Sequence record: OK272482.1
DNA from: Escherichia phage JLBYU08
Reading direction: 5' to 3' (one strand)
Length of the DNA stretch: 64,000 bases
Part shown: piece by piece, positions 1 through 64,000 of the stretch
Position numbering within the stretch: the first letter of the stretch is position 1
Layout: every line of letters begins with the position of its first letter
The notes under the pieces: model-generated
What the model saw: the letters and a program-made list of their open reading frames with translations, nothing else
What the model was told of the DNA's origin: nothing
Databases searched by the model: none
Position numbers and translations under genes: made by a program

Positions 1-309
1 ATGTACAAGCATTCCAGAGATCTTGAAAAAGATGCTGTGTTTGGCGACCAGATGAAGGAGCTGATCAAACTTATAGGTAGAATGGAAGATAAGTTTGACA
101 CTAAAATCTACATCGATAGCAAGATCTTCAACCACAAAATATGGACAAATGTGTGTGTTGGGCTACATGGTGATAAAGATATTGTAAATTTGGTTGTAAT
201 AAAGTTCATAGTGTGGCAGAATAGGACTATACGTTATTCCGATCCACACTTACTTGTTTATCCTATAAAAGACCTACTACAGAAGGAGGACTGCAATGCC
301 GTTATTTAA
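1..309 (+). CDS. hypothetical protein (may be 5'-truncated by window edge)
   Basis: 102-codon ORF starting at base 1; overlaps next ORF by 14 nt operon-style; no motif recognised. Confidence 0.4.
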   Translation: MYKHSRDLEKDAVFGDQMKELIKLIGRMEDKFDTKIYIDSKIFNHKIWTNVCVGLHGDKDIVNLVVIKFIVWQNRTIRYSDPHLLVYPIKDLLQKEDCNAVI

Positions 310-565
310 TCTTGCTAAACCTGTAGAAGCACACCAGTTTGATGGAAGCTCTTCATCAGTATCTGATCTGCAACGGTGGATTGATACAGGTGTGTTTACA
401 TCGTCACCTGTTCGGACCAGAGATATTCGTCGCATGTGTGAGCTTGTTGAGCCGTTTGGCAACTTGGTTTTGTACCAGGGAGATTGGTTAGTTGACTTTA
501 TGGGAGACTGGTTGGTAATGAGTAAAGAAGAGATGTTTAAAATTTTTAAGGAAGAGGCCGAGTAA
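296..565 (+). CDS. hypothetical protein
   Basis: 89-aa ORF; its TAA overlaps the ligase ATG by 1 nt. Confidence 0.5.
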   Translation: MPLFNLAKPVEAHQFDGSSSSVSDLQRWIDTGVFTSSPVRTRDIRRMCELVEPFGNLVLYQGDWLVDFMGDWLVMSKEEMFKIFKEEAE

Positions 566-1848
566 TGCATCAAATCAAAACAACACTGTACGCACTGAAC
601 AAAGATGGCAGCTACCAACAGTGGAAAGTATTCACTGATGGCGAAAAGGTTATCGTAGAGTTTGGCAAGCTTGACGGTAAATTGCAGTACAAAGAGACGG
701 TATGTACACCTAAAAACGTAGGTCGTGCCAACGAGACTACAGCTGAGCAACAGGCCGAGCTTGAGGCTATCAGCAAGTGGGAAAAACAAGTCCGTCTGGG
801 GTATGTTGAAAACATGGAAGATTGCGAGCAGGGTGTTGATCTTTTACCTATGCTGGTGCATGACTACCTGAAGCGTGGCAAGGCACTTAAATTACCTTGC
901 TGGATCTTGCGTAAGTTAGATGGCCTTCGTCTGCTTGTTGTTTTCCAAAATGGTGAGCCTAAATTTATTTCCCGTGGTAATAAGTCCTACCCTATTCAAG
1001 GAAAGCTTTTAGAGCAACTTCGTTCTTTCCATTCTACCACTGGGATTAAACAACTTGATGGGGAACTATACATTCATGGTCTTCCTTTGCAGAAAATAGT
1101 GTCTCTTGCTAAACGGTGGCGCACACAGGAAGAGATTCAGGCCGAGATCGATAAAGACTATGAGGCAGATAAAAAACGCCGTCATGCAGCAATTAAGGCA
1201 GGCTTATCAACATACAAAAACTTCAACAAGGTAGATATTCCTGTCGATGTTGAGCCTGTTCGTGATGATTTGCGTTACGGTGGATACTGTAGCTACGATC
1301 TGGAGTATCACATTTTTGATATTCCTAGCGACAAGGTGTGGTGGGATCCAGAAACAGAGTCTGGACGCTGCAAGGATCTTATGGATGCAGAGGATACCGT
1401 TACCACTCTGATGCTTGATCATATCAAGGTTGTTGACGCAGAGCTTGCGTACACAGTTGATCATTGCGAAGAATCTGTTGGTATATTCATGTCCGAAGGA
1501 TATGAAGGTACTATCATGCGTAATTTCTGCGGTAAATATGAGTATGGTCAGCGAACATCTGAAGCATTGAAATGGAAAAAGTTCAACGACGCAGAGGTGA
1601 AAGTTATTGACGTTGAGAAAGATAAGAATGATGAAGGTGTTCTTATCTGTGTTGACAAGGAAGGTGTTGTTGTTAAAATGAAGATGAAAGGCACGCACGA
1701 GGAGCGTAGCTATGACAGGATGCAGGAAATGATCGGCAAGTTTGTCACCTTCAAATACCAAGCAAGGACAGAAGACAACAACTACCAATTCCCTGTCGGT
1801 ATCTGCGTCCGAAATGTTAACCCAGACACTTGGGAGGTGCTTGAATGA
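565..1848 (+). CDS. ATP-dependent DNA ligase
   Basis: 427 aa; nucleotidyltransferase motif I KxDG (ILRKLDGLR), motif IV EGTIMR, motif V LKWKKF. Confidence 0.85.
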   Translation: MHQIKTTLYALNKDGSYQQWKVFTDGEKVIVEFGKLDGKLQYKETVCTPKNVGRANETTAEQQAELEAISKWEKQVRLGYVENMEDCEQGVDLLPMLVHDYLKRGKALKLPCWILRKLDGLRLLVVFQNGEPKFISRGNKSYPIQGKLLEQLRSFHSTTGIKQLDGELYIHGLPLQKIVSLAKRWRTQEEIQAEIDKDYEADKKRRHAAIKAGLSTYKNFNKVDIPVDVEPVRDDLRYGGYCSYDLEYHIFDIPSDKVWWDPETESGRCKDLMDAEDTVTTLMLDHIKVVDAELAYTVDHCEESVGIFMSEGYEGTIMRNFCGKYEYGQRTSEALKWKKFNDAEVKVIDVEKDKNDEGVLICVDKEGVVVKMKMKGTHEERSYDRMQEMIGKFVTFKYQARTEDNNYQFPVGICVRNVNPDTWEVLE

Positions 1849-1971
1849 TGTAGGAAGGTTCAGTAGGTAACGGTAGCCAATTGAATGATGGTTTTCAATC
1901 GGCACCTACATAACCACACTGTGTAGTGTTGTTGATCGTGTTAGTTATGAGTAAACTGGAGAGTATGAAAA

Positions 1972-2442
1972 ATGAAACTTGATAAAAATGTTCAACGAAA
2001 AGCTTTCTTGGACATGATCGCATATTCGGAAGGCACAGATAATGGTAGGCAACCCACTAAGGATCGGGGATACGATGTCATAGTTGGTGGCAAGCTGTTT
2101 AGCGATTACAGCAAGCATCCAGGTGTGTACGTTAAGCTAAATGCTAAACTTACCTCCTCCGCTGCTGGTCGTTACCAGGTTTTGGAGAAGTTTGCTAAAC
2201 ACTACATGGAACAGTTAGGATTGCCAGATTTTGGCCCCGCCAGTCAGGACAAGATTGCGTTGCAACTGATCCGTGAGTGCAAGGCTCTCGCCGACATTGA
2301 CGAAGGGCGTATCCACGAGGCTATCCATAAATGCCGTTCCCGCTGGGCTTCGTTACCTGGTGCTGGATATGGTCAGCATGAACAGAAGATCGAGAAGTTG
2401 ATCGAGGTGTTTAAAAAGGCAGGCGGTGTTGTCCTTGATTGA
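1972..2442 (+). CDS. endolysin, lambda R-like lytic transglycosylase
   Basis: 156 aa; colinear with lambda R as I recall it (FLDMIAYSEGTDNGRQ, GYDVIVGG, AAGRYQ, WASLPGAGYGQ). Confidence 0.9.
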   Translation: MKLDKNVQRKAFLDMIAYSEGTDNGRQPTKDRGYDVIVGGKLFSDYSKHPGVYVKLNAKLTSSAAGRYQVLEKFAKHYMEQLGLPDFGPASQDKIALQLIRECKALADIDEGRIHEAIHKCRSRWASLPGAGYGQHEQKIEKLIEVFKKAGGVVLD

Positions 2443-2445
2443 TCA

Positions 2446-2474
2446 TTGACATAACCACACGGACGTGGTATTGT
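2446..2474 (+). promoter_or_regulatory. sigma70-type promoter
   Basis: TTGACA-N17-TATTGT upstream of 2506 gene. Confidence 0.5.
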
Positions 2475-2505
2475 TACCTCATAAAATGTTTAGGAGGGCT
2501 TAACC

Positions 2506-2712
2506 ATGAAAGATTTTCTGTTGGCAATTTTGTTCATGGTAGCATGTCTGTCCTGTGGTGTCGTGTTTGCAGGTGAAACAGCGTATCTTGTCGATGTATA
2601 TCGGGACAATGGTAAACGTATTTGCCTTTATGAGACAAGTCAAGGTGAGCTCTACGAGCTTGTGAAACAAGGTGAGGCAGGTTCCTGCCCTCGCACCCAT
2701 TTCTTTGAATGA
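2506..2712 (+). CDS. small secreted protein or lipoprotein (a lysis accessory role is only a guess)
   Basis: 68 aa; N-terminal hydrophobic segment FLLAILFMVACLSCG with Cys; RBS AGGAGGG 7 nt upstream; directly after endolysin. Confidence 0.5.
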   Translation: MKDFLLAILFMVACLSCGVVFAGETAYLVDVYRDNGKRICLYETSQGELYELVKQGEAGSCPRTHFFE

Positions 2713-2722
2713 GGGAGAACAC

Positions 2723-3187
2723 GTGGAAGACGGACGTTTAATGAAGTCTGAACGCAGGCTTATTGTGCAACTGATCCCAGAAACAGCTTGGTATAATAAC
2801 CTCCGAAACGCTGTGAAGAAGAGTGAGTGGGATAAGATACGTAAGAAGTGCTATAGAGAAGCCAACTACACTTGTGAGGTGTGCGGCGGTAAAGGCAGCA
2901 AACACCCAGTGGAGTGTCATGAACTTTACACTTTCGAAGAGGGAGTGATCCGGCTTGTCGGACTGATAGCACTGTGCCCGGATTGTCACACATCGGTGCA
3001 TCCTGGGTTAGCAAATATCCGTGGAAAGTATGCTCAGGCAGTTAATCAGTTGGCTAAGGTGAATAAGATCACCAAGAGTATGGCAGAGGCGTATTACCGA
3101 GACTGCTTTGCAGAGTGGCGTGAGCTTAGTAAAGTTCCAGAATGGAAGACTGACTTTTCGTGGATAGAGGGTTACCTTGATGGCTAA
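2723..3187 (+). CDS. HNH-type (beta-beta-alpha-Me, zinc-binding) nuclease-like protein
   Basis: CEVCGG...ECHELY...CPDCHTSVH pattern; start moved to GTG 2723 (RBS GAGGGAG) or ATG 2741; the track start 2672 overlaps the upstream gene. Confidence 0.55.
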   Translation: MEDGRLMKSERRLIVQLIPETAWYNNLRNAVKKSEWDKIRKKCYREANYTCEVCGGKGSKHPVECHELYTFEEGVIRLVGLIALCPDCHTSVHPGLANIRGKYAQAVNQLAKVNKITKSMAEAYYRDCFAEWRELSKVPEWKTDFSWIEGYLDG

Positions 3188-3470
3188 GAGACCTGTAAAA
3201 GAGAAATTCGATAAGACAGCTTTTGTATTCGATACACCTCTGGACGACATCATTAGAGGTATGCAATCATTGTATCGGAAGGCTGAATCTGAGCAGCTGT
3301 CGGAATCAGAACTTTACTGGCTCGGTTGGTGGGAGTTAAACCTGCCTAAAGCTGAAAGTTCTTCTCTGAGAACTGTTAAAACGTGCGCCCAAGAAAACGC
3401 TGCACTTGGAATCTACCACAAAAGGAAAAGATCAACAAAAAGCTCTCCAAGAAAGACTAAAAAGTCTTGA
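3177..3470 (+). CDS. hypothetical protein
   Basis: 97 aa; overlaps upstream stop; basic tail KRKRSTKSSPRKTKKS. Confidence 0.5.
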   Translation: MMAKRPVKEKFDKTAFVFDTPLDDIIRGMQSLYRKAESEQLSESELYWLGWWELNLPKAESSSLRTVKTCAQENAALGIYHKRKRSTKSSPRKTKKS

Positions 3471-3496
3471 CAAAAGTGTTATTAATCTGATATTAT
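3467..3496 (+). promoter_or_regulatory. sigma70-type promoter
   Basis: TTGACA-N18-TATTAT, 34 nt before ATG 3530. Confidence 0.6.
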
Positions 3497-3529
3497 CGGT
3501 CAGATATCTATAAACTAGGAGAACTAGAT

Positions 3530-3838
3530 ATGCTTAAAATTTTTATTGTTGAAGATAAAGATATTGTCCAGTTGTATGCAAACGAGAATCATAAAGGTAT
3601 GATTCTGAAGAAGGCAAGCAACCTTCATGAAAACACAATTCAACCTGGCGATGTAATTAAGATCTGTGGTTATATGATACCAGACTCCTTGATGAAAATA
3701 ACCCACCACTGGGGGTCTAATCCGTTCCTTTTTGAAAAGTATTGGGATGTTGAGTCACTTATTGCAGAGAGTGATGATGCATTCCATTACAGCATCCAAC
3801 CATCTTGCAGAATAACTAACAGGAGGGTCTTTGAGTAG
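3530..3838 (+). CDS. hypothetical protein
   Basis: 102 aa; preceded by promoter 3467-3496 and RBS AGGAG. Confidence 0.55.
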   Translation: MLKIFIVEDKDIVQLYANENHKGMILKKASNLHENTIQPGDVIKICGYMIPDSLMKITHHWGSNPFLFEKYWDVESLIAESDDAFHYSIQPSCRITNRRVFE

Positions 3839-4970
3839 AGAATATCCACTTATTGAGTCCATAGATTGTCTGGCTGATCTTCTTGAACCTGACGCTATAG
3901 TTTATTATGACTTCGATCAGGTTGCATATCAAGCTGCAGCAAGTTGTGAAAAAAGGACAATTGAGGTAACACACAAAGCCTCCGGACGTAAGAAGATGTT
4001 TAAAACACGAACAGAGTTCTGGGGGCGGCAGAAGAACACAGTTGGTGGTTGGTTAAAAGCTGAGAATACCAACCGTGAAGCTGCATGTAAAAAGGCTGGC
4101 AAGGAGTTTATTCCGTGGACACGAGAAGATTTCGATGTCTTGGATATCCAAACCCCTGATCCTGTAGAGAACTGCTTGCACACAATTAAGTGTAAAGCGA
4201 ATGCAGTCCTTAATTATCTCGGTATTCCGGAAGATCGGTGCGTGGGGGTACTTGGAGGCACAGGTAATTTCAGACTAGATCTTCCCATGCCGGAAAGATA
4301 TAAAGCCAACCGTAACAATACTCTTCGACCACTGCTGCTTGGAGATGCAAGACAGTATCTCCAAAAGCAGTATAATGCTCAAGTGATCAACGGTATCGAG
4401 GCTGACGACTGGTTAGCTATCCAGCAATTTGAAGGTTGGAACCACTACCAAAAAACAGGTAAGTTCAACAAGTTTATTATCTCTATTGATAAGGACCAAA
4501 GAACACTGCCGGGGCTTGTGTTCGATCCCATGCGAAACGATAAGGGAGATTTTGTAAGGGAAACCCCCATGCTGATCGATAACGGTATGGGGAACATCTT
4601 CATGAAGCCTAATGGAGAGGTTGGTGGTTACGGAATGCTGTTCTTCGGATACCAAATGCTGTGTGGTGACTCTGCCGACAATATCAAGCCGTATCAAGGA
4701 CTTATCGGTAAGGGTAAGTTCGGGGATGCCTCAGCATTCTACCTACTGTCTCAGTGCAGCACTCCAAAGGAGATGTGGGTGGCTATTATTGATCAGTACA
4801 AGAAGTGGTTCCCGAAAGGTGTTGTTAAGTATACTGACTTCAATGGTGTTGATCGTAGAATTTCCGTAGGTCAATGGATGAGTATAATTTTTGACTGTTT
4901 GTATATGAAGCGAACATTCAATGATCAAACAAAACTTGTTAACGTTCTTAGAAATGTTGGAGCAATTTGA
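3831..4970 (+). CDS. 5'-3' exonuclease / flap endonuclease (FEN family)
   Basis: 379 aa; TTG start after RBS AGGAGGG; acidic metal-site motif GIEADDW and H3TH-like GDSADNIKPYQGLIGKG. Confidence 0.7.
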   Translation: MSREYPLIESIDCLADLLEPDAIVYYDFDQVAYQAAASCEKRTIEVTHKASGRKKMFKTRTEFWGRQKNTVGGWLKAENTNREAACKKAGKEFIPWTREDFDVLDIQTPDPVENCLHTIKCKANAVLNYLGIPEDRCVGVLGGTGNFRLDLPMPERYKANRNNTLRPLLLGDARQYLQKQYNAQVINGIEADDWLAIQQFEGWNHYQKTGKFNKFIISIDKDQRTLPGLVFDPMRNDKGDFVRETPMLIDNGMGNIFMKPNGEVGGYGMLFFGYQMLCGDSADNIKPYQGLIGKGKFGDASAFYLLSQCSTPKEMWVAIIDQYKKWFPKGVVKYTDFNGVDRRISVGQWMSIIFDCLYMKRTFNDQTKLVNVLRNVGAI

Positions 4971-5302
4971 TGACTAAAAATTCTGTAGATAGTGCAATTA
5001 TGGAAGCTGTTTTTGAGGATGATCATACAACAGGGACACTTAAAACAAAAAATACATTCGTTGTTGCCACAGGTATGTGGCGGTTGTATGAAGATGACAC
5101 CATTTCATACATCCTGTACACTGATGATTACGCAGATGACCGTGTATGGTCTGCTGTTTTAAAAGAGGATTGTGAACTGATTGAGGGCGAGCGGTTATGC
5201 ATGTTCACCAGTGTGGAAACAGATGTTAAGCTTTGCTCTCTCGTCTTGTTCAAAGATAAGGCTTATGCTCCTGATGAAGGAGAGGAGGATGAGGAAGTAT
5301 GA
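4967..5302 (+). CDS. hypothetical acidic protein
   Basis: 111 aa; ATGA overlap with upstream gene; tail DEGEEDEEV. Confidence 0.5.
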   Translation: MMTKNSVDSAIMEAVFEDDHTTGTLKTKNTFVVATGMWRLYEDDTISYILYTDDYADDRVWSAVLKEDCELIEGERLCMFTSVETDVKLCSLVLFKDKAYAPDEGEEDEEV

Positions 5303-5928
5303 GAGAGCGTCTATTATCCATAGACCAGTCGTTGACACACACAGCTTGCGTTGTATGGGACGATGGAAAGCCTGTTCATAAGGTTGTGTTACGAACTCAA
5401 AGCTCATCTGCAAAAGAGAAGAAACCAGGGACGGTTTCTTTTGCAACAGCTGCTGAGCGTATTGACTGGATCTGCAAACAGGTCAGATATTATATCCACA
5501 CGCACGGAGTTGACACCGTGGTTATGGAAGGACTTTCCTTCGGATCTCGCGGGGATGCCACACGTGAACTGGCTGGGTTGTTTTACGGTCTCGAAGTTAT
5601 GCTTTGGGATGCTTTAGCTGATTGTGAAAATGACGGCCTGTTTAAGGTTCACACAGTGACACCAACAACTGCCAAAAAGTTTGCTCGTAGTCATCTTCCT
5701 GAAGAACTTGCTTTTGAGGAGAAGAAAAAGCTTGACAAAAAGACAGGTAAAGAGCATACTGTGAAGAAACCTGTTACGATGGATAAAAAGTTGATGGTTA
5801 AGGCCTGCGAAGTATCTGAACCAGGGTTCCTAGATGGGATCAATTTGGTACAAGGTAAGGCCGATCTCGCAGATGCTTATTGGATAGGCAGGGCGCATCT
5901 GGAGGGGTTATCGCAAAGCGTAAAATAA
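5299..5928 (+). CDS. RuvC-like Holliday junction resolvase
   Basis: 209 aa; N-terminal LLSIDQS (catalytic Asp) and VVMEGLSFGS (Glu), as in phage RuvC-family resolvases. Confidence 0.65.
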   Translation: MRERLLSIDQSLTHTACVVWDDGKPVHKVVLRTQSSSAKEKKPGTVSFATAAERIDWICKQVRYYIHTHGVDTVVMEGLSFGSRGDATRELAGLFYGLEVMLWDALADCENDGLFKVHTVTPTTAKKFARSHLPEELAFEEKKKLDKKTGKEHTVKKPVTMDKKLMVKACEVSEPGFLDGINLVQGKADLADAYWIGRAHLEGLSQSVK

Positions 5929-6485
5929 GAAAGAAAGCTGTCAAAGCCCCCGTTCATAGCGGGTGGCTAAAAGATTCTAAGGACATAGCCAACTTTCGAA
6001 AAGAATTGTCAGAGGAGCAGGATGGTCTTGATCCGATCTTGTGCGAGCCACTTCGTAAGCCTTGTTTAGATCATGATCATCTGACTGGTCGTTGCAGGGG
6101 TGTTTTGTCTCAGTGCACTAATACCTTTGAGGGGTATGTGCTTAAATACTGGATGAAATACTGTAACGAGTATACAGATTGCAGTTTATCAGAGGCGTTG
6201 CGCCGGATGGCTGACTATCTGGAGAAAGACTACAGCGACTTCCCGCTCCACAAAAACTACAGAGATGATATGACAAAGTTCTTGAGGAGATGCTCTAAAG
6301 CTACGATTATTGCACGAGCAGAATCAGATCTCAATCTTGTCATTAATCCAGAGTGCACCAAGCATGAGGCTATTGAGTCCTACATGCAGGAGTTTATAAA
6401 GAAAACTGAGGAGAGAGATTTCTATGGGGATGAAAAAGGTATTCAATCCTTGCGACTCAGTCCTGATCAGGATGAAATACCGTAA
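5880..6485 (+). CDS. endonuclease VII-family (HNH-like) nuclease
   Basis: CLDHDHLTGRCRGVLSQCTN matches the EndoVII DH-x-H-x-TG-x-x-RG-x-LC-x-x-CN signature. Start is uncertain: TTG 5880 has no clear RBS, and there is no in-frame ATG after the ruvC stop. Confidence 0.6.
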   Translation: MDRQGASGGVIAKRKIRKKAVKAPVHSGWLKDSKDIANFRKELSEEQDGLDPILCEPLRKPCLDHDHLTGRCRGVLSQCTNTFEGYVLKYWMKYCNEYTDCSLSEALRRMADYLEKDYSDFPLHKNYRDDMTKFLRRCSKATIIARAESDLNLVINPECTKHEAIESYMQEFIKKTEERDFYGDEKGIQSLRLSPDQDEIP

Positions 6486-6645
6486 CTGGAAAGGTGTTGT
6501 TGCAGATCGCTGCGTTACTGAGCCTAATTTATGGTTTGGCTCTACAGAGTATCATAAAGAAGAGCAGTGGTTGATGCATGCCTTTGATGTAGACAAGGGC
6601 GAATATCGTGACTTCGCTTTAAAAGACATTCTTCAGTTTTACTAA
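6424..6645 (+). CDS. hypothetical protein
   Basis: 73 aa; RBS GAGGAGAGAG 6 nt upstream; overlaps 3' end of upstream gene. Confidence 0.45.
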   Translation: MGMKKVFNPCDSVLIRMKYRNWKGVVADRCVTEPNLWFGSTEYHKEEQWLMHAFDVDKGEYRDFALKDILQFY

Positions 6646-6657
6646 GGAATTTTGACG

Positions 6658-7641
6658 ATGATGACAAAGTTAACTCTTGAGCAAATTTTAACACTAAAGC
6701 AGCAGGGATACACTAATAGACAAATTGCTCGTGAATTTTTAGGCCGTGAGTCACGTGAGAGTTGGATCCGACTACAGCTTAAACGTGCACAAGAGAATAT
6801 GTCAGAGATTGTAGGAGAAGCAACGGAGCGCTTCCTTGAAGAACACAAAGGAGCTAAAGTTTGGGTGTATGATACAGAAACATCACCAACAAACGGCTGG
6901 TTCTTTGGGCACTATAAGACCAACATTCAAACCTGCGGTATTGAAATTATGCCCTATATGCTAACTTTCGCAGGTAAGTGGTTAGACAGTCCTAGTGTGG
7001 TTGACTGCGCTCTTCCCGATTACAAAATGTGGGATGAGGATATTCACAATGACCTCGAATTGATTCAGGACTTGTGGTATTATCTGGATAAATGTGATGT
7101 CGCAGTAGCCCACAATTCAGGTTTTGACTGTGGGTGGGCAAACCAACGATTTGCATTTCACGGGTTGCCTCCAACAAGCCCATACAAAGAGGTTGACACC
7201 CTTAAAATGATCAAGAAGGCATTCCGTTTGAATGCAAACACTTTGGAGTATGCATGCAAATACTTCCAACTTGCCAGACAGAAACTGATTGACCACACAT
7301 TTGAAATGTGGATCAAGTGTGTTCATGGTGATCTTGAGGCGTTTAAACAGATGCGGGAGTACAATGTTGGTGATATCCTATCTCTGGAAGGCCTGTATTT
7401 GCTGGCACGCCCGTTTGCTAAGCAGCACCCCAACATGTCATTGTACTACCAGGATGAGGAGCCAAAAGTTCGTTGCCCACGCTGCGGTGGAGAACACCTT
7501 CACGAGGAAGAAGCTTTGGCGTATACTCAACTGAGTGCATTTAAAACATATCGCTGCGAAGGTTGTGGATCTGTTGTTCGTGACCGTAACAACATCCGTA
7601 CCAGAGAAGAAATGAAAAACACCCTGATTAAGATAATCTAA
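6658..7641 (+). CDS. DEDD-type 3'-5' exonuclease with N-terminal HTH and C-terminal zinc ribbon
   Basis: VWVYDTETSP and VAHNSGFD exonuclease motifs; N-terminal LKQQGYTNRQIAREFLG (HTH-like); C-terminal CPRCGG...CEGCGS. Confidence 0.6.
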   Translation: MMTKLTLEQILTLKQQGYTNRQIAREFLGRESRESWIRLQLKRAQENMSEIVGEATERFLEEHKGAKVWVYDTETSPTNGWFFGHYKTNIQTCGIEIMPYMLTFAGKWLDSPSVVDCALPDYKMWDEDIHNDLELIQDLWYYLDKCDVAVAHNSGFDCGWANQRFAFHGLPPTSPYKEVDTLKMIKKAFRLNANTLEYACKYFQLARQKLIDHTFEMWIKCVHGDLEAFKQMREYNVGDILSLEGLYLLARPFAKQHPNMSLYYQDEEPKVRCPRCGGEHLHEEEALAYTQLSAFKTYRCEGCGSVVRDRNNIRTREEMKNTLIKII

Positions 7642-7650
7642 TCAAGTATA

Positions 7651-7679
7651 GGGAGGCTTGCGCCTCCCTTTTCCTTTTG
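7651..7679 (+). terminator. rho-independent terminator
   Basis: GGGAGGC-TTGC-GCCTCCC followed by TTTTCCTTTT. Confidence 0.7.
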
Positions 7680-7687
7680 GAGGCACT

Positions 7688-8506
7688 TTGAGCAAGAAAG
7701 AGTCCAACGACAAATATTACACAAACCCTGAGTATGCAGAATATCTTGTTGGTAAAGTAAAAGATAAGTATGGAAATTGTGCATACGTTGAGCCTTCTGC
7801 TGGAAGGGGTTCTTTTTCAAAACTATTTTCAGAGATACTGTCTTACGATCTAGTACCAGATCCTGAATTTGAAGGACCAACACCGTGCATTCAGGCAAAC
7901 TTCTTGGAGGTGCATCCCAAGGCAGATGTCTTCATAGGTAACCCACCATTTGGCAAGAATTCATCTTTAGCTTGCAAATTCTTTAACCATTGTGCATCAT
8001 TGCTAGAGCTTGGAGGGGCTATAGCCTTCATCTTGCCACGGACATTTGAAAAAATATTTTTTGCAAACAAACTGGACATGTCGATGCACCTTGTCTACAG
8101 TGAAAGGTGCCCTAAGAACTCGTTTCTACTTAATGGCAAACCTTATGACGTGCCGTGTGTTTTCCAAATTTGGGAGAAAAAGGCGTGCAACAGGGATCCT
8201 GTAGAGATTGGGGAGAATAAGTTATTTTCTTTTAGCACTCCAGATGACTACGACTTCTGTGTAAGACGTGTTGGGTATAATGCTGGAAAAGTATTGGGGG
8301 AGGATGACCCAAAATCTGAAGAATCAACATATTTCATAAAATCTTTAGTTGACGGTGTTGACAGAGTGTTTGCTGAATGCTATTCTTCTTTTCAAGAAGA
8401 AGCAGGTAAGACTGCCGGAATGAAGAGTATAGGTAAGAAAGAACTACAATACATTTTGGAGACTAGGTATGATCAAAAGCATAGACTTGACCAAAGAACT
8501 TACTGA
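7688..8506 (+). CDS. N6-adenine DNA methyltransferase (gamma-class order)
   Basis: Motif I VEPSAGRGSF followed by motif IV NPPFGK; start moved to TTG 7688 (RBS GGAGG) because the track start lies inside terminator 7651-7679. Confidence 0.7.
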   Translation: MSKKESNDKYYTNPEYAEYLVGKVKDKYGNCAYVEPSAGRGSFSKLFSEILSYDLVPDPEFEGPTPCIQANFLEVHPKADVFIGNPPFGKNSSLACKFFNHCASLLELGGAIAFILPRTFEKIFFANKLDMSMHLVYSERCPKNSFLLNGKPYDVPCVFQIWEKKACNRDPVEIGENKLFSFSTPDDYDFCVRRVGYNAGKVLGEDDPKSEESTYFIKSLVDGVDRVFAECYSSFQEEAGKTAGMKSIGKKELQYILETRYDQKHRLDQRTY

Positions 8507-8927
8507 TGCAAAAGCTTTTGGTGAGACAGCGGTACAAAGGGGGCAGGCGATGGGACTGGCACTACCTTTCGTATTAAAAGAGCACTTTACAGATTTTCAA
8601 CTTATCAAGGGTGATAAGGGAATGCTTATCCTGGAGCATAAGTTGAGTAAGAAACGCTATAAAGTTGTTTTTAATTCTAAAGCTCCAACAAAACTGGGAT
8701 TCAGAACTTACAATCTTAACCCATCCTACACTAAGGGTGTTGGAAGGGTAGAACAACAGCATTTCAGTGCCAGAGCTTCTTTAGCCCCTTTGATGCTAAA
8801 TTTCTCAGGGGTGGCTTTAGGATACCTTGATAAGAAAAGAGTTCTTCATGTCCGTTTAACAGACTTTGTAACGCTTCTAGCCAACAACGAGGTTGATGAA
8901 AAGGGACGTGTAAAAACAAACTTCTAA
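8469..8927 (+). CDS. hypothetical protein
   Basis: 152 aa; overlaps MTase 3' end; no motif recognised. Confidence 0.5.
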   Translation: MIKSIDLTKELTDAKAFGETAVQRGQAMGLALPFVLKEHFTDFQLIKGDKGMLILEHKLSKKRYKVVFNSKAPTKLGFRTYNLNPSYTKGVGRVEQQHFSARASLAPLMLNFSGVALGYLDKKRVLHVRLTDFVTLLANNEVDEKGRVKTNF

Positions 8928-8954
8928 TAACGCATAGTATGATTGGAGAACGCA

Positions 8955-9146
8955 ATGACACTAAAGTTAACAATTCCAGACAGCTTTTCAGAAGACTTTA
9001 TCCCAGAAATGATGGGTAAGATGCGATCATTGCTTGATCAGATCGAGGAAGCTGTTTGGGAAGACGATGCTGTAGTGGCTAACGAGCTGGTAGATAAGTG
9101 TAAAAGTATTATTGATGCAGTTGAAGAATACCACGGAGGTTTTTGA
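8955..9146 (+). CDS. hypothetical acidic protein
   Basis: 63 aa from ATG 8955 (RBS GGAGA); ATGA-type junction with next gene. Confidence 0.5.
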   Translation: MTLKLTIPDSFSEDFIPEMMGKMRSLLDQIEEAVWEDDAVVANELVDKCKSIIDAVEEYHGGF

Positions 9147-9760
9147 TGGATATTATTGTTCTTAACGCCCCACCCAGCAGTGGTAAGGATCACATTGCAG
9201 ATCTCTTGTTGGAAGCTATTCCTAACTCACACCACCGTGAGGTTAAGGAGATGCTCTTCAGTGTGGCAATTAAGGCAGCTGGTGTAACTCCTCAACTCTG
9301 GAATGCACTTTATGACCGCCACTACAAAGAAGAGCCTTGCCCTTTCTTAATGATAGACGGCAAGCATGTTTCTCCGCGAGAATGGATGATCCATTGTAGT
9401 GAAAATCTGATTAAACCTATCTTTGGTGAAGATGCTTTCGGTAAAGCCGCAGTCGCATCTTTGAAGAAAGATTTCCCTAAAGGTAAAGGGGTTGTTGTTT
9501 ACTCCGATGGTGGATTCAAAGAGGAGCTGGCATGCCTTAGCGAGTACGCGTACAGCACAGGTGGAGATCTGTTGTTGTTCCGTATTCACCGTGTCGGATA
9601 TGACTGGGGAAATGATTCCAGAACCTATCTAAGTCTGGAAAAGAACGGAATAAAAGGAATTGAGTTCGATGTTGTAAACCCTGAAGGTGCACCTTGGGAA
9701 TGTGCATCGGAGATTGTGTGCAAGTATATTGATGCTAAAGAGGCCCAAGAAGAATGTTAA
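9143..9760 (+). CDS. deoxynucleoside monophosphate kinase
   Basis: 205 aa; P-loop NAPPSSGKDHIAD resembling T4 gp1-type dNMP kinases. Confidence 0.65.
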   Translation: MMDIIVLNAPPSSGKDHIADLLLEAIPNSHHREVKEMLFSVAIKAAGVTPQLWNALYDRHYKEEPCPFLMIDGKHVSPREWMIHCSENLIKPIFGEDAFGKAAVASLKKDFPKGKGVVVYSDGGFKEELACLSEYAYSTGGDLLLFRIHRVGYDWGNDSRTYLSLEKNGIKGIEFDVVNPEGAPWECASEIVCKYIDAKEAQEEC

Positions 9761-10347
9761 TCGGTATTGATGTAGATTTGACACTGGTAGATTCAGGAAC
9801 AGCATGGTGGGAGTGGTTGGAGCGTTTATATGGTCCAGCCAGTAAGACAGTCACTAAACCTTCTAATGGGTTAATGTATTACGATCTGTCAAAGTATTGG
9901 CCTGATCGCCCCAAAGAAAACATCATAGGGCCTTTTGATTTCTGGAGTGACCCGTTCCTCTACGACTTTCTTAAGCCTGAAGAGGGGGCTATTGAGGTTA
10001 TGAAAGATTTGGTGGCTCGTGGTCACAAGCTTGCATTTATCTCGGTATGCAAGAAAGGTCACCTTGCATCTAAATCAAGGTTCTTAAAGCGTTGGACTAG
10101 TGATTTTATGGATCTGGACGATCACACCCAGGGTCACGGCTTCTACGCCACGCATTTCAAGGGAAATGTGGCTGTAGATGTTATAATTGACGACAGGCAT
10201 GAATACCTGAACCAATTCGCTTCACGCCCTGAAGTTATTAAAATCCTAAAAGATACGCCTTATGAGCAATTTGAGGAGTTAAAGGTTAGTGTTGACTATA
10301 CCGCTAATAGCTGGTATAAAATAGGAAAGTTTTTAGAAGGTATTTGA
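9754..10347 (+). CDS. HAD-superfamily phosphatase (possible 5'(3')-deoxyribonucleotidase)
   Basis: 197 aa; HAD motif I IGIDVDLTLVD at N-terminus, DD near C-terminus (IIDDRHE); sits among nucleotide-metabolism genes. Confidence 0.5.
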   Translation: MLIGIDVDLTLVDSGTAWWEWLERLYGPASKTVTKPSNGLMYYDLSKYWPDRPKENIIGPFDFWSDPFLYDFLKPEEGAIEVMKDLVARGHKLAFISVCKKGHLASKSRFLKRWTSDFMDLDDHTQGHGFYATHFKGNVAVDVIIDDRHEYLNQFASRPEVIKILKDTPYEQFEELKVSVDYTANSWYKIGKFLEGI

Positions 10348-10348
10348 A

Positions 10349-10549
10349 ATGGGCAGATGTTCTAAAGGTGGCGATCCTGTAGTCAGATACGGTGACTGGC
10401 TAGAGGTGTATGATCTGGGAGGTAAGCTGGTGTATGCCTCCAGGATCACCCAAGACATGTGCTCCGATATGTTCAACAGATACCTTGCATTTAAGGCCAA
10501 CATAAACCCAGACGAAATTTCCAAAATTAAAACAAGGAGAGCTAAATAA
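10349..10549 (+). CDS. hypothetical protein
   Basis: 66 aa; tightly packed between neighbours. Confidence 0.45.
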   Translation: MGRCSKGGDPVVRYGDWLEVYDLGGKLVYASRITQDMCSDMFNRYLAFKANINPDEISKIKTRRAK

Positions 10550-11532
10550 TGCTAAAACTGTGCACTGCAAAGATCATTGCTGACAGCATTTCCGAGAAAG
10601 GTAAGCGCATCACAACTTTTGAGCTAGAGTATCCTCGAATTATTCACTCAGAGCTTATGACGCACCGAGTGTTCAGCCGAAACGCCATGTCTTCCCGTGC
10701 AGTGCCTGTCGGAAAGATGCTACAACAGATTGTGGAGAATCCGGCAATGCCAGTTCGCTTCGGTGTAAATAAGCGAGGAATGGAAGATGGTGGGGAACAC
10801 GATCAAAAGATCCGTGTAGAGTACACTGATATGGAGCTAACTCCGGAAGAGTTTTGGAAAGAAGCTGCAAAAAACGCCGCTTGGCATGCAGAGAAGTTTG
10901 CCCTTGCTGGTTACCATAAGCAAGTATGTAACCGCTTAGTGGAGCCTTTTCAGCGCATGAAAACAGTTGTAACAAGCACCGAGTGGAATAATTTTTTCCA
11001 CCTCCGTTGCTGGCACGATGCGGATCCTACGATTCAGATGTTAGCTAATTGTATGTGGGAGGCTCTTGTGAATAGCACTCCTGAAATCCTTAAACCGGGT
11101 CAATGGCACACTCCATATGTAGAGCACGTTTATTTGGACGGGGAGTTTAACTACGCTGTACGTGACACAGAAGGAAAGCTCTGCATTCTCGATACTAAAG
11201 AAGCTCTGTCTATCAGTGCTAGTTGCTGTGCACAAGTATCTTATCGAAATATTGACAGCACGTTTGAAAAGGCAGACAGTGTGGCTAAAAAATTGATTGG
11301 TGGGGATCGTATTCATGCAAGCCCTTACGAGCACCAGGCAACACCTATGGATCACGATAACGCAATGGAACGTTTAAACTACTACCTGTCTTCATGTGAA
11401 ATCACACAAGACATCAGTACTTGGCAGGAAGGTGTAACCCATCAAGACCGTGATGGTAAATTCTGGTCTGCCAACTTTTGTGGGTGGGTTCAGCACAGAC
11501 AACTGCTTAATAACCACTTCGTGAAAGGTTAA
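10549..11532 (+). CDS. thyX: flavin-dependent thymidylate synthase
   Basis: 327 aa; ThyX signature (T)HRxxSxxxxSxR seen as THRVFSRNAMSSRA. Confidence 0.9.
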   Translation: MLKLCTAKIIADSISEKGKRITTFELEYPRIIHSELMTHRVFSRNAMSSRAVPVGKMLQQIVENPAMPVRFGVNKRGMEDGGEHDQKIRVEYTDMELTPEEFWKEAAKNAAWHAEKFALAGYHKQVCNRLVEPFQRMKTVVTSTEWNNFFHLRCWHDADPTIQMLANCMWEALVNSTPEILKPGQWHTPYVEHVYLDGEFNYAVRDTEGKLCILDTKEALSISASCCAQVSYRNIDSTFEKADSVAKKLIGGDRIHASPYEHQATPMDHDNAMERLNYYLSSCEITQDISTWQEGVTHQDRDGKFWSANFCGWVQHRQLLNNHFVKG

Positions 11533-11561
11533 TCCTATCACAGCGATAGGTAACTTTTGTG

Positions 11562-11590
11562 TTGACTAATAGTATTAGATAATCTATAAT
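11562..11590 (+). promoter_or_regulatory. sigma70-type promoter
   Basis: TTGACT-N17-TATAAT. Confidence 0.65.
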
Positions 11591-11630
11591 AATGGCTCAC
11601 TTTGTTGGTGAGCCAGAAATGGAGACAGAT

Positions 11631-12092
11631 ATGAGTAATGTTATGATTCCTAAAAAGACATTTATTTCAGTTACTTTGGATTTCCTATCTACCGTTCCCG
11701 GGTTTAACGTTCGCACACGAAACGGTCTCCGAGCTGCACTCTTTGCCGTAGGGTTTGATTTAAAAAGTATTGATGTTCTTCGTGGAAAAAACGTTCGATG
11801 CAAAAATAAGCCAACACATTATCGAAAGGCAGATGTATTTGCTGGTGTCATGCGTGCAGACTTTAGATACCCGCAAATGTATAACGGTGTAGATATTTTA
11901 GATGTGGATAAAGCACCTGGTGAGGCAATGCTTGTTCAAGATCTTCCGTATGATATTCCTGTAGAGGATCGTGTTAATGTAAGAAAGTATACAAAACAAT
12001 CTGAAAAGGCTGAAGATATTCATATTGTTGATGAACCTTTCAATTTTGAAGATCTGCATCGCCTGGAAAAATTATTCGGTATTGAAAGCTAA
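11631..12092 (+). CDS. hypothetical protein with helix-hairpin-helix resembling RNAP alpha-CTD
   Basis: The track ATG 11592 lies 2 nt after the -10 of promoter 11562-11590, so start is moved to ATG 11631 (RBS GGAGA). Contains VPGFNVRTRNGLRAALFAVGFDL. Confidence 0.5.
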   Translation: MSNVMIPKKTFISVTLDFLSTVPGFNVRTRNGLRAALFAVGFDLKSIDVLRGKNVRCKNKPTHYRKADVFAGVMRADFRYPQMYNGVDILDVDKAPGEAMLVQDLPYDIPVEDRVNVRKYTKQSEKAEDIHIVDEPFNFEDLHRLEKLFGIES

Positions 12093-12102
12093 GGTGGTGA
12101 AG

Positions 12103-12333
12103 ATGAGTCATAACTCCAAGTGGAAGGATCTTGGTTTTGCAAGTCGGTCAGAGTATGTTGGTTGGCTTTGGTTCAACGGCCTGACAAACGATATTAAAAT
12201 GTATGATGATGTTTATTATGACGAGTATACAGGCAAAATTATAAATATCTCTGTAGAAGAGGATACCTTTATCCAGCAAGATACTGATACCTGCCTTGAT
12301 AAATACGTTGATGAAGTGGAGGAAGCAAATTGA
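12103..12333 (+). CDS. hypothetical protein
   Basis: 76 aa from ATG 12103 (RBS AAGGTGG); stop overlaps nrdA TTG start. Confidence 0.5.
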   Translation: MSHNSKWKDLGFASRSEYVGWLWFNGLTNDIKMYDDVYYDEYTGKIINISVEEDTFIQQDTDTCLDKYVDEVEEAN

Positions 12334-14645
12334 TCACCAAGGTAATTAAAAGCAACGGATGTGAAGTGGCATTCGATCCAGAACGTTTAAATAAGGCAGC
12401 TATTTTCGGTGACGACGGTAACGGCAATTGGTCACATATTGCACTGGATGCATACAAACGACTGTATGATGGATGTACAACCAAAGAAGTTAACCAAGCT
12501 ATCATAGACTCCTGTGTTAGCCGTAAAGACGAAGCACATTCCCGTATGGCTGGTCGTGTTCTTATTGGTCAGATTTATAAAGAGGCTTTTGGAGGGTTTA
12601 CAAAGATCCCTTCCTTACCATCATTTTACAACGACATGGTTGAGAAAGGGTATTGGGAGGATATGGGATATAGCTTTACCGAGCTAAACACTTTAGACGC
12701 TGTTATTGACCACAGTAAAGATCTCGGTTATGGCTATGCAGTCCTTAAACAGTTTCGCGACAAATACGGGATCAAGGATACTCTTAAAGACACCTTGTTT
12801 GAATCTCCCCAGATGATGTTTATGGGGATAGCAATGGCTGTCATGAAGAATATGCCGAAAGAACGTCGTATCAACGATGTTGTAAAATTATACACTTATC
12901 TGTCCGACTTAAAGATCAATGCCCCGACACCGTACTTAAACGGGCTGCGCACAGGTAAGACAGGGTATGCATCTTGTTGTGTAATAAAAGCTGACGATAC
13001 AGCAAAATCTATTGGTGTGGCACGTGAAGTTGCGTACACAATGACGGTTAACCAAGCAGGTATCGGCTACTATTTATCATCAAGATCTGCAGGTGATGGT
13101 GTTCGCGGTAACACTATTAAACACATGGGTAAGATTCCATATTATCGAGGTATTGATGCTGGTGTTAAGGAGAACAGACAACAATCACGTGGCGGTTCTG
13201 CAACAGTATCATTCCTTGCACTGGACCCGCAGATTGATGAGCTAATCCGTTTGAGAAACCCTATGACTGTTGCTTCAAAAAGAATCAACACCATGGACTA
13301 CTCCATCGGTATTAATAGGTCGTTTATCAACCGTGTGGCTAAGAATTTAGATTGGATGCTTGTTTCTTATAAGCACGCTCCTCAACTGCATGAGGGTATC
13401 TTCACCATGTCTATGGAGGAGTTCGATGCAGAGGTTGAGCGTATTGCTAAAGATGACAGTATTCCTAAGACATGGATCCGGGCTAGAGATCTTGCTGTTG
13501 AGCTGATCACGCAGCGTACTGAGGTGGGAAGGCTGTACGTATACTGGACAGATGAGATGAATAGACATACACCTTTTAAAGATGTGATCTATTCAAGCAA
13601 CCTGTGTGCAGAAATAGCCCTCCCGACAAAAGGCTATTCAGATATGCGTAATATCTTCAAGTACGATGTTGATGATGGTGAGGTTGCATTGTGCTTCCTG
13701 TCATCTCTTGTAGCTGGAAGGGTTACCCCAGAGGAGTATGAGGATGTTGCATACTACACGGTGCTTATGATTGACAATGTTATGGAAATCATGACATATC
13801 CGTATGAAAACATGGAGAGTACTGTTAAAAAACGCAGATCCATCGGGGTTGGCCTTACCAATGTTGCACATTTTATTGCCAGCCACAAGGTTACTTACGG
13901 ATCTCCTGAAAGTAAACAGCTTGTTCACGATCTTGCAGAACTTCACAGCTACAGCTTGCATAAGGCAAGTTTACGGTTGGCAAAAGAGCGTGGTGTCTGC
14001 GAGTGGATGTATAAAACAAAATATCCAGAAGGTTGGTTACCAATCGACACTTATAACAAAGAGGTCGATAGTGTGGTGAAAGATCCTTCTCTTAAACAGG
14101 ATTGGGAAGGGTTACGTAAAGAAATCATTGAAAATGGTGGGCTACGTAATAGCGTTCTTGAAGCATATATGCCTAATGAAAGCTCTTCGCTGGCAACAAA
14201 CACCACTAACGGGGTTTATCCTGTCCGTGAGCACATTATCTTTAAAAAGTCGCCACAAGGGCAGGTGCTGTTTATCGTTCCTGAATACGATGAGTTGAAA
14301 GAGTATTACACTTCGGCTTGGGACGTTGATACTAACGACATGATCGATATGTATGCTGTGATTCAAAAATTCACAGGTCAGGCAATCAGCGCGGATTTAT
14401 ACATAGACTACACCAAGTTGAAAGATGGTAAAATTTCAATGAAGGAGCAGCTAGGGTACCTTATCCGTGCCACTAAATTCGGGATGAAGACATGGTATTA
14501 TTTAAACTCTAGGGTTGGTGCTGGTGACTCCTTGGCAGAGGAACTTCATGCCAAGAAACAGGCTGAAGATGAAACCAGAAAGAACTATCCTTTGATTGCA
14601 GATAGTTCAGTTGAAGATCCGTATTGCGAAAGCTGTGCACTATAA
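12330..14645 (+). CDS. nrdA: class Ia ribonucleotide reductase, alpha subunit
   Basis: 771 aa; N-terminal ATP-cone-like region, active-site NLCAEIALPT, C-terminal redox pair YCESCAL; TTG start. Confidence 0.95.
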   Translation: MITKVIKSNGCEVAFDPERLNKAAIFGDDGNGNWSHIALDAYKRLYDGCTTKEVNQAIIDSCVSRKDEAHSRMAGRVLIGQIYKEAFGGFTKIPSLPSFYNDMVEKGYWEDMGYSFTELNTLDAVIDHSKDLGYGYAVLKQFRDKYGIKDTLKDTLFESPQMMFMGIAMAVMKNMPKERRINDVVKLYTYLSDLKINAPTPYLNGLRTGKTGYASCCVIKADDTAKSIGVAREVAYTMTVNQAGIGYYLSSRSAGDGVRGNTIKHMGKIPYYRGIDAGVKENRQQSRGGSATVSFLALDPQIDELIRLRNPMTVASKRINTMDYSIGINRSFINRVAKNLDWMLVSYKHAPQLHEGIFTMSMEEFDAEVERIAKDDSIPKTWIRARDLAVELITQRTEVGRLYVYWTDEMNRHTPFKDVIYSSNLCAEIALPTKGYSDMRNIFKYDVDDGEVALCFLSSLVAGRVTPEEYEDVAYYTVLMIDNVMEIMTYPYENMESTVKKRRSIGVGLTNVAHFIASHKVTYGSPESKQLVHDLAELHSYSLHKASLRLAKERGVCEWMYKTKYPEGWLPIDTYNKEVDSVVKDPSLKQDWEGLRKEIIENGGLRNSVLEAYMPNESSSLATNTTNGVYPVREHIIFKKSPQGQVLFIVPEYDELKEYYTSAWDVDTNDMIDMYAVIQKFTGQAISADLYIDYTKLKDGKISMKEQLGYLIRATKFGMKTWYYLNSRVGAGDSLAEELHAKKQAEDETRKNYPLIADSSVEDPYCESCAL

Positions 14646-14652
14646 TTTTAAA

Positions 14653-14671
14653 GGGGCTTCGGCCCCATTTT
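14653..14671 (+). promoter_or_regulatory. GGGGC-UUCG-GCCCC hairpin between nrdA and nrdB (possible attenuator or processing site)
   Basis: Perfect 5-bp GC stem with UUCG tetraloop followed by ATTTT, 13 nt before the nrdB ATG. Confidence 0.5.
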
Positions 14672-14683
14672 AGAGGTAGAATA

Positions 14684-15772
14684 ATGGCTGTATTTAATGC
14701 TGAGAACACCGCTCATAAAACTGGTGACTATCCGCTGTTTCTGGGACAGCAAATGGGTATGTACGACTCTATCAACAAAAAATATCCACAACTGTTTGAA
14801 CTATACAAAAAACAAAAAGAGCAAGATTGGGCAGAGGATGAAGTGGATTTGTCGCAATCTATTTCAGATTTTGTAACATGCTCAAAGTCAACTTATGACG
14901 TGATGGTGCAGACCTTGATGTGGCAATGGGAGGCTGATAGCGTTGCGGCAAGATCGATCATCTGCCTCTTTTCACCATTCATCACTAATAGTGAGCTTTT
15001 CACTCTATTGATGAAACAGTCAGAGATTGAAGTTCTTCACGCACTAACTTACTCAGAGATTGTTAGACAATGCCTCCCCAATGCCCGTGAGATTATAGAA
15101 GAGATTCAGGAAAACCAAAACGTTCTGAGCAGATCCGGCGTTATTGTCAAATACATGCAAGAGCTTGAGGTTATTGGTGCAAAATACCGACTGGATCCTT
15201 CTAGTGTTGAAGAAGATATTGTGCGGAAATGCATTCTTAGAGCGCTTTTTGCACTTTTAGCCCTGGAAAGTATTGAGTTTATTGCAAGTTTTGCATGCAC
15301 TTTCGCAGTAGCTGAACAGGGTATTTTTGTTCAGGTGGCGCAGCTTGTTCAAAAAATCATGCTTGACGAAATGCTACATTCGAAAGGTGATTTTGCCATC
15401 ATTGATATCTTGCTTAACGATCCCGCATGGGAGAAAAGCTTCCTGGAGATAAAAGGGGAGTTAAAAGAGATTCTTGATGAAGTACGAACCAAAGAGTACG
15501 GTTGGAGTGACTATATTTTCAGCGAAGGAAGAGCGATTATAGGTCTTAACTCACCGTTGCTTAAAGAATGGGTTGACTATAACTGTTCACCGATTTATGA
15601 TTACTACGACATCGACAAAGACTTTGTGCCGCCAACAAAGGACCCGCTACCGTTTATGCAGGTGTGGATGAAACCTTCATTGCAACAGACGGCGAACCAA
15701 GAAATGTCGAACACTGACTACCGCGTCAACACAACTGTTAACGACGCTGAAGAAGAAATTTGGGAGTTTTAA
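14684..15772 (+). CDS. nrdB: class Ia ribonucleotide reductase, beta subunit
   Basis: 362 aa from ATG 14684 (the track start 14624 would read through the hairpin); ExxH iron ligand EVLHALTYSE; acidic tail EEIWEF. Confidence 0.9.
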   Translation: MAVFNAENTAHKTGDYPLFLGQQMGMYDSINKKYPQLFELYKKQKEQDWAEDEVDLSQSISDFVTCSKSTYDVMVQTLMWQWEADSVAARSIICLFSPFITNSELFTLLMKQSEIEVLHALTYSEIVRQCLPNAREIIEEIQENQNVLSRSGVIVKYMQELEVIGAKYRLDPSSVEEDIVRKCILRALFALLALESIEFIASFACTFAVAEQGIFVQVAQLVQKIMLDEMLHSKGDFAIIDILLNDPAWEKSFLEIKGELKEILDEVRTKEYGWSDYIFSEGRAIIGLNSPLLKEWVDYNCSPIYDYYDIDKDFVPPTKDPLPFMQVWMKPSLQQTANQEMSNTDYRVNTTVNDAEEEIWEF

Positions 15773-15775
15773 TAT

Positions 15776-16054
15776 ATGAGCTGCGAAAAATCTTTTTTCA
15801 TCATCATTTACGGTAAGGATAACTGCCCACATTGTGTCAGAGCAAAAGAATTTGCAATCAGCAAAGGTCTGCCTTTTGTATATAAGACACTTGGCGAGGG
15901 ATACACAAAAGAAGAGCTTATTGAGAAGTGTAGTCCAATCGTCCCCAGAACGTTGCCGCAGATCTTCTTAGAAAGCGATCTTGACAGTATCCATATAGGC
16001 GGTGCCGACGATTTCATCTCTTTTGTTAAGAATGGTTTTGGAGAGAAAAAGTGA
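15776..16054 (+). CDS. glutaredoxin/NrdH-like redoxin
   Basis: 92 aa; CPHC active site in YGKDNCPHCVRAKE; located between nrdB and nrdD. Confidence 0.75.
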   Translation: MSCEKSFFIIIYGKDNCPHCVRAKEFAISKGLPFVYKTLGEGYTKEELIEKCSPIVPRTLPQIFLESDLDSIHIGGADDFISFVKNGFGEKK

Positions 16055-18174
16055 AAGTTGTAAAACGGGACGGTAGAGAAGAGTTCTATAACGGAATTAA
16101 GGTGATCAAGGCGGCAGAGTCCGCCTTACTTGAGTCTGGACATACTGAAGAAGAAGCTTACCGGATCGCTTGTGCGGTTAATGAAGTTGTTGCTAACAAT
16201 CTACCAACCGACCAGTGCACGATCTCTGTAAAAAATATCCATATCCTTGTTGAAGATGCTCTTATGGATATGGGTTTAAAATGTGCAGCCAGAGAATACA
16301 TCCAGTATAGACAGACAAGAGATAATAACAGAGAGGCAGGTGGAAAACTGCTTGCAGATATTAGTGGCTTCTTGGATCGAACTTGTGATGAATTTACAAA
16401 AGAAAACGCAAATAAGCCTACCAATCATGTACACACTCATCGTGACCTGCTTGCAGGCATCCTTAGCAAACACCTTGCATCAACACAGATCCTGCCAGAC
16501 CGTGTCTCAGAAGAGCACAATAAAGGCTTCATCCATGTGCATGATCTTGACTACTTGATCAGTCCGTTAACAAACTGTTGTTTGGTAAATTATCCAGATA
16601 TGTTGGAAAACGGATTCAACATTGGTAACGCCCATGTCAGTAAGCCGAAGTCAATAGGGGTTGCAACAACAATCCTTAGCCAAATCTCTAGTGCGGTAGC
16701 TAGTGCTCAATATGGGGGTCAGACTATGAGCCATATTGATCATTATCTGGCACAGTATGCTGAGGCGACTTATGAGAAGAACCTTAAATTTTGCCAGGAA
16801 CATTGGTTGCCAGATGCTGAGACTGTTGCAATGCAGATGACAGATAAAGACGTATTTGACAGCATGCAGACTTTACTCTATCAAATCAATACGTTAACTT
16901 CTGTCAACGGGCAAACCCCATTCATCACATTAAGTTTAGGTCTGGACACCTCAGTCTTTGGTAGAATGATTACCAAAAACTACTTGAAAGTCCACAAAAT
17001 GGGTCTTGGTGAAGAACGTATCACACCTGTGTTCCCTAAAGTGTTGTTCTTCCTAGAAGAGGGTGTCAACATGAACCCTGGAGATCCTAACTATGATTTG
17101 AAACGATTAGCTCTGGAATGCTCTGCAGAGCGGATTTATCCTGACTTTGTTTCTGTTCCACTAAATCGTAAAGTGACAGGCTCGACAGATGGTAAAGTAA
17201 CGAGCATGGGTTGCCGGAGTTTTCTTAGCAAATACAATGACTTGGAAACAGGCGAGGAGAAATACCTTGGCAGATTTAACTTAGGCGTTGTTAGCCTTAA
17301 TCTGCCAATGATTGCGGCAAAAGCTAAAACGGAAGGTGTTGATTTCTTTGCAGTTCTTGACGAATACCTAGATCTTGCATACGAGGCTCACCTTGTAAGG
17401 GTTGATCGTCTAAAAGGGACAAAGGCAGGGCAGAACCCTATCATGTGGTGTGAAGGCGCTCTTGCTCGCCTGGACCCTGAAGAGAGTATTGATAAACTCT
17501 TCTACGACGGGTACGCTTCCATCAGTATTGGGTATATTGGTGTGTATGAAACCTGTCAGATTTTGGGCAGGGAGGGTGACAAGGCTTTAGCTCTTGGAAT
17601 ACTTCAGCACATGAGAGATGCTTGTGAGAGATACAAGAAGGAAAGTAGACTAGCGTTTAGCTTGTACGGCACCCCTTCTGAGAGTCTATGCTATAAAGCT
17701 GCAACCTGTCTGGATCGTGAATATCCTGAAGTGTTGAAGCACGAGCATGAATATCTCACCAACAGTTTCCATCAGCCAGTATGGATCAATAGCTCTCCTT
17801 TTGATAAGTGGGAGTATGAGGAAGGTTTTGCTATGATCTCCTCTGGTGGCAACATCGGATACGTAGAGACACCAAATCTGAAAAAAAACTTAGATGCTTT
17901 GGAAGCTCTTGTTGATTTCGGATATAAACACATTATGTATTTTGGTATCAACCAGCCTGTGGATAAATGTCTCAAGTGTGGTTTCTCTGGTGAGTTCAGT
18001 GCAACAGCTAAAGGCTTTGTATGCCCAGAGTGTGGAAACCATGAAGAGGGAACGATCAGCGTAATTCGACGTGTGTCTGGATACCTTTCCAGTCCTAACT
18101 CTCGTCCTTACAATAAAGGTAAGCAAGCGGAAGTTATCGAGCGAGTTAAGCACTACGGAAGTTGTGGTTGCTGA
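16051..18174 (+). CDS. nrdD: anaerobic (class III) ribonucleotide reductase
   Basis: 707 aa; TNCCLVNY active-site loop, zinc site CLKCGF...CPECG, glycyl-radical motif RRVSGYL near C-terminus. Confidence 0.95.
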   Translation: MKVVKRDGREEFYNGIKVIKAAESALLESGHTEEEAYRIACAVNEVVANNLPTDQCTISVKNIHILVEDALMDMGLKCAAREYIQYRQTRDNNREAGGKLLADISGFLDRTCDEFTKENANKPTNHVHTHRDLLAGILSKHLASTQILPDRVSEEHNKGFIHVHDLDYLISPLTNCCLVNYPDMLENGFNIGNAHVSKPKSIGVATTILSQISSAVASAQYGGQTMSHIDHYLAQYAEATYEKNLKFCQEHWLPDAETVAMQMTDKDVFDSMQTLLYQINTLTSVNGQTPFITLSLGLDTSVFGRMITKNYLKVHKMGLGEERITPVFPKVLFFLEEGVNMNPGDPNYDLKRLALECSAERIYPDFVSVPLNRKVTGSTDGKVTSMGCRSFLSKYNDLETGEEKYLGRFNLGVVSLNLPMIAAKAKTEGVDFFAVLDEYLDLAYEAHLVRVDRLKGTKAGQNPIMWCEGALARLDPEESIDKLFYDGYASISIGYIGVYETCQILGREGDKALALGILQHMRDACERYKKESRLAFSLYGTPSESLCYKAATCLDREYPEVLKHEHEYLTNSFHQPVWINSSPFDKWEYEEGFAMISSGGNIGYVETPNLKKNLDALEALVDFGYKHIMYFGINQPVDKCLKCGFSGEFSATAKGFVCPECGNHEEGTISVIRRVSGYLSSPNSRPYNKGKQAEVIERVKHYGSCGC

Positions 18175-18237
18175 TTCTTGACAAAAGCCACAAGGATGTG
18201 GCATATTATTGACACACAGTGAGCTAGGAGGTGCAGT

Positions 18238-18354
18238 ATGTCATCAGGTATTTATAAAATTTGCAAGTGCGGCTGTAGTTGTAATCTTCGTTGGTGCAAG
18301 GCACTAGACGATTTTATTTGGCATTGCCCTAAATGTGATGCGGAGTATCTATGA
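18238..18354 (+). CDS. 38-aa cysteine-rich (zinc-ribbon-like) micro-protein
   Basis: Not in the track (<60 aa). RBS AGGAGG 7 nt upstream; MSSGIYKICKCGCSCNLRWCKALDDFIWHCPKCDAEYL; ATGA overlap with nrdG. Confidence 0.45.
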   Translation: MSSGIYKICKCGCSCNLRWCKALDDFIWHCPKCDAEYL

Positions 18355-18824
18355 ACATTGCTGGATACACAGAAATATCTTACACCGAAGGACCAGGTAT
18401 TAGAACTGCCTTGTGGGTATCTGGGTGCCCACACGCTTGCCATGGTTGCTTTAATCAGGCATTTTGGTCAAAAGATAAGGGGAGGAAGTTCACTGAAGAA
18501 GACTTGCAAAAAATCTTGTCAGATTTAGATAACCCGTTTGTGTGCGGTATCTCTCTACTGGGTGGAGAACCCTTAGCATACTATAATGAGCCAGATATTA
18601 TTAGCCTGATGGAGAAAATTAAGGAAAAATTTGGTGACAAGAAAACTATTCTTGTATATACTGGGTTCACATTTGACCATATCTCTAGTGATGTTCTTAA
18701 ACTGGCTGATATCATCATTGACGGTAAGTATGTAAAAGATTTACCAACCAAGAAACCGTTCCGAGGCAGTGATAACCAAAGAATGTTTAAAAAAGTATCA
18801 GGCGGTTGGGTTCAGGTAGACTAG
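18351..18824 (+). CDS. nrdG: anaerobic RNR activating enzyme (radical SAM)
   Basis: 157 aa; CPHACHGCFN (CxxxCxxC) cluster motif. Confidence 0.9.
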   Translation: MNIAGYTEISYTEGPGIRTALWVSGCPHACHGCFNQAFWSKDKGRKFTEEDLQKILSDLDNPFVCGISLLGGEPLAYYNEPDIISLMEKIKEKFGDKKTILVYTGFTFDHISSDVLKLADIIIDGKYVKDLPTKKPFRGSDNQRMFKKVSGGWVQVD

Positions 18825-18827
18825 TTG

Positions 18828-18857
18828 TTGACAAAGCTTTGTTGAGTTGGTTATAAT
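18828..18857 (+). promoter_or_regulatory. sigma70-type promoter
   Basis: TTGACA-N18-TATAAT after nrdG. Confidence 0.65.
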
Positions 18858-18886
18858 TGCCGTAATGAAAGCAGAGGAGGTGCCAA

Positions 18887-19000
18887 ATGGCTAAAAAAGC
18901 CTTGAAGAAGGCGTACAAGAAAGAGATTGCGCTTGAGCTTAAGAAAAAACACAAGCGCGAAAAGAAACATCATGAAGATGAAGAGGGGGTGCAACAGTGA
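18887..19000 (+). CDS. 37-aa lysine-rich micro-protein
   Basis: Not in the track; RBS GAGGAGG; MAKKALKKAYKKEIALELKKKHKREKKHHEDEEGVQQ; stop overlaps next GTG start. Confidence 0.4.
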   Translation: MAKKALKKAYKKEIALELKKKHKREKKHHEDEEGVQQ

Positions 19001-19347
19001 CACAAGAACGTATCGATTTGGCTAATAAGTTTGTAGATCTCATTTTGCCACGGTTAGTTACTCAACATGCAGATGCTATTTCTACTAATCTTGATGGCTT
19101 ACGCCTAATGCTGAATCGCACAGATGACCCTCGTATTCGGGCTGATTTAGAAGCCTCTGCCAACAAACTGGAAAAGTTCTTGCAAGTAGACACGCAAGAA
19201 GCCTTGCACAAGATTATGGTGGAAGGTTTCTCTAAAGAATTTACCATTAAAGAGCTTAAGGAGCTGATCCACCAAGAAGAGATGAATATCCGAGTTCAGG
19301 CTGTTGCAAGCAGCATGGAAGCGGCTATTGAAAAACTGTTGCAGTAA
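18997..19347 (+). CDS. hypothetical protein (helical)
   Basis: 116 aa; GTG start overlapping upstream stop. Confidence 0.5.
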   Translation: MTQERIDLANKFVDLILPRLVTQHADAISTNLDGLRLMLNRTDDPRIRADLEASANKLEKFLQVDTQEALHKIMVEGFSKEFTIKELKELIHQEEMNIRVQAVASSMEAAIEKLLQ

Positions 19348-19385
19348 AAGTACTTGGCACATCTCAATCTGAAAGGAGTCCCAAC

Positions 19386-20174
19386 ATGGGTCGAGCTAAA
19401 GAAACAAAACGCATGCGTGATGAAGCTAGAGAGGCTCGCAAATCTGATCGCCTGCGTAAGGCTGCTGAGAAATTTGCTGACGAAAGAGAGCACACCGCTC
19501 CAGCTCTCCGACCAATGAATAAGAAGCAGCAAAAGTATCTTGATTATCTAGGGTCACGTAAGATTATTATTGTAAACGGTGTGTTTGGATCCGGTAAGAC
19601 ATTCATGGCATCTGCATATGCAGGTGATCTTCTGCGTAAGAACGAGATTGATAAGATTATTGTTGCACGTCCTTACGTTCAGACAGGAAAGACTTCAGGA
19701 TTTAAACCTGGAAATGCAATGCAGAAACTGTGGCCCTATCTTCGAAGCATGATGGACACGATTTGTCGTCGTGTTGGCAAAGGTGCTTTTGCCGCAATGC
19801 TGGGAGACGGTCAGAACAGCCGTATCGAGATTTGTGAAGTTGAAAGCATTCGTGGTCGTAGTTTCGATGAGCGATGCTTTGTCCTGATTGACGAGGCACA
19901 GCAAACTAACCCTGAAGAAATGTTGTCAATTATCACAAGGATCTCTGATCAAGCCACCCTTGTAATTATGGGTGATAATAGCCAACGTGACATCCCTGGT
20001 AAATCTGGCCTTGCATGGGTGACGGATTTCTTTACTCGTCATCCAGATCCTGAGGTTGGAATGATCAGCTTTGATAGTCCAGACGATGTCGTTCGTTCTG
20101 GGTTGGGTCGTCAGATCGCACTCAATCTTATTGAGGATCGTGCAAATCATATTTGGACCCCTGTTTCCGAGTAA
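19386..20174 (+). CDS. phoH: PhoH-like ATPase
   Basis: 262 aa; Walker A GVFGSGKTFMA, Walker B VLIDEAQ, typical PhoH length. Confidence 0.9.
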   Translation: MGRAKETKRMRDEAREARKSDRLRKAAEKFADEREHTAPALRPMNKKQQKYLDYLGSRKIIIVNGVFGSGKTFMASAYAGDLLRKNEIDKIIVARPYVQTGKTSGFKPGNAMQKLWPYLRSMMDTICRRVGKGAFAAMLGDGQNSRIEICEVESIRGRSFDERCFVLIDEAQQTNPEEMLSIITRISDQATLVIMGDNSQRDIPGKSGLAWVTDFFTRHPDPEVGMISFDSPDDVVRSGLGRQIALNLIEDRANHIWTPVSE

Positions 20175-20180
20175 TACAGA

Positions 20181-20200
20181 AGGGTGGTTATTCCACCCTT
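20181..20200 (+). terminator. terminator-like hairpin after phoH
   Basis: AGGGTGG-TTATT-CCACCCT; weak T tract. Confidence 0.5.
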
Positions 20201-20218
20201 AAATATCTAAAACAGTTG

Positions 20219-20247
20219 TTGACAAATAGGTAAGCTTTAGATATTAT
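20219..20247 (+). promoter_or_regulatory. sigma70-type promoter
   Basis: TTGACA-N17-TATTAT. Confidence 0.6.
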
Positions 20248-20275
20248 TATCGGACAAAACAGAGAGAAGGACAGT

Positions 20276-20587
20276 ATGGCTACAATACAAGAGAAACTGA
20301 ATAAAATATACTGCCTGTTTGTCTATAACGGCGAGACAATTTTGGCAAATAAGGGATCCAAGAATGTGTGGACCAAGGACAGCGGTGGTAATATAATTAA
20401 CTTAGCGTTGCTACGTGAGCGCCGACACAGATTCTTTATCGAGTCTCGAATTATTGAAAGCAGCACTTGCTACAGAACAGGCGATAAAGTAATTGTTGAC
20501 AATGATACGTGGTATGTGGTAGACTGGCAATCATTGAGTTGTGATGCTTCTGACAATCGTAAGTATTCCATAGTGATTGCTAAATAA
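20276..20587 (+). CDS. hypothetical protein
   Basis: 103 aa; follows terminator 20181-20200 and promoter 20219-20247. Confidence 0.5.
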   Translation: MATIQEKLNKIYCLFVYNGETILANKGSKNVWTKDSGGNIINLALLRERRHRFFIESRIIESSTCYRTGDKVIVDNDTWYVVDWQSLSCDASDNRKYSIVIAK

Positions 20588-20647
20588 AGGTAAATGTGAA
20601 TCAGGTTTAAATAAATAGCTTTCAACTTCCAATATTAAGGATTTCTC

Positions 20648-21697
20648 ATGAATTTAACACCTCGCAGAACCATGGTACACGGCATGAAAGAAAAACAGAA
20701 CGGTTTCGAACCTATGAGTAATAAAATGTTTGGTATGCCGGGCGGTATCATGGAAACATACAGCTACCCAACACCTGTTGTTGACCACGTTCTTTATATC
20801 GACGATTTGGAAGACTTACAAGATCATATGTCTCGTCTGCAGACGATCCGTATGGCTCAGCCGGAAGAAAGCATTCGGGTGATCATCAATAGCACTGGGG
20901 GTTGCGTGCACATTGCAATGGCTTATCTGCAGGCATTCCGAGAGTCTCAGGCAAGCGTTGTTGCACATGCTGAAGGGATGTGCTGCTCTGCTGGAACAAT
21001 CTTATGGCTTGGTTGTAAAGAACGTACTGTGGCTCCGGACACAGAGTTTATGTTCCACTACTATCAAGGTGGCACTTATGGTAACGGTGTGAACATGAAT
21101 ACTCAGGTCAGCTACTGGAAAAAACGTTTTGAACGCCTGATCGAAAAATACTACGGTGGGGTGCTGACAGAAGATGAGATCGCATCCATCACAGCTGGTG
21201 GCGAAGTGTGGTTGGACGGAGAAGAGCTGGCAGCACGCACTGGAGCTATTATTCTGGATGAAGGCAACATACAACGCATCCAGAACGGACAAAAACCGAA
21301 AAATCTTCTGGCAAAAGGTGATGAAGAAGGCGTGTTAGGTGAAGCAGGTCTTCCGGAGATTCACCAGTGCACATCTTTAGATGAGTTAGTTCATGCTGTT
21401 GAATCTGCAAAAGCGGGTGGTTCGAAAGGTGATGTTCACACTGTGTTCCTGAATCTGCAGATGGAAAGTGGCGAGACCGTCAGAATTGCCCTGAGTGAGA
21501 TTACTTCAGAAGATCTGCAGAGATTCTCTGTCGTTGAACTTCAGGATATTCTGTCTCAATTGAAGACTACTCTGAACGGCGGTGAAGAGGTTAAGGTGAA
21601 AGATAAGACTCGCAAGCGTCTGGTGGACAATATTATTAAAACAGCAAAAGAGCTCAATGAAAAAATCCTGGGTGCAGGAATTGTCGAAGAAGCTTAA
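20648..21697 (+). CDS. ClpP-family (S14) serine protease with about 150-aa C-terminal extension
   Basis: IRVIINSTGGCVHIAMAYLQ, catalytic-Ser context GMCCSAGTILW, His context FMFHYYQGG; the acidic/helical C-terminal half has no ClpP counterpart. Confidence 0.7.
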   Translation: MNLTPRRTMVHGMKEKQNGFEPMSNKMFGMPGGIMETYSYPTPVVDHVLYIDDLEDLQDHMSRLQTIRMAQPEESIRVIINSTGGCVHIAMAYLQAFRESQASVVAHAEGMCCSAGTILWLGCKERTVAPDTEFMFHYYQGGTYGNGVNMNTQVSYWKKRFERLIEKYYGGVLTEDEIASITAGGEVWLDGEELAARTGAIILDEGNIQRIQNGQKPKNLLAKGDEEGVLGEAGLPEIHQCTSLDELVHAVESAKAGGSKGDVHTVFLNLQMESGETVRIALSEITSEDLQRFSVVELQDILSQLKTTLNGGEEVKVKDKTRKRLVDNIIKTAKELNEKILGAGIVEEA

Positions 21698-21710
21698 ACA
21701 TTAATTCTAA

Positions 21711-21733
21711 AGCCCTCTTCGGAGGGCTTTTAT
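21711..21733 (+). terminator. rho-independent terminator
   Basis: AGCCCTC-TTCG-GAGGGCT followed by TTTTA. Confidence 0.7.
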
Positions 21734-21748
21734 GATCTGGAGATTTGC

Positions 21749-22282
21749 ATGACTTGTGCTAGAAAACCTGATGAACAACGTAACGCCTACGATGAGTATG
21801 TGACACCGGAGTGGTGTGCAGAAGGGCTGTATGACCTTATTCCGTTCCCAGAAGACTGGACCTACTTAGAGCCTTGCAGGAATAGTGCCTCAGGTGTGTT
21901 CTACTCCCGTATGCCGTTAGGATCTGCATGGGGAGAAATACAAGAAGGTGTTGACTATCTGAATACAGAATACAACCATGTTGACTGTATTATCACCAAC
22001 CCACCATACAGCCTGGCTCGTGAGTTTGTAGACAAGGCGTTGAAAGATGCTGACGTAGTTATTATGCTTTTGCGTCTTAATTTTCTGGAAAGCAAAGCCA
22101 GATTTGAATGGTGGCTTGATAATGCACCTACTACTGTGATCACAATATCTAAGCGTCCATCATTTCAATCAAACGGCAGAACTGACGGGCAAGCATATGC
22201 ATATTTTGTGTGGGATAAGAAAAACCGTTTAGACTTGCCGCCGTTTATGTGGTTGGCACCCCCAGAGGTAGACCTGAAATGA
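21749..22282 (+). CDS. small N6-adenine DNA methyltransferase
   Basis: 177 aa; catalytic motif IITNPPYSLAREF; YVTPEW near N-terminus, as in phage orphan adenine MTases. Confidence 0.7.
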   Translation: MTCARKPDEQRNAYDEYVTPEWCAEGLYDLIPFPEDWTYLEPCRNSASGVFYSRMPLGSAWGEIQEGVDYLNTEYNHVDCIITNPPYSLAREFVDKALKDADVVIMLLRLNFLESKARFEWWLDNAPTTVITISKRPSFQSNGRTDGQAYAYFVWDKKNRLDLPPFMWLAPPEVDLK

Positions 22283-22563
22283 AAATGAGTGCTAAGGACA
22301 AATTACACCAGTTAGCGCTAAAACGCCCTGTAACGCTCCCTGACGAGCTTAACTCCATTTATGATGCGATTGTAGGGGAGATACAAAATAAAGCGTTAGC
22401 AGGCTTTCTGGGGTGCGGATTTTCGATAAATCTACCCTCGCATCTCTCAGATTACTTCCCGCACATTGTTGGAGATTTAAGGGCAGGAGGTCTGCAGGTA
22501 GATGTTGTTGGCATCTCCCCAGAGAAAAATAATACGGTTGCCTACTTGACAGTAACCTGGTAG
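22279..22563 (+). CDS. hypothetical protein
   Basis: 94 aa from ATG 22279; ATGA overlap with MTase stop. Confidence 0.5.
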   Translation: MKMSAKDKLHQLALKRPVTLPDELNSIYDAIVGEIQNKALAGFLGCGFSINLPSHLSDYFPHIVGDLRAGGLQVDVVGISPEKNNTVAYLTVTW

Positions 22564-22599
22564 TTGTGTATTGTTGTTTTCAACAAGAGGGGGTCATTT

Positions 22600-22839
22600 A
22601 TGTACAAGTCATTTTCAATCTACTCAAGACAGGCGAAACACTACACAGAGATCCTGATCACTCAGAAAAAATCTGTGGAAGGTGAGTGGGAATATCACCA
22701 TAAAATGTTGCGTCCAGACTGGGTTTTTGATAGACTTATTGCTATGATCCCTCTCGGAGAAGTATACCCTCTGACAGCCCATCGCGATGCTTGGGATTTA
22801 ATTGATTACATAGATTCATTTAAGGAGCCTAGATTATGA
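22600..22839 (+). CDS. hypothetical protein
   Basis: 79 aa from ATG 22600 (RBS AGAGGGGG). Confidence 0.5.
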   Translation: MYKSFSIYSRQAKHYTEILITQKKSVEGEWEYHHKMLRPDWVFDRLIAMIPLGEVYPLTAHRDAWDLIDYIDSFKEPRL

Positions 22840-23234
22840 AGATTGAGATTACTAAAGAAGGTAAGAAAGTGTCCGGCAACTATGCAACAGTAATTCGGGA
22901 TTTAATGTTTGAAGCCACCAAGATCGGTACATCTAAAGTTGGTCAAACTGTTAGTGTGAAAAGTAATATCTCCACAGGAGAGAAGGTATTCATTGTGGTC
23001 AAAGGGCAGGATCCCGTGGAAGGAACAGTGGGCCGAGGTGGCTACCTGTGCATTTCTGAAGAGCCGCGTATGTTAGTGGCTGACGCTACTATGGGTGGGA
23101 AACGTGTGTGCGAGGCGGATGAGGTAATGATTATCCAACCTGTTGATCCAGATGACCCAGCAACTTGGGTGGTAGGAAATGAAATCTTCTCTTTAGAAGA
23201 GTTATCCTTCCCAGCACCGCGCTCTGTTCAGTAA
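22836..23234 (+). CDS. hypothetical protein
   Basis: 132 aa; ATGA overlap; starts MKIEIT like the small-protein family. Confidence 0.5.
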   Translation: MKIEITKEGKKVSGNYATVIRDLMFEATKIGTSKVGQTVSVKSNISTGEKVFIVVKGQDPVEGTVGRGGYLCISEEPRMLVADATMGGKRVCEADEVMIIQPVDPDDPATWVVGNEIFSLEELSFPAPRSVQ

Positions 23235-23271
23235 TAATTTATCTTACCAGGGACGGTAGGTAGGAGGTAGC

Positions 23272-23505
23272 ATGAAAGTTAAATTTCTTACAGATTTAGG
23301 GTACCCTTCCTTGGTTGACTGTGTTGGTAAAATTGTGGAAGCAAAACGGCTATCTGCAAACGAGAATGTTGTCCTGGTTAAAGGGAAGGATTTACTAGCT
23401 GCAGGTGCAGAGTCTGGCAGGATCTCTCCTGATTATATGTATTACCTATCTTTAAGTAATCTGCCAGAGCGAGGCGGTAAAGGCCTTGAAGTTGTGGAGG
23501 AGTGA
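23272..23505 (+). CDS. small acidic protein, family A (MKVK...KGxDLxAAGA...EVVEE)
   Basis: 77 aa; RBS AGGAGG; shares N-terminal, central and C-terminal motifs with 26922, 27139, 29015, 29283. Confidence 0.6.
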   Translation: MKVKFLTDLGYPSLVDCVGKIVEAKRLSANENVVLVKGKDLLAAGAESGRISPDYMYYLSLSNLPERGGKGLEVVEE

Positions 23506-23510
23506 CAGGT

Positions 23511-24047
23511 ATGCTTCTGATTAACTGGGAAGACCTCTATGGGGACAAAGACCCTGTTGCGTTTGTTGATCGTAGGTGGAGATACACTGAAGAACAACTG
23601 GCGGCAAAAAATTTAACTGCAAAACGCAGAAAGATCATCCAGTGCAAGTACAAATACGCACAGTTTGCTGCAAAAGTGTCTCCACAAATCGAGAGCTTTG
23701 TGCTTAAATTGTATGACGAGTACCTCAAATTCAAATTGGATTTTGTGCAGGTGTACCGTGCACAGGTACGACCAGATACCAACATATGTAGATGGAAGGT
23801 TGTTTGTGAAGGTAAAGATTTGCCGCTCAGCTTGACAATTGAGTGGCGTTATGGGTATCATGAGTGTGGTCTGTATGATATTTGGGATGTCATTGTAGAT
23901 CCTGCTAAGCATCTGAACACAGAGGAGCTGGAATATATCAATAAGGTTATTCTCGATATGTTTTTCAGCTACACACATGAAAACTCTGAGAAAGAACGGG
24001 ATAATTTTCTTGACACCCTCAGCGACCATTTGCAGTGTACAATTTAA
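23511..24047 (+). CDS. hypothetical protein
   Basis: 178 aa from ATG 23511 (the track uses GTG 23502). Confidence 0.5.
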   Translation: MLLINWEDLYGDKDPVAFVDRRWRYTEEQLAAKNLTAKRRKIIQCKYKYAQFAAKVSPQIESFVLKLYDEYLKFKLDFVQVYRAQVRPDTNICRWKVVCEGKDLPLSLTIEWRYGYHECGLYDIWDVIVDPAKHLNTEELEYINKVILDMFFSYTHENSEKERDNFLDTLSDHLQCTI

Positions 24048-24065
24048 CCTACAAAGGGAGGACCA

Positions 24066-24293
24066 ATGAGTATAAATGTTGTGCTAATAGCTTACCTGGT
24101 AATGTCCGTTATAACAGCGGTATTCTTGACAGGTGTATGCATCGTGTCCAGACGAAGGGTGAAGTTTGATGATTTTATCACCATCATTACTGCTGCACCT
24201 TTTTGGCCTGTTGTTATCTTCATCGTAATAATGTGCCTAGTTTATTACTACAAGAATATCAGGAAGGAGAGTAGAGATGGAGACCGCACCTAA
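24066..24293 (+). CDS. small membrane protein (2 predicted TM)
   Basis: 75 aa; two hydrophobic stretches; RBS AGGGAGG. Confidence 0.55.
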   Translation: MSINVVLIAYLVMSVITAVFLTGVCIVSRRRVKFDDFITIITAAPFWPVVIFIVIMCLVYYYKNIRKESRDGDRT

Positions 24294-24429
24294 AACTATC
24301 TATACTGTTCTTAAAGAGATTGCGTTCTACGCAGATCTTAGCCAGGCACCTTTATGGGAAAAGAGCATGTATTTAAAATGGTGCGTTAATTTAGGGAGAC
24401 CTTCTAGTGTTTCAAGCCATGTTTATTGA
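24277..24429 (+). CDS. hypothetical 50-aa protein
   Basis: Not in the track; RBS AGGAAGGAG; overlaps upstream gene end. Confidence 0.35.
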   Translation: METAPKTIYTVLKEIAFYADLSQAPLWEKSMYLKWCVNLGRPSSVSSHVY

Positions 24430-24512
24430 GATGCTATCTGGGATATTGTTACTGGTAGCCATCTTAGGTGGTGCAGTTCTGATGTATAACTATCTTGAAA
24501 AAGGAGACAGCA

Positions 24513-24698
24513 ATGGCAAAAAATAAATCTTTAGAGCAGGCTGAAAACCTTCTCCACGAGCTGGTAAAGGAGTGGAAAGTTGAATACTTAGATTTTAATG
24601 CACGAGAGGGTGAAGATTATTGGCCTACGGAGCGCTCAGAGGGCGAATGGTATCAAGATTTCATAGAGTGGTTATATCAGACGTGCGATGAGGGGTGA
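24513..24698 (+). CDS. hypothetical acidic protein
   Basis: 61 aa from ATG 24513 (RBS AAAGGAG). Confidence 0.5.
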   Translation: MAKNKSLEQAENLLHELVKEWKVEYLDFNAREGEDYWPTERSEGEWYQDFIEWLYQTCDEG

Positions 24699-25156
24699 CG
24701 ATGTTTGTTAAATATGTAAAAACGTGCCTCAACAATCTTGGTAGAGAGCATTGGTACACCTTGCTTGAAAAAGGAGAAATTTTAACAAAATCTGGAAAGA
24801 TAACTTTAATACCCTTGGACGATAAAGACCCGTCACTACTTATCATAGATGATTACGTTACAGGTGTGTCGTACGAGGTCTCTGTGGGGAGGTTAATACG
24901 CAGATCTGGAGGTCCTTATGACCGAAGAGAGTATGTTTTCGATTCTATTACAGAGAAGGAAGATCCGTCTCTAATGTTTAGGATGGTAATCAGAGATATG
25001 AAATCATCTATAAATAGGATCGTAAAGGACATTAAGGAACCTTTTAGAGTAAAAGTTAAGAAGTTTTTCGATTCTAAGATTAACATACTCGCCGTTGCAC
25101 TAGGTGTAGTTCAACTTCTGTTAATTTTGCACTATTTTGGACTACTATTTAAGTAG
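24695..25156 (+). CDS. hypothetical protein with C-terminal TM anchor
   Basis: 153 aa; ATGA overlap; C-terminal ILAVALGVVQLLLILHYFGLLF. Confidence 0.5.
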   Translation: MTMFVKYVKTCLNNLGREHWYTLLEKGEILTKSGKITLIPLDDKDPSLLIIDDYVTGVSYEVSVGRLIRRSGGPYDRREYVFDSITEKEDPSLMFRMVIRDMKSSINRIVKDIKEPFRVKVKKFFDSKINILAVALGVVQLLLILHYFGLLFK

Positions 25157-25218
25157 TGGTTGAGATATGGCACAAAGGATGTGCCATAGTGAAATAAACT
25201 AAGAAAGAGGTAGAGAGA

Positions 25219-25566
25219 ATGCCAAAGATTAAAACGTTATTAATGTGGGTAGCTGTTTTAGCTTTTATAGGGTACTGGACTTGGGAAACTGAATTAAAAG
25301 ATATCGGATATACCAGTCTTGAGAGCAAGGCGTGCATTGGTATAACCGATGCATTCAGGCAAAATGCTATGGATCACGAATGTGTTGATGCAGATATAGA
25401 TGAGAAACTGTCTAAGGACAAGGATTTTTACCATGGGCATGCTTTGCTTGATAGTGGTGACACTGTAGAGTTCTGGTCGTGGTTCCGTGAAGATGGAACA
25501 ATAAAAACAGCAGTAAAGATCTCTAACAAAGAGTTAATGCTGTTGCAGCAGAAGGAGGCTCAATGA
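25219..25566 (+). CDS. hypothetical protein with N-terminal TM/signal segment
   Basis: 115 aa; LLMWVAVLAFIGYW near N-terminus. Confidence 0.5.
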   Translation: MPKIKTLLMWVAVLAFIGYWTWETELKDIGYTSLESKACIGITDAFRQNAMDHECVDADIDEKLSKDKDFYHGHALLDSGDTVEFWSWFREDGTIKTAVKISNKELMLLQQKEAQ

Positions 25567-25850
25567 TCTGGATATCCTATACTGATGGCACCATGCTGTA
25601 TACTGCAGGTACCCGATATGAGGTTCAGGAGGACGATAAAAAATTTATCGTAAAAACATTTGACAAGGACGACAACCTTTTGCTAGAATTGACTTACAAG
25701 GTTGGAGAGGTATCCGATATCCAATTGGATTGTGGTCATAAAGATAATCCACTCAAAAAACCTGGAATAGGCAAGGCTTCAGAAGAACGTTTGTCTCGTA
25801 TTGCAGAAAGCGTTTCTCCCCAAAAATCTAAGAAGAGGAGTAGAAAATGA
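25563..25850 (+). CDS. hypothetical protein
   Basis: 95 aa; ATGA overlaps on both sides. Confidence 0.5.
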   Translation: MIWISYTDGTMLYTAGTRYEVQEDDKKFIVKTFDKDDNLLLELTYKVGEVSDIQLDCGHKDNPLKKPGIGKASEERLSRIAESVSPQKSKKRSRK

Positions 25851-26047
25851 GTGACAAAATTCTTAAATTTAATACCTACTATGAGAATGATTTGAACGAT
25901 CTGTATTATATAGTGCGTAGCGAAAACCCGAATGTAGTACTGTTTTGCCGAGAACCTTTCAAAGGAGAGGAGATTGAATCTACCATGAATGTGGATCAGA
26001 TTTCACACCTGCTGCTCCTTGGATCATTAAAAGAGGCAGTATTCTAA
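25847..26047 (+). CDS. hypothetical protein
   Basis: 66 aa; ATGA overlap. Confidence 0.5.
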   Translation: MSDKILKFNTYYENDLNDLYYIVRSENPNVVLFCREPFKGEEIESTMNVDQISHLLLLGSLKEAVF

Positions 26048-26066
26048 ACCAGGATGGAGGGTTTTT

Positions 26067-26252
26067 ATGAAGCACTATTGTCTGTCTGGTAGGATGGGTG
26101 CAGATTGTGATTGGGTTTTCTTAAAACTTGTCAGTATTCGAGAGTTCATTCCAGAGGAAGAGCAAGAAAGTGAGCTGATGTCATGGATCAACCATTACGG
26201 TAACACTTTTCGGCATGTTAAGGTGGAAGAGTTGCCAAGCGAGGCTGATTGA
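26067..26252 (+). CDS. hypothetical protein
   Basis: 61 aa; RBS GGAGGG. Confidence 0.45.
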   Translation: MKHYCLSGRMGADCDWVFLKLVSIREFIPEEEQESELMSWINHYGNTFRHVKVEELPSEAD

Positions 26253-26254
26253 CT

Positions 26255-26344
26255 ATGATTGCATCAATATTAACGTTTATGGGTGGCGTGGCATTCGGAT
26301 TCATTGTTTGCCTGTTTATAGTGATTATGTCTATGCGAGGCTGA
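26255..26344 (+). CDS. 29-aa hydrophobic micro-peptide
   Basis: Not in the track; MIASILTFMGGVAFGFIVCLFIVIMSMRG; fills the gap between neighbours exactly. Confidence 0.4.
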   Translation: MIASILTFMGGVAFGFIVCLFIVIMSMRG

Positions 26345-26347
26345 ATT

Positions 26348-26641
26348 ATGAAACTTTTTGAGTGGTTTAAAAAGTTTAAATATAAAGCTGTAGCCATCGT
26401 GCCGTGGTCCATTCAGTGGGTGGACGATGATGGATTACCAATTCCAGGTGATAAAGACACGGGATACTGGATCATGCTTGAGAACGGGTTCGGTAAACGG
26501 AAATATTCCTGCACGGATACCTCAGGAGCATCTTTTAGGAGAATTCCTGGGTATAAATGTATGATTGTGTGGAAGATGTCTGGTGTACCTCCGGCCAATG
26601 CACAATATCTTACTACCAATCCAACCACAGAAGAGGACTAG
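26348..26641 (+). CDS. hypothetical protein
   Basis: 97 aa. Confidence 0.5.
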   Translation: MKLFEWFKKFKYKAVAIVPWSIQWVDDDGLPIPGDKDTGYWIMLENGFGKRKYSCTDTSGASFRRIPGYKCMIVWKMSGVPPANAQYLTTNPTTEED

Positions 26642-26643
26642 TA

Positions 26644-26925
26644 ATGAAAAAGATTTGCGATACAGATGTGGAGTTCAAGGTGTGTAGTAAGGAGACCTAT
26701 TGGGAAGTGAGACAAAAGGTATATTTGTTTGGACTTATCCCATATTGGTCTAAATTCTACTGGGGAGCAGATGAATTAGGGAGATATGCCACCAAAGCTA
26801 TGGCGCTTATAGGTATAGCTGAATATATTGCTGCTAGGGACAGGGCTGGAAAAACCTGCTACTACACTGCTGACGAGATTCGTAACAGTGTTTACGTCCC
26901 ACAACCACCTGATGGAGACCGTTGA
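26644..26925 (+). CDS. hypothetical protein
   Basis: 93 aa from ATG 26644; the track start 26557 overlaps the upstream gene. Confidence 0.5.
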   Translation: MKKICDTDVEFKVCSKETYWEVRQKVYLFGLIPYWSKFYWGADELGRYATKAMALIGIAEYIAARDRAGKTCYYTADEIRNSVYVPQPPDGDR

Positions 26926-27149
26926 TGAAAGTTAAAGTTTTAGATTCAAGCTTCTATATTGGTCAGGAGCCTTTAGTAGGGAAAGTGTTTACTGCTGTCC
27001 CTAACGAAGATTACCCTGACCTTTTAAAAATAAAAGGGGCAGATCTTATTGCCGCTGGTGCATCTCAGGACTGCTTTGACAGCCAGTGGGACTACAACTT
27101 TGCCCTAGGTGAGGATGTAGAGATAGTGGAGGACGATCATGAAGGTTAA
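26922..27149 (+). CDS. small acidic protein, family A
   Basis: 75 aa; MMKVKVLDSSFYIGQ...IKGADLIAAGAS...VEIVEDD. Confidence 0.6.
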   Translation: MMKVKVLDSSFYIGQEPLVGKVFTAVPNEDYPDLLKIKGADLIAAGASQDCFDSQWDYNFALGEDVEIVEDDHEG

Positions 27150-27393
27150 AATTCTTGATTCTAACGTCTACTTGGGGCAATCCTTCCTGAAAGGAAAGGT
27201 CGTCCCTGCGGTATACTTTGAAGGGTTGCCGTGGGATGATCCTGTGCGGCAACATCACAGTTATGTAGGCCACAACGTGGTGTTTATTTTAGGATCAGAC
27301 CTGATCACCGCTGGTGCACCTGAATATTATTTCGGGGAAGAGTCCTATTATGCCTTTGGGGTAGGGTCAGATGCAGATATTGTAGAGCTGTGA
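27139..27393 (+). CDS. small acidic protein, family A
   Basis: 84 aa; MKVKILDSNVYLGQ...LGSDLITAGAP...DADIVEL. Confidence 0.6.
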   Translation: MKVKILDSNVYLGQSFLKGKVVPAVYFEGLPWDDPVRQHHSYVGHNVVFILGSDLITAGAPEYYFGEESYYAFGVGSDADIVEL

Positions 27394-27405
27394 TGGGTAA
27401 CCGTT

Positions 27406-27804
27406 GTGAAAAATAAACTGTTCAAAGTTACAATGAAAATTCGCGGAGCTTGGAGCGTAAAGCAAGGGCGTATCCCAGAATTTGAGAAAGACTTCTACGT
27501 AGTCTCCACCTCGGAGGAGGCTGCATGCTGGCAGGCTGGCTATGCCTATGCAAGAACCTGGTACGAAGGATACCAGACTGGGGGCTATGACGGAGAAATT
27601 GTCAGCAAGGGTGTAGAAGAAATTAATGTGTTGACAAGTGAAAAAGTTTTTGTTATAGTGCATCCAGATTCCAGAGTGAAGCATTACTGGAATGCCAGAA
27701 CAAAAACTTGGACACCGTTTGCAGATTCTGCTACTCCACTTTTAAACCAGAAAGCTCTTGACTCTACCCCAAGTTATGGGGTTGTTGAAGAAAAGCTAAA
27801 CTGA
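27406..27804 (+). CDS. hypothetical protein, family B (paralogue of 29615-30010)
   Basis: 132 aa (GTG start, uncertain); shares HPxS...YW(N/D)...WTP...AT.L block with 29615-30010. Confidence 0.55.
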   Translation: MKNKLFKVTMKIRGAWSVKQGRIPEFEKDFYVVSTSEEAACWQAGYAYARTWYEGYQTGGYDGEIVSKGVEEINVLTSEKVFVIVHPDSRVKHYWNARTKTWTPFADSATPLLNQKALDSTPSYGVVEEKLN

Positions 27805-27821
27805 AACAGTGAGGTGTCACC

Positions 27822-28112
27822 ATGATGGATTTAATTCTAAATATTGATAACGCAGGAGAGTTTAAAGACGATGGTGTAACAAGCATGGACAAACCCTGCT
27901 CTGCTAAGGTTGACTCAAAATGGACCTATAAGTTTGATGGAGAGATCTTCGCAAATGATGAGAAGGTTGTAGATGCTGCAGCCATTTTGAACGCTCTAGG
28001 TTACGACCCTGTGAATTCTTTGATCAAGGATCCTGTTGAGTTTGCGGAGTATGTTCGAAAAATGGCAGATCTTGCTGTAGATATTTTAAAAACTATCGAC
28101 AACAAGCTATAA
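27822..28112 (+). CDS. hypothetical acidic protein
   Basis: 96 aa; RBS GAGGTG. Confidence 0.5.
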   Translation: MMDLILNIDNAGEFKDDGVTSMDKPCSAKVDSKWTYKFDGEIFANDEKVVDAAAILNALGYDPVNSLIKDPVEFAEYVRKMADLAVDILKTIDNKL

Positions 28113-28117
28113 AACTG

Positions 28118-28146
28118 TTGACACAATGCTTCAGCTATAGTATTAT
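28118..28146 (+). promoter_or_regulatory. sigma70-type promoter of hpf
   Basis: TTGACA-N17-TATTAT. The leader contains hairpin AGAGAGA-N10-TCTCTCT. Confidence 0.6.
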
Positions 28147-28198
28147 TGTTTTCAAAGAGAGATGGTTGTTACTCTCTCTTCCTTAAAAGGAGCACGTT

Positions 28199-28516
28199 AT
28201 GCAAATTGAAATCACTGGCAACGTAGAAATCACTGAAGGTATGGTGTCTTTCATTTCCCACAAAATGTCTAAGCTGGAGCGTTTGCACCCCTCTGCCAAC
28301 TATGCACGTGTGAGTGTAAAAGTTGAAAATGATCACCAGGAAGTTATGGCGTTCATTTTTGACAATTCTGGAAAAGAAGTTATTGCCAAGGCTAAAGGCA
28401 GTGATGCTTACGAGGCAACTGACCGTATGGTAGATGTTGCAGCACGTCAGCTGGCTAAATGCGGTGGAAAGAAAGGTAAGGGGAAAGGCAAAGTAAAGAT
28501 TGACTTTGGAGAATGA
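28199..28516 (+). CDS. hpf: ribosome hibernation promoting factor (HPF/YfiA family)
   Basis: 105 aa; MQIEITGNVEITEGMVSFISHKMSKLE and DAYEATDRMVDVAARQLAK are colinear with E. coli HPF (MQLNITGNNVEITEAL...DMYAAIDGLIDKLARQLTK) as I recall it; own promoter 28118-28146. Confidence 0.8.
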   Translation: MQIEITGNVEITEGMVSFISHKMSKLERLHPSANYARVSVKVENDHQEVMAFIFDNSGKEVIAKAKGSDAYEATDRMVDVAARQLAKCGGKKGKGKGKVKIDFGE

Positions 28517-28525
28517 GGTGCTACA

Positions 28526-28627
28526 ATGGGTGTGATTAAGAAATTAGCCCCAAATGTAGAGATTGCATGCTTTGAAATTATGTTTGCAATCGCAGTTGTA
28601 GTTAATGTGTTAGGTTACGGCTATTAA
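28526..28627 (+). CDS. 33-aa hydrophobic micro-peptide
   Basis: Not in the track; RBS GAGGTG; MGVIKKLAPNVEIACFEIMFAIAVVVNVLGYGY. Confidence 0.35.
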   Translation: MGVIKKLAPNVEIACFEIMFAIAVVVNVLGYGY

Positions 28628-28653
28628 TATCAAATAATTGAGGAGACCTCTAA

Positions 28654-28923
28654 ATGAAAATTAAATTATTCCAAACTGAGCTGGCAGACAAAAATTGTGG
28701 ACTGGTTGAAGGCATGATTGTTGAAGCACAACCAGTGGACTATATGAAGGTGGTTCGTGATGCCCTAGGTGAAGGTTTTGATCTGATGGAGCCAGCTCTG
28801 CGAGAAGATGTTATCGAGATGGCTAAAAAGCACACACCTGAAGGTTTGGTGGTGTTTGTTGCACCGGGTAACGGAGAAGAGTTGATTGTAACTCCCGATG
28901 TGTATGAGATTGTAGAGGAATAA
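28654..28923 (+). CDS. small acidic protein, family A (subgroup ii)
   Basis: 89 aa; MKIKLFQTE...VYEIVEE; RBS GAGGAG. Confidence 0.55.
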   Translation: MKIKLFQTELADKNCGLVEGMIVEAQPVDYMKVVRDALGEGFDLMEPALREDVIEMAKKHTPEGLVVFVAPGNGEELIVTPDVYEIVEE

Positions 28924-29014
28924 TCCTGCTTGGATTAGCATACTTCCTCGCTAAGGAAGATTTGTAATTATTTGTGGGAAAGGAGTCCCAATCTCTTACC
29001 AGAGGTGATACTAT

Positions 29015-29278
29015 ATGATTGTTTATTTTAAAACTTCAGGTGGATACCCTGATTCTCAAAGCTTGATCGGAAAAACGTGCACAGCATACTCACCTCTTGA
29101 TGAGGAGGTAAGCGATATTTTACGAAATATGTATCGGATTGACCCCCAAGAAGCCTTTGATCAAAACCTTGTATTTGTCAAGGGCTCGGATATGAAGTCT
29201 TTGGGAGCATTCCCTGAAGCAGATGATGATGCCGTTTATTCGTTCATGACTCCTTTTGAAGCTATGGTTGTTGGGTGA
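29015..29278 (+). CDS. small acidic protein, family A
   Basis: 87 aa; ...LIGKTCTAYSP...VKGSDMKSLGAF... Confidence 0.55.
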   Translation: MIVYFKTSGGYPDSQSLIGKTCTAYSPLDEEVSDILRNMYRIDPQEAFDQNLVFVKGSDMKSLGAFPEADDDAVYSFMTPFEAMVVG

Positions 29279-29282
29279 TAAT

Positions 29283-29615
29283 ATGAAAGTACGCTTTATT
29301 GGTGAAACAATTCCTGTGCATCTCCGGTCGCCTGAGGATTCTGCAGATCTTGCATCTCAAAAGGCGAGAGGTTATGATAAGAAAGTAACCTCAACCGATG
29401 TAGTGCTTGAGGCTACTAGTCTACCTGACCCTGCTGCATTCTTTAATCATTATGGGTACTATTTCAGCAATCTGATGAATATCGGTGAGCTTGTGTTTAT
29501 TAGTGGTGGAGAAATTGTTAGCAAGCTTGGCGGCGATCCGGATATCTTTCATGAAACCTGTCCTTTTGCATTTGTGGTAGGTTCAGATGTGGAAGTTATT
29601 GAGGAGGTGCGGTAA
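29283..29615 (+). CDS. small acidic protein, family A
   Basis: 110 aa from ATG 29283; MKVRFIGE...VVGSDVEVIEEVR. Confidence 0.55.
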   Translation: MKVRFIGETIPVHLRSPEDSADLASQKARGYDKKVTSTDVVLEATSLPDPAAFFNHYGYYFSNLMNIGELVFISGGEIVSKLGGDPDIFHETCPFAFVVGSDVEVIEEVR

Positions 29616-30010
29616 TGGTAAGCCTATACCGTGTTGAGTATAGCTCAGATACTGTATACAACGTAAGAAGCAAAGATCGCAGCGACAGAGTGCAAGAAAT
29701 GTATGTTCTTGCCGACAGTCCGTTATCTGCAGCGTTCAAGGCAGGGGCTCTTGCATCTCGTTGGAAATTTGAAGGTGGATCTTCCTATGAAGAAACCCTT
29801 GAAGATTCTGTTGTTATTTCTTCTGTAGAGGTTTCAGATGACTACGAAGGGAAAAAGTTCGTAATGCGGCACCCACACAGCAACATTGCGTACTACTGGG
29901 ATGTTCTGAACAACGAGTGGACCCCAGATCTTCAGAAGGCTACTGTGCTAACACCGTTTTTGGCAGATAAGTTCCCACCAGAAGGTAATTTATCCGCACT
30001 GTTTCAGTAA
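29615..30010 (+). CDS. hypothetical protein, family B (paralogue of 27406-27804)
   Basis: 131 aa; RBS GGAGGTG; HPHSNIAYYWDVLNNEWTPDLQKATVLTPFL aligns with the 27406 product. Confidence 0.55.
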   Translation: MVSLYRVEYSSDTVYNVRSKDRSDRVQEMYVLADSPLSAAFKAGALASRWKFEGGSSYEETLEDSVVISSVEVSDDYEGKKFVMRHPHSNIAYYWDVLNNEWTPDLQKATVLTPFLADKFPPEGNLSALFQ

Positions 30011-30018
30011 TTTTCTTG

Positions 30019-30047
30019 CACACAGGTGTTGACAACGCCAACCCTGT
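30019..30047 (+). promoter_or_regulatory. sigma70-type promoter
   Basis: TTGACA-N17/18-AATAAT/ATAATA, embedded in inverted repeat CACAGG...CCTGTG. Confidence 0.5.
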
Positions 30048-30089
30048 GTGAAATAATACCTTCATCTTAATAAGACAGGGGACCGATTG

Positions 30090-30347
30090 ATGAAGATTAA
30101 ATTGAAAAACCTTGAAACGGCAGAGATTCAGGACGGTGTTGATTTCCGTTCTAAAGATGGTGACATCTTAGAGGTAAATATTCCAACCTACGAGCTGATT
30201 AAAGGTTTTGGCAACGTTCCGGAAGAGGATATTACAGAAATTCTTATGATGTTGATTCTTGACGGAACTGTGTTTGTAGGTGAAGGTGAGAACGCTATTG
30301 CAATCCCAGGCCATTTTTATGAAGTAGTTGACGAAGAGGTGCTGTAA
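30090..30347 (+). CDS. small acidic protein, family A (subgroup ii)
   Basis: 85 aa; MKIKLKNLE...FYEVVDEEVL; after promoter 30019-30047. Confidence 0.55.
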   Translation: MKIKLKNLETAEIQDGVDFRSKDGDILEVNIPTYELIKGFGNVPEEDITEILMMLILDGTVFVGEGENAIAIPGHFYEVVDEEVL

Positions 30348-30698
30348 ATGAAAGTAGAAATTACCGGTTTTGATGTGAATGTGGTTCCGGAAGATATTTT
30401 AGCTAAACTTCCAGAAGGTTTTGGTAACGGCGTTGTGGTGGATGCTGTTCCTCCTACCAAAGACATTCTGCTGCAGTATGGTGTAGCAGAGGAAGATGTC
30501 GATAAAGTTCTTACAATGATGGCAATCGATCGTGTTGTCGTTGTTAAAGGTCTCGATAATTTTGAGAGTGATCCCCTGATTATTCGTGGAGATGACTACA
30601 AAATCATCGATAATGAAGGCCAAGAGTTCTATGAACCTTGTGCAGAAGATATTCTTAACTTATTACTGGAAGCAGGTACCGAAGAGGAGGACGAATAA
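30348..30698 (+). CDS. small acidic protein, family A (subgroup ii)
   Basis: 116 aa; MKVEITGFD...EEDVDKVLTMMAIDRVVVVKG... Confidence 0.55.
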   Translation: MKVEITGFDVNVVPEDILAKLPEGFGNGVVVDAVPPTKDILLQYGVAEEDVDKVLTMMAIDRVVVVKGLDNFESDPLIIRGDDYKIIDNEGQEFYEPCAEDILNLLLEAGTEEEDE

Positions 30699-31027
30699 TG
30701 AAGATTGACCCGTTACTGAAGGCTCGTGCAGAAAAAGCGTACACCATTAAGCTGACCAACCTGGTTCCTACTTGTCATCCAGATGTAGGTTGGCCTGAAG
30801 GTCTGGTAGAGGGGACTGTAACAGCTGCATACCTCCCTAACATCAAATACCTTATGGAAATCTTGGAGCTGGATGAGGAAACGGCAGAAGAGTTCCAGTT
30901 GGACATGAAACAAAGTGGGACTCTGGTTATTCACGGGTGGTATAATACTAAAGACGCAGAAGACCCTCTTGTAACTTCTAATCTGGCATATGAAATCTTA
31001 GGACCTTTGAACCTGGGGGAAGACTAA
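30698..31027 (+). CDS. small acidic protein (family A-related)
   Basis: 109 aa; 1-nt overlap junctions; ...AYEILGPL. Confidence 0.5.
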   Translation: MKIDPLLKARAEKAYTIKLTNLVPTCHPDVGWPEGLVEGTVTAAYLPNIKYLMEILELDEETAEEFQLDMKQSGTLVIHGWYNTKDAEDPLVTSNLAYEILGPLNLGED

Positions 31028-31314
31028 TGAAAGATCTGGTTAAGATTAAGATTAAAGATACCAACGGCGAACTCAGCCATTTTGGAATTAATGATGGTGA
31101 CGAGCTGATCGCACACCTGCCTACCAAGGAAGTTGTAAGCAAAGCAGTTGCCGGAGAAGAAGATGCAATGCAGGCTGCAGGTGTGGATGAAAACTATGTA
31201 GCCATGTGCATGTGCCGAGACCAGGTTGTTCTGTATAAAGCGTATCGACCAAACGGAGCCACGGAGTGGCTTGTATTCCGACCCGAAGGATATGAAATCT
31301 TAGAGGCACTATGA
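31027..31314 (+). CDS. small acidic protein (family A-related)
   Basis: 95 aa; ...EGYEILEAL. Confidence 0.5.
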   Translation: MKDLVKIKIKDTNGELSHFGINDGDELIAHLPTKEVVSKAVAGEEDAMQAAGVDENYVAMCMCRDQVVLYKAYRPNGATEWLVFRPEGYEILEAL

Positions 31315-31394
31315 TAAATCTTGCCAAGGTTGCAACGGCACTGTTAATTATTTGCTGGTCAGTAACCTTAACACTGTGTCTTGTATTTCAGTAA
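31311..31394 (+). CDS. 27-aa hydrophobic micro-peptide
   Basis: Not in the track; ATGA overlap; MINLAKVATALLIICWSVTLTLCLVFQ. Confidence 0.35.
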   Translation: MINLAKVATALLIICWSVTLTLCLVFQ

Positions 31395-31403
31395 GGTGCT
31401 TAT

Positions 31404-31667
31404 ATGAACATCCTGATGTGGGTTGTAGCAGTGGCGTTTGTTGCATGTTTTTGCTGCTGGGTTGCGGTGAGGATTTCTGTAGCTACCCTTCGGAAGTTGG
31501 GGTTCTCAGAGTGGGATATTAATATCCTTTCTTTTCGCAATGAAACAATCTCAGCCGCCCTGCTCTGTAAGAAATTCAAGTGGGAACCTTGCGAGGTCAT
31601 GAACTATCTAAGAACGGGAGATATCCCTGAAAGATTTAAAAAAGTTCTTGACGACAAGGATAAATGA
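31404..31667 (+). CDS. small membrane protein (N-terminal TM)
   Basis: 87 aa; ILMWVVAVAFVACFCCWVAV. Confidence 0.5.
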   Translation: MNILMWVVAVAFVACFCCWVAVRISVATLRKLGFSEWDINILSFRNETISAALLCKKFKWEPCEVMNYLRTGDIPERFKKVLDDKDK

Positions 31668-31676
31668 TAGTATAGT
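31648..31676 (+). promoter_or_regulatory. sigma70-type promoter
   Basis: TTGACG-N17-TATAGT inside the 3' end of 31404-31667. Confidence 0.55.
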
Positions 31677-31695
31677 GACTAACAAGAGGTGAGGA

Positions 31696-31836
31696 ATGAC
31701 TGATTTTACTGAAGCTTTAATGATGGCCTTGTCTGTTTTAGCGCTATCGGTGTGTTTTGGGGCGTTATTCACATCTCTGGTTAAAGTTTTACATACAGTA
31801 TTATTACCCAAGGAGCGCAGTAATGATGAAGATTGA
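31696..31836 (+). CDS. 46-aa membrane micro-protein
   Basis: Not in the track; follows promoter 31648-31676; RBS AAGAGGTGAGG; MTDFTEALMMALSVLALSVCFGALFTSLV... Confidence 0.45.
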   Translation: MTDFTEALMMALSVLALSVCFGALFTSLVKVLHTVLLPKERSNDED

Positions 31837-32074
31837 CTTAAATGCCGGAGACCATGTTGTTGTCAAATGCATCGGAGATTATCTTGGATTCACAATCGGC
31901 AATACTTACGAGGCGGTAGTGGCGAAGGTTTACCATGATAAAGTCCTCAGTCTTGTATTTGACTGCGATGATGATGGGGATGACCGATACGTCTGTGAGG
32001 TGCTGGCACGAGACGATAGTGAAGACCAGAAATTCCTGGTTATTGAACTGAACGGTATTTTTGTAGAACGTTAA
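31823..32074 (+). CDS. hypothetical protein with DDDGD..C motif
   Basis: 83 aa from ATG 31823 (RBS AAGGAG); VFDCDDDGDDRYVCEV. Confidence 0.5.
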   Translation: MMKIDLNAGDHVVVKCIGDYLGFTIGNTYEAVVAKVYHDKVLSLVFDCDDDGDDRYVCEVLARDDSEDQKFLVIELNGIFVER

Positions 32075-32102
32075 TTTAAAACAACATAAGGAGACTCTTA
32101 CT

Positions 32103-32408
32103 ATGGCTAAATCTAAAGTTGAACTGTTCACCTCTCTTCCTTCTGACACTGCAGAACGTGATCGCCTTCGCAAAACAATCGAAGAACTGGTGGAACTCCA
32201 ACTTCAGATTAAAGATCTGAAAGATGCCATCAAGGATATCATTCTTGTTGAGAAGCAGGATCATCTGTATTCTCCTAAATTCATCAAATCTCTGGTGGCT
32301 ACCGAGTTCGATATTCGATATGAGGCTGAAAAACGTCGAGCTAAAATCGAAGAAGAGGTTGAGCACATGTCCGAGGCAGACATTCTGTTCAAACGCTCTG
32401 TAGAATAA
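32103..32408 (+). CDS. hypothetical coiled-coil protein
   Basis: 101 aa; RBS AAGGAG; followed by strong terminator 32417-32440. Confidence 0.55.
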   Translation: MAKSKVELFTSLPSDTAERDRLRKTIEELVELQLQIKDLKDAIKDIILVEKQDHLYSPKFIKSLVATEFDIRYEAEKRRAKIEEEVEHMSEADILFKRSVE

Positions 32409-32416
32409 TGACAAAG

Positions 32417-32440
32417 AGAGGGGCTTGGGCCCCTCTTTTT
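32417..32440 (+). terminator. rho-independent terminator
   Basis: AGAGGGG-CTTGGG-CCCCTCT followed by TTTT. Confidence 0.75.
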
Positions 32441-32463
32441 ACTATCTATGAAGGAGATTTGAG

Positions 32464-32790
32464 ATGGGTATACCGATCACTGTAAAAGAATTGAATGAAC
32501 GTGATGCAGGCGGTCTATGGCCTGCACGAAAAATACGCTGTGTCTACATGAAAGAGAATCTTGAACATCTTGATCAACAGATCAAGGTCGGTGATATTTT
32601 CGAGGTCTTCTATTCCAATCGTCGCAACTGGGAAACCATTCAACCTTCTGGTTTTGTTCTTGCCAAACTTGACACTGGAGAAGTGATTATCCCAGGGTTG
32701 GATATTGTCTTCGAAATTATCCAGGAGTGGGATCCGGATAAGATTAGATACGAAGAGTTATTCGGTAAAGGTATTATCAAACCTGCGTGA
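32464..32790 (+). CDS. hypothetical protein
   Basis: 108 aa; RBS AAGGAG. Confidence 0.5.
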   Translation: MGIPITVKELNERDAGGLWPARKIRCVYMKENLEHLDQQIKVGDIFEVFYSNRRNWETIQPSGFVLAKLDTGEVIIPGLDIVFEIIQEWDPDKIRYEELFGKGIIKPA

Positions 32791-32798
32791 GGTGGATT

Positions 32799-33098
32799 AT
32801 GTCTACAAAGGCGGCTAAATACTCCTACATGCCATCAACCTCTGCAGAGGTAGACTTTAGTTTCGATGTGTTTCCACTGTTTGAGGTGGTTCTGGCATAC
32901 CCAACAATACTATCTACTCCCGAATCACTTGTGCCTGTTAAGTTGCAGAACGCTATGCATTCTATGCACTACAACAATAAATGTAGGCACAGATGGTGTC
33001 AGGACGGGGAAAAAGATCTGGATAGTTTGAGAGATTTTGACAGTCACCTTTTGACACCTTTCAGCTACTCCAACCTTGATAAGCCCTCGTGGGTATAG
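32799..33098 (+). CDS. hypothetical protein
   Basis: 99 aa from ATG 32799 (RBS GAGGTGG). Confidence 0.5.
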   Translation: MSTKAAKYSYMPSTSAEVDFSFDVFPLFEVVLAYPTILSTPESLVPVKLQNAMHSMHYNNKCRHRWCQDGEKDLDSLRDFDSHLLTPFSYSNLDKPSWV

Positions 33099-33123
33099 CA
33101 AAATATCAAATTTAAGACACCTA

Positions 33124-33149
33124 GGACGCTCTGTGGCGTCCTTTTCTTT
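33124..33149 (+). terminator. rho-independent terminator
   Basis: AGGACGC-CTGTG-GCGTCCT followed by TTTCTTT. Confidence 0.7.
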
Positions 33150-33311
33150 ATCTAGTGCACGATTGCATACCTTGGACAGGTAATCTCATTACAGAGCGTT
33201 TAAGAGCTTTCTGCAAACAACTCCATATTTCGAGCGTAGCGAGAACGCACGTCCGTTTTGACCCAAATCACCATACGCTCGGATTTTAACCAAACCCTCG
33301 CGGCGTTTCTG

Positions 33312-33345
33312 TTGACACATTACCGCCCTCGTGATATTATCCACA
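33312..33345 (+). promoter_or_regulatory. sigma70-type promoter overlapping a perfect DnaA-box 9-mer
   Basis: TTGACA-N17-TATTAT; TTATCCACA at 33337-33345 overlaps the -10. Confidence 0.55.
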
Positions 33346-33372
33346 CATCGTTTAGAGAATATAGGATACACA

Positions 33373-33462
33373 ATGAGAACATTGTCCGAAGTTTTAGTGG
33401 TGATCCTGATGATCATTACGTCCATAGCGGCTGTTGCCGGAATACTCACGGGTGGAACATGA
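33373..33462 (+). CDS. 29-aa hydrophobic micro-peptide
   Basis: Not in the track; first ATG after promoter 33312-33340; MRTLSEVLVVILMIITSIAAVAGILTGGT; ATGA overlap with next ORF. Confidence 0.4.
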   Translation: MRTLSEVLVVILMIITSIAAVAGILTGGT

Positions 33463-33671
33463 TCAACACACCTGTATCTGAAGAGACATTCAAAGAAGTG
33501 ACCATATGTCCCTTGGCTGAGCCAGGGAAAGAGGAAAACTTCGATTCTGAAGATTCTCCATCTTCGCTACAGGTAGATCCTGAGGCTGATGACCTGACGT
33601 GGGAGGACATCGTAGATATCTGGTTCTCTATTATGCCTGAGCACGAAGAGTTCAGGGGTGGTAGACTATGA
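33459..33671 (+). CDS. hypothetical acidic protein
   Basis: 70 aa from ATG 33459; the track ORF 33258-33671 would include the promoter itself, so it is shortened. Confidence 0.45.
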   Translation: MINTPVSEETFKEVTICPLAEPGKEENFDSEDSPSSLQVDPEADDLTWEDIVDIWFSIMPEHEEFRGGRL

Positions 33672-33791
33672 AGCACCGAGCACACACAGGTTCCTCATGC
33701 TAAAGCATGGCCTGAAGAGGCAAACGTGCATAATTCCTGTGCATTGTGACGTATAAAACCCGTCCACACTCTCATTTTCAGAGGAGATTTC

Positions 33792-34007
33792 ATGAAGATA
33801 GAAATATTTGGTGGAGCTGACAACACTCGTGGCCTGATTTACCTTGAATTCGATGAATCATACCTGCCAGAGGTGTTAAATATAGACTCTGTTGCGGAGG
33901 CTTTGGGAGTAAACCCTAAAGAACTCCACTCTTGTGCTGAGATCGATGGTTGGGAAGAGACCATGAACATTGATTTCAGTGAAGTAGAGGATGAACCGCT
34001 GGACTGA
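33792..34007 (+). CDS. small acidic protein (family A-like N-terminus MKIEIF)
   Basis: 71 aa; RBS GAGGAG; last gene of the + strand block. Confidence 0.5.
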   Translation: MKIEIFGGADNTRGLIYLEFDESYLPEVLNIDSVAEALGVNPKELHSCAEIDGWEETMNIDFSEVEDEPLD

Positions 34008-34134
34008 CACACAATTAGCTGCCCGGCTAAAGTGCTGGAAGCACCTATAACACATCTTTCAACTAAATTTCCTACAACCACAATCACTTACCTCCCACAC
34101 ATGACTGTTTGCTTGTTTAGTGAGCAGTCATGCC

Positions 34135-34162
34135 TTGACATTCTTGCCTATCCTGATAAAAT
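34135..34162 (+). promoter_or_regulatory. sigma70-type promoter firing into ORF-free DNA
   Basis: TTGACA-N16-TAAAAT. No credible ORF for >2 kb downstream. Confidence 0.45.
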
Positions 34163-34357
34163 TAAGTTCTTCTCTTTTCTTTTACCGAGTAATTCGGGTT
34201 TTCTGTTCTCTTCGGTTTGAAGGGGTATGGAGATACACCTGAGTGAACAGGGTGAACAACCGAACATTTGGCTATGGCATTAGCATGGCGAAGCGGACGG
34301 GTGACGAAAGAGGGGCCGGAGGACACCAGTCACTGCCATATGATATATGGGTGATAA

Positions 34358-34900
34358 CCTGAAGAGTCTGAATAAGTGTTTAAGTACCAGTCAGAGGAAA
34401 AGGTGAATGGTAGCCGAAGGGGGAGGGGGGGTTTCTTGTATCTTTAATTTGTATATTATGTATACACTTGTAAACCAATCTCATTTGAATTTGTTTACCA
34501 CACAAAGGGGATAGAGACAAATATTATCTATTAAACTTGAATTATTTATAGAAAATACCACAACACCACTTAAGTCTTTGATTTTACACACAAATCCTAC
34601 AGATATTCACCCTCCATATTTAACATACCTGTAACATATTCCATACCCTACCTGTCTGATCAATTCACCCAACCACACCCTCCATATTTTCCCTGTCTGT
34701 ACCACCCCTGCCCCGCCGGGAGTCCCGTCATATCTGGCTTTCCAGCAAATATCACACCCACAAATATCATTGCCTGAAGAGGGTTTCATCCCATAATACC
34801 TGCCTTACCTGAAGAGCGCTTCATATACCCCGTAAATTTTTTTAATTGACCTCCTCCCCGCCGCCGGAGGGGTCGGCTTTTCCCACACAGGCCTGAAGAG
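34358..34900 (+). repeat. four dispersed copies of CCTGAAGAG
   Basis: At 34358, 34773, 34808, 34892. The two central copies continue as CCTGAAGAG-sGs-TTCAT, 35 bp apart. Confidence 0.6.
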
Positions 34901-35143
34901 TCAGCCAGAAATATTTGAACAGGTCCAGTTATACCACGATTTTGACCTGACCGACAGGGAGGCCCGAAGGGTCTAGCTTTCAGCTAGAGTCCTTGCAGGA
35001 CCTACAGGAGCGCTGCCAGGCGGACGAAATGGGAATACTTCTCATTCTTATAACAATTCTCAAATATCAAGGCAGTGAGGCAAATTAATAGGTGAGGCCG
35101 TTCACATAGTGGCACAACATTTGCAATCTATTTTGTGTGGGGG

Positions 35144-35180
35144 AATGAGAATACATATCATTGTGAGAACCATTATCATT
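35144..35180 (+). promoter_or_regulatory. two tandem TGAGAA-N4-TATCATT boxes (Fur-box-like)
   Basis: aATGAGAATacaTATCATTgTGAGAACcatTATCATTa. Confidence 0.45.
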
Positions 35181-35532
35181 ACGGGCAATTTAACATAATA
35201 CCCATTATACGCACCACTGACGATACATACAGGGATTGATAACATGGGTTACTGTTTACGCATATAACAATTATATTTCTTACTATTTGTGTGGGATATA
35301 GTTAGCAGCCGATAGATTAGATATTGACCTGCGGACTTCTGACCGTCTAGACGTCTAAACGCCCACACAACAAGGCTTATACATACATCGCTGAATGTAA
35401 ACAGGGCCGCAAAAATGCTACCATACCAGATTGTAAATTTTTCATGCAGCACTTGACAAAGAGGAGAAAAACTTGTCTGACACAATATGACATACTGGGC
35501 ACATTAAACACACTTTAGACTTAATTGACATG

Positions 35533-35674
35533 CCTGACTGTTTACGCTGTCACTATTCACGCTATTACTATTCACTCCCTTTACTGTTCACGCTCTTACT
35601 GTTTACATGCTTAATGGTTTACATGCTTAATATACTGCATGTCTAATAGTTTACATAGCTAACTATTTATACAG
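35533..35674 (+). repeat. array of nine contiguous degenerate 14-17-bp units (core ACTGTTTAC / ACTATTCAC)
   Basis: Units start at 35533, 35547, 35562, 35577, 35593, 35610, 35626, 35642, 35659. The core recurs at 35251, 36058 and inverted at 35397. Confidence 0.7.
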
Positions 35675-35683
35675 ATATGATAA

Positions 35684-35908
35684 GCCATGCCATTCGTTTG
35701 CATGTTAATAATTTATGACATAATATAAAAGCAGGGCAACTATTAGCAGATCTATAGTTGCCTTGCTTGTCATGTCATGATTAACTAAATACAAGGCAAC
35801 TATGATCTGATTAATAGTTTGCAGACAAACTATCACGGGGGTGATGGTTACTGCTTTTATATTATGTCGCGACTCCGTCGCGCCATGCCATTCGTTTGCA
35901 TAGTTGCC
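35684..35908 (+). repeat. nested repeat structure (20-bp direct repeat, 16-bp inverted repeat, GGCAACTAT sites)
   Basis: GCCATGCCATTCGTTTGCAT at 35684 and 35882. CATAATATAAAAGCAG 35719-35734 versus CTGCTTTTATATTATG 35851-35866. GGCAACTAT at 35735 and 35795, inverted at 35754 and 35900. Confidence 0.75.
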
Positions 35909-36511
35909 TTATTGTTACAGATAAAATAATTGTATTGTTAATTATTTCTTATCTTTCTCTTAGTCATCTAATGATTCCAGTTAGTATAGTAATGTACAGT
36001 AAACATTAGACGACTAAAGATTTATATGCTTATAATAACTTACAGTGACAATTTCGGACTGTTTACGAAAAATGTTGACACCTGAGCCGATTTATGTTAT
36101 GCAGTTTACACGAATAATTATTTTATGCAGGTATTGACTATTCCGTTATTCCATGGTTGGAATAAATACTTAGCAGTCTATAGAATGGTGACGCTACGTG
36201 AATTCTGGAATTTAGTGGCTATAGTTATACTCGATTTTTCACGTAGAACACGCTTTTGTTAGTGTGTAAGTGTATGACTTATAAAGATTTTTAGTTGTTG
36301 ACAAGATACTGAAGATATGCATCAGGTTAAATTTTGTGCAATAGCGGCATTACGTGCAATTTTGGGAGAGAAAACGGGCAAAAATGGCCTTGCTACCACA
36401 CAATGAAAAATTATGCAATAGTTATTTTCCATGTATATTTGTACAGTGTGTGGGATTAATGGCTAGTCAATTATTCCACTTGCCAGGTAGGGCCGTTTAT
36501 GGTAGGAGAAG

Positions 36512-36542
36512 AGCAGACAAAAAGAAAGGGGCCTAAGCCCCT
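36512..36542 (-). terminator. rho-independent terminator closing the island
   Basis: Minus strand AGGGGC-TTAG-GCCCCT followed by TTCTTTTTGT, 20 nt after stop of 36562 gene. Confidence 0.7.
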
Positions 36543-36561
36543 TGATAATTCAGTTAAAAAA

Positions 36562-36981
36562 TTATAATGATTCGTATATTTCAAAAATCCGATTTGCCAG
36601 GTCGTTACGGTAGCGGAATTTTTCCTCACGTTTGATCATAAGATCTTTATAGCCGTACTCTTTAAGCACTTCATTAACTTTATGGCGGCATACTTTCATA
36701 TTATCCTGCGCGTCACCAATAAATCTGTTGCTATGGTGCATGGCTTTAATTTCTTCTTCCAGGACCAGGGCAACTATGCGGACCGGATCAAGCTGATAGG
36801 CGGTAACATCCATGCGGCATTGTAGACGGCTTTTAACGTCCGCCACCGGATATACTGCAACCTCTTCCCCGTCAACATTGACAATAATTAGTTTACCATC
36901 GATTTCGAATCCTTTCGCCGCCGGACCGTGACAAAAAGCGTTATCAAAGCTATATGCCGGATTATCAGATTTAATGTTCAT
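36562..36981 (-). CDS. hypothetical protein (island)
   Basis: 139 aa; own promoter TTGACA-N17-TATATT at ~37032-37060 (minus); followed by terminator 36512-36542. Confidence 0.55.
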   Translation of the reverse strand: MNIKSDNPAYSFDNAFCHGPAAKGFEIDGKLIIVNVDGEEVAVYPVADVKSRLQCRMDVTAYQLDPVRIVALVLEEEIKAMHHSNRFIGDAQDNMKVCRHKVNEVLKEYGYKDLMIKREEKFRYRNDLANRIFEIYESL

Positions 36982-37127
36982 GGTGTTTTTTTACCTCTCA
37001 GTTAATTTTCTTACAACTTCCCTTCAAAAAAGAATATAGCAAAACTGCCGATCCCTGTCAACCAAGGATAGCATAATTTTTATGTGATCAAGGGGCTTTA
37101 TTGCCCCTGACCATGTAACTTGTTGTA

Positions 37128-37391
37128 TTATTTGTTGCTCATCCAGTTTTCCCAAGCTGCCTGATAATCTGCCTCACTACGGCGGATCTCTTCTTGTTCT
37201 TCAAGTCGGATCTCTTCTTCCAGGTACCCCAAGATGTCAGCCTTTTTGGTCTGGCGTAGCATCCAGTCATCTTTTTTGCGGGTAAAGATCTTATAAGCTT
37301 TCTCGCAAACCTCTTTTTTGCTACCTTTCTGGACTTCCAGAACACGATAAGCCATATATTGAACTAGTTTGAGCTGGTCAAGACGTTTCAT
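37128..37391 (-). CDS. hypothetical protein (island)
   Basis: 87 aa, charged/helical; RBS AAGAGGAAA. Confidence 0.55.
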   Translation of the reverse strand: MKRLDQLKLVQYMAYRVLEVQKGSKKEVCEKAYKIFTRKKDDWMLRQTKKADILGYLEEEIRLEEQEEIRRSEADYQAAWENWMSNK

Positions 37392-37453
37392 GATGTTTTT
37401 CCTCTTTATGTGGTTTTTGTTTAGTGGGCCTTTTGGCCCGTGTCATTATCTTA

Positions 37454-37726
37454 TTACTTACGGCGGCAGAATTCAAGCGTTTTTAATTGATAATCTTCCT
37501 CAGCCTGGAGTACAACCGCCTCGATCATTTCGTTGGCATTGTTGAAGCCATACCCTTTAGCGAACTCATCCGCACCACCTTCGTGATCATGTTCTGCGTT
37601 CATCGCTTCCACGAAATGGAATTCAAGATTATTGAGATAAGGGCTTGATGTTCCGTCCTCTTTTTCGATGAGATCCCAAATAGCATTAAAACGTGATTCG
37701 ACTTCTTGATTAATCCAGCTTGACAT
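37454..37726 (-). CDS. hypothetical acidic protein (island)
   Basis: 90 aa; promoter-hairpin-RBS cassette upstream (hairpin 37756-37769). Confidence 0.55.
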   Translation of the reverse strand: MSSWINQEVESRFNAIWDLIEKEDGTSSPYLNNLEFHFVEAMNAEHDHEGGADEFAKGYGFNNANEMIEAVVLQAEEDYQLKTLEFCRRK

Positions 37727-37834
37727 AATGTTTTCCTCTCTTCTGGTTGTTGTGTGGGCACTTTTGCCCCTTCAAGATAAATGTTACCCCACCACCTGGC
37801 AGATGTCAACGGTTTTTATAGTTCTTATATGACA

Positions 37835-37863
37835 GGCAGGCCCGGTGATTGTCTCCCCCTGTT
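37835..37863 (-). repeat. inverted copy of the AACAGGGG..GAGACAATCACCGGGCCTGCC element
   Basis: Reverse complement matches 47398-47430 except for a 4-nt indel. Confidence 0.7.
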
Positions 37864-37945
37864 CCCAAGTGCCGCCCGTTTAATAAGAATAGCAAAAGGG
37901 GCCGAACAAGTCAACCCCCAAAATCAGTACCAAAACACTTTTTAT

Positions 37946-38257
37946 TTATACGGTCCGATCATTGGCCTTTGTCCAGGACCTGGCGATCCGTTTCCCGGTC
38001 ACCTGGAACGGAGACTGCATTGTGTGTAAGGAGTCCAGCGTAAGGGAGGACCGTTTACGGCGTATCTTCAGGATCGCTAACGTATTGTCCATCTCACGGC
38101 CAGGCCCTGGGCGGTATGGTGTGCCTCCAGCGTTAAGGTTGATGATCTCATGTATTGAGATCCGGCGTTGTTTTGCTTCCGCATCTTTGAAGATAGCCAG
38201 CGGAGGAGCTATGCGTTGCCGATACCAATCTAAAACGGTTGGCGTAATAGCGATCAT
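37946..38257 (-). CDS. hypothetical protein (island)
   Basis: 103 aa; ATGA overlap with upstream gene; the C-terminal third looks low-complexity, so the end is uncertain. Confidence 0.4.
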   Translation of the reverse strand: MIAITPTVLDWYRQRIAPPLAIFKDAEAKQRRISIHEIINLNAGGTPYRPGPGREMDNTLAILKIRRKRSSLTLDSLHTMQSPFQVTGKRIARSWTKANDRTV

Positions 38258-38445
38258 ATTTTACCCCCTATGTAGTCCGGTCGGTTTTTCTCTGTCATGC
38301 GCTTAAGCAATTCTTGCATATGGCTGATAGCTTGTAGCGTGTCTTCTTCCAGGCTTGAATCTACATAATCAGGATCGTCTATGACCTTTCTATGATTATG
38401 ATAACGCAGTACCGCCAATACCTTTCTAACTTGTTCAGTATTCAT
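38254..38445 (-). CDS. hypothetical protein (island)
   Basis: 63 aa; RBS AAGGGAG. Confidence 0.5.
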   Translation of the reverse strand: MNTEQVRKVLAVLRYHNHRKVIDDPDYVDSSLEEDTLQAISHMQELLKRMTEKNRPDYIGGKI

Positions 38446-38461
38446 TTTACATCTCCCTTAC

Positions 38462-38752
38462 TTATTGTTGGCGGTTTACGTAAGCTTTACCGTTTACGGT
38501 GATGGGCAGATCTTCCAGGTCTGGATCTTCCTTAAGGTCGCGAGCAAGCTCACCGCACCGGATACCCTCAAATCCGTAGTACTCTGTTGTACCGTCATTA
38601 AAAGTTTTAGTGGCAAGGCATAAGCGATAAGTAACCCCGATTCGATTGACGGCATGAATATCCGTTAGATTAACCTCTTTTGCCAGCTCATTAGCCATTG
38701 CAGGCGCACTAAGTCCAACAACCAGGGCAACCACTGCGATCATCTTTTTCAT
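38462..38752 (-). CDS. secreted small protein (island)
   Basis: 96 aa; clear signal peptide MKKMIAVVALVVGLSAPAMA. Confidence 0.6.
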   Translation of the reverse strand: MKKMIAVVALVVGLSAPAMANELAKEVNLTDIHAVNRIGVTYRLCLATKTFNDGTTEYYGFEGIRCGELARDLKEDPDLEDLPITVNGKAYVNRQQ

Positions 38753-38843
38753 TGTGTCTATCCTCTTTCTGCTACGTTTAAGGCGGCGGTAACCGCCTGT
38801 TTATGCTTTGTTGGTTAATTTTCGGGTATCGGTATAAATTAAA

Positions 38844-39059
38844 CTATGCTGTACGCTCAACTATAACAACGGTTTGGGGGATCTCCCCTTCCACCACTAG
38901 TAAGGCCTTTTTCTGCGTGATAGATATCTTTACCCGTTGCAGCGTGGCGGTGAAGTCTTTCATTTCGTCACGCGGTGTTTTAGTGCAGTACCAGATCTCA
39001 GGCTTGCCGATCTGTAAGTTGCGTAAAAATTCTGTTTTGCCTGTTTTGTTAGTGATCAT
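38844..39059 (-). CDS. hypothetical protein (island)
   Basis: 71 aa; RBS GAGGTTGG. Confidence 0.5.
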   Translation of the reverse strand: MITNKTGKTEFLRNLQIGKPEIWYCTKTPRDEMKDFTATLQRVKISITQKKALLVVEGEIPQTVVIVERTA

Positions 39060-39068
39060 TTGCCAACC

Positions 39069-39173
39069 TCACCCGATACCGTTGGAAGACAAGATCATAT
39101 TAGACATGGTTGCAATCAGGCCAATACCCAGGGCAATAACCAAGATCACTGCATCGATTAATTTCTGTTTCAT
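39069..39173 (-). CDS. 34-aa membrane micro-peptide (island)
   Basis: Not in the track; MKQKLIDAVILVIALGIGLIATMSNMILSSNGIG. Confidence 0.4.
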   Translation of the reverse strand: MKQKLIDAVILVIALGIGLIATMSNMILSSNGIG

Positions 39174-39250
39174 AGTGTTTATTCTCTTCTGTTAGTAACC
39201 TTATTCATGGGGCCGCTACCACAGCCCCAGGGTAAGGCGGCTATGTGCTT

Positions 39251-39496
39251 TTAGTGTTTCATTCCAACCATCGCGGCACGGATCGCCGTAGTGCTGTACT
39301 TGAAGCCGTCCGGGGTCTTATCTTGTCCGGTTAGCTCCAGAAAAAGCATCATATCCCGCGCCGCATCATTACGATCAGCATTAGCGTTAATAAATCCTTG
39401 GGCCAACCGGTACAATGACTCATCGTTATTAATCCAAAGGCTTACATTCCAATGAGTTTTGTTTTTGTAACCGTTATAACCTTTATTGCTTTTCAT
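39251..39496 (-). CDS. hypothetical protein (island)
   Basis: 81 aa; W-rich N-terminal motif THWNVSLWINNDESLY; cassette upstream. Confidence 0.55.
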   Translation of the reverse strand: MKSNKGYNGYKNKTHWNVSLWINNDESLYRLAQGFINANADRNDAARDMMLFLELTGQDKTPDGFKYSTTAIRAAMVGMKH

Positions 39497-39587
39497 GGTG
39501 TTTACCTCTTCTTTGTTCCGGGTGGCGGATCATTCCACCACCTTATGTATTATGCTTTGTTAGATGGTTGTTTGTTGTCAAACTATT

Positions 39588-39767
39588 TTAACGATAATCA
39601 TCGTACGCTTTATTAACCTGGCGAATATAACATTCAAAAGCTAGATCAATAGATTCATATTCACGGATATACTCACCATAGGAAACCACATACATTTCTA
39701 TAACTTCCTCATATGCGAGGAGAATAGAATCTAAGCCTACGATCTCGGTCTTTGCAATAATAGCCAT
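39588..39767 (-). CDS. hypothetical 59-aa protein (island)
   Basis: Not in the track; cassette TTGACA-N16-TATATA, hairpin 39794-39808, RBS AAAGAGGA directly upstream. Confidence 0.5.
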   Translation of the reverse strand: MAIIAKTEIVGLDSILLAYEEVIEMYVVSYGEYIREYESIDLAFECYIRQVNKAYDDYR

Positions 39768-39843
39768 GATTTTTTATCCTCTTTGTGGTTGGTGGGGCTT
39801 GTTGCCCCCTTTGATTTATATACTACAGTTTTATATGGTCATG

Positions 39844-40077
39844 TCAACTATTTTCAAAAAATTTTTCTGCTGTAATATTTTTCCCGGTAGGGTTCGCTAC
39901 TTTCAAAATTTTATCATGCACTGGACGCCCAAAAGAATAAGCGCCGTACACAGTGCACCAATAATCGCCGTCAGGCTGTACTATTACAGCCGCATAGGGT
40001 ACGCCTTTTTCGTTTTTGCTGACAAAATAGATCACGTTGCCATTAATAGCCTCGGCGCGTTTAATTTGTTCCATCAT
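39844..40077 (-). CDS. hypothetical protein (island)
   Basis: 77 aa; hairpin GGGGCCGAAAAGGCCCC in leader. Confidence 0.55.
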   Translation of the reverse strand: MMEQIKRAEAINGNVIYFVSKNEKGVPYAAVIVQPDGDYWCTVYGAYSFGRPVHDKILKVANPTGKNITAEKFFENS

Positions 40078-40132
40078 GATGATTTGCCTCTCTTTATTTT
40101 CATAATTGGGGGCCTTTTCGGCCCCGCCAGGT

Positions 40133-40417
40133 TTATTTATTGATAGCGTGCAGCGGGAAAGGTACGCCAGGTTGATAGATAACTTTTACAACCTCATCAG
40201 AGCAAAAGAAATTACAAAATTCACCCTGATAAGCCTCATCCTCTTTTAATTCTTCATCAACATACTGGAAAAAGTAGTCAATGCTTGGATAATCCTGACC
40301 GGGATTATATTCAACCATGGTTAATAACAATTCTTGATCATTCCGTATGATATGCATACCAGCTTTTAAGTATTTGGCTTCCATTTCTACTACATCGCCA
40401 ACGGTAACAATAGCCAT
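40133..40417 (-). CDS. hypothetical acidic protein (island)
   Basis: 94 aa; RBS TAGGAG. Confidence 0.55.
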   Translation of the reverse strand: MAIVTVGDVVEMEAKYLKAGMHIIRNDQELLLTMVEYNPGQDYPSIDYFFQYVDEELKEDEAYQGEFCNFFCSDEVVKVIYQPGVPFPLHAINK

Positions 40418-40549
40418 GGTTTTAACTCCTATCTATCCGGTTAATGATTGGAGGCCTCACCGCCCCCGACACCCTTTATTATCCATATTGTAGGACTTGA
40501 TGCAAGTACTTCTTTAAAAATTTTTTAAGCGCCTTGGGGGCCGCTGTAA

Positions 40550-40587
40550 CGCCAAAATAATAAAGGCTATGCAACCGCATAGCCTTT
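40550..40587 (-). terminator. rho-independent terminator
   Basis: Minus strand AAAGGCTATGC-GGTT-GCATAGCCTTT followed by ATTATTTT. Confidence 0.7.
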
Positions 40588-40622
40588 ATGTGATTATATC
40601 GCTGCAGGCCCTGCCAGGGACC

Positions 40623-40973
40623 TTATTTTGCATTCTTTCCTATATTGCCGCTACGGTACCAGCGTTTACGGTGAAAATGGTAATAATCACCATCGGCATT
40701 GAACATCAGATGATTTTCAATAACCAGCTTACGAAGGTGGGCCGGATCTTGTTCCATTCTTGCCAGATTCTGGCGGCTGTTACGTAAGCGGATAAATTCT
40801 ATATTCAGGCCGTTGATTGCAGCATGGATGTCAAAGTAACCACCTTTGAGACGTTCACGCATGGCGTTAAGCTCAACACAATATACAGATTTCTCACAAA
40901 TCAAGGTATTAGCCAGGGCGCGGACCTGGGCAAGGGGGTTAAGCTCATTAAGGTAATATAGTTTTACTTTCAT
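40623..40973 (-). CDS. hypothetical protein (island)
   Basis: 116 aa; followed by terminator 40550-40587. Confidence 0.55.
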   Translation of the reverse strand: MKVKLYYLNELNPLAQVRALANTLICEKSVYCVELNAMRERLKGGYFDIHAAINGLNIEFIRLRNSRQNLARMEQDPAHLRKLVIENHLMFNADGDYYHFHRKRWYRSGNIGKNAK

Positions 40974-40990
40974 AAAATCACCTGCTGAAA

Positions 40991-41290
40991 TTAGTTTGAG
41001 AAAACATCGTTCACAATAGCGATCACAATGCCGCCCACCTTGTCACGGTCAACAATGCACAAATCACCATAGATCATGTGGTAGTCTGGATGATCTTTGA
41101 CGGAATAGTCGATAAGTGTTTTCTTGTCATCCAGCTTACTAACTTCCATTCTCATAACGATATGAGAATCATCAAAGGCATTATTCCGAAAAGTCATAAC
41201 CTGACCGCCAGGGCACCCGGTGATTTCCACCTCCACGCCGTCTACGATCTGACCATCAAAGAAATAAAGATTATTAGCCTGGATAAACAT
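40991..41290 (-). CDS. hypothetical protein (island)
   Basis: 99 aa from ATG 41290 (RBS AAAGGAG); preceded by 44-bp promoter repeat 41335-41378. Confidence 0.55.
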   Translation of the reverse strand: MFIQANNLYFFDGQIVDGVEVEITGCPGGQVMTFRNNAFDDSHIVMRMEVSKLDDKKTLIDYSVKDHPDYHMIYGDLCIVDRDKVGGIVIAIVNDVFSN

Positions 41291-41334
41291 GATCATTACT
41301 CCTTTTTGCACTGATTATTTTAACAAGGTTTAAA

Positions 41335-41378
41335 TTTACTTTATTGATGGCCCTGGAGTCAAGGCCATCTAAAAATAA
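41335..41378 (-). repeat. 44-bp promoter-palindrome repeat, copy 1
   Basis: tttactttattgatggccctggAgtcaaggccatctaaaaataa. Minus strand reads GATGGCC-TTGACT-CCAG-GGCCATC...TAAATT. Confidence 0.8.
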
Positions 41379-41381
41379 ATT

Positions 41382-41582
41382 TTACAGGCCTACAATCTCT
41401 TTAATTCGTTTTACTGCTGCCTCAGCGCCTTGAGGGTAAAAATTATGGTAACCAATCACGCGAGTGATACTAATCGCCGTTTGATGATCTTCATAATCAC
41501 CTTTAAAGATTTCTTGACCGTCAATCAGCACGGCAATTTTTTCTTCTTTTTTGAAGTTAATAACGCGGATATTGTTGCTCAT
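41382..41582 (-). CDS. hypothetical protein (island)
   Basis: 66 aa; cassette with hairpin GGGGAGACACTCCCC upstream. Confidence 0.55.
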   Translation of the reverse strand: MSNNIRVINFKKEEKIAVLIDGQEIFKGDYEDHQTAISITRVIGYHNFYPQGAEAAVKRIKEIVGL

Positions 41583-41684
41583 TTTGTTTCTCCTTTTGGA
41601 ACTTTGTCTATGCGGTGGGGAGTGTCTCCCCGTTGATTGTTATTATCCATATTCTGGATCGGATTGCAACACTCAGGGAGAAAA

Positions 41685-41720
41685 AAATTTGAAAAGTTAG
41701 GCCCCCATGATCGGGGGGCC
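41685..41720 (-). terminator. rho-independent terminator
   Basis: Minus strand GGCCCCC-CGATCAT-GGGGGCC followed by TAACTTTTCAAATTTTTTT. Confidence 0.65.
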
Positions 41721-41724
41721 GTTC

Positions 41725-41844
41725 TTAGTTACTTACAGCGATAAAGTACATCCCTACGCCTAGCAATATTTCAAGGGCGATAATCTCAAGCCATACCATA
41801 ACGCGGCGCACCTTATCGGTGCATGGCTTATCCTTGGTTGTCAT
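41725..41844 (-). CDS. 39-aa membrane micro-peptide (island)
   Basis: Not in the track; RBS AAGGAAAGGGGGAG; MTTKDKPCTDKVRRVMVWLEIIALEILLGVGMYFIAVSN; terminator 41685-41720 follows. Confidence 0.45.
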   Translation of the reverse strand: MTTKDKPCTDKVRRVMVWLEIIALEILLGVGMYFIAVSN

Positions 41845-41953
41845 CGTCTCCCCCTTTCCTTCTGGTAGTAGTGACGCGATCTACAATGGCCCCCAGGAGT
41901 CCTATCCCGACACACACCACAAGAAAAATTATCTCCGCTGTTGTTCGATCCAT
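41828..41953 (-). CDS. 41-aa membrane micro-peptide (island; frame ambiguous)
   Basis: MDRTTAEIIFLVVCVGIGLLGAIVDRV... looks like a genuine TM segment, but it overlaps an alternative-frame ORF. Confidence 0.3.
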   Translation of the reverse strand: MDRTTAEIIFLVVCVGIGLLGAIVDRVTTTRRKGGDDDNQG

Positions 41954-42086
41954 TGTTATAAAATTCCTCAAGATCAGGCCTGAAAATAAAGCGTTCGTTA
42001 TTGAATCCATCCCGCCAGGCGGCTGGCTTCAAATCTTCACTAAAGGGATTAATTAACGTGGCATTATTTAAACGGCTGGTCCACAT
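41841..42086 (-). CDS. hypothetical protein (island; frame ambiguous)
   Basis: 81 aa from ATG 42086. The N-terminal two-thirds look protein-like; the C-terminal third overlaps the TM ORF in another frame. Confidence 0.3.
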   Translation of the reverse strand: MWTSRLNNATLINPFSEDLKPAAWRDGFNNERFIFRPDLEEFYNNGSNNSGDNFSCGVCRDRTPGGHCRSRHYYQKERGRR

Positions 42087-42435
42087 ATTTTCTATTCCTC
42101 TCAAATAGGCGATCCGCCTCAGTTAAACAAATCTCATGGGCGTGATCTCTGGTTTTAGCTTCATCGAAAACCTGTTGTGCAAGGCTGCAACGTAGGGAGA
42201 CTGGAAGATCACTATAATAGGCGTTGACAAACGTTTGAGCGTCGTACAGGTCTGAAAATACTTTACCCTTTCTATTATTCCCCTTGTCAACAATTGCAAG
42301 GATAACCAATACAATAGTTGCAACCACCCCCAGGAAAATAGATATAATAAACCATAAAAAGGCGGATCTTCCCATCTTGCCAGCGATCCAGGCGTTAAAC
42401 AAGGCAACCAATACAGCCAAAATAATAAATTCCAT
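42064..42435 (-). CDS. membrane protein, 2 TM + soluble C-terminal domain (island)
   Basis: 123 aa from ATG 42435 (RBS AAAGAGG); MEFIILAVLVALFNAWIAG...FLWFIISIFLGVVATIVLVILAIV. Confidence 0.55.
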   Translation of the reverse strand: MEFIILAVLVALFNAWIAGKMGRSAFLWFIISIFLGVVATIVLVILAIVDKGNNRKGKVFSDLYDAQTFVNAYYSDLPVSLRCSLAQQVFDEAKTRDHAHEICLTEADRLFERNRKYVDQPFK

Positions 42436-42459
42436 TCTATGTACCTCTTTTACAGTTCT

Positions 42460-42490
42460 GATTAACAATAAGGCGGCAAATATGCCGCCT
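42460..42490 (-). terminator. rho-independent terminator
   Basis: Minus strand AGGCGGCA-TATT-TGCCGCCT followed by TATTGTT. Confidence 0.6.
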
Positions 42491-42499
42491 GCTACCTGA

Positions 42500-42880
42500 T
42501 TAAAAATTATCGCCGTAAATCTTTCCGCTTTCTACCCATACCACCACGCGAGGCATACTATCCCACACGTCTTGTTTTAGATTGAGCGCGTGCAATTCTT
42601 CGGTGGTGCTCATACCGGGCACGGGCTGATTGTATACTGCAAAACGACCGCCTGCATAATCATAGGCCAGGGTTAAATCACACTGGATCATCTTTTTGAT
42701 CATGGTATTAAGCATGGCGTTAGCCGCATATTGATCACGTTTTAAAGGCAACTCTTTGATTAGTTTGCGATAGTTTTCGATATGGTCGCACACTGTTTCA
42801 CGAGGAAGATCTTTCATATCTTCACGGAATGTAACCAGGTTAAACATAACGGTGTCAATAGCCTTGGTAGTGTTTTTCAT
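42500..42880 (-). CDS. hypothetical protein (island)
   Basis: 126 aa; cassette TTGCAA-N17-TATATT, hairpin GGGGGCAAGACGTTTGCCCC; terminator 42460-42490. Confidence 0.55.
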   Translation of the reverse strand: MKNTTKAIDTVMFNLVTFREDMKDLPRETVCDHIENYRKLIKELPLKRDQYAANAMLNTMIKKMIQCDLTLAYDYAGGRFAVYNQPVPGMSTTEELHALNLKQDVWDSMPRVVVWVESGKIYGDNF

Positions 42881-42970
42881 GATGTTATCCTCTTTGTTTT
42901 GTGTTGGGGCAAACGTCTTGCCCCCTTGAGTTTTAATATAGCAGGTTTTTAGGTTATTGCAACACTTTAT

Positions 42971-43594
42971 TTATGAAAAAGTCATCTCACCATATTCATC
43001 GACATCAAACCGCCAATCATTGGCCTCGATAAGGCCGATCAGGTTTTCTGCGGTGAACTGTTCTAGATAGGCCTCCTCCAGGTCTACGTAAACCTTGCGG
43101 GATAGCTCCCGTACCGTCTCGGTGATCAGTTCTTCCAGGTCTTCCACTTTGTTTTCTTGTTTGGCGGTCAGATCTAGCCAAGTGGTATCAATGTACCCGC
43201 TTACAGTGTTTTCATGGCTGTAATGGCTGTACTTGTCGCGTTCAACACTGGCTGATAACTCGCCATCGTGCATTGTGCCGAACAAGTGACGAATTGATCG
43301 GAACTTGGTCAGGGCCTTTACTTTACGCAAAAATTTTTCTAAATCCACGTTTTCAGCACTGATTGACGCGCCGTCACCCTGGCACCAAAAGCCTGACCAA
43401 TGTACTTCGGTATCTTCAAGGCCATACTCTGGAAAAACATATTCTTTATAGTATTCAATTACACTTTCTGCAAAAAAGTTATCCCCGCTGTGTTCTTCTC
43501 TTTCGCGGACCATTTCAACGGCTTTTTCTTTTTGTTCGTCGGTCAGCACGTCGAAAGATAAATTGTAACCTGCGGTAATGTTAACGGTGGTCAT
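42971..43594 (-). CDS. hypothetical protein, largest island product
   Basis: 207 aa; conserved-looking HWSGFWCQGDGASI motif; cassette 43623-43679 upstream. Confidence 0.6.
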   Translation of the reverse strand: MTTVNITAGYNLSFDVLTDEQKEKAVEMVREREEHSGDNFFAESVIEYYKEYVFPEYGLEDTEVHWSGFWCQGDGASISAENVDLEKFLRKVKALTKFRSIRHLFGTMHDGELSASVERDKYSHYSHENTVSGYIDTTWLDLTAKQENKVEDLEELITETVRELSRKVYVDLEEAYLEQFTAENLIGLIEANDWRFDVDEYGEMTFS

Positions 43595-43622
43595 GATATT
43601 TTCTCCTATTTTCTTTGTTAGT

Positions 43623-43641
43623 GGCGGGAAGTTTTCCCGCC
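43623..43641 (-). promoter_or_regulatory. 5'-leader GC hairpin (example cassette)
   Basis: GGCGGGAA-AAC-TTCCCGCC begins about 10 nt after the -10, with no U-tract after it. Confidence 0.55.
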
Positions 43642-43651
43642 TGTGTGTTTA

Positions 43652-43679
43652 AGTATACTTATTGAGGCTTACTTGTCAA
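43652..43679 (-). promoter_or_regulatory. island promoter (example cassette)
   Basis: Minus strand TTGACA-N16-TATACT. Confidence 0.6.
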
Positions 43680-43929
43680 CACTATTTTTTAAATTATTGT
43701 GGCGCAAAATGTTTAAAATCTCCTCAACGTCATCAACACGGCGGCAATTTTTAAACGCTACCAATTGCCCCATGATTTTAATCACTGGGCGGCCTTGCCA
43801 GTGCCCTTGAATAAAGCGCGCCTTAACCTTATCGGTGGAACTATCCCGCCACCAAACGGCTTTATTATTGCAGTAGTAAAAATTATTTAGGACAACATCG
43901 ACTTTATCAAAATTTTTCAATTTACGCAT
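43669..43929 (-). CDS. hypothetical protein (island)
   Basis: 86 aa; promoter TTGACA-N17-TATACT at ~43957-43985 (minus). Confidence 0.55.
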   Translation of the reverse strand: MRKLKNFDKVDVVLNNFYYCNNKAVWWRDSSTDKVKARFIQGHWQGRPVIKIMGQLVAFKNCRRVDDVEEILNILRHNNLKNSVDK

Positions 43930-44112
43930 GGCGTTTACCCCCCTTACTTCTCGCTTTGATGTGATTAGTATAGCTAACCTGTTGACGATGTCAATGATAT
44001 TTTTAACGCCATGAAACGGCCCTGGGCGATGTTTTCAGGTTAAAGGGGGCGATTGCATAGGTGGGGGCCTTTTTGGCGCTTACAGGGCCAACCAGGGGCG
44101 CTATTCGTAGGA

Positions 44113-44144
44113 TAGAAATAAAAAGCCCCGCACAATGGCGGGGC
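44113..44144 (-). terminator. rho-independent terminator
   Basis: Minus strand GCCCCGC-CATTGT-GCGGGGC followed by TTTTTATTT. Confidence 0.75.
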
Positions 44145-44152
44145 GTTGGTTG

Positions 44153-44350
44153 TTATTTGTCTTTATGGCGGTATCGTTCTGCCTGTCGTTCACGTTCCAA
44201 AAGTAGGCCGGGCAATTTACGATCATAATGATTACGCCAGATCTTCCCAAACCTTTTTGGCTTATTCAGTTTATTGTTACGCTGGCGGCGTTCTGGCAGC
44301 TCTTCGGAATCATGAGGGCGCTTTACAATTTTCTCGAAATTAATTTTCAT
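44153..44350 (-). CDS. highly basic small protein (island)
   Basis: 65 aa from ATG 44350 (RBS AAGGGGGG); Arg/Lys-rich; terminator 44113-44144 follows. Confidence 0.5.
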   Translation of the reverse strand: MKINFEKIVKRPHDSEELPERRQRNNKLNKPKRFGKIWRNHYDRKLPGLLLERERQAERYRHKDK

Positions 44351-44693
44351 ATATTCCCCCCTTGCTAACTTCAATATTGGCCTGAATAGCCCGGATACGG
44401 CGCTTTATAACTTCCTGATCTGTGTGGTCGTATCCCCAAAAGTCTACAATTTTTGCGCCCCCCGCCTCCAGGCGGTATAGTGTTTCCTGCATTTTGTAAG
44501 CCGGGATCGGTCGCGGTGTTACTTGGTCACCTTCTTTATTTTTATACTTTATAATATAATCTTCGTTATCGTTGAATGCCCAAAATGGATATTCTGCAAG
44601 GGCGGTACTTCCTCTTTCCTTTTTATCCTGGATCTTATTTACAATTAAAGCCGTAGCAATAGCGCCAATAATAAAACTTGCCCCGCTGATCAT
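44340..44693 (-). CDS. N-terminally anchored membrane protein (island)
   Basis: 117 aa; MISGASFIIGAIATALIV. Confidence 0.55.
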   Translation of the reverse strand: MISGASFIIGAIATALIVNKIQDKKERGSTALAEYPFWAFNDNEDYIIKYKNKEGDQVTPRPIPAYKMQETLYRLEAGGAKIVDFWGYDHTDQEVIKRRIRAIQANIEVSKGGIYEN

Positions 44694-44767
44694 GTACTTT
44701 CTCCTTTCATGGTGTTAATAAATTATCTTTATAGATGGCCCTGCAACCAGGACCACCGAAAAAATAA

Positions 44768-45013
44768 CTATTTCACAATGCCTACAAAACAGATCCCGCC
44801 TTCACCTATATAAGCAATATCGGTCACTTTATAACTTGTCAAGATCTGCTTATTTAGTTCATTAATAAAATCGGTCATTGCGTTGGTGTAGTTGTCTTCC
44901 GTGTCTAAGGCATAATCCCAGGTGTACACCTTTTTACGTCCGAAGCCTTTTACCATGATACGGGCGCTTTTGGTGTTGGTAGGGGCATAATATTTGGTGA
45001 TTAGTGCTGCCAT
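44768..45013 (-). CDS. hypothetical protein (island)
   Basis: 81 aa; preceded by 44-bp promoter repeat 45057-45100. Confidence 0.55.
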   Translation of the reverse strand: MAALITKYYAPTNTKSARIMVKGFGRKKVYTWDYALDTEDNYTNAMTDFINELNKQILTSYKVTDIAYIGEGGICFVGIVK

Positions 45014-45056
45014 GGTTTTAACTCCTATGCATTAGTTCAGTGTTAACAGTATAAAG

Positions 45057-45100
45057 TTTACTTTATTGATGGCCCTGGTGTCAAGGCCATCTAAAAATAA
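45057..45100 (-). repeat. 44-bp promoter-palindrome repeat, copy 2
   Basis: Identical to copy 3 and 1 mismatch to copy 1. Minus strand TTGACA-N18-TAAACT with the -35 flanked by GATGGCC/GGCCATC arms. Confidence 0.8.
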
Positions 45101-45102
45101 GC

Positions 45103-45444
45103 TTACTCGTTTTCTTCCAGCTCCGCAAGCTCTTCTTTTGCTTCTTCTAACTCTGTCTGTAATTCCTGGTATTCTTCATCGTCCTCAATATCCAGGCTGT
45201 CGATGTAGTCGCTAAATCCGCAGCGGTAAGCGATAGGATCTAGCTCCTTGAGGATACGCGACGGAAGAAAAGAAATGTTTCCGATCATAATTTCGCCGTA
45301 GATCTCGTCTAACCATTCATCATAGTTTTCGTCGTACTTGTCCTCGTCGATTTCAAAGTTATCGATCTTATTCTCAAGGTCTGCGATCTGTTTTTTCAGT
45401 TCAGCGATCTGCATAGCTTTTTCTGAGGCGGTCATAGTAGTCAT
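45103..45444 (-). CDS. very acidic coiled-coil protein (island)
   Basis: 113 aa; about 40% D/E by eye; cassette with hairpin 45471-45483. Confidence 0.55.
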   Translation of the reverse strand: MTTMTASEKAMQIAELKKQIADLENKIDNFEIDEDKYDENYDEWLDEIYGEIMIGNISFLPSRILKELDPIAYRCGFSDYIDSLDIEDDEEYQELQTELEEAKEELAELEENE

Positions 45445-45495
45445 GGTGTTTTTCTCCTTTTGTGTGTTCTGGGAAGTTTTCCCGTTTATGTGCTT

Positions 45496-45523
45496 ATTAT
45501 ATCGATTTAAGTTAGCTTGTCAA
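45496..45523 (-). promoter_or_regulatory. island promoter (example cassette)
   Basis: Minus strand TTGACA-N16-TATAAT, followed by hairpin GGGAAAACTTCCC (45471-45483). Confidence 0.6.
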
Positions 45524-45643
45524 TTAAAAGTTTAAGAAAAATTTTGCGACACCGTTGGCGCTACCCATCAACATTTGCGCCAGGATGTACCCAATGATGC
45601 AAACGATGATGGTTACCTTTGTGTGCTGGCGTGTAGTGCTCAT
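45524..45643 (-). CDS. 39-aa membrane micro-peptide (island)
   Basis: Not in the track; RBS AAAGGAGG; MSTTRQHTKVTIIVCIIGYILAQMLMGSANGVAKFFLNF; preceded by promoter repeat 45678-45721. Confidence 0.5.
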   Translation of the reverse strand: MSTTRQHTKVTIIVCIIGYILAQMLMGSANGVAKFFLNF

Positions 45644-45677
45644 CTTTAAGCCTCCTTTTCCGCTCAACTGTGGTTAG

Positions 45678-45721
45678 TTTACTTTATTGATGGCCCTGGT
45701 GTCAAGGCCATCTAAAAATAA
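45678..45721 (-). repeat. 44-bp promoter-palindrome repeat, copy 3
   Basis: tttactttattgatggccctggtgtcaaggccatctaaaaataa. Confidence 0.8.
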
Positions 45722-45723
45722 AC

Positions 45724-46119
45724 TCAATAAGTTTTTAGTACTTTCCCGTCCAATCTGTCAAGCTGGATCTCGATAGCTGCAGAAAACCTATTGTAAACCA
45801 CATCGCCCAGGGAGTCCAGCCAATCTATGACGTTATATACCTGCTCTTTATTCTTGCAAGTCCGGATCCGTTTCATTACGTAAGACGGATCAATATTAGC
45901 GCTCTCGTTGTTGTGGTCCTGCGCCTGGCCTGCTGCGCTAGTTATAGATTTTACAACCACCTGAAAGGGCTTTAAGGTGCCTTTTGCGTTCATCTCACGC
46001 GCTTTTGCGGCGCGGTTGTTATATGTTACACAACGGCGGCAAATGTTGACCAAATGCATATCAATAATTTTTTCATCGTTTGCCAGTTCGTTCATGATGC
46101 GGCGTACGTTCTTATTCAT
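45724..46119 (-). CDS. hypothetical protein (island)
   Basis: 131 aa; promoter TTGACA-N17-TAAACT upstream. Confidence 0.55.
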   Translation of the reverse strand: MNKNVRRIMNELANDEKIIDMHLVNICRRCVTYNNRAAKAREMNAKGTLKPFQVVVKSITSAAGQAQDHNNESANIDPSYVMKRIRTCKNKEQVYNVIDWLDSLGDVVYNRFSAAIEIQLDRLDGKVLKTY

Positions 46120-46201
46120 GATCTTTTTCCTTTGTGCTGGCGGGAAACATTCCAGCCTTTTGTGTCTAGTTTACTTAAATTTTGCAGCGTGTCAATGATT
46201 T

Positions 46202-46600
46202 TTATTCGTGGGCGCATGTTACAATGTGTTTTTTATAGCCCAGGTGGTCAGCAAGTGCCGACAAAAACTCTTCTTCGTAGATCCAGCCGTCGGCAGTGAT
46301 CCCCATAGCATTTAATGCGCTCTCAAGTGCTGCGTTAGCTTTATCGTAACCGTGACCGCTCGCCTTGCCGCCAGTATAACCGTACTTATTGTTCTTGTTG
46401 TCGTGAATCCAAAACACGCAGTAGTGAGTGTTCCCGCTGGCGGCGGCATAATACCGGATCTCAGCTACTTCGTGCAAATTATTGTCATCGTCCAGGCCCA
46501 CCAGATTATAAGCCTTGTAAAATCCACGATCACGGCGGCAGTTCTTGACATCAGAAAAAGAAAAGTCTGCATTATCAAAATTAAAGGTAGTGGTTTTCAT
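46202..46600 (-). CDS. hypothetical protein (island)
   Basis: 132 aa; motif GGKASGHGYDKANAALESAL; RBS TAAGAGGA. Confidence 0.55.
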   Translation of the reverse strand: MKTTTFNFDNADFSFSDVKNCRRDRGFYKAYNLVGLDDDNNLHEVAEIRYYAAASGNTHYCVFWIHDNKNNKYGYTGGKASGHGYDKANAALESALNAMGITADGWIYEEEFLSALADHLGYKKHIVTCAHE

Positions 46601-46664
46601 GATTTTATCCTCTTAGTGTCTTTTGTGCTTTTAGTGTATTTGGTGTCGGACTGTATGTCAATAC

Positions 46665-46862
46665 TTATTTTTTATTAAACCAGTGGTTGATCTGACCTTT
46701 TGTCAGGGCGCAACGATTAAGCTGTTGCAGGGTATAGCTATGACCGCGACGAAATTTATAAAGGCCTTGCCCGTTGTTGATGGTTACATCCACCCGGCAA
46801 ATCACTTGATTGGTGACCACCTGGCGAGTGTTGCGACGTACTTTGATCCCGTATGCGTTCAT
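46665..46862 (-). CDS. hypothetical basic protein (island)
   Basis: 65 aa from ATG 46862 (RBS AAAGAGGA) downstream of promoter at ~46905-46940. Confidence 0.5.
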   Translation of the reverse strand: MNAYGIKVRRNTRQVVTNQVICRVDVTINNGQGLYKFRRGHSYTLQQLNRCALTKGQINHWFNKK

Positions 46863-46948
46863 AAATTTATCCTCTTTACTGGTTAGTGCGGTGTTGTTCA
46901 CCTTGTAGGGTAATAATACCATGATTAACCTTGTTGTCAACGACTATT

Positions 46949-47110
46949 TTAAATTATTTTTATGATAGAATCCACCTGCCGTCCCCGCCAGGTTAACCAC
47001 CATTTTTCGTACTCTTCTTTATGTTCCAACGCTCCCGCCATAGCCTTTTCAACCAGGGCGATAGCCTCAGAGTCATTAATAGCTACATTTTCCAGGGGGG
47101 ATCATATCAT
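46949..47110 (-). pseudogene. first island ORF, interrupted by in-frame TGA at codon 3 / C6-tract frameshift
   Basis: Strong RBS GAGGAGG, then ATG ATA TGA, continuing in frame for 50 codons (...VAINDSEAIALVEKAMAGALEHKEEYEKWW...). A second ATG 5 nt later is +1 out of frame across a C6 run (G6 at 47095-47100 on +). Confidence 0.3.
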
Positions 47111-47268
47111 TTTTGTACCTCCTCTTCAATTGTTACCTATCCTGTAGCATAGGCCCACCAGGTTTACAAGCCTTCATTCTCCCCTACCTGGTCAGTTAGG
47201 TCCTGCCAGGCTGGCCCCGCCAGGTGGCACAATATACCTATCGAAAGGACGGCAGGCACCGGTGACGG

Positions 47269-47285
47269 GGGAGACAACCACCGGG
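47269..47285 (+). repeat. GGGAGACAACCACCGGG (related core copy)
   Basis: 16/17 identical to 47408-47424. Confidence 0.55.
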
Positions 47286-47301
47286 GATGGGCGCTGCATA
47301 A

Positions 47302-47326
47302 AATGAGAACGGTTATCATTATCATT
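47302..47326 (+). promoter_or_regulatory. Fur-box-like operator
   Basis: GAGAACGGTTATCATTATC (47305-47323) matches the Fur consensus GATAATGATAATCATTATC at 15/19 by hand count; flanked by 8-bp inverted repeat TGCATAAA/TTTATGCA. Confidence 0.45.
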
Positions 47327-47397
47327 TAAAAATTTATGCAAAAAAAAAAATCCTTGCTTTCTTTGTCCTGTGTGATACTATAATAACAAGCCGGGGC

Positions 47398-47430
47398 AAC
47401 AGGGGCCGGGAGACAATCACCGGGCCTGCC
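47398..47430 (+). repeat. AACAGGGGccggGAGACAATCACCGGGCCTGCC element
   Basis: Directly downstream of a TATAAT (47379-47384). Inverted partner at 37835-37863. Confidence 0.7.
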
Positions 47431-47442
47431 CGTTATTCTGCA

Positions 47443-47490
47443 AACGAGAATGATTATCATTCAAAATTCTAAATGAGAACTCCTCGCATT
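47443..47490 (+). promoter_or_regulatory. Fur-box-like operator plus a degenerate third box
   Basis: GAGAATGATTATCATTCAA (47446-47464) matches at 14/19; second box aaATGAGAACtcctcgCATT at 47471-47490. Confidence 0.45.
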
Positions 47491-47571
47491 TAATAAATTT
47501 AATTAGCACGCTAATTACCCTCCGTAACAATTTACTATAAAATAGTATCCACTAAAATATTCCCATATAGA

Positions 47572-47760
47572 AATTTTAAAAATCCATTTCTGAAAACGAA
47601 AAATCGATTTCGTCCCCAAAAATTTCAGGTTGAGAGCCGGAACGATTTCCAGAAAATCCGATTCAGAAAACGAAAAACAGATCGAGTACTGAGAAATTTA
47701 TCGAGAAAAATTTTCAGAAAATCCAAGCCCTGAAATGAAAAGTAGATCGAGTACCTGGAA
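47572..47760 (+). repeat. three degenerate direct repeats, period ~64-73 bp
   Basis: Each unit reads GAAAATCC-N5-6-TGAAA(A/T)(C)GAAAA-N2-(A)GATCGAGTAC; the first unit is more diverged. Confidence 0.6.
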
Positions 47761-47925
47761 AGCTGCACCGCAACTTCAAGATAGCGGTTAGATTGTTACC
47801 ATAGAAGGTCAAGGGTAAGTGGAGGAAGTTCTAGTAGAGAGAGGTTAGCATGTGTGGGAAATCTATAATGGTGGCCTGGAATATGGTGCAAACGATAGGA
47901 TGAGTTATTCAGCTTGTCGCGCCTA

Positions 47926-48035
47926 CTCTGAAAAATCCATTTTAGTTTTCGATCCATTTTCTGATTTTCTAAGAATTTTAAAATATCCAGCCCGGTGAAA
48001 TATCAAAAGGAGGAAATCCATTTTAGAAATCCCCC
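47926..48035 (+). repeat. further AAATCCATTTT motifs in both orientations
   Basis: GAAAAATCCATTTTAG, CGATCCATTTTCTG, GGAAATCCATTTTAG. Confidence 0.5.
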
Positions 48036-48066
48036 TTATACTTGATATGCCAGAAATTTTCAAGTA

Positions 48067-48396
48067 TCAGTTGTCTTTGTTTTTAGGTTTGTACATGCGC
48101 AGAGGTATGGTCTTTGTAACATTCCATTTCCTCAACCCTTCCCAGCTCCAGTTGTGGGCGTGGTATCCGGTTATGCATGCACTACTGGAGTGATCGTAAG
48201 CATAAGAGAACGCTAAGCGCACCAGGTGGGGCCAGTCCTTCCATGGTTGTGGACCGTAAGCTTTTCTCCAACACCGACACAAACTAAATGTCTCAAGGAT
48301 AGGAAGGATAACAAACCCATACACTGTCACCAAAATAGCCAGTGCAATGATTGTCAGGAATACATACCCTGCAGTTGAAATGATGATCTCTGTCAT
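48067..48396 (-). CDS. N-terminally anchored membrane protein
   Basis: 109 aa; IIISTAGYVFLTIIALAILVTVYGFVILPIL. Confidence 0.55.
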   Translation of the reverse strand: MTEIIISTAGYVFLTIIALAILVTVYGFVILPILETFSLCRCWRKAYGPQPWKDWPHLVRLAFSYAYDHSSSACITGYHAHNWSWEGLRKWNVTKTIPLRMYKPKNKDN

Positions 48397-48590
48397 TTGT
48401 CCTCCCCTTTCTTACGAATATAGATGTGAGATCCTGCCTGTATATAAATTTCTCGACCATCTTCTGCAAAGATATGAAATACACGATCACCTTCGTACTC
48501 GATACGAGATATTTTCATAATGGTCTTTCCACCTGGGATACGGATCTCGTCCCCCACAGCGATGTTCCATGCAGATTTAAGCTTAAACAT
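48393..48590 (-). CDS. hypothetical protein
   Basis: 65 aa from ATG 48590 (RBS GGAAGGTG). Confidence 0.5.
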   Translation of the reverse strand: MFKLKSAWNIAVGDEIRIPGGKTIMKISRIEYEGDRVFHIFAEDGREIYIQAGSHIYIRKKGEDK

Positions 48591-48828
48591 CTGCACCTTC
48601 CTTTGGGAGCTCGAACTCTGGCATAGCCATATACGCCACAACAGGGTTGTAATCAAAGTAGAAATGACCGTTAATTATCCCAGTTTTGTGAGCATAGTCA
48701 CCAGATCCTGCAAGAACAACCTCGCAAACTCCGAAATCAACCTTGCCATTCTCATCTGCCATGGCTACAATATACTTTCCTAGAGGCATGTTTTTAACGC
48801 CGTCTACAAATGTCCACCCTTTGTTCAT
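48583..48828 (-). CDS. hypothetical protein
   Basis: 81 aa. Confidence 0.5.
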   Translation of the reverse strand: MNKGWTFVDGVKNMPLGKYIVAMADENGKVDFGVCEVVLAGSGDYAHKTGIINGHFYFDYNPVVAYMAMPEFELPKEGADV

Positions 48829-48849
48829 AACTTTATCTCCTGGACTTTC

Positions 48850-49182
48850 TTAAGGTAACCAGTAAACAATTTCGCCTTTCAGTTCCATGTCGTTACCGAC
48901 ATAGATTTTCCAGCCATCCATTTTAGCCACTGCAGGAGTGAAGTCCGAAGAACCACTAACCTCTTTCCAAGTCCCGTAGTCAGGTTGCCAGATATAGAAT
49001 CCACCTTCCTTGTCCCATGCTCCATATACCACATCGAGCAGGTTGCCCATTGCAACAATAGTAGGCCGTGGGAATAATACACCTACAGATGCACCACAAT
49101 TTCGGGTAGATTTTAAATTACAATCCCAAAAGATGTCTGCCAGTGTGGCGGCAATAGCTTTACGTCTTTCCAATGTTACCAT
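48850..49182 (-). CDS. hypothetical protein
   Basis: 110 aa. Confidence 0.5.
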   Translation of the reverse strand: MVTLERRKAIAATLADIFWDCNLKSTRNCGASVGVLFPRPTIVAMGNLLDVVYGAWDKEGGFYIWQPDYGTWKEVSGSSDFTPAVAKMDGWKIYVGNDMELKGEIVYWLP

Positions 49183-49192
49183 GGCACGATAC

Positions 49193-49384
49193 TCACTTGT
49201 TGTTAAGAAGTTCTAAAACTTTCTGTTTTACTTTGTCAAGGTCTGTGGATTCAAAAACTGTACGATATCCCCAACTTTGCCCATAGGAGTGACTGCAATC
49301 CCCGTAGCACCATTGCTCAATTTGATAGTATTCAAGGAAGGGGTGCTGTCTAACTATGATACCATCCCGGTTAAAAATTACCAT
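49193..49384 (-). CDS. hypothetical protein
   Basis: 63 aa; promoter 49416-49443 upstream. Confidence 0.5.
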   Translation of the reverse strand: MVIFNRDGIIVRQHPFLEYYQIEQWCYGDCSHSYGQSWGYRTVFESTDLDKVKQKVLELLNNK

Positions 49385-49415
49385 AATACATCACTCTCTG
49401 TTAGTTTATGCATAT

Positions 49416-49443
49416 ATTATACACTGCAGTTTTCAGATGTCAA
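49416..49443 (-). promoter_or_regulatory. sigma70-type promoter
   Basis: Minus strand TTGACA-N16-TATAAT. Confidence 0.6.
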
Positions 49444-49447
49444 TCTT

Positions 49448-49642
49448 TTACAGGTTACTCCAGTATAATCGGCATTTACATTTTGGGCAATGAGGTTCTT
49501 TTATGTAATAACCATCAGTCTTTGGAACACTTTTTGGTGCAGTTTTAAGATTGTACCTGGTAAAACATCGGAAGCAGGTTACCTCTCCCACCTGTTGATC
49601 GTTGATCCACTCACCAGAGTAAAGCTCTTTCTTGTTTCTCAT
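49448..49642 (-). CDS. zinc-ribbon small protein
   Basis: 64 aa from ATG 49642 (RBS GGGAGAG); CFRC...CPKCKC. Confidence 0.5.
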   Translation of the reverse strand: MRNKKELYSGEWINDQQVGEVTCFRCFTRYNLKTAPKSVPKTDGYYIKEPHCPKCKCRLYWSNL

Positions 49643-49668
49643 AATTCTCTCCCAAATCCTCTGCAATC

Positions 49669-49839
49669 TTATACCAAAATCTCCAGCCAGAAAGCACACG
49701 GGAACACCTTGAGGATTGAATCTTTACTTGGCTCGGAAGTTCTTTTTCCGTATGGTAGGTAGAAATACCCCCCTGCAGATTCGAATATAGCTCCTTCGGT
49801 TGTATCTACCACAGCAAGAATTAAGATTTTAGTCTCCAC
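49669..49839 (-). CDS. hypothetical 56-aa protein
   Basis: Not in the track; GTG start with RBS AGAGAGGAGAG; promoter TTGACG-N17-TATAGT just upstream. Confidence 0.4.
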   Translation of the reverse strand: METKILILAVVDTTEGAIFESAGGYFYLPYGKRTSEPSKDSILKVFPCAFWLEILV

Positions 49840-49893
49840 AGTGCTCTCCTCTCTTAGTTGTTGTGGAAACTATATCACCTCAGAAGATGGTCG

Positions 49894-50352
49894 TCAACAC
49901 TTTTTGTACTCTACTACAACCACATCAATATCTGTGGTTGCAAGATTAATTACATCTTCTACATGTTCCCACTTTAGACCGCCAATACCGCATCCAATTT
50001 TAGGAATGTAGAACGGCAATGACACACCTTTGAATACCTCGTTGACTCGCTCAAAACCTTTCATTATTGAGAAGTATTCAGCATTGGGCCCTGGGTAGAA
50101 CTGGGTATACAGGTTGATTCCATATACGACCCTGTTCTTGGCAAAATGCTCCCAACAAGAAAACATACCCAGCTTGTCCAGATTACCATAGGCAGTCTCT
50201 TTGTCGGCTGCCAGTGCTTGAGGGAACTCACGGGCAATATCTTTCGCTATGCCTGCACCCATTGTATGAAAGCAGTTACAACCGTGGATCAGGTGACCAG
50301 CACCGCTCTTAAAAAGGGAGATTAAATCTCCCGCTACAGTATCAATAATCAC
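49894..50352 (-). CDS. macrodomain protein, TARG1/OARD1/DarG-like
   Basis: 152 aa; GDLISL...LIHGCNCFHTMGAGIAKDI and IPKIGCGIGGLKWEHV align with TARG1 GDLFAC...LAHCISEDCRMGAGIA and MPRIGCGLDRLQWENV as I recall them. Confidence 0.75.
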   Translation of the reverse strand: MIIDTVAGDLISLFKSGAGHLIHGCNCFHTMGAGIAKDIAREFPQALAADKETAYGNLDKLGMFSCWEHFAKNRVVYGINLYTQFYPGPNAEYFSIMKGFERVNEVFKGVSLPFYIPKIGCGIGGLKWEHVEDVINLATTDIDVVVVEYKKC

Positions 50353-50767
50353 GGTATGTTAGCTCCTCTTCCGCAATTTCAAAAAACTCATCCCAACCTT
50401 GTGGCATATTTGAGTTGCCGAAGTGGCTTTCATAGTAAAGGTTCTCACCACTTGGGAGATAGAAATCTGTTACCTCGTAGAATCCACAATCGTCGCACTC
50501 GCCTTCTTCAAACTTGGCCTCAACCTTAATACCTAGGAAGGTGAAAAGTTTATGGATATCTTCAGTTTCGAACTCCCAGAAGATATTGTTTTCCGCATCG
50601 GTGTAGAACTGGATCAGCAGACCATTATCCAGTTTACCAAAATATTCTGTGAAGTAACTACCTTCCCAGAAATCTTTATGACAAATAATATCCATGCGCT
50701 TGCCCATGATAAAGGTGTGGGCGTTTTGGGCATCGTCACGAATCAGTTTTGGCATTTCATAGATCAT
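50342..50767 (-). CDS. hypothetical protein, translationally coupled to macrodomain gene
   Basis: 141 aa; 11-nt overlap with 49894-50352. Confidence 0.5.
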   Translation of the reverse strand: MIYEMPKLIRDDAQNAHTFIMGKRMDIICHKDFWEGSYFTEYFGKLDNGLLIQFYTDAENNIFWEFETEDIHKLFTFLGIKVEAKFEEGECDDCGFYEVTDFYLPSGENLYYESHFGNSNMPQGWDEFFEIAEEELTYRDY

Positions 50768-50835
50768 CTTAGTTCTCCGGGTTCAACAGGTGGGGGTGCT
50801 ACAGGAAGATCATAAAACATAGCTATCACAGTCTC

Positions 50836-51033
50836 TTACACAGGAATTGCTTCAAACAGGCCGTTATCTATACCGTCCTTCAGATAGAGATTATATTCTA
50901 TGTCGGTATCTGTATAAAGGGCAGCATCCAGCATTCTATCTGTGAGTCCATCCATTGGGTGGAGAAACCACCACCCACGCCAGTCAAAGTAACAGCCTGG
51001 TGCATCTTCTCTTACACGGATTCGATAAATCAT
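50836..51033 (-). CDS. hypothetical protein
   Basis: 65 aa. Confidence 0.5.
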   Translation of the reverse strand: MIYRIRVREDAPGCYFDWRGWWFLHPMDGLTDRMLDAALYTDTDIEYNLYLKDGIDNGLFEAIPV

Positions 51034-51129
51034 GGGCAGTGGCCTCCTGTTAGTTATACATCCCAGTTTTCTTCGTTCATCACGTCCTCCCGTTCTATGA
51101 AGTTATAATTGCACACCTTTCCACCTGTG

Positions 51130-51546
51130 TCAACAGAAAACTTCAACAAACTCTTCCACAGTTTTAATGTCGTGGGAAAAAGGTTTACGGCTATAACGGG
51201 CAATAGCACTATCAACCACCGCCCGGTACTCCAAATCTTCAGAATATTTCATGAAGCATTGCAGCGTCTCTGGGCAGATAGCTAAATAGCTCCACCACCC
51301 TTCTTCAGATTGGTAGTCGAATCCCATACTTTCCAACCATGAAGCATATACTCCTGCACCCTCAAGCCAGTGAGTATTTTCATCCAGAAACTTGTTAATA
51401 GACATGTGAGCTTCTAAGCATTTATCCAGCTCTTTTCCGTTAACCAGCCACGCACTGACCGTGGCGCATCCAAGGTCTACAGATTGAGTTGACAGGTTGT
51501 ATTGGTCATAGTTCTCAGGTTTAACAATGATATCTTCTAATGTCAT
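51130..51546 (-). CDS. hypothetical protein
   Basis: 138 aa; RBS AAGGAG. Confidence 0.5.
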   Translation of the reverse strand: MTLEDIIVKPENYDQYNLSTQSVDLGCATVSAWLVNGKELDKCLEAHMSINKFLDENTHWLEGAGVYASWLESMGFDYQSEEGWWSYLAICPETLQCFMKYSEDLEYRAVVDSAIARYSRKPFSHDIKTVEEFVEVFC

Positions 51547-51608
51547 TTTTTAGATCTCCTTATACAAAAATGCCCCACCCTTTCGGGCAGGGCTATGTTA
51601 ACTAAATG

Positions 51609-52835
51609 TTAAAATGGGATGTCATCATCAAAGACGTACTGTGCTGGATTCTGATCCATTGGGTCATCTTCCGCATCATTTACAGGAGGAGCGTCTACAG
51701 TGTTTTGCTGTGGAGCTGCTTCCTGTTTGGCAGCCTGAGGTTCTTGATGGTCAGTGGACTCAGCACCGTTCTTGATCCAATCGTACAACGGCTCAGCTAG
51801 ATTAGTCAAGACATCTTTTGCTTCTGCAGTAATTGCCACTGCAAAATCATCAACTTTCGTTTTCTTGTCAATACGGCGACAAGCGTTCAACACCGCATTA
51901 CCGACACTGGCACCTACTTCATCTTCAGTTCGGTTGGTGGCTTGAGCATACTCTTTCTTAAGCTCAATGGTGACTACGTGCAGTGTTTTAGCCACGCCCA
52001 GTGGGTCGTCTACCTTAAACCCGCGATCCAGGATGATCTGCAACGCATTGATGCTATGCCCCGTTTCCACACCGATAGGGTCGTAAGAGGATTTACGCTT
52101 GCCACCAGAGCCTTGAGTGCCGTTCTCTGCCTTAGGGGGATAGGCCTTGAAACCACTGATAATGTTTCCGGTGTCTTTGTCAACAATGGCTGCAACACGA
52201 CCACCTACCACCAGGTCTTTAAGCTGCTCATCAGTTACAACCATAGCACCTTCGCCAATCTTGTGGTCATTAACAGTAACCACGTTGCCAACAATCTGAG
52301 TCACATCACCATAGATGCGTAAAACGTCCTGATTGGCATTCTGCTGAGGTTTCTGCTTCTGGCCTTGTGATTGTGCACCTTGTTGCTGTTTTTGCTGCTG
52401 AGTCGCTGCTGGAGCCTCTCCTGCACCCAGCTTAACCATCTTAGCCAGTGAGCCCTTGTAATAGGTCTTACCGTTATGCTCGTTTGCCTTCAAAGGGATA
52501 TTTACGATCCATCCTGGCGTTACGGTTTCCCACTTGTCATCAATCTTAACAGAGACAGAGTCTTGATGACCTGGTTTAAGCAGCTTATCACCCATGCTGA
52601 TCCAGACTTCTTCACCACCTTGAAGCAGGTTATCAGAGGAATCCAGTTCAGAAATCAGTAAAGAGATGGTGTGGCTGGATTCAATTTTCTTACCTTGCCA
52701 CACAGTGGTTTTAATACCTGTTGTAGGATCAGCACCTTTGATAGGCTTAATGCTAACACGTTTAATCATGCCGTGAGCCAGTAAAACAGTTTCACGCGGA
52801 TTCATTGGGTTAGCGAATTGTTGAATAACGCTCAT
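51609..52835 (-). CDS. ssDNA-binding-like protein with bacterial SSB C-terminal tip
   Basis: 408 aa; ends in FDDDIPF (E. coli SSB ends DFDDDIPF); Q-rich linker QQQKQQQGAQSQGQKQKPQQ; located in the replication module. Confidence 0.55.
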   Translation of the reverse strand: MSVIQQFANPMNPRETVLLAHGMIKRVSIKPIKGADPTTGIKTTVWQGKKIESSHTISLLISELDSSDNLLQGGEEVWISMGDKLLKPGHQDSVSVKIDDKWETVTPGWIVNIPLKANEHNGKTYYKGSLAKMVKLGAGEAPAATQQQKQQQGAQSQGQKQKPQQNANQDVLRIYGDVTQIVGNVVTVNDHKIGEGAMVVTDEQLKDLVVGGRVAAIVDKDTGNIISGFKAYPPKAENGTQGSGGKRKSSYDPIGVETGHSINALQIILDRGFKVDDPLGVAKTLHVVTIELKKEYAQATNRTEDEVGASVGNAVLNACRRIDKKTKVDDFAVAITAEAKDVLTNLAEPLYDWIKNGAESTDHQEPQAAKQEAAPQQNTVDAPPVNDAEDDPMDQNPAQYVFDDDIPF

Positions 52836-53200
52836 TATTTATCTCCTTGTTCTTCGTTAGTGTTTGCCGTGTGTGCAAACCCTGCTTGAATTAATTTGTC
52901 CTGAACTTGAGCCAACAGGCCCATTGCAAAACTTGTGGTCCCAGAGAGGGCCATTAGCATATCTCGTTGTTGAGCTACCCAACCTAAGGCATAGTCCAAA
53001 CGACGATATTTTTCTTCTTCGCGCAGAGCCTGAAATAATTGTTCAGCCTCCGGTTGTTGTGTGAGCTCCTGAAGTCTTCCCATGAAAGAAGAAAGCACTA
53101 GCAAAAGAGACACTTGATCTTTACTTAACCCTAAGAAAAATTCTTGAGGTTGTTCTTGCTCGTTCATCGCAACCGACTCTTGATCGTTCATTTGTTCCAT
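52835..53200 (-). CDS. hypothetical protein coupled to SSB-like gene
   Basis: 121 aa; its TAA stop overlaps the downstream SSB-like ATG by 1 nt (TAATG). Confidence 0.5.
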   Translation of the reverse strand: MEQMNDQESVAMNEQEQPQEFFLGLSKDQVSLLLVLSSFMGRLQELTQQPEAEQLFQALREEEKYRRLDYALGWVAQQRDMLMALSGTTSFAMGLLAQVQDKLIQAGFAHTANTNEEQGDK

Positions 53201-53283
53201 TATGGAATCTCCGATTTTATTTGAACAACATAGAAGGAGACACTATTTTAGCATCCCCTTCTGTAAATTACAATAGGTATTTG

Positions 53284-53529
53284 TTAGTCAATCACTTCAA
53301 AAGTTCCCCAATTCCCGTCCAGCAGGCAGGTGATCGGATCCCCATCGTCGTCAAAGATTTCAAAGTTCTCAGCATCCAGGATGTGGCCCTCGAACACAAT
53401 ACTTTCGTCGCCACCACCAGAAATAACAGCGTATTCCTTACCTTGAGTCAAGTTTTGACATCCTTTGCCACCAAAACCTACTTCAACACAACGTACTTTC
53501 TGTCCTGCGCGAGCAACTACTTCAGTCAT
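53284..53529 (-). CDS. small protein with DDDGDPITC motif
   Basis: 81 aa. Confidence 0.5.
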   Translation of the reverse strand: MTEVVARAGQKVRCVEVGFGGKGCQNLTQGKEYAVISGGGDESIVFEGHILDAENFEIFDDDGDPITCLLDGNWGTFEVID

Positions 53530-53546
53530 CTTAAGGTCTCCTGATA

Positions 53547-53849
53547 TTAATCGTCAAGTTCAAAATAGATTTTAACAGCTTCATCAAAGATTGGAATCCC
53601 GATGTTGTTGATAAGCTGCCAAACTACCATATCTTTGCCTGGGTCTGGGAGAATGTCAACCTTTCTCCATGCGCTGTATATCCAGTTTGGACCACCTTCT
53701 GCACTAACTGGCAGATTTTCACCAGCCTCCTGCAGATACTTATACAGCAAAAGATATTCTGGATACTCTAGAACACTGTCCTCTGTAGTATATAGCAGTT
53801 CACGGTATACTTTTAAGAACCCTGCTGGGGTGATGTTTTCAGTCTTCAT
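53547..53849 (-). CDS. hypothetical protein
   Basis: 100 aa from ATG 53849 (RBS GGGAGAAG). Confidence 0.5.
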   Translation of the reverse strand: MKTENITPAGFLKVYRELLYTTEDSVLEYPEYLLLYKYLQEAGENLPVSAEGGPNWIYSAWRKVDILPDPGKDMVVWQLINNIGIPIFDEAVKIYFELDD

Positions 53850-54231
53850 TTGCTGCTTCTCCCGCATTCATCAGATCTGCCATAGCGTCACCCACGAAGA
53901 GAACAACCACATCGTTTACCGCGTCAGCATCATCTTTGTTGACGTTGCTGAATTTAGGACACACAGCAATAATCATATAGACACCGTTACCAACCTGAAC
54001 TGTCCGTGTGGTGCACATCATGGTGGTATTTGTGCCTTCTTTGAAGGCGAAGCCTTGAAGACGCTCCTCTAAAGTGTTACCGGTAGATTTCAGAAGCGCC
54101 AGCTCGTCCAAGGCATAGATGATATCTCCGGAAGTTAGTGTTGCCTTGCCATCAGACACCATAATAACTCCATCAGCACCGTCAAGCTTAGAGGCTTCAA
54201 AGATATCAATATCCCAAATATTTTTCATCAC
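53839..54231 (-). CDS. hypothetical protein
   Basis: 130 aa. Confidence 0.5.
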   Translation of the reverse strand: MMKNIWDIDIFEASKLDGADGVIMVSDGKATLTSGDIIYALDELALLKSTGNTLEERLQGFAFKEGTNTTMMCTTRTVQVGNGVYMIIAVCPKFSNVNKDDADAVNDVVVLFVGDAMADLMNAGEAANED

Positions 54232-54488
54232 GCTTCCTCGTCGTCTAAAGAGTTGAAGATTTCACCGAAGTATTCTAAGACTTCTAGCTCCCGTGTGGTG
54301 CAGAAAACACAGTCACCGTTGTCATCCTCGATAACGGCCTCTTTACCCAGCACATCTACTTCAAGTTTATCGTTCAACAGGACAGCCCCTGTGTAAACTT
54401 TGTCGGCTGTGCAGTCCCGAAAAGCAGAGTCTTTCTCCAGATAGTCTGGCTTAACCTTGGCTTTAATTCGTTGGTATTGTTTGGTCAT
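54228..54488 (-). CDS. small protein with EDDNGDCVFC motif
   Basis: 86 aa from ATG 54488, placed downstream of promoter 54520-54548. Confidence 0.5.
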   Translation of the reverse strand: MTKQYQRIKAKVKPDYLEKDSAFRDCTADKVYTGAVLLNDKLEVDVLGKEAVIEDDNGDCVFCTTRELEVLEYFGEIFNSLDDEEA

Positions 54489-54519
54489 TGCTGTGGTCCC
54501 CTTTCGTTTTGATAGGGCC

Positions 54520-54548
54520 ATTATATTAGGCTCCATCACTGTTGTCAA
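54520..54548 (-). promoter_or_regulatory. sigma70-type promoter
   Basis: Minus strand TTGACA-N17-TATAAT. Confidence 0.65.
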
Positions 54549-54551
54549 GTA

Positions 54552-54779
54552 TTAATGTTCAGGTTTTACAAAAACTACTTCATTAACAGTGCACCAGACA
54601 GAGTCTCCTTCATCATCTTTAAAGGTAAGGCACTGTGCTGAGTTTTCCAGCTCATCGATCTCTTCTTGTGATAAAGGGGCCCCTTCTTCCAGGAGGGCTT
54701 TTACCAGGGGGGTTCTCACAAAACTCTGCTTCATAAATTGCACCGACTGTGCAATCTTTAAAAGCTCGGTCATTTGCAA
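54552..54779 (-). CDS. small protein with KDDEGDSVWC motif
   Basis: 75 aa. Confidence 0.5.
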   Translation of the reverse strand: MQMTELLKIAQSVQFMKQSFVRTPLVKALLEEGAPLSQEEIDELENSAQCLTFKDDEGDSVWCTVNEVVFVKPEH

Positions 54780-54883
54780 CGCATTCTGACTTCAAAGTAA
54801 TTTTCATCTTGGCAGTCTCCTTAGTTATTTAAAAATCAACGCTCTGTTTGTGTGAAACATCTTATATCTAATCTTACTTCTTG

Positions 54884-55255
54884 TCAATGACTATTTTCAA
54901 TCAGCCACACAGGGTCGAGGTAAATTTGTTGGCGTGTTGCCCAATGACAAACTTCATTGTACATCTGAACCTCTTTGTCTGTCAATTCACGAATAGGCTC
55001 ATCTATACCCTCATTTTTGTGGTAATCCCAGTCGGCATCGATTTCCCACAGCCATGACTTGTTGTCACCACGCTTACGCACACAGAAGTCACCAGGACGG
55101 CCTGCCAGTGCATTTAAGAACTCGTTCTCTGCTCGCTCCTGAAGAATGCTAAGGAGCAAAACGTTAGAACATGACCGTAGAATATGCTTCAGCTCACAAT
55201 CATCAATCTCAACTTCAATACGCTGTTTGACTGTGTGAGTACCTTTTACTAACAT
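54884..55255 (-). CDS. hypothetical protein
   Basis: 123 aa from ATG 55255 (RBS GGGGAGG). Confidence 0.5.
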   Translation of the reverse strand: MLVKGTHTVKQRIEVEIDDCELKHILRSCSNVLLLSILQERAENEFLNALAGRPGDFCVRKRGDNKSWLWEIDADWDYHKNEGIDEPIRELTDKEVQMYNEVCHWATRQQIYLDPVWLIENSH

Positions 55256-55265
55256 CCTGCCTCCC

Positions 55266-55460
55266 CTATACAAACTCTGCAAGTGTTGTGTTGTTCACTG
55301 CACCGCAGTAAATGGAGTATCCCAGCCCATTAAAGTGCAGAAACCACGGCGTGCCGGAATTATCTTTCACGTAGACATCGCCGTTGCTTGTAAAGGGCCA
55401 ATATTCTTCACCAAGGGTGAAATACCTACTCATACCCTCAGCCAGATACTTTACTTTCAT
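55266..55460 (-). CDS. small protein, tandem paralogue 1 (..KDxxGxxWFL..)
   Basis: 64 aa; VYVKDNSGTPWFLHF. Confidence 0.5.
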   Translation of the reverse strand: MKVKYLAEGMSRYFTLGEEYWPFTSNGDVYVKDNSGTPWFLHFNGLGYSIYCGAVNNTTLAEFV

Positions 55461-55684
55461 AGGCCCTCTTCAACAGCTACAAACTTGGCAAGCAGGGTGG
55501 TTCCGTAGATATGATACTCACCGTTTGCCAGATGGGAGATAAACCAGGCAATCCCTTCCTCGTCTTTAATCATCTTGTTTGCACGATTTTTATCGTAATA
55601 AACCTCGTAGGTCTTTCCTTCTTTAAAGAATGACAGGTCTGTCATCTTTTCTTCTACAAAGGTAGCTTTAACCAAAGTCGTCAT
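55457..55684 (-). CDS. small protein, tandem paralogue 2
   Basis: 75 aa; MIKDEEGIAWFISHL. Confidence 0.5.
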   Translation of the reverse strand: MTTLVKATFVEEKMTDLSFFKEGKTYEVYYDKNRANKMIKDEEGIAWFISHLANGEYHIYGTTLLAKFVAVEEGL

Positions 55685-55965
55685 TGATCGGTCTCCTTCT
55701 TGTTAAGTCTGAATACTGCAATAATAGCATTCCCAAGGTGCAGTGTCAAGTCATTTCCAAGATACCACAGCATCCCACGGTCATCTTTAATGAAAGGGTA
55801 ACAATCTGGTGCCTTCCAGACATTGTACACTTTCCCAACCTGAAAGAAATCAGGCCCTGTTGGGATTTTGGTGCCAGGCCACACTTGAGATACCTGAACA
55901 CACTCCACCTGCATAATAACAGGAATGGTCATGGATGTAAATGTTTTTGTTGGCTCTACTACCAT
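55681..55965 (-). CDS. small protein, tandem paralogue 3
   Basis: 94 aa from ATG 55965 (RBS AAGAGGAG); FIKDDRGMLWYLGND; the longer track ORF would overlap polymerase exon 2. Confidence 0.5.
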   Translation of the reverse strand: MVVEPTKTFTSMTIPVIMQVECVQVSQVWPGTKIPTGPDFFQVGKVYNVWKAPDCYPFIKDDRGMLWYLGNDLTLHLGNAIIAVFRLNKKETDQ

Positions 55966-56014
55966 AAAAGTCTCCTCTTTGCTCAACAACACTTCCATGT
56001 GTTGATAGTTTACA

Positions 56015-56368
56015 TTAGTGACAATCACCCCAATTACGACCACACAAGTATTCACCTGTGATCTGGAACGGGACTCCCATCATTTTAGAAGCTTGCCAGA
56101 AGCAATGTACCACCATTTCGCCCACAGGACTCCAGATAAGTTCAAGCTTTCCGTCATCGTTCAAGATAGGATCGTACACCGTGTTTCCGTCTCTGTCAAC
56201 CACTTCGTTTCCGTTTTCATCCTTGCGTGCCTTTTTGTACTTATGACCGTCGAACACATGAAGTTTGGCCTCCTGCTCTGCCTTAAATGCTTCCAATTCT
56301 TCAATTGTGTCGAAGGTGTACACAGTCTTATACTTCGGTGTGTCAGGTACTTGAAGCTGATATTCATC
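56015..56368 (-). CDS. DNA polymerase (family A), exon 2
   Basis: Begins DEYQLQV (second half of motif C HDE) and ends ...GEYLCGRNWGDCH*, the typical Pol I-family C-terminus. Confidence 0.8.
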   Translation of the reverse strand, partial: DEYQLQVPDTPKYKTVYTFDTIEELEAFKAEQEAKLHVFDGHKYKKARKDENGNEVVDRDGNTVYDPILNDDGKLELIWSPVGEMVVHCFWQASKMMGVPFQITGEYLCGRNWGDCH

Positions 56369-56697
56369 CATCTGTTCAGGTAGGTCGTTAAGCTACCCCG
56401 CACCATTACGTGCATAGCCATACAGTTTCCTGTATGGATCGGACTACCTCACTGCCTTGGTAACAAGGCACCTCCCATTTCGACCGCACTTGCTGGCCTA
56501 CTCTACTCGCTTCTTCACACCAACCTATGTTGGAGCTATGCTTTCGATAGTCTCTGAACGTTCATCCTCTCGGATGCTTCGCTGCGGATTAGCATATTGA
56601 GCTTTTACCATACTCAGGTGTAAAAGTCAACTTAGCTTTCCCGTCAATTAAAGAGGTTATTCGACATAGATCACTCTATGAAGCCACAATGTTATTT
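56369..56697 (-). ncRNA. group I self-splicing intron (ORF-less) in DNA polymerase gene
   Basis: Minus-strand RNA contains P AAUUGACGGGAAAGCU, Q AAUCCGCAGC, R GUUCAGAGACUAUCG, S GAGGUAGUCCG in order. 5' splice site follows U, with exon CCAU pairing to intron GUGG. Intron ends in G. CAUU can pair with exon-2 GAUG (P10). Confidence 0.8.
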
Positions 56698-59121
56698 ATG
56701 GTAATAGATAATACGACGGACACCTTCATCGTACCACCCACGCTTCACCATTTGGTGGTGCATGAGTATCCCAACTAAGTCACACAACGATGCACCACCA
56801 TTTTGTTGGTATGCATTAAGTAAAGAGTGTTTAGATCGGGTCCAGATGGCATGACCATCAAAAGAGTATATAAACTTCTTACCAGTTGCTTCCCAGAATT
56901 TCTCCAGATCCTCTTTACGCCCCTTAAGACCAGGGTTGGCATCCCAAAGCGCATCGATTACCCTTTGCCCCAACTCTGGAGAGATATCCAGCATGTCTGC
57001 AACTTTATCTTTTTGTGCCCCGTACATAACCCCATACGTGATAGGTTTACCGTCGTTACGGGACACCTCTCTGCCTGCTACTTTTGTATATGCCTCAGCA
57101 TTGTTTTGGTGTGCGTCCCCGTTACTTACAACATCATAATACAAGCCGTTGTCGAACTCAAAGGCACCCCAAGCCCCGATAAGCTGCTCTAAGTTGGACC
57201 CGTCAATACCGATCTCAAAGTATCCTGGAGGAACACCCCACAGACTACGCATCTCTTTACCCATAACCACTTTAGGAGATGGTTTAGGCATGTTTGCACA
57301 AATACTGTGTTTCTGTCGGGAAGTGTTTGTTAGCCCAGAACTTTTAGCAGGAAGCTTATGGTCAATCTTCAAACGTGGGTGATTAAGAAGACCAGTATCA
57401 ACCTTATCCTCCTTGATTGGATCAAGGACCGATCTGCGGTTTCGCAATGATAACCACAAGACGATATCTTTAGCCATCTCTCCGTTCAATTTTTCAAGAT
57501 TTGGGCATAGGTGTCCAAACGTATCTTTCAGCTGCGGAGAAGTAATAAGTGCTCTGGCTTTTCTACGTATTTTCCCGAATACTTCCTTTTTAATCCTTTC
57601 GGAGTTAGGAAAGCTTCGGAACTTGTGCACGGTTGTCTGAAACTTAGCATCAGTTTTGTTCCAGAAGTTGATAATCAGGTCACAATACTCTGACTCTAAA
57701 AGCTCGTCCATGTATGCATATACTCGTGCATCAACATCTGCATCAGGTAGAGCTTTCTTCTTGCTGTCTTTAGTTACATCCTTAGTTCTCCACATTGTCG
57801 GAAGCCAACCAGCACTGATCAGGTATCGCTTAATGTCGTCCTGATTGCTGATTTTCATAGGTATCTTGCAGTCCGGCATTCGCTTCTGCTGTAGATCACT
57901 TATTGCCTGATCCATCAGCTCTTTAGGTAAAGGTTGTGGTGTGGAAGTGCCCTTAATATAGCCTCTCAAGAAATCAGCCATCTTATCAGGGTCTTTGCAG
58001 CCCATCTCTTCACACCATTTTATCCCCATCTTGCTGACATCTCCTGTGGAGGTAAATGCTCGCTTAGGCGGGGCTTTGAACTCCAAAGCACTCATGTCCA
58101 CAGGATAGCCAAGCTTATCTTTTAACCATTTCCAACCATTGTTGGAGATTGTCCCATCTTGGTTAAACGGCTTTTCAGGGAACTTGGGCCGCTGAGACAT
58201 TGACAGCTCTTTTAAAGGAAGTTGAGGTTCAACACGATCAGCGATTTCTTTCATCCACGCATCGCAACGGTCACGTAAAGCAATAGCTCCATCTATGTCG
58301 AAGTATACACCCTGACGGGCCTGCAGCTCCATCAGGAAGTGCTGCAGCATGCCTCGACGTAGTGCGTTCTTCCAGGTGATCTTCTTGAACCCTTTCGGCT
58401 TCTCTTTGGCTGGATCGTACATAAAGTTCTGCATGTCAGATTTGCCGTAGAATACACCTTTTGATTCCGCTACCAGCTCTTTCCAGAGCAGCTCCTGGAT
58501 GATAACGTCCTCGAATACACGATCCACATACTTCCACAACGGAAGATCGCGCCAGTCATCAATTTGAACTTTCTGGTTACCAAGGGCGTAGCCCCATGCC
58601 ATAAGGCCGTGAGGACCAACAGGCTGCATTTTCTTAGTAACCGGGTTGAATACAGAGTCCGGACAACCTTTTGGTAAAGGGCGATCAGGCCACAAGATTC
58701 GGCTCATCGCCAACGTATCAAACAGGTTAACCTGGTGGTCGTTGATAGTCCCCATACATTTAGGATCACGGAACATATCAAAATGAATACCGGATAATCT
58801 CTCCATCAGCATAAAGTCATAACTGTAGCAGTTATGGCAGTTCAAAGCTGTTGGTGACCAGTCGGAATTGCCTGTAAGCCAACCCTCCAACTCTGAAAAA
58901 TCTGCTATGCGAACTTCAAAATCTTTATAAAAAGTTTTCTTTGCCAGAATAAAGTTCTTAGCCTTCTCTATATCCTCTTCGGAGTAGTGTGTGCGGTCAT
59001 TTAGAGGAAGGAACAGCATAAAACGGTTCTTATTCAGCTCTTTAAACAGGCCGCAGTGATAATAAAGATCTGGGTCTTCCAGCAAACCGGATGACTCAAA
59101 ATCGAACGACCACATGCTCAT
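56698..59121 (-). CDS. DNA polymerase (family A) with 3'-5' exonuclease domain, exon 1
   Basis: 808 codons up to ...RRIIYYH; Exo I FDFESSG at N-terminus. The unspliced reading adds K* from intron sequence. Confidence 0.85.
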
Positions 59122-59179
59122 ATACAGTTCTCCTTAAAGGGGAGGTGGTTGTACTACCCCTCCCACTCTTTGTTAAACA

Positions 59180-61258
59180 TTAAAAAGGTGTTTCATCATC
59201 CTCAAAACCAGGGACCGGATCAGAGGATGGATCATCGTATTGGAGGTCTTCCTGCGTGTCAATAGGCTTGACAGTGGGTGTTACAACCTTATCAGCCACA
59301 ACCTTGCCCATAGGTGTTTCTACAACTGCATGCTCCTGATCCTCAAACATAGCCTGAGGTCTCCAAACAACCTCCCCACCTTCTCCGTCTGTGAACATCT
59401 GCATTTCTTTGTCCCAGTACCAATTACTGGCATCATAGAACTTACCTGTATGCGGATCCATAACTAAAGTGTCAGCAATACCTAAAGTTTTTGCTGGACG
59501 GTTTTTAAGACCTACCAGACGGACACGTCCACGAGAACGATCCACCATTTCTTCGGCCTCGACACCTATGACTACCCAACTCAACTGTTCAAGCCCAGCC
59601 GATCCTCGCAAATTCTCTTTTCGCACAGGATACCAGAAAGGTAATGGGTTACCATCCTTGTCCTTAGGGGGCACAATCTCTGTACGTTTGAGGTGAGCGA
59701 TCACCAAGATAAACACGTTAAACTGCTTACAAAACGCAGCCAGTTGGGTCATAGCCATGTCCAGTTCTTTTCGCTCATCCTTAACATTAAGCCCTGAAAT
59801 TACCATGGACAGGTGATCCAGCACAATATAACGACAATGGTACAGGCAAACCATTTGCTTAAGCTTGGTAATCAACTCGTCCACTGGAATAGACCCGAAA
59901 TGTTTGAACACTTTGATTTTTCCAGCTTTTGCCCATGATTGGTGAATCTCTGCGTGTTCTTGATCAGTTAAAAACTGGCTAGGATCTTCAACAAACTCTT
60001 TAACATCAAACCCTAACTGGTTTGCATACAAGGAGTTAATTGCTTCCTCTGGGTCCTCCTCAAGATGAATCATGCATAGACGATCATCCTCTTCATAGTC
60101 ATCGGCCTTCGGGCATGTCGGGTCCATTAGGTATCTTGCAATACAGTGTTCCAGTTTTTTAGCCACGGTTGTTTTACCGCCGCCTGATGGACCTGTAAGC
60201 ATTACAAGTGTCCCTTTGTGCAAGCCTTTTAGCATTTTTTGCAGTTTTGGGAACTCTGCACTGATATCTACCCCGTTGGAAGTCTTTTTCCGCAAAGACT
60301 CGATAGAGAAGTCTTCTAAATCCGACACAGCATCAGGCACATATTTAACAGGGTGCCGGAACATGTTGACAATATCTTCCAGCTTTTTAGCCTTCAGCAT
60401 GTCTCGGATATCTTTTACACCGTCAGGGTCATTTACTTCACCAGGGTATTCTACGTGGTAAACGTTATCAGCCATCAAAAATGCTGCGATATTGTGCGTG
60501 GCCTCAACACCTTTAATGACGTGTTTTTGCTTCTCTACCTCGTTAGCTGCATCGTTATCCATTGCCAGCACAACTGTTCCATAGCTACGGATAAACTTCT
60601 CATTGTTTGCAAAAGTATCTACTGCGTTTGCACATCCACAGTTAATTCCAACAAAAGGCAGGCAGGGTTTTCCTGCCAGATCACCACCGTTGATAACTGC
60701 GTCGATCCCGTCCTGGACCTCTTTAGCCCACTGCTTCACCTTTGCCGGGGCTTTAGCGTTGGTGAGAATCCCTTTTACTTGTATCTGATATGCAGCCTGC
60801 CATGCTGCAATAACATCACCTTCTCCCTCACAAACGTTAATCTGCTTACGGTTGTTGGAAGATGCACACAGCTTTTGACCAAACATCTGGGAGTTGGCCT
60901 TTACGATACCAACAACGGAGAAATGGCCCCTTTGCTCTTTAGGAATAGTCCAGTCACGCTTTTTGAAACCAGACAGATTTCCGTAGCGGTCGTAATATGG
61001 GAAATATGTTGCAGTGACTGTCACACCGTCTTCTTGGGACAATGCTGATCGCACACCAAAATATTGTGCAGCCATCAGACCGATATTTTGTTGTGGGACA
61101 GGGACAATTTTAGTATTTTCTAAAACAGTCTCTACAGTTTCAACTTCTTTTTCATCACGATAGTCTCGTTTCACACTTCCCCCACTTTTATACTTAGTTT
61201 CTTTCGGGTTTGGCTCACCGAAACGGTTGTATGCAGATGCCATAAATTTACTTCCCAT
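59180..61258 (-). CDS. bifunctional primase-helicase (T7 gp4-like)
   Basis: 692 aa; TOPRIM VCEGEGDVIA and AMDNDAAN; helicase Walker A LTGPSGGGKTT and Walker B IVLDHLS. Confidence 0.85.
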   Translation of the reverse strand: MGSKFMASAYNRFGEPNPKETKYKSGGSVKRDYRDEKEVETVETVLENTKIVPVPQQNIGLMAAQYFGVRSALSQEDGVTVTATYFPYYDRYGNLSGFKKRDWTIPKEQRGHFSVVGIVKANSQMFGQKLCASSNNRKQINVCEGEGDVIAAWQAAYQIQVKGILTNAKAPAKVKQWAKEVQDGIDAVINGGDLAGKPCLPFVGINCGCANAVDTFANNEKFIRSYGTVVLAMDNDAANEVEKQKHVIKGVEATHNIAAFLMADNVYHVEYPGEVNDPDGVKDIRDMLKAKKLEDIVNMFRHPVKYVPDAVSDLEDFSIESLRKKTSNGVDISAEFPKLQKMLKGLHKGTLVMLTGPSGGGKTTVAKKLEHCIARYLMDPTCPKADDYEEDDRLCMIHLEEDPEEAINSLYANQLGFDVKEFVEDPSQFLTDQEHAEIHQSWAKAGKIKVFKHFGSIPVDELITKLKQMVCLYHCRYIVLDHLSMVISGLNVKDERKELDMAMTQLAAFCKQFNVFILVIAHLKRTEIVPPKDKDGNPLPFWYPVRKENLRGSAGLEQLSWVVIGVEAEEMVDRSRGRVRLVGLKNRPAKTLGIADTLVMDPHTGKFYDASNWYWDKEMQMFTDGEGGEVVWRPQAMFEDQEHAVVETPMGKVVADKVVTPTVKPIDTQEDLQYDDPSSDPVPGFEDDETPF

Positions 61259-62042
61259 TAATTCTGCTCCTTACTGCAGGCTCGTTTGCTAAGAATACGG
61301 CTTTTGCCCAGCCACGTGGTGTGAGGCTTCGGATCATCTTCGTTCTTGCACTCTTTCCACCCAGCTTGGCGTGTTGCATGGAATACCCGCTAACCGCGTC
61401 AACTATTTGCTGGACAGGTTTTGTGGCCGGGATTATAAATCCATTACCTATCCAGCCGCAAGTTATTTTTGGATAGGCATCACGTGGAGCTATAAATTCA
61501 GGAAACCAGGGGTTTACATCATCCTCCGGTAAATACCCGCCATAGTCAGAAGGGTGAAAACGGTAATCAGGTTTGCGCCACAGTGTGGACATAACACCCA
61601 CAGGATTCTCTACATGCCACGGGCAATCGTAAATCTCTCCCAACTCTTCTGCAACCCGAGCATCCTTTACAGCATTAATCTGGATCAGCGGGTCCTTAGC
61701 CAGCTTCTTCTTAAAGTGTGCAGCACCTGACACCGCTAAGTGGGTGCACGGAGGAAATGCAAGAACAAAGTCCGGAGCTGGGTACATGCAGAAAGTTTCC
61801 TGAGGGAACCATGGATCAATCCAATAATCTACATAGTGAATATTTGGATGATCGGTGATCACCTCTGCATAACTGCCGTGGTCAGCACCTTCTGCGTTAA
61901 AGCACAGGCACAGATATCCAGCTTTTGCCCAGTCAATGACTGCACCGCCAGATCCGTCAAATAGACTCCACACAACACCTTTGTGGTAGTGTTCTTTATA
62001 GATAAATTTCAATTTGCTGTCTCCTAATGCAAAAAGCCCCAC
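61248..62042 (-). CDS. DNA (cytosine-5) methyltransferase-like protein, unusually short
   Basis: 264 aa; motif I SLFDGSGG, motif IV FPPCTHLAVSGA (Pro-Cys), motif VI HVENPVG. No obvious QxRxR or target-recognition domain seen. Confidence 0.55.
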   Translation of the reverse strand: MGLFALGDSKLKFIYKEHYHKGVVWSLFDGSGGAVIDWAKAGYLCLCFNAEGADHGSYAEVITDHPNIHYVDYWIDPWFPQETFCMYPAPDFVLAFPPCTHLAVSGAAHFKKKLAKDPLIQINAVKDARVAEELGEIYDCPWHVENPVGVMSTLWRKPDYRFHPSDYGGYLPEDDVNPWFPEFIAPRDAYPKITCGWIGNGFIIPATKPVQQIVDAVSGYSMQHAKLGGKSARTKMIRSLTPRGWAKAVFLANEPAVRSRINGK

Positions 62043-62063
62043 CCTTTCGGGCAGGGCCTAGTG

Positions 62064-62546
62064 TTAAACCCGGATACCTATTGTATACTCGGTGGATACC
62101 AATGTCAAATCTAAATTTAAAATTTCTTGCATCTCATAGTATGCATCCAGGGTGAGATACATTTCCCCATCCTTTTCTACATACTTGTCAAGGTGTTTGA
62201 GGCACTTTGGATAACTATTAAGGGCAGCCTTTAGGCACTCAAACTCTGTGCTGTTGATGAATCCTTCCATCTTGGCTACCCGTTCTGGGGTAACGATAGC
62301 ACTGTAGTGAGATTTAGCTTCCTGAATGCAATGGGTCCAAGCATCAACTTTCTCTTCGAAAAGTCCGAAGAACTTCTTTTTGGTGAGCTTCAGATTCTTT
62401 AAGTGCTTAAGCACTCGGTTGCCGATCACAGATACATCACGAAACTTAAAGATCACTTTGTCAATATCCTCGCGGCCTATTTTTACAAAGCAAGCCTCGC
62501 ACATTTCAGGAGAGGCATAACCTACTTTCCACATAAAATCTGACAT
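62064..62546 (-). CDS. hypothetical protein
   Basis: 160 aa. Confidence 0.5.
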   Translation of the reverse strand: MSDFMWKVGYASPEMCEACFVKIGREDIDKVIFKFRDVSVIGNRVLKHLKNLKLTKKKFFGLFEEKVDAWTHCIQEAKSHYSAIVTPERVAKMEGFINSTEFECLKAALNSYPKCLKHLDKYVEKDGEMYLTLDAYYEMQEILNLDLTLVSTEYTIGIRV

Positions 62547-62558
62547 AACACTCTCTCC

Positions 62559-62954
62559 TTATTCCTGAAAAGCAACGATATCATATGCACTTACCAATGA
62601 TTCCGGTGAAGAATGACTCCAGTCCAGGTTATCAGAGTATCCAGCGTGCTGTGCACCGCTACGTAGTTTGTATTTTACCCACTTACCTGGTGCAGGGTTT
62701 TCACCACCTTCCCATGCTTCCCAGTCTTCTGACAGGCCGTCCTGAGAGCAGTCATCCACTTCACTGATAATCTTAGGGTTTGGCACCAAGATCCCTGCAG
62801 GCTCCTCCTTCCGGATAAGTGTCCACACAGCGTAGGTGTCTGAGCAGGCGCATGATAGCAAAGTATATCCACTATTTAGAACTTCTGCAAGCTCTTTTTC
62901 AGCATCTTCCAATTTGGTTAAGTGGTATTGGATAATCTTCACACCTGTAATCAT
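62559..62954 (-). CDS. hypothetical protein
   Basis: 131 aa. Confidence 0.5.
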   Translation of the reverse strand: MITGVKIIQYHLTKLEDAEKELAEVLNSGYTLLSCACSDTYAVWTLIRKEEPAGILVPNPKIISEVDDCSQDGLSEDWEAWEGGENPAPGKWVKYKLRSGAQHAGYSDNLDWSHSSPESLVSAYDIVAFQE

Positions 62955-63298
62955 CAGAAACCTCCCACTTCTTCAGCAAATGCAGCTGCTGTCGTCGCTG
63001 CATCCAGATAGGACTCTAGTTCACGAGCTGCACGTTTGTAAATTGAGTGGCGAATATCGTTTGGCAGTTGGTGGAAGTCCACCTCTTCACCGTTGCGGTA
63101 AACATGCACATCAGTGATCTGTCTAAATCCGTAATAGTCAACATCAGAATCACGGCACTCCGGGTCTGGCAACTGGACAACTGCCTGAGCTTCTACAGTG
63201 AACATATCGTCAAGTTCGAAATCGATTTCAAAAGTGTATGGTTTATAACGTTTCATCATTTGATTGTACTCTTTATTGATCAGACTTATCTTTCGCAA
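62954..63298 (-). CDS. hypothetical protein
   Basis: 114 aa; 1-nt overlap with downstream gene. Confidence 0.5.
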   Translation of the reverse strand: MRKISLINKEYNQMMKRYKPYTFEIDFELDDMFTVEAQAVVQLPDPECRDSDVDYYGFRQITDVHVYRNGEEVDFHQLPNDIRHSIYKRAARELESYLDAATTAAAFAEEVGGF

Positions 63299-64000
63299 TT
63301 AAGGTCGGGGCAAGTTTGTAATAACGGAAGCCACCACCACCTTGCCAGTTTACAGACTTAGAAATACCACCTTGATCTTCACCGTCGATCACTTTTTCCA
63401 AGCGCGGAATAATATGGGTATGACAATGATCACCTAGCTCGATTGAGATCCAACATCTTTTCATCTTGTGAGCTACAGCGGCGGTAGTTCCCGAACCACC
63501 GAATGAATCCAATACCAAATCACCTTCTCGCGTACACATTTCGAAAATCCGCTTCAAAAGCGCTTCCGGTTTTTTCCCATTTTTGAAACTAACGCCGCCT
63601 TCATTTGCTATTCCATTCCAACTAATGTCTGTCCAAACATCAGTTATCAGTTCCGCAGGTTGCATCTCACCATCAATTTCCAAAAGCCTGTTGGAGTAAA
63701 AGACCATTTGCCTACCATTTGCGATATAAAATCCTTCAACATCCTCATTTGGATGTACATAAACCTTATCTCTATCTTTCTTTGACTTCTCTATAGTTTC
63801 TTTTCTCTTTATTTTAGCACCACCACCAATTGCAACAGATTGAAATACACGTTCTGCATTATCAATTGCGAATTGTGCTAATTCATCATCGAATGTATTA
63901 GGCAGTTTTTTCTTGGCTTCTTTTGCATCTTTATAGCCATTGGCCTTTGCAAACGCATCGGCAATACCGCACCACGTCCAATTTTTATAATGGTCGTCCG
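63273..64000 (-). CDS. beta-class N4/N6 DNA methyltransferase (5' end outside window)
   Basis: AdoMet motif LDSFGGSGTTAAVAHKM near the C-terminus. The reading frame stays open upstream of the track ATG (63707) to the window edge, so the DPPY-type motif is expected beyond 64000. Confidence 0.7.
   Translation of the reverse strand, partial: DDHYKNWTWCGIADAFAKANGYKDAKEAKKKLPNTFDDELAQFAIDNAERVFQSVAIGGGAKIKRKETIEKSKKDRDKVYVHPNEDVEGFYIANGRQMVFYSNRLLEIDGEMQPAELITDVWTDISWNGIANEGGVSFKNGKKPEALLKRIFEMCTREGDLVLDSFGGSGTTAAVAHKMKRCWISIELGDHCHTHIIPRLEKVIDGEDQGGISKSVNWQGGGGFRYYKLAPTLIAKDKSDQ

What the first reader, a model, noticed from the sequence alone, without database searches (positions are those of the whole stretch)
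56015..59121. DNA polymerase gene is split inside catalytic motif C by a 329-nt ORF-less group I intron
The ORF track shows an 809-aa family A polymerase ORF (Exo I FDFESSG at its N-terminus) that ends ...GVRRIIYYHK*. About 320 nt downstream is a 118-aa ORF, MDEYQLQVP...ITGEYLCGRNWGDCH*. The second ORF carries what is normally the extreme C-terminus of Pol I-family enzymes (G-x-NW-x-x-x-H-stop). Joining YYH to DEYQLQV recreates motif C (HDE, as in the Klenow and T7 enzymes). The 329 nt in between (minus strand 56697 to 56369) contain the four classical group I core elements in order: P AAUUGACGGGAAAGCU, Q AAUCCGCAGC, R GUUCAGAGACUAUCG and S GAGGUAGUCCG. UGACGG can pair with CCGCA with a bulged A, as in P4, and GACUA can pair with UAGUC, as in P7. 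Exon 1 ends in U, and its last bases CCAU can pair with intron GUGG to form P1 with the U.G wobble. The adjacent CAUU can pair with the first exon-2 bases GAUG to form P10. The intron ends in G. It contains no homing-endonuclease ORF. Annotation pipelines would report a truncated polymerase plus an orphan small gene.
Basis: partly seen in the sequence, partly recalled or inferred. Interest (0 to 1): 0.75.

Follow-up and report, generated by a model that had tools for sequence, protein, structure and literature searches.

The report
Self-splicing intron splits phage DNA polymerase
The DNA polymerase gene of this rV5-like coliphage is interrupted, exactly inside its catalytic His-Asp-Glu motif, by a 329-base self-splicing group I intron that has lost its endonuclease gene; this is a well-known kind of element that genome annotations of these phages routinely miss.

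Summary
The observation and the interpretation both hold. The window is an rV5-like (Vequintavirus) coliphage. On the minus strand, polymerase exon 1 (56698-59121) and exon 2 (56015-56368) are separated by a 329-nt group I intron (56369-56697). Rfam scores it 72.5 bits against a cut-off of 50. Same-genus phages without the intron (JES2013, slur16) encode an uninterrupted 925-aa polymerase reading ...CAT|GAC..., which fixes the junction at YYH|DEYQ. That junction aligns with T7 His653|Asp654 in motif C. Across 18 introns at this site from several genera, 93% of proposed pairs form, against 35-41% in shifted controls, and 46 of 84 pairs show compensatory changes. The intron is IA2-like. Its nearest relatives (99.7% identical) carry a 168-aa HNH gene in the P6a loop, where the window has a 14-nt hairpin. 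The orthologous intron of Pectobacterium phage CB7 has been shown to splice. T7-like phages PhiI and W31 reportedly carry an intron at Pol I residue 881. This is a new member of a known kind. Its value is an annotation fix, since rV5's polymerase was published as a truncated 775-aa protein, and an example of the intron homing cycle.

The parts
56698..59121 (-). DNA polymerase exon 1 (808 codons, M1-H808). It carries the 3'-5' exonuclease motif (FDFES), motif A (GIDGSNLE) and motif B (KPITYGVMYGA). It ends in CAU, whose U is the 5' splice-site base.
   Evidence: ORF list. phmmer alignment to T7 DNA polymerase, E=7e-16. Pfam DNA_pol_A. 96-98% identical to Vequintavirus polymerase genes.
56369..56697 (-). 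Group I intron, 329 nt, subgroup IA2-like, with no endonuclease ORF. It begins AAAUAA, giving an in-frame stop at the second intron codon, and ends in G (omega-G, 56369).
   Evidence: Rfam RF00028 72.5 bits. Exact insertion relative to intron-less JES2013 and slur16. Covariation test. MFE z=-3.1. Stops in all frames.
56015..56368 (-). DNA polymerase exon 2 (117 codons plus stop), D809-H925. It starts with the motif C Asp-Glu and ends GRNWGDCH*.
   Evidence: Contiguous with exon 1 in JES2013 and slur16 (2778-nt CDS). Alignment to T7 D654-E655.
56684..56701 (-). P1: exon CCAU plus intron AA (56701-56696) paired with the internal guide UUGUGG (56689-56684). The U.G wobble is at the 5' splice site (U56698).
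   Evidence: Rfam alignment. All 6 pairs form in 18 of 18 homologues, and the U.G is invariant.
56665..56680 (-). P2 hairpin (CAUAG/CUAUG).
   Evidence: All 5 pairs show compensatory double changes and 100% of cells pair.
56583..56657 (-). P3 5' strand (56657-56653), P4 with a bulged A (56646-56640 / 56588-56583), and P5 with the long P5a extension (56637-56591). This is the P4-P6 domain and contains the P and Q elements.
   Evidence: P3 3 of 5 pairs and P4 2 of 8 pairs with double changes. The MFE fold recovers P3, P5 and P5a.
56558..56582 (-). P6 and the P6a hairpin CAUCC-GAGA-GGAUG (56576-56563). In the nearest relatives this 14-nt hairpin is replaced by 528 nt holding a 168-aa HNH gene.
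   Evidence: Alignment of intron variants. rV5 has the compensatory version CGCUC-AAAA-GAGCG. The same hairpin occurs in the terminase-gene intron of rV5.
56442..56552 (-). P7 (GACUA 56552-56548 / UAGUC 56446-56442, a pseudoknot with P3). It encloses P7.1 and P7.2 (56547-56482, joined by an invariant GUA), the P3 3' strand (56474-56470) and P8 (56469-56454). It contains the R and S elements.
   Evidence: P7 100% paired with U-A to C-G changes in 3 sequences. P7.2 has 4 of its 6 pairs (helices 13 and 14) with double changes, and P8 has 5 of 6. GUA is invariant in 18 of 18.
56379..56436 (-). P9 (GAAA-capped, 56436-56419), P9.1 (56413-56400) and P9.2 (56397-56379). The 3' tail UGAACAGAUG follows.
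   Evidence: P9 99% paired with 5 of 7 pairs showing double changes. P9.1 is 100% paired. P9.2 is 99% paired with 4 of 5 pairs showing double changes.

Best explanation
The polymerase gene of this rV5-like phage is transcribed as one pre-mRNA in which a 329-nt group I (IA2-like) ribozyme sits between the His and Asp codons of catalytic motif C.

The proposed mechanism has four steps:
1. The intron folds into P1-P9.2 with a P3/P7 pseudoknot.
2. An exogenous guanosine attacks the phosphate after U56698, which is held in the P1 U.G wobble.
3. The freed exon-1 3'-OH attacks after the terminal G56369.
4. The exons are ligated into an mRNA for a 925-aa family A polymerase with an intact HDE motif.

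A UAA at intron codon 2 stops ribosomes that reach unspliced RNA.

The intron is the endonuclease-less form of a mobile intron. Its nearest relatives carry an HNH homing-endonuclease gene looped out of P6a, so this copy can still splice but probably cannot home by itself.

What is shown: the intron's identity, its exact boundaries, its conserved and co-varying structure, the reconstituted motif C, and the existence of empty-site and endonuclease-bearing alleles. What is inferred: that splicing actually occurs in this phage, and the chemical steps, which follow from the established mechanism of group I introns.
For: - Rfam RF00028 scores 72.5 bits against a gathering score of 50, E=1.9e-16, over the full-length model.
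- Same-genus intron-less alleles read TATTACCAT|GACGAATAT and encode a contiguous 925-aa polymerase, so exactly 329 nt are inserted.
- The junction aligns to T7 H653|D654-E655. The Pfam DNA_pol_A match extends from residues 620-742 to 620-822 once the exons are joined.
- In the covariation test on 18 introns at this site, 93.1% of cells pair versus 35-41% when partners are slid. 46 of 84 pairs show double changes versus 7-18 slid. The score is 0.347 versus at most 0.07, and 0 of 500 shuffles reach it.
- The MFE fold of the window's own intron has z=-3.1 and recovers P1, P2, P3, P5/P5a, P6a, P8 and P9.
- The backbone is 99.7% identical to HNH-bearing introns, and only P6a differs.
- The orthologous CB7 intron lies between ...YYH and DEYQ... 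and is reported spliced by RT-PCR and cDNA sequencing (PMC7344957).
- There is no Shine-Dalgarno sequence before the exon-2 ATG.
- All 18 intron-bearing alleles keep ACCAU|GAUGA, while intron-less alleles vary at the flanking synonymous bases.
Against: - There are no RNA or protein data for this phage, so splicing is inferred.
- The last three intron bases are ATG, in frame with exon 2. Relatives have TTG or GTG there, which are also possible start codons, so separate translation of exon 2 is not formally excluded.
- P10 is only 3-4 bp and cannot be tested by covariation.
- The spliced protein's Pfam score (31.8) is still below the curated cut-off (34.3), which reflects how divergent this polymerase is.
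- The covariation alignment was trimmed by hand at the ORF-bearing loops, and the structure was derived from the window sequence. That favours the observed values somewhat against the slid controls.
Confidence: 0.93

Rival explanations
1. Split polymerase without splicing. The intervening sequence is a dead intron remnant, and the enzyme is made as two polypeptides (809 aa ending YYHK, and 118 aa starting MDEYQ) that assemble after translation. The CB7 paper describes such a case for the Aeromonas phage Aeh1 NrdA, which is split by mobE.
For: - The intron's last codon is ATG (TTG or GTG in relatives), in frame with exon 2.
- Public annotations call two separate genes.
- Non-splicing split genes in phages are cited in PMC7344957.
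Against: - The break falls between His and the residue aligned with T7 D654, which from general knowledge is the catalytic Asp of motif C. This is a poor place to cut a polypeptide.
- There is no Shine-Dalgarno sequence within 20 nt of the ATG, and the P9.2 hairpin lies just upstream.
- Every ribozyme helix is maintained by compensatory changes across genera, which a dead remnant would not show.
- The CB7 orthologue splices.
Confidence: 0.04
2. The intron is real but is not efficiently self-splicing in this phage. It would depend on a host or phage factor, on translation, or on GTP level, so that it acts mainly as a timing or dosage control on polymerase production rather than as a neutral passenger.
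For: - The Bastillevirinae study proposes introns as GTP-sensitive 'molecular on-switches' in rNDP reductase, polymerase and terminase genes, and it sees different splicing times in vivo (PMC11878797).
- Endonuclease-less forms persist in 27 database records (24 of the rV5 type and 3 of the window type).
Against: - 45 records of the same genus do without the intron, and their polymerase is otherwise nearly identical. A required regulatory role is therefore unlikely.
- No sequence feature specific to regulation was found.
Confidence: 0.1
3. Assembly or sequencing artefact, or a pseudogenised polymerase.
For: None beyond the apparent truncation of the ORF.
Against: - The same 328/329-nt form is present in three independent genomes, and related forms are in more than 50 others.
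- The exons are intact and in frame.
- The insertion is a complete ribozyme.
Confidence: 0.01

Closest known systems
HNH-bearing polymerase intron of other Vequintavirus phages (FFH2, Mangalyan, I29, C12, ECML-10; 843 nt)
   Same: Same insertion site and same ribozyme backbone (99.7% identical outside P6a to C12 and ECML-10). Same P1 guide and same 3' end.
   Different: Those carry a 528-nt P6a loop with a 168-aa HNH_3-type ORF, bracketed by its own stem (GGUGUAGUU/AACUACACC). The window has a 14-nt GAGA-capped hairpin instead. The window's combination, this backbone plus the short hairpin, is not in the phage collection. The three other ORF-less records of this length are about 94% identical.
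Certrevirus CB7 / phiTE polymerase intron carrying HNH CB7_50 (PMC7344957)
   Same: Orthologous site (...RRIIYYH|DEYQLEV...). Same intron ends (CCAU|AAGUAACAUUGUGG ... UUUUG|GAUGA). It is part of the co-varying family. Splicing in infected cells is reported by RT-PCR and cDNA sequencing.
   Different: 687 nt, with a different 127-aa HNH ORF that begins in the P5 extension. That gene also has a second intron in motif B, which the window lacks. The paper called them group I introns only because they hold HNH genes, and gave no RNA structure.
Group I introns of T7-like phages PhiI and W31 (Bonocora & Shub 2004, as cited in PMC3428280)
   Same: A family A polymerase gene of a phage of enterobacteria. 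Subgroup IA2. HNH gene in P6a. Insertion given as 'site 881' in E. coli Pol I numbering. From general knowledge, His881 is the His of the Klenow HDE motif, which would make it the same site as here.
   Different: The host phages are podoviruses with a distantly related polymerase. I could not obtain the PhiI/W31 sequences or the original paper. Identity of the site to the nucleotide, and homology of the ribozymes, are therefore untested. The window's copy has no endonuclease gene.
SPO1 / SP82 / Bastille / Pf-WMP3 / phiL7 polymerase introns
   Same: Self-splicing group I introns (IA2 where stated) in phage family A polymerase genes, inserted in conserved catalytic-domain codons.
   Different: They sit at Pol I sites 674-676 (...RLS..NP|NLQ...), not in motif C. 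A 43-kb coliphage record that I checked (L020) has that site occupied while its motif C is intact.
First intron of the rV5 terminase large-subunit gene
   Same: An ORF-less group I intron in the same phage group (Rfam 84.9 bits). It shares an exact 37-nt stretch with the window's intron, UAAUCCGCAGCGAAGCAUCCGAGAGGAUGAACGUUCA, covering P4', P6 and the whole P6a hairpin.
   Different: It is in a different host gene with a different P1 guide, and similarity elsewhere is only about 76-85% or undetectable. It lies outside the window. It was annotated as an intron in the rV5 record (a joined CDS), unlike the polymerase intron.

Membership tests
Group I catalytic intron (Rfam RF00028) | Covariance-model score at or above the curated gathering score | tested here: met
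   72.5 bits against 50, E=1.9e-16, model positions 1-253 of 253.
Group I catalytic intron (Rfam RF00028) | The 5' exon ends in U, which forms a U.G wobble with the internal guide sequence in P1 | tested here: met
   CCAU|AA pairs with UUGUGG. The U.G is present in 18 of 18 homologues.
Group I catalytic intron (Rfam RF00028) | The intron ends in G (omega-G) | tested here: met
   G56369. The boundary is fixed by comparison with intron-less alleles. G is invariant in 18 of 18.
Group I catalytic intron (Rfam RF00028) | Conserved core helices P3-P8 and P4-P6, with the P3/P7 pseudoknot, maintained by compensatory changes | tested here: met
   93.1% of cells pair and 46 of 84 pairs show double changes. 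P2, P3, P4, P7, P7.2, P8, P9, P9.1 and P9.2 each have at least one compensatory pair. Slid controls give 35-41% paired.
Group I catalytic intron (Rfam RF00028) | P10 pairing between the guide region and the 3' exon | tested here: inconclusive
   CAUU/GAUG can pair, but three of the four pairs are invariant and only the C varies, so there is no informative covariation. Exon 2 starts GAUGA in all 18 intron-bearing alleles, whereas two intron-less alleles have GAC.
Group I catalytic intron (Rfam RF00028) | Guanosine-dependent self-splicing of the transcript | not testable with these tools
   This needs in vitro transcription with GTP, or RT-PCR. An orthologue (CB7) is reported spliced in vivo.
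Subgroup IA2 | Extra helices P7.1 and P7.2 between P7 and the 3' strand of P3, joined by G-U-A (criterion as stated in PMC3428280) | tested here: met
   P7.1 and P7.2 lie at 56547-56482. The GUA just before P7.2 is invariant in 18 of 18. No subgroup-specific model was available, so I call it 'IA2-like'.
Mobile (homing) group I intron | The intron encodes a homing endonuclease | tested here: not met
   The longest ATG ORF inside the intron is 28 codons. Relatives carry HNH_3 or LAGLIDADG_2 genes in P6a, the P5 extension or P7.1.
Mobile (homing) group I intron | Empty and occupied alleles of the same site exist among close relatives | tested here: met
   The phage collection holds 45 records with the empty site, 31 with the HNH intron, 24 with the 276-nt ORF-less form and 3 with the 328/329-nt ORF-less form.
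Family A (Pol I-type) DNA polymerase (host gene) | Sequence similarity to characterised family A polymerases, with motifs A, B and C | tested here: met
   phmmer against T7 DNA polymerase chains gives E=7e-16. GIDGSNLE aligns with GIDASGLE, KPITYGVMYGA with KTFIYGFLYGA, and YYHDEYQL with WVHDEIQV.
Family A (Pol I-type) DNA polymerase (host gene) | Pfam PF00476 at or above its gathering score | tested here: not met
   27.9 bits for exon 1 alone and 31.8 bits for the spliced protein, against a cut-off of 34.3. This is a divergent member. Splicing lengthens the match from profile positions 137-261 to 137-348.

The most novel reading that the evidence does not exclude
The endonuclease-less intron may not be merely a decaying passenger. 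It could be kept because an occupied site (invariant ACCAU|GAUGA split by the ribozyme) makes the polymerase gene immune to cleavage by the HNH endonuclease of co-infecting relatives. Its compact P6a hairpin may also have been installed by gene conversion from the paralogous terminase-gene intron in the same genome, which shares an exact 37-nt stretch. That would be an intragenomic route for purging endonuclease genes while keeping the ribozyme.
Probability: 0.15. Interest if true: 0.5.

Novelty: new member of a known kind. Interest (0 to 1): 0.3.

Why it matters
- **Annotation.** The essential replicase of rV5-like phages, which are widely used as typing and therapy candidates, is mis-annotated in most records as a truncated polymerase plus a hypothetical protein. 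The type-phage paper reports a 775-aa enzyme. The true product is 925 aa and carries the residue that aligns with T7's motif C Asp654.
- **Evolution.** One polymerase codon boundary in one phage subfamily shows every stage of the homing cycle: empty site, intron with at least four HNH genes of different length and placement or a LAGLIDADG gene in three different loops, and endonuclease-less introns of two sizes. This makes a compact natural system for studying intron gain, endonuclease turnover and loss.
- **What it does not do.** It does not change what is known about how group I introns work.

Tried and rejected
- **PhiI/W31 paper.** I tried to read Bonocora & Shub 2004 (PMC529087) for the exact PhiI/W31 insertion point, but it is not held. 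A further literature probe found nothing more explicit than 'site 881'.
- **T7-sized records.** I suspected that 43-kb records matching parts of the intron were T7-like phages with the same site occupied. L020's intron is at the SPO1-type site (...RLSASNP|..QQLP...) and its motif C is intact. L021 is an Ounavirinae fragment. Rejected as same-site examples.
- **Other introns in the window.** A sensitive Rfam scan (E<=0.1) found none. No tRNAs were found either.
- **Bacterial copies.** The intron has no megablast match in 5,426 complete E. coli genomes, so it is not a prophage or host element.
- **Intein, frameshift or read-through.** Rejected. 329 is not a multiple of 3, and all frames are closed.
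- **Separate translation of exon 2.** No ribosome-binding site was found.
- **Rfam on CB7.** Neither CB7 intron reaches the gathering score, although they are reported to splice. This shows the model loses ORF-laden copies, so absence of an Rfam hit is weak evidence.
- **Large protein and metagenome searches.** Not used. The annotated phage collection already answered the question.
Full report
**What is there**

The window is an rV5-like coliphage (Vequintavirus). The 3.3 kb around the finding is 96-98% identical to more than 100 phage records of that genus.

On the minus strand, an 809-aa ORF (56692-59121) starts MSMWSFDFESSG and ends ...RRIIYYHK*. A 118-aa ORF (56015-56371) starts MDEYQLQVP and ends GRNWGDCH*. 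Removing 56369-56697 (329 nt) joins two in-frame exons of 2424 and 354 nt into a 925-aa protein.

**Is it an intron?**

Rfam's group I intron model matches 56419-56707(-) at 72.5 bits (gathering score 50, E=1.9e-16) over the whole model. It is the only RNA-family match in the window, even at E<=0.1.

The window's own sequence folds to -102.6 kcal/mol (z=-3.1; none of 100 shuffles folds as well). The MFE structure independently contains P1, P2, P3, P5/P5a, P6a, P8 and P9.

**Exact boundaries**

A tblastn search with the predicted junction region found same-genus phages that encode it in one piece at 99.5-100% identity. JES2013 and slur16 carry an uninterrupted 2778-nt (925-aa) polymerase CDS.

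At the DNA level they read ...TATTACCAT|GACGAATAT.... The window reads ...TATTACCAT[329 nt]GATGAATAT.... The only consistent boundaries are therefore U56698 as the last exon base and G56369 as the last intron base. Both are required features of group I introns.

The spliced protein aligns to T7 DNA polymerase (E=7e-16), with YYH-D-E-YQL on WVH653-D654-E655-IQV. From general knowledge, T7 D654 is the motif C catalytic aspartate. The Pfam DNA_pol_A match grows from residues 620-742 to 620-822 after joining, although it stays just below the curated cut-off.

**Structure and covariation**

I collected introns at this same codon boundary from 18 phages:

- Vequintavirus: six besides the window
- Avunavirus: 19-1-2 and Av-05
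- Seunavirus: SSE121 and PVP-SE1
- Certrevirus: CR9 and phiTE
- Klebsiella phage KP12
- Aeromonas phage TS9
- Three Vibrio phages

All read ...(Y/D/S)YH|...|DE.... I trimmed the ORF-bearing loops and aligned the sequences. I then projected a P1-P9.2 model, written on the window sequence, onto the alignment.

| Measure | Proposed structure | Controls |
|---|---|---|
| Cells forming standard pairs | 93.1% | 35-41% (3' partners slid by 1-3 columns) |
| Pairs with changes on both sides | 46 of 84 | 7-18 (slid) |
| Covariation score | 0.347 | at most 0.07 (slid) |
| Shuffles reaching the observed score | - | 0 of 500 |

P2, P3, P4, P7, P7.2, P8, P9, P9.1 and P9.2 each have compensatory pairs. P1 is invariant, including the splice-site U.G.

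P7.1 and P7.2 lie between P7 and the 3' strand of P3, and are joined by an invariant GUA. This is the criterion for subgroup IA2 quoted in PMC3428280. The 50 nt beyond the Rfam match form P9.1 and P9.2.

P10 (CAUU/GAUG) is possible, but three of its four pairs are invariant and cannot be tested. Exon 2 begins GAUGA in all 18 intron-bearing alleles. Intron-less alleles vary at the flanking synonymous bases: CAC|GAT in CR3, and CAT|GAC in JES2013 and slur16.

**The missing endonuclease gene**

The intron has stops in all frames and no ORF above 28 codons.

Its closest relatives, at 99.7% identity, are 843-nt introns. In these the 14-nt P6a hairpin CAUCC-GAGA-GGAUG is replaced by 528 nt, which carry a 168-aa HNH gene bracketed by their own stem.

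Other lineages carry different cargo in the same backbone:

- other HNH genes in P6a (SSE121, CR9)
- an HNH gene starting in the P5 extension (phiTE, CB7, TS9)
- a LAGLIDADG gene in P7.1 (PVP-SE1)

Diagnostic junction searches of the phage collection give the following counts. Records include GenBank/RefSeq duplicates.

| State of the site | Records |
|---|---|
| Empty site | 45 |
| HNH-bearing 843-nt intron | 31 |
| 276-nt ORF-less rV5-type intron | 24 |
| 328/329-nt ORF-less form (the window's type) | 3 |

All stages of the homing cycle therefore coexist in one genus. The window carries the rarest form.

**Mechanism**

Identity, boundaries, conserved fold and the restored catalytic motif are shown. 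Splicing itself is inferred. Four points support that inference:

- The fold is under selection across genera.
- The polymerase needs its motif C aspartate.
- No ribosome-binding site precedes exon 2.
- The orthologous CB7 intron lies between CB7_51 (...YYH) and CB7_49 (DEYQ...), and it is reported spliced in infected cells by RT-PCR and cDNA sequencing (PMC7344957).

The UAA at intron codon 2 would stop ribosomes on unspliced RNA.

**Rivals**

- A non-splicing split polymerase, as in the Aeh1 NrdA precedent cited. This is unlikely, for the reasons above.
- A regulatory 'on-switch' role, the idea raised in PMC11878797. This cannot be excluded, but 45 near-identical intron-less genomes argue that it is not required.
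- An artefact. This is excluded by the independent genomes.

**What is known**

Group I introns in phage family A polymerase genes have been known since SPO1. PMC3428280 lists three sites: 674, 676 and, for the T7-like phages PhiI and W31, 881 in E. coli Pol I numbering. From general knowledge, His881-Asp882-Glu883 is the Klenow motif C, so the same site was probably described in 2004. I could not check this at nucleotide level.

For rV5-like phages, the searchable literature describes polymerase introns only for Certrevirus CB7, and without any RNA structure. The rV5 paper reports introns only in the terminase gene and a 775-aa polymerase. None of the records I inspected annotates the polymerase intron.

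**Verdict**

The finding is correct and well supported. It is a new member of a known kind, with modest interest. Its value is an annotation correction and a clear example of endonuclease turnover and loss.

Noticed in passing
window 55266-56055 (-): Three adjacent small ORFs (64, 75 and 124 aa) immediately downstream of polymerase exon 2 align with each other at 26-37% identity. They share the pattern F..G..Y...KD..G..W...G...A.F. They form a tandem family of small paralogues of unknown function.
   Followed up: partly
L004 (Mangalyan) 577-3975; also JEP1 L019: The polymerase exon 1 of some relatives is 969 nt longer and stays in frame. The 323-aa insert follows ...NGDAH (window residues 671|672), starts CYSGDTQIL and ends VAVCGN|C. 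Its N-terminus gives a sub-threshold Hint-domain match (23.7 bits). It is a probable intein and is absent from the window.
   Followed up: partly
L026 (CB7) 822-1536; also L008, L009, L010, L014, L015, L017: A second intron site in the same gene lies in motif B (...TYG|(V)MYGAQ...). It is occupied, usually by an HNH-bearing intron, in CB7, phiTE, SSE121, KP12, Av-05, 19-1-2 and Vibrio phage 424E50-1. It is empty in the window.
   Followed up: partly
L027 (rV5 terminase gene) 459-737: The first terminase-gene intron of rV5 is ORF-less (Rfam 84.9 bits). It shares an exact 37-nt stretch, including the whole P6a hairpin, with the window's polymerase intron. The two are paralogous introns, and gene conversion between them is possible. 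The terminase gene is not in the window.
   Followed up: partly
L005 (JES2013) 119-853; L007 (FFH2) 580-1314: Some relatives have a free-standing 244-aa HNH endonuclease gene between the primase/helicase and polymerase genes, overlapping the polymerase start codon. The window lacks it.
   Followed up: no
phage collection records MG0656xx ('Campylobacter phage' C12, A147, A12a and others): About 20 records labelled as Campylobacter jejuni phages are 96-98% identical to E. coli Vequintavirus genomes across this region. Those inspected are flagged UNVERIFIED. The host labels are probably wrong.
   Followed up: no
window 56161-56421 (-): An 86-aa ORF starts inside the intron (in P9) and overlaps exon 2 out of frame. 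The same ORF is annotated in rV5 as 'ORF 226, hypothetical protein'. It is most likely a spurious gene call caused by the unrecognised intron.
   Followed up: partly
L026 (CB7): Neither of CB7's two experimentally spliced polymerase introns reaches the Rfam gathering score. Rfam-based screens will therefore miss ORF-laden members of this family.
   Followed up: no
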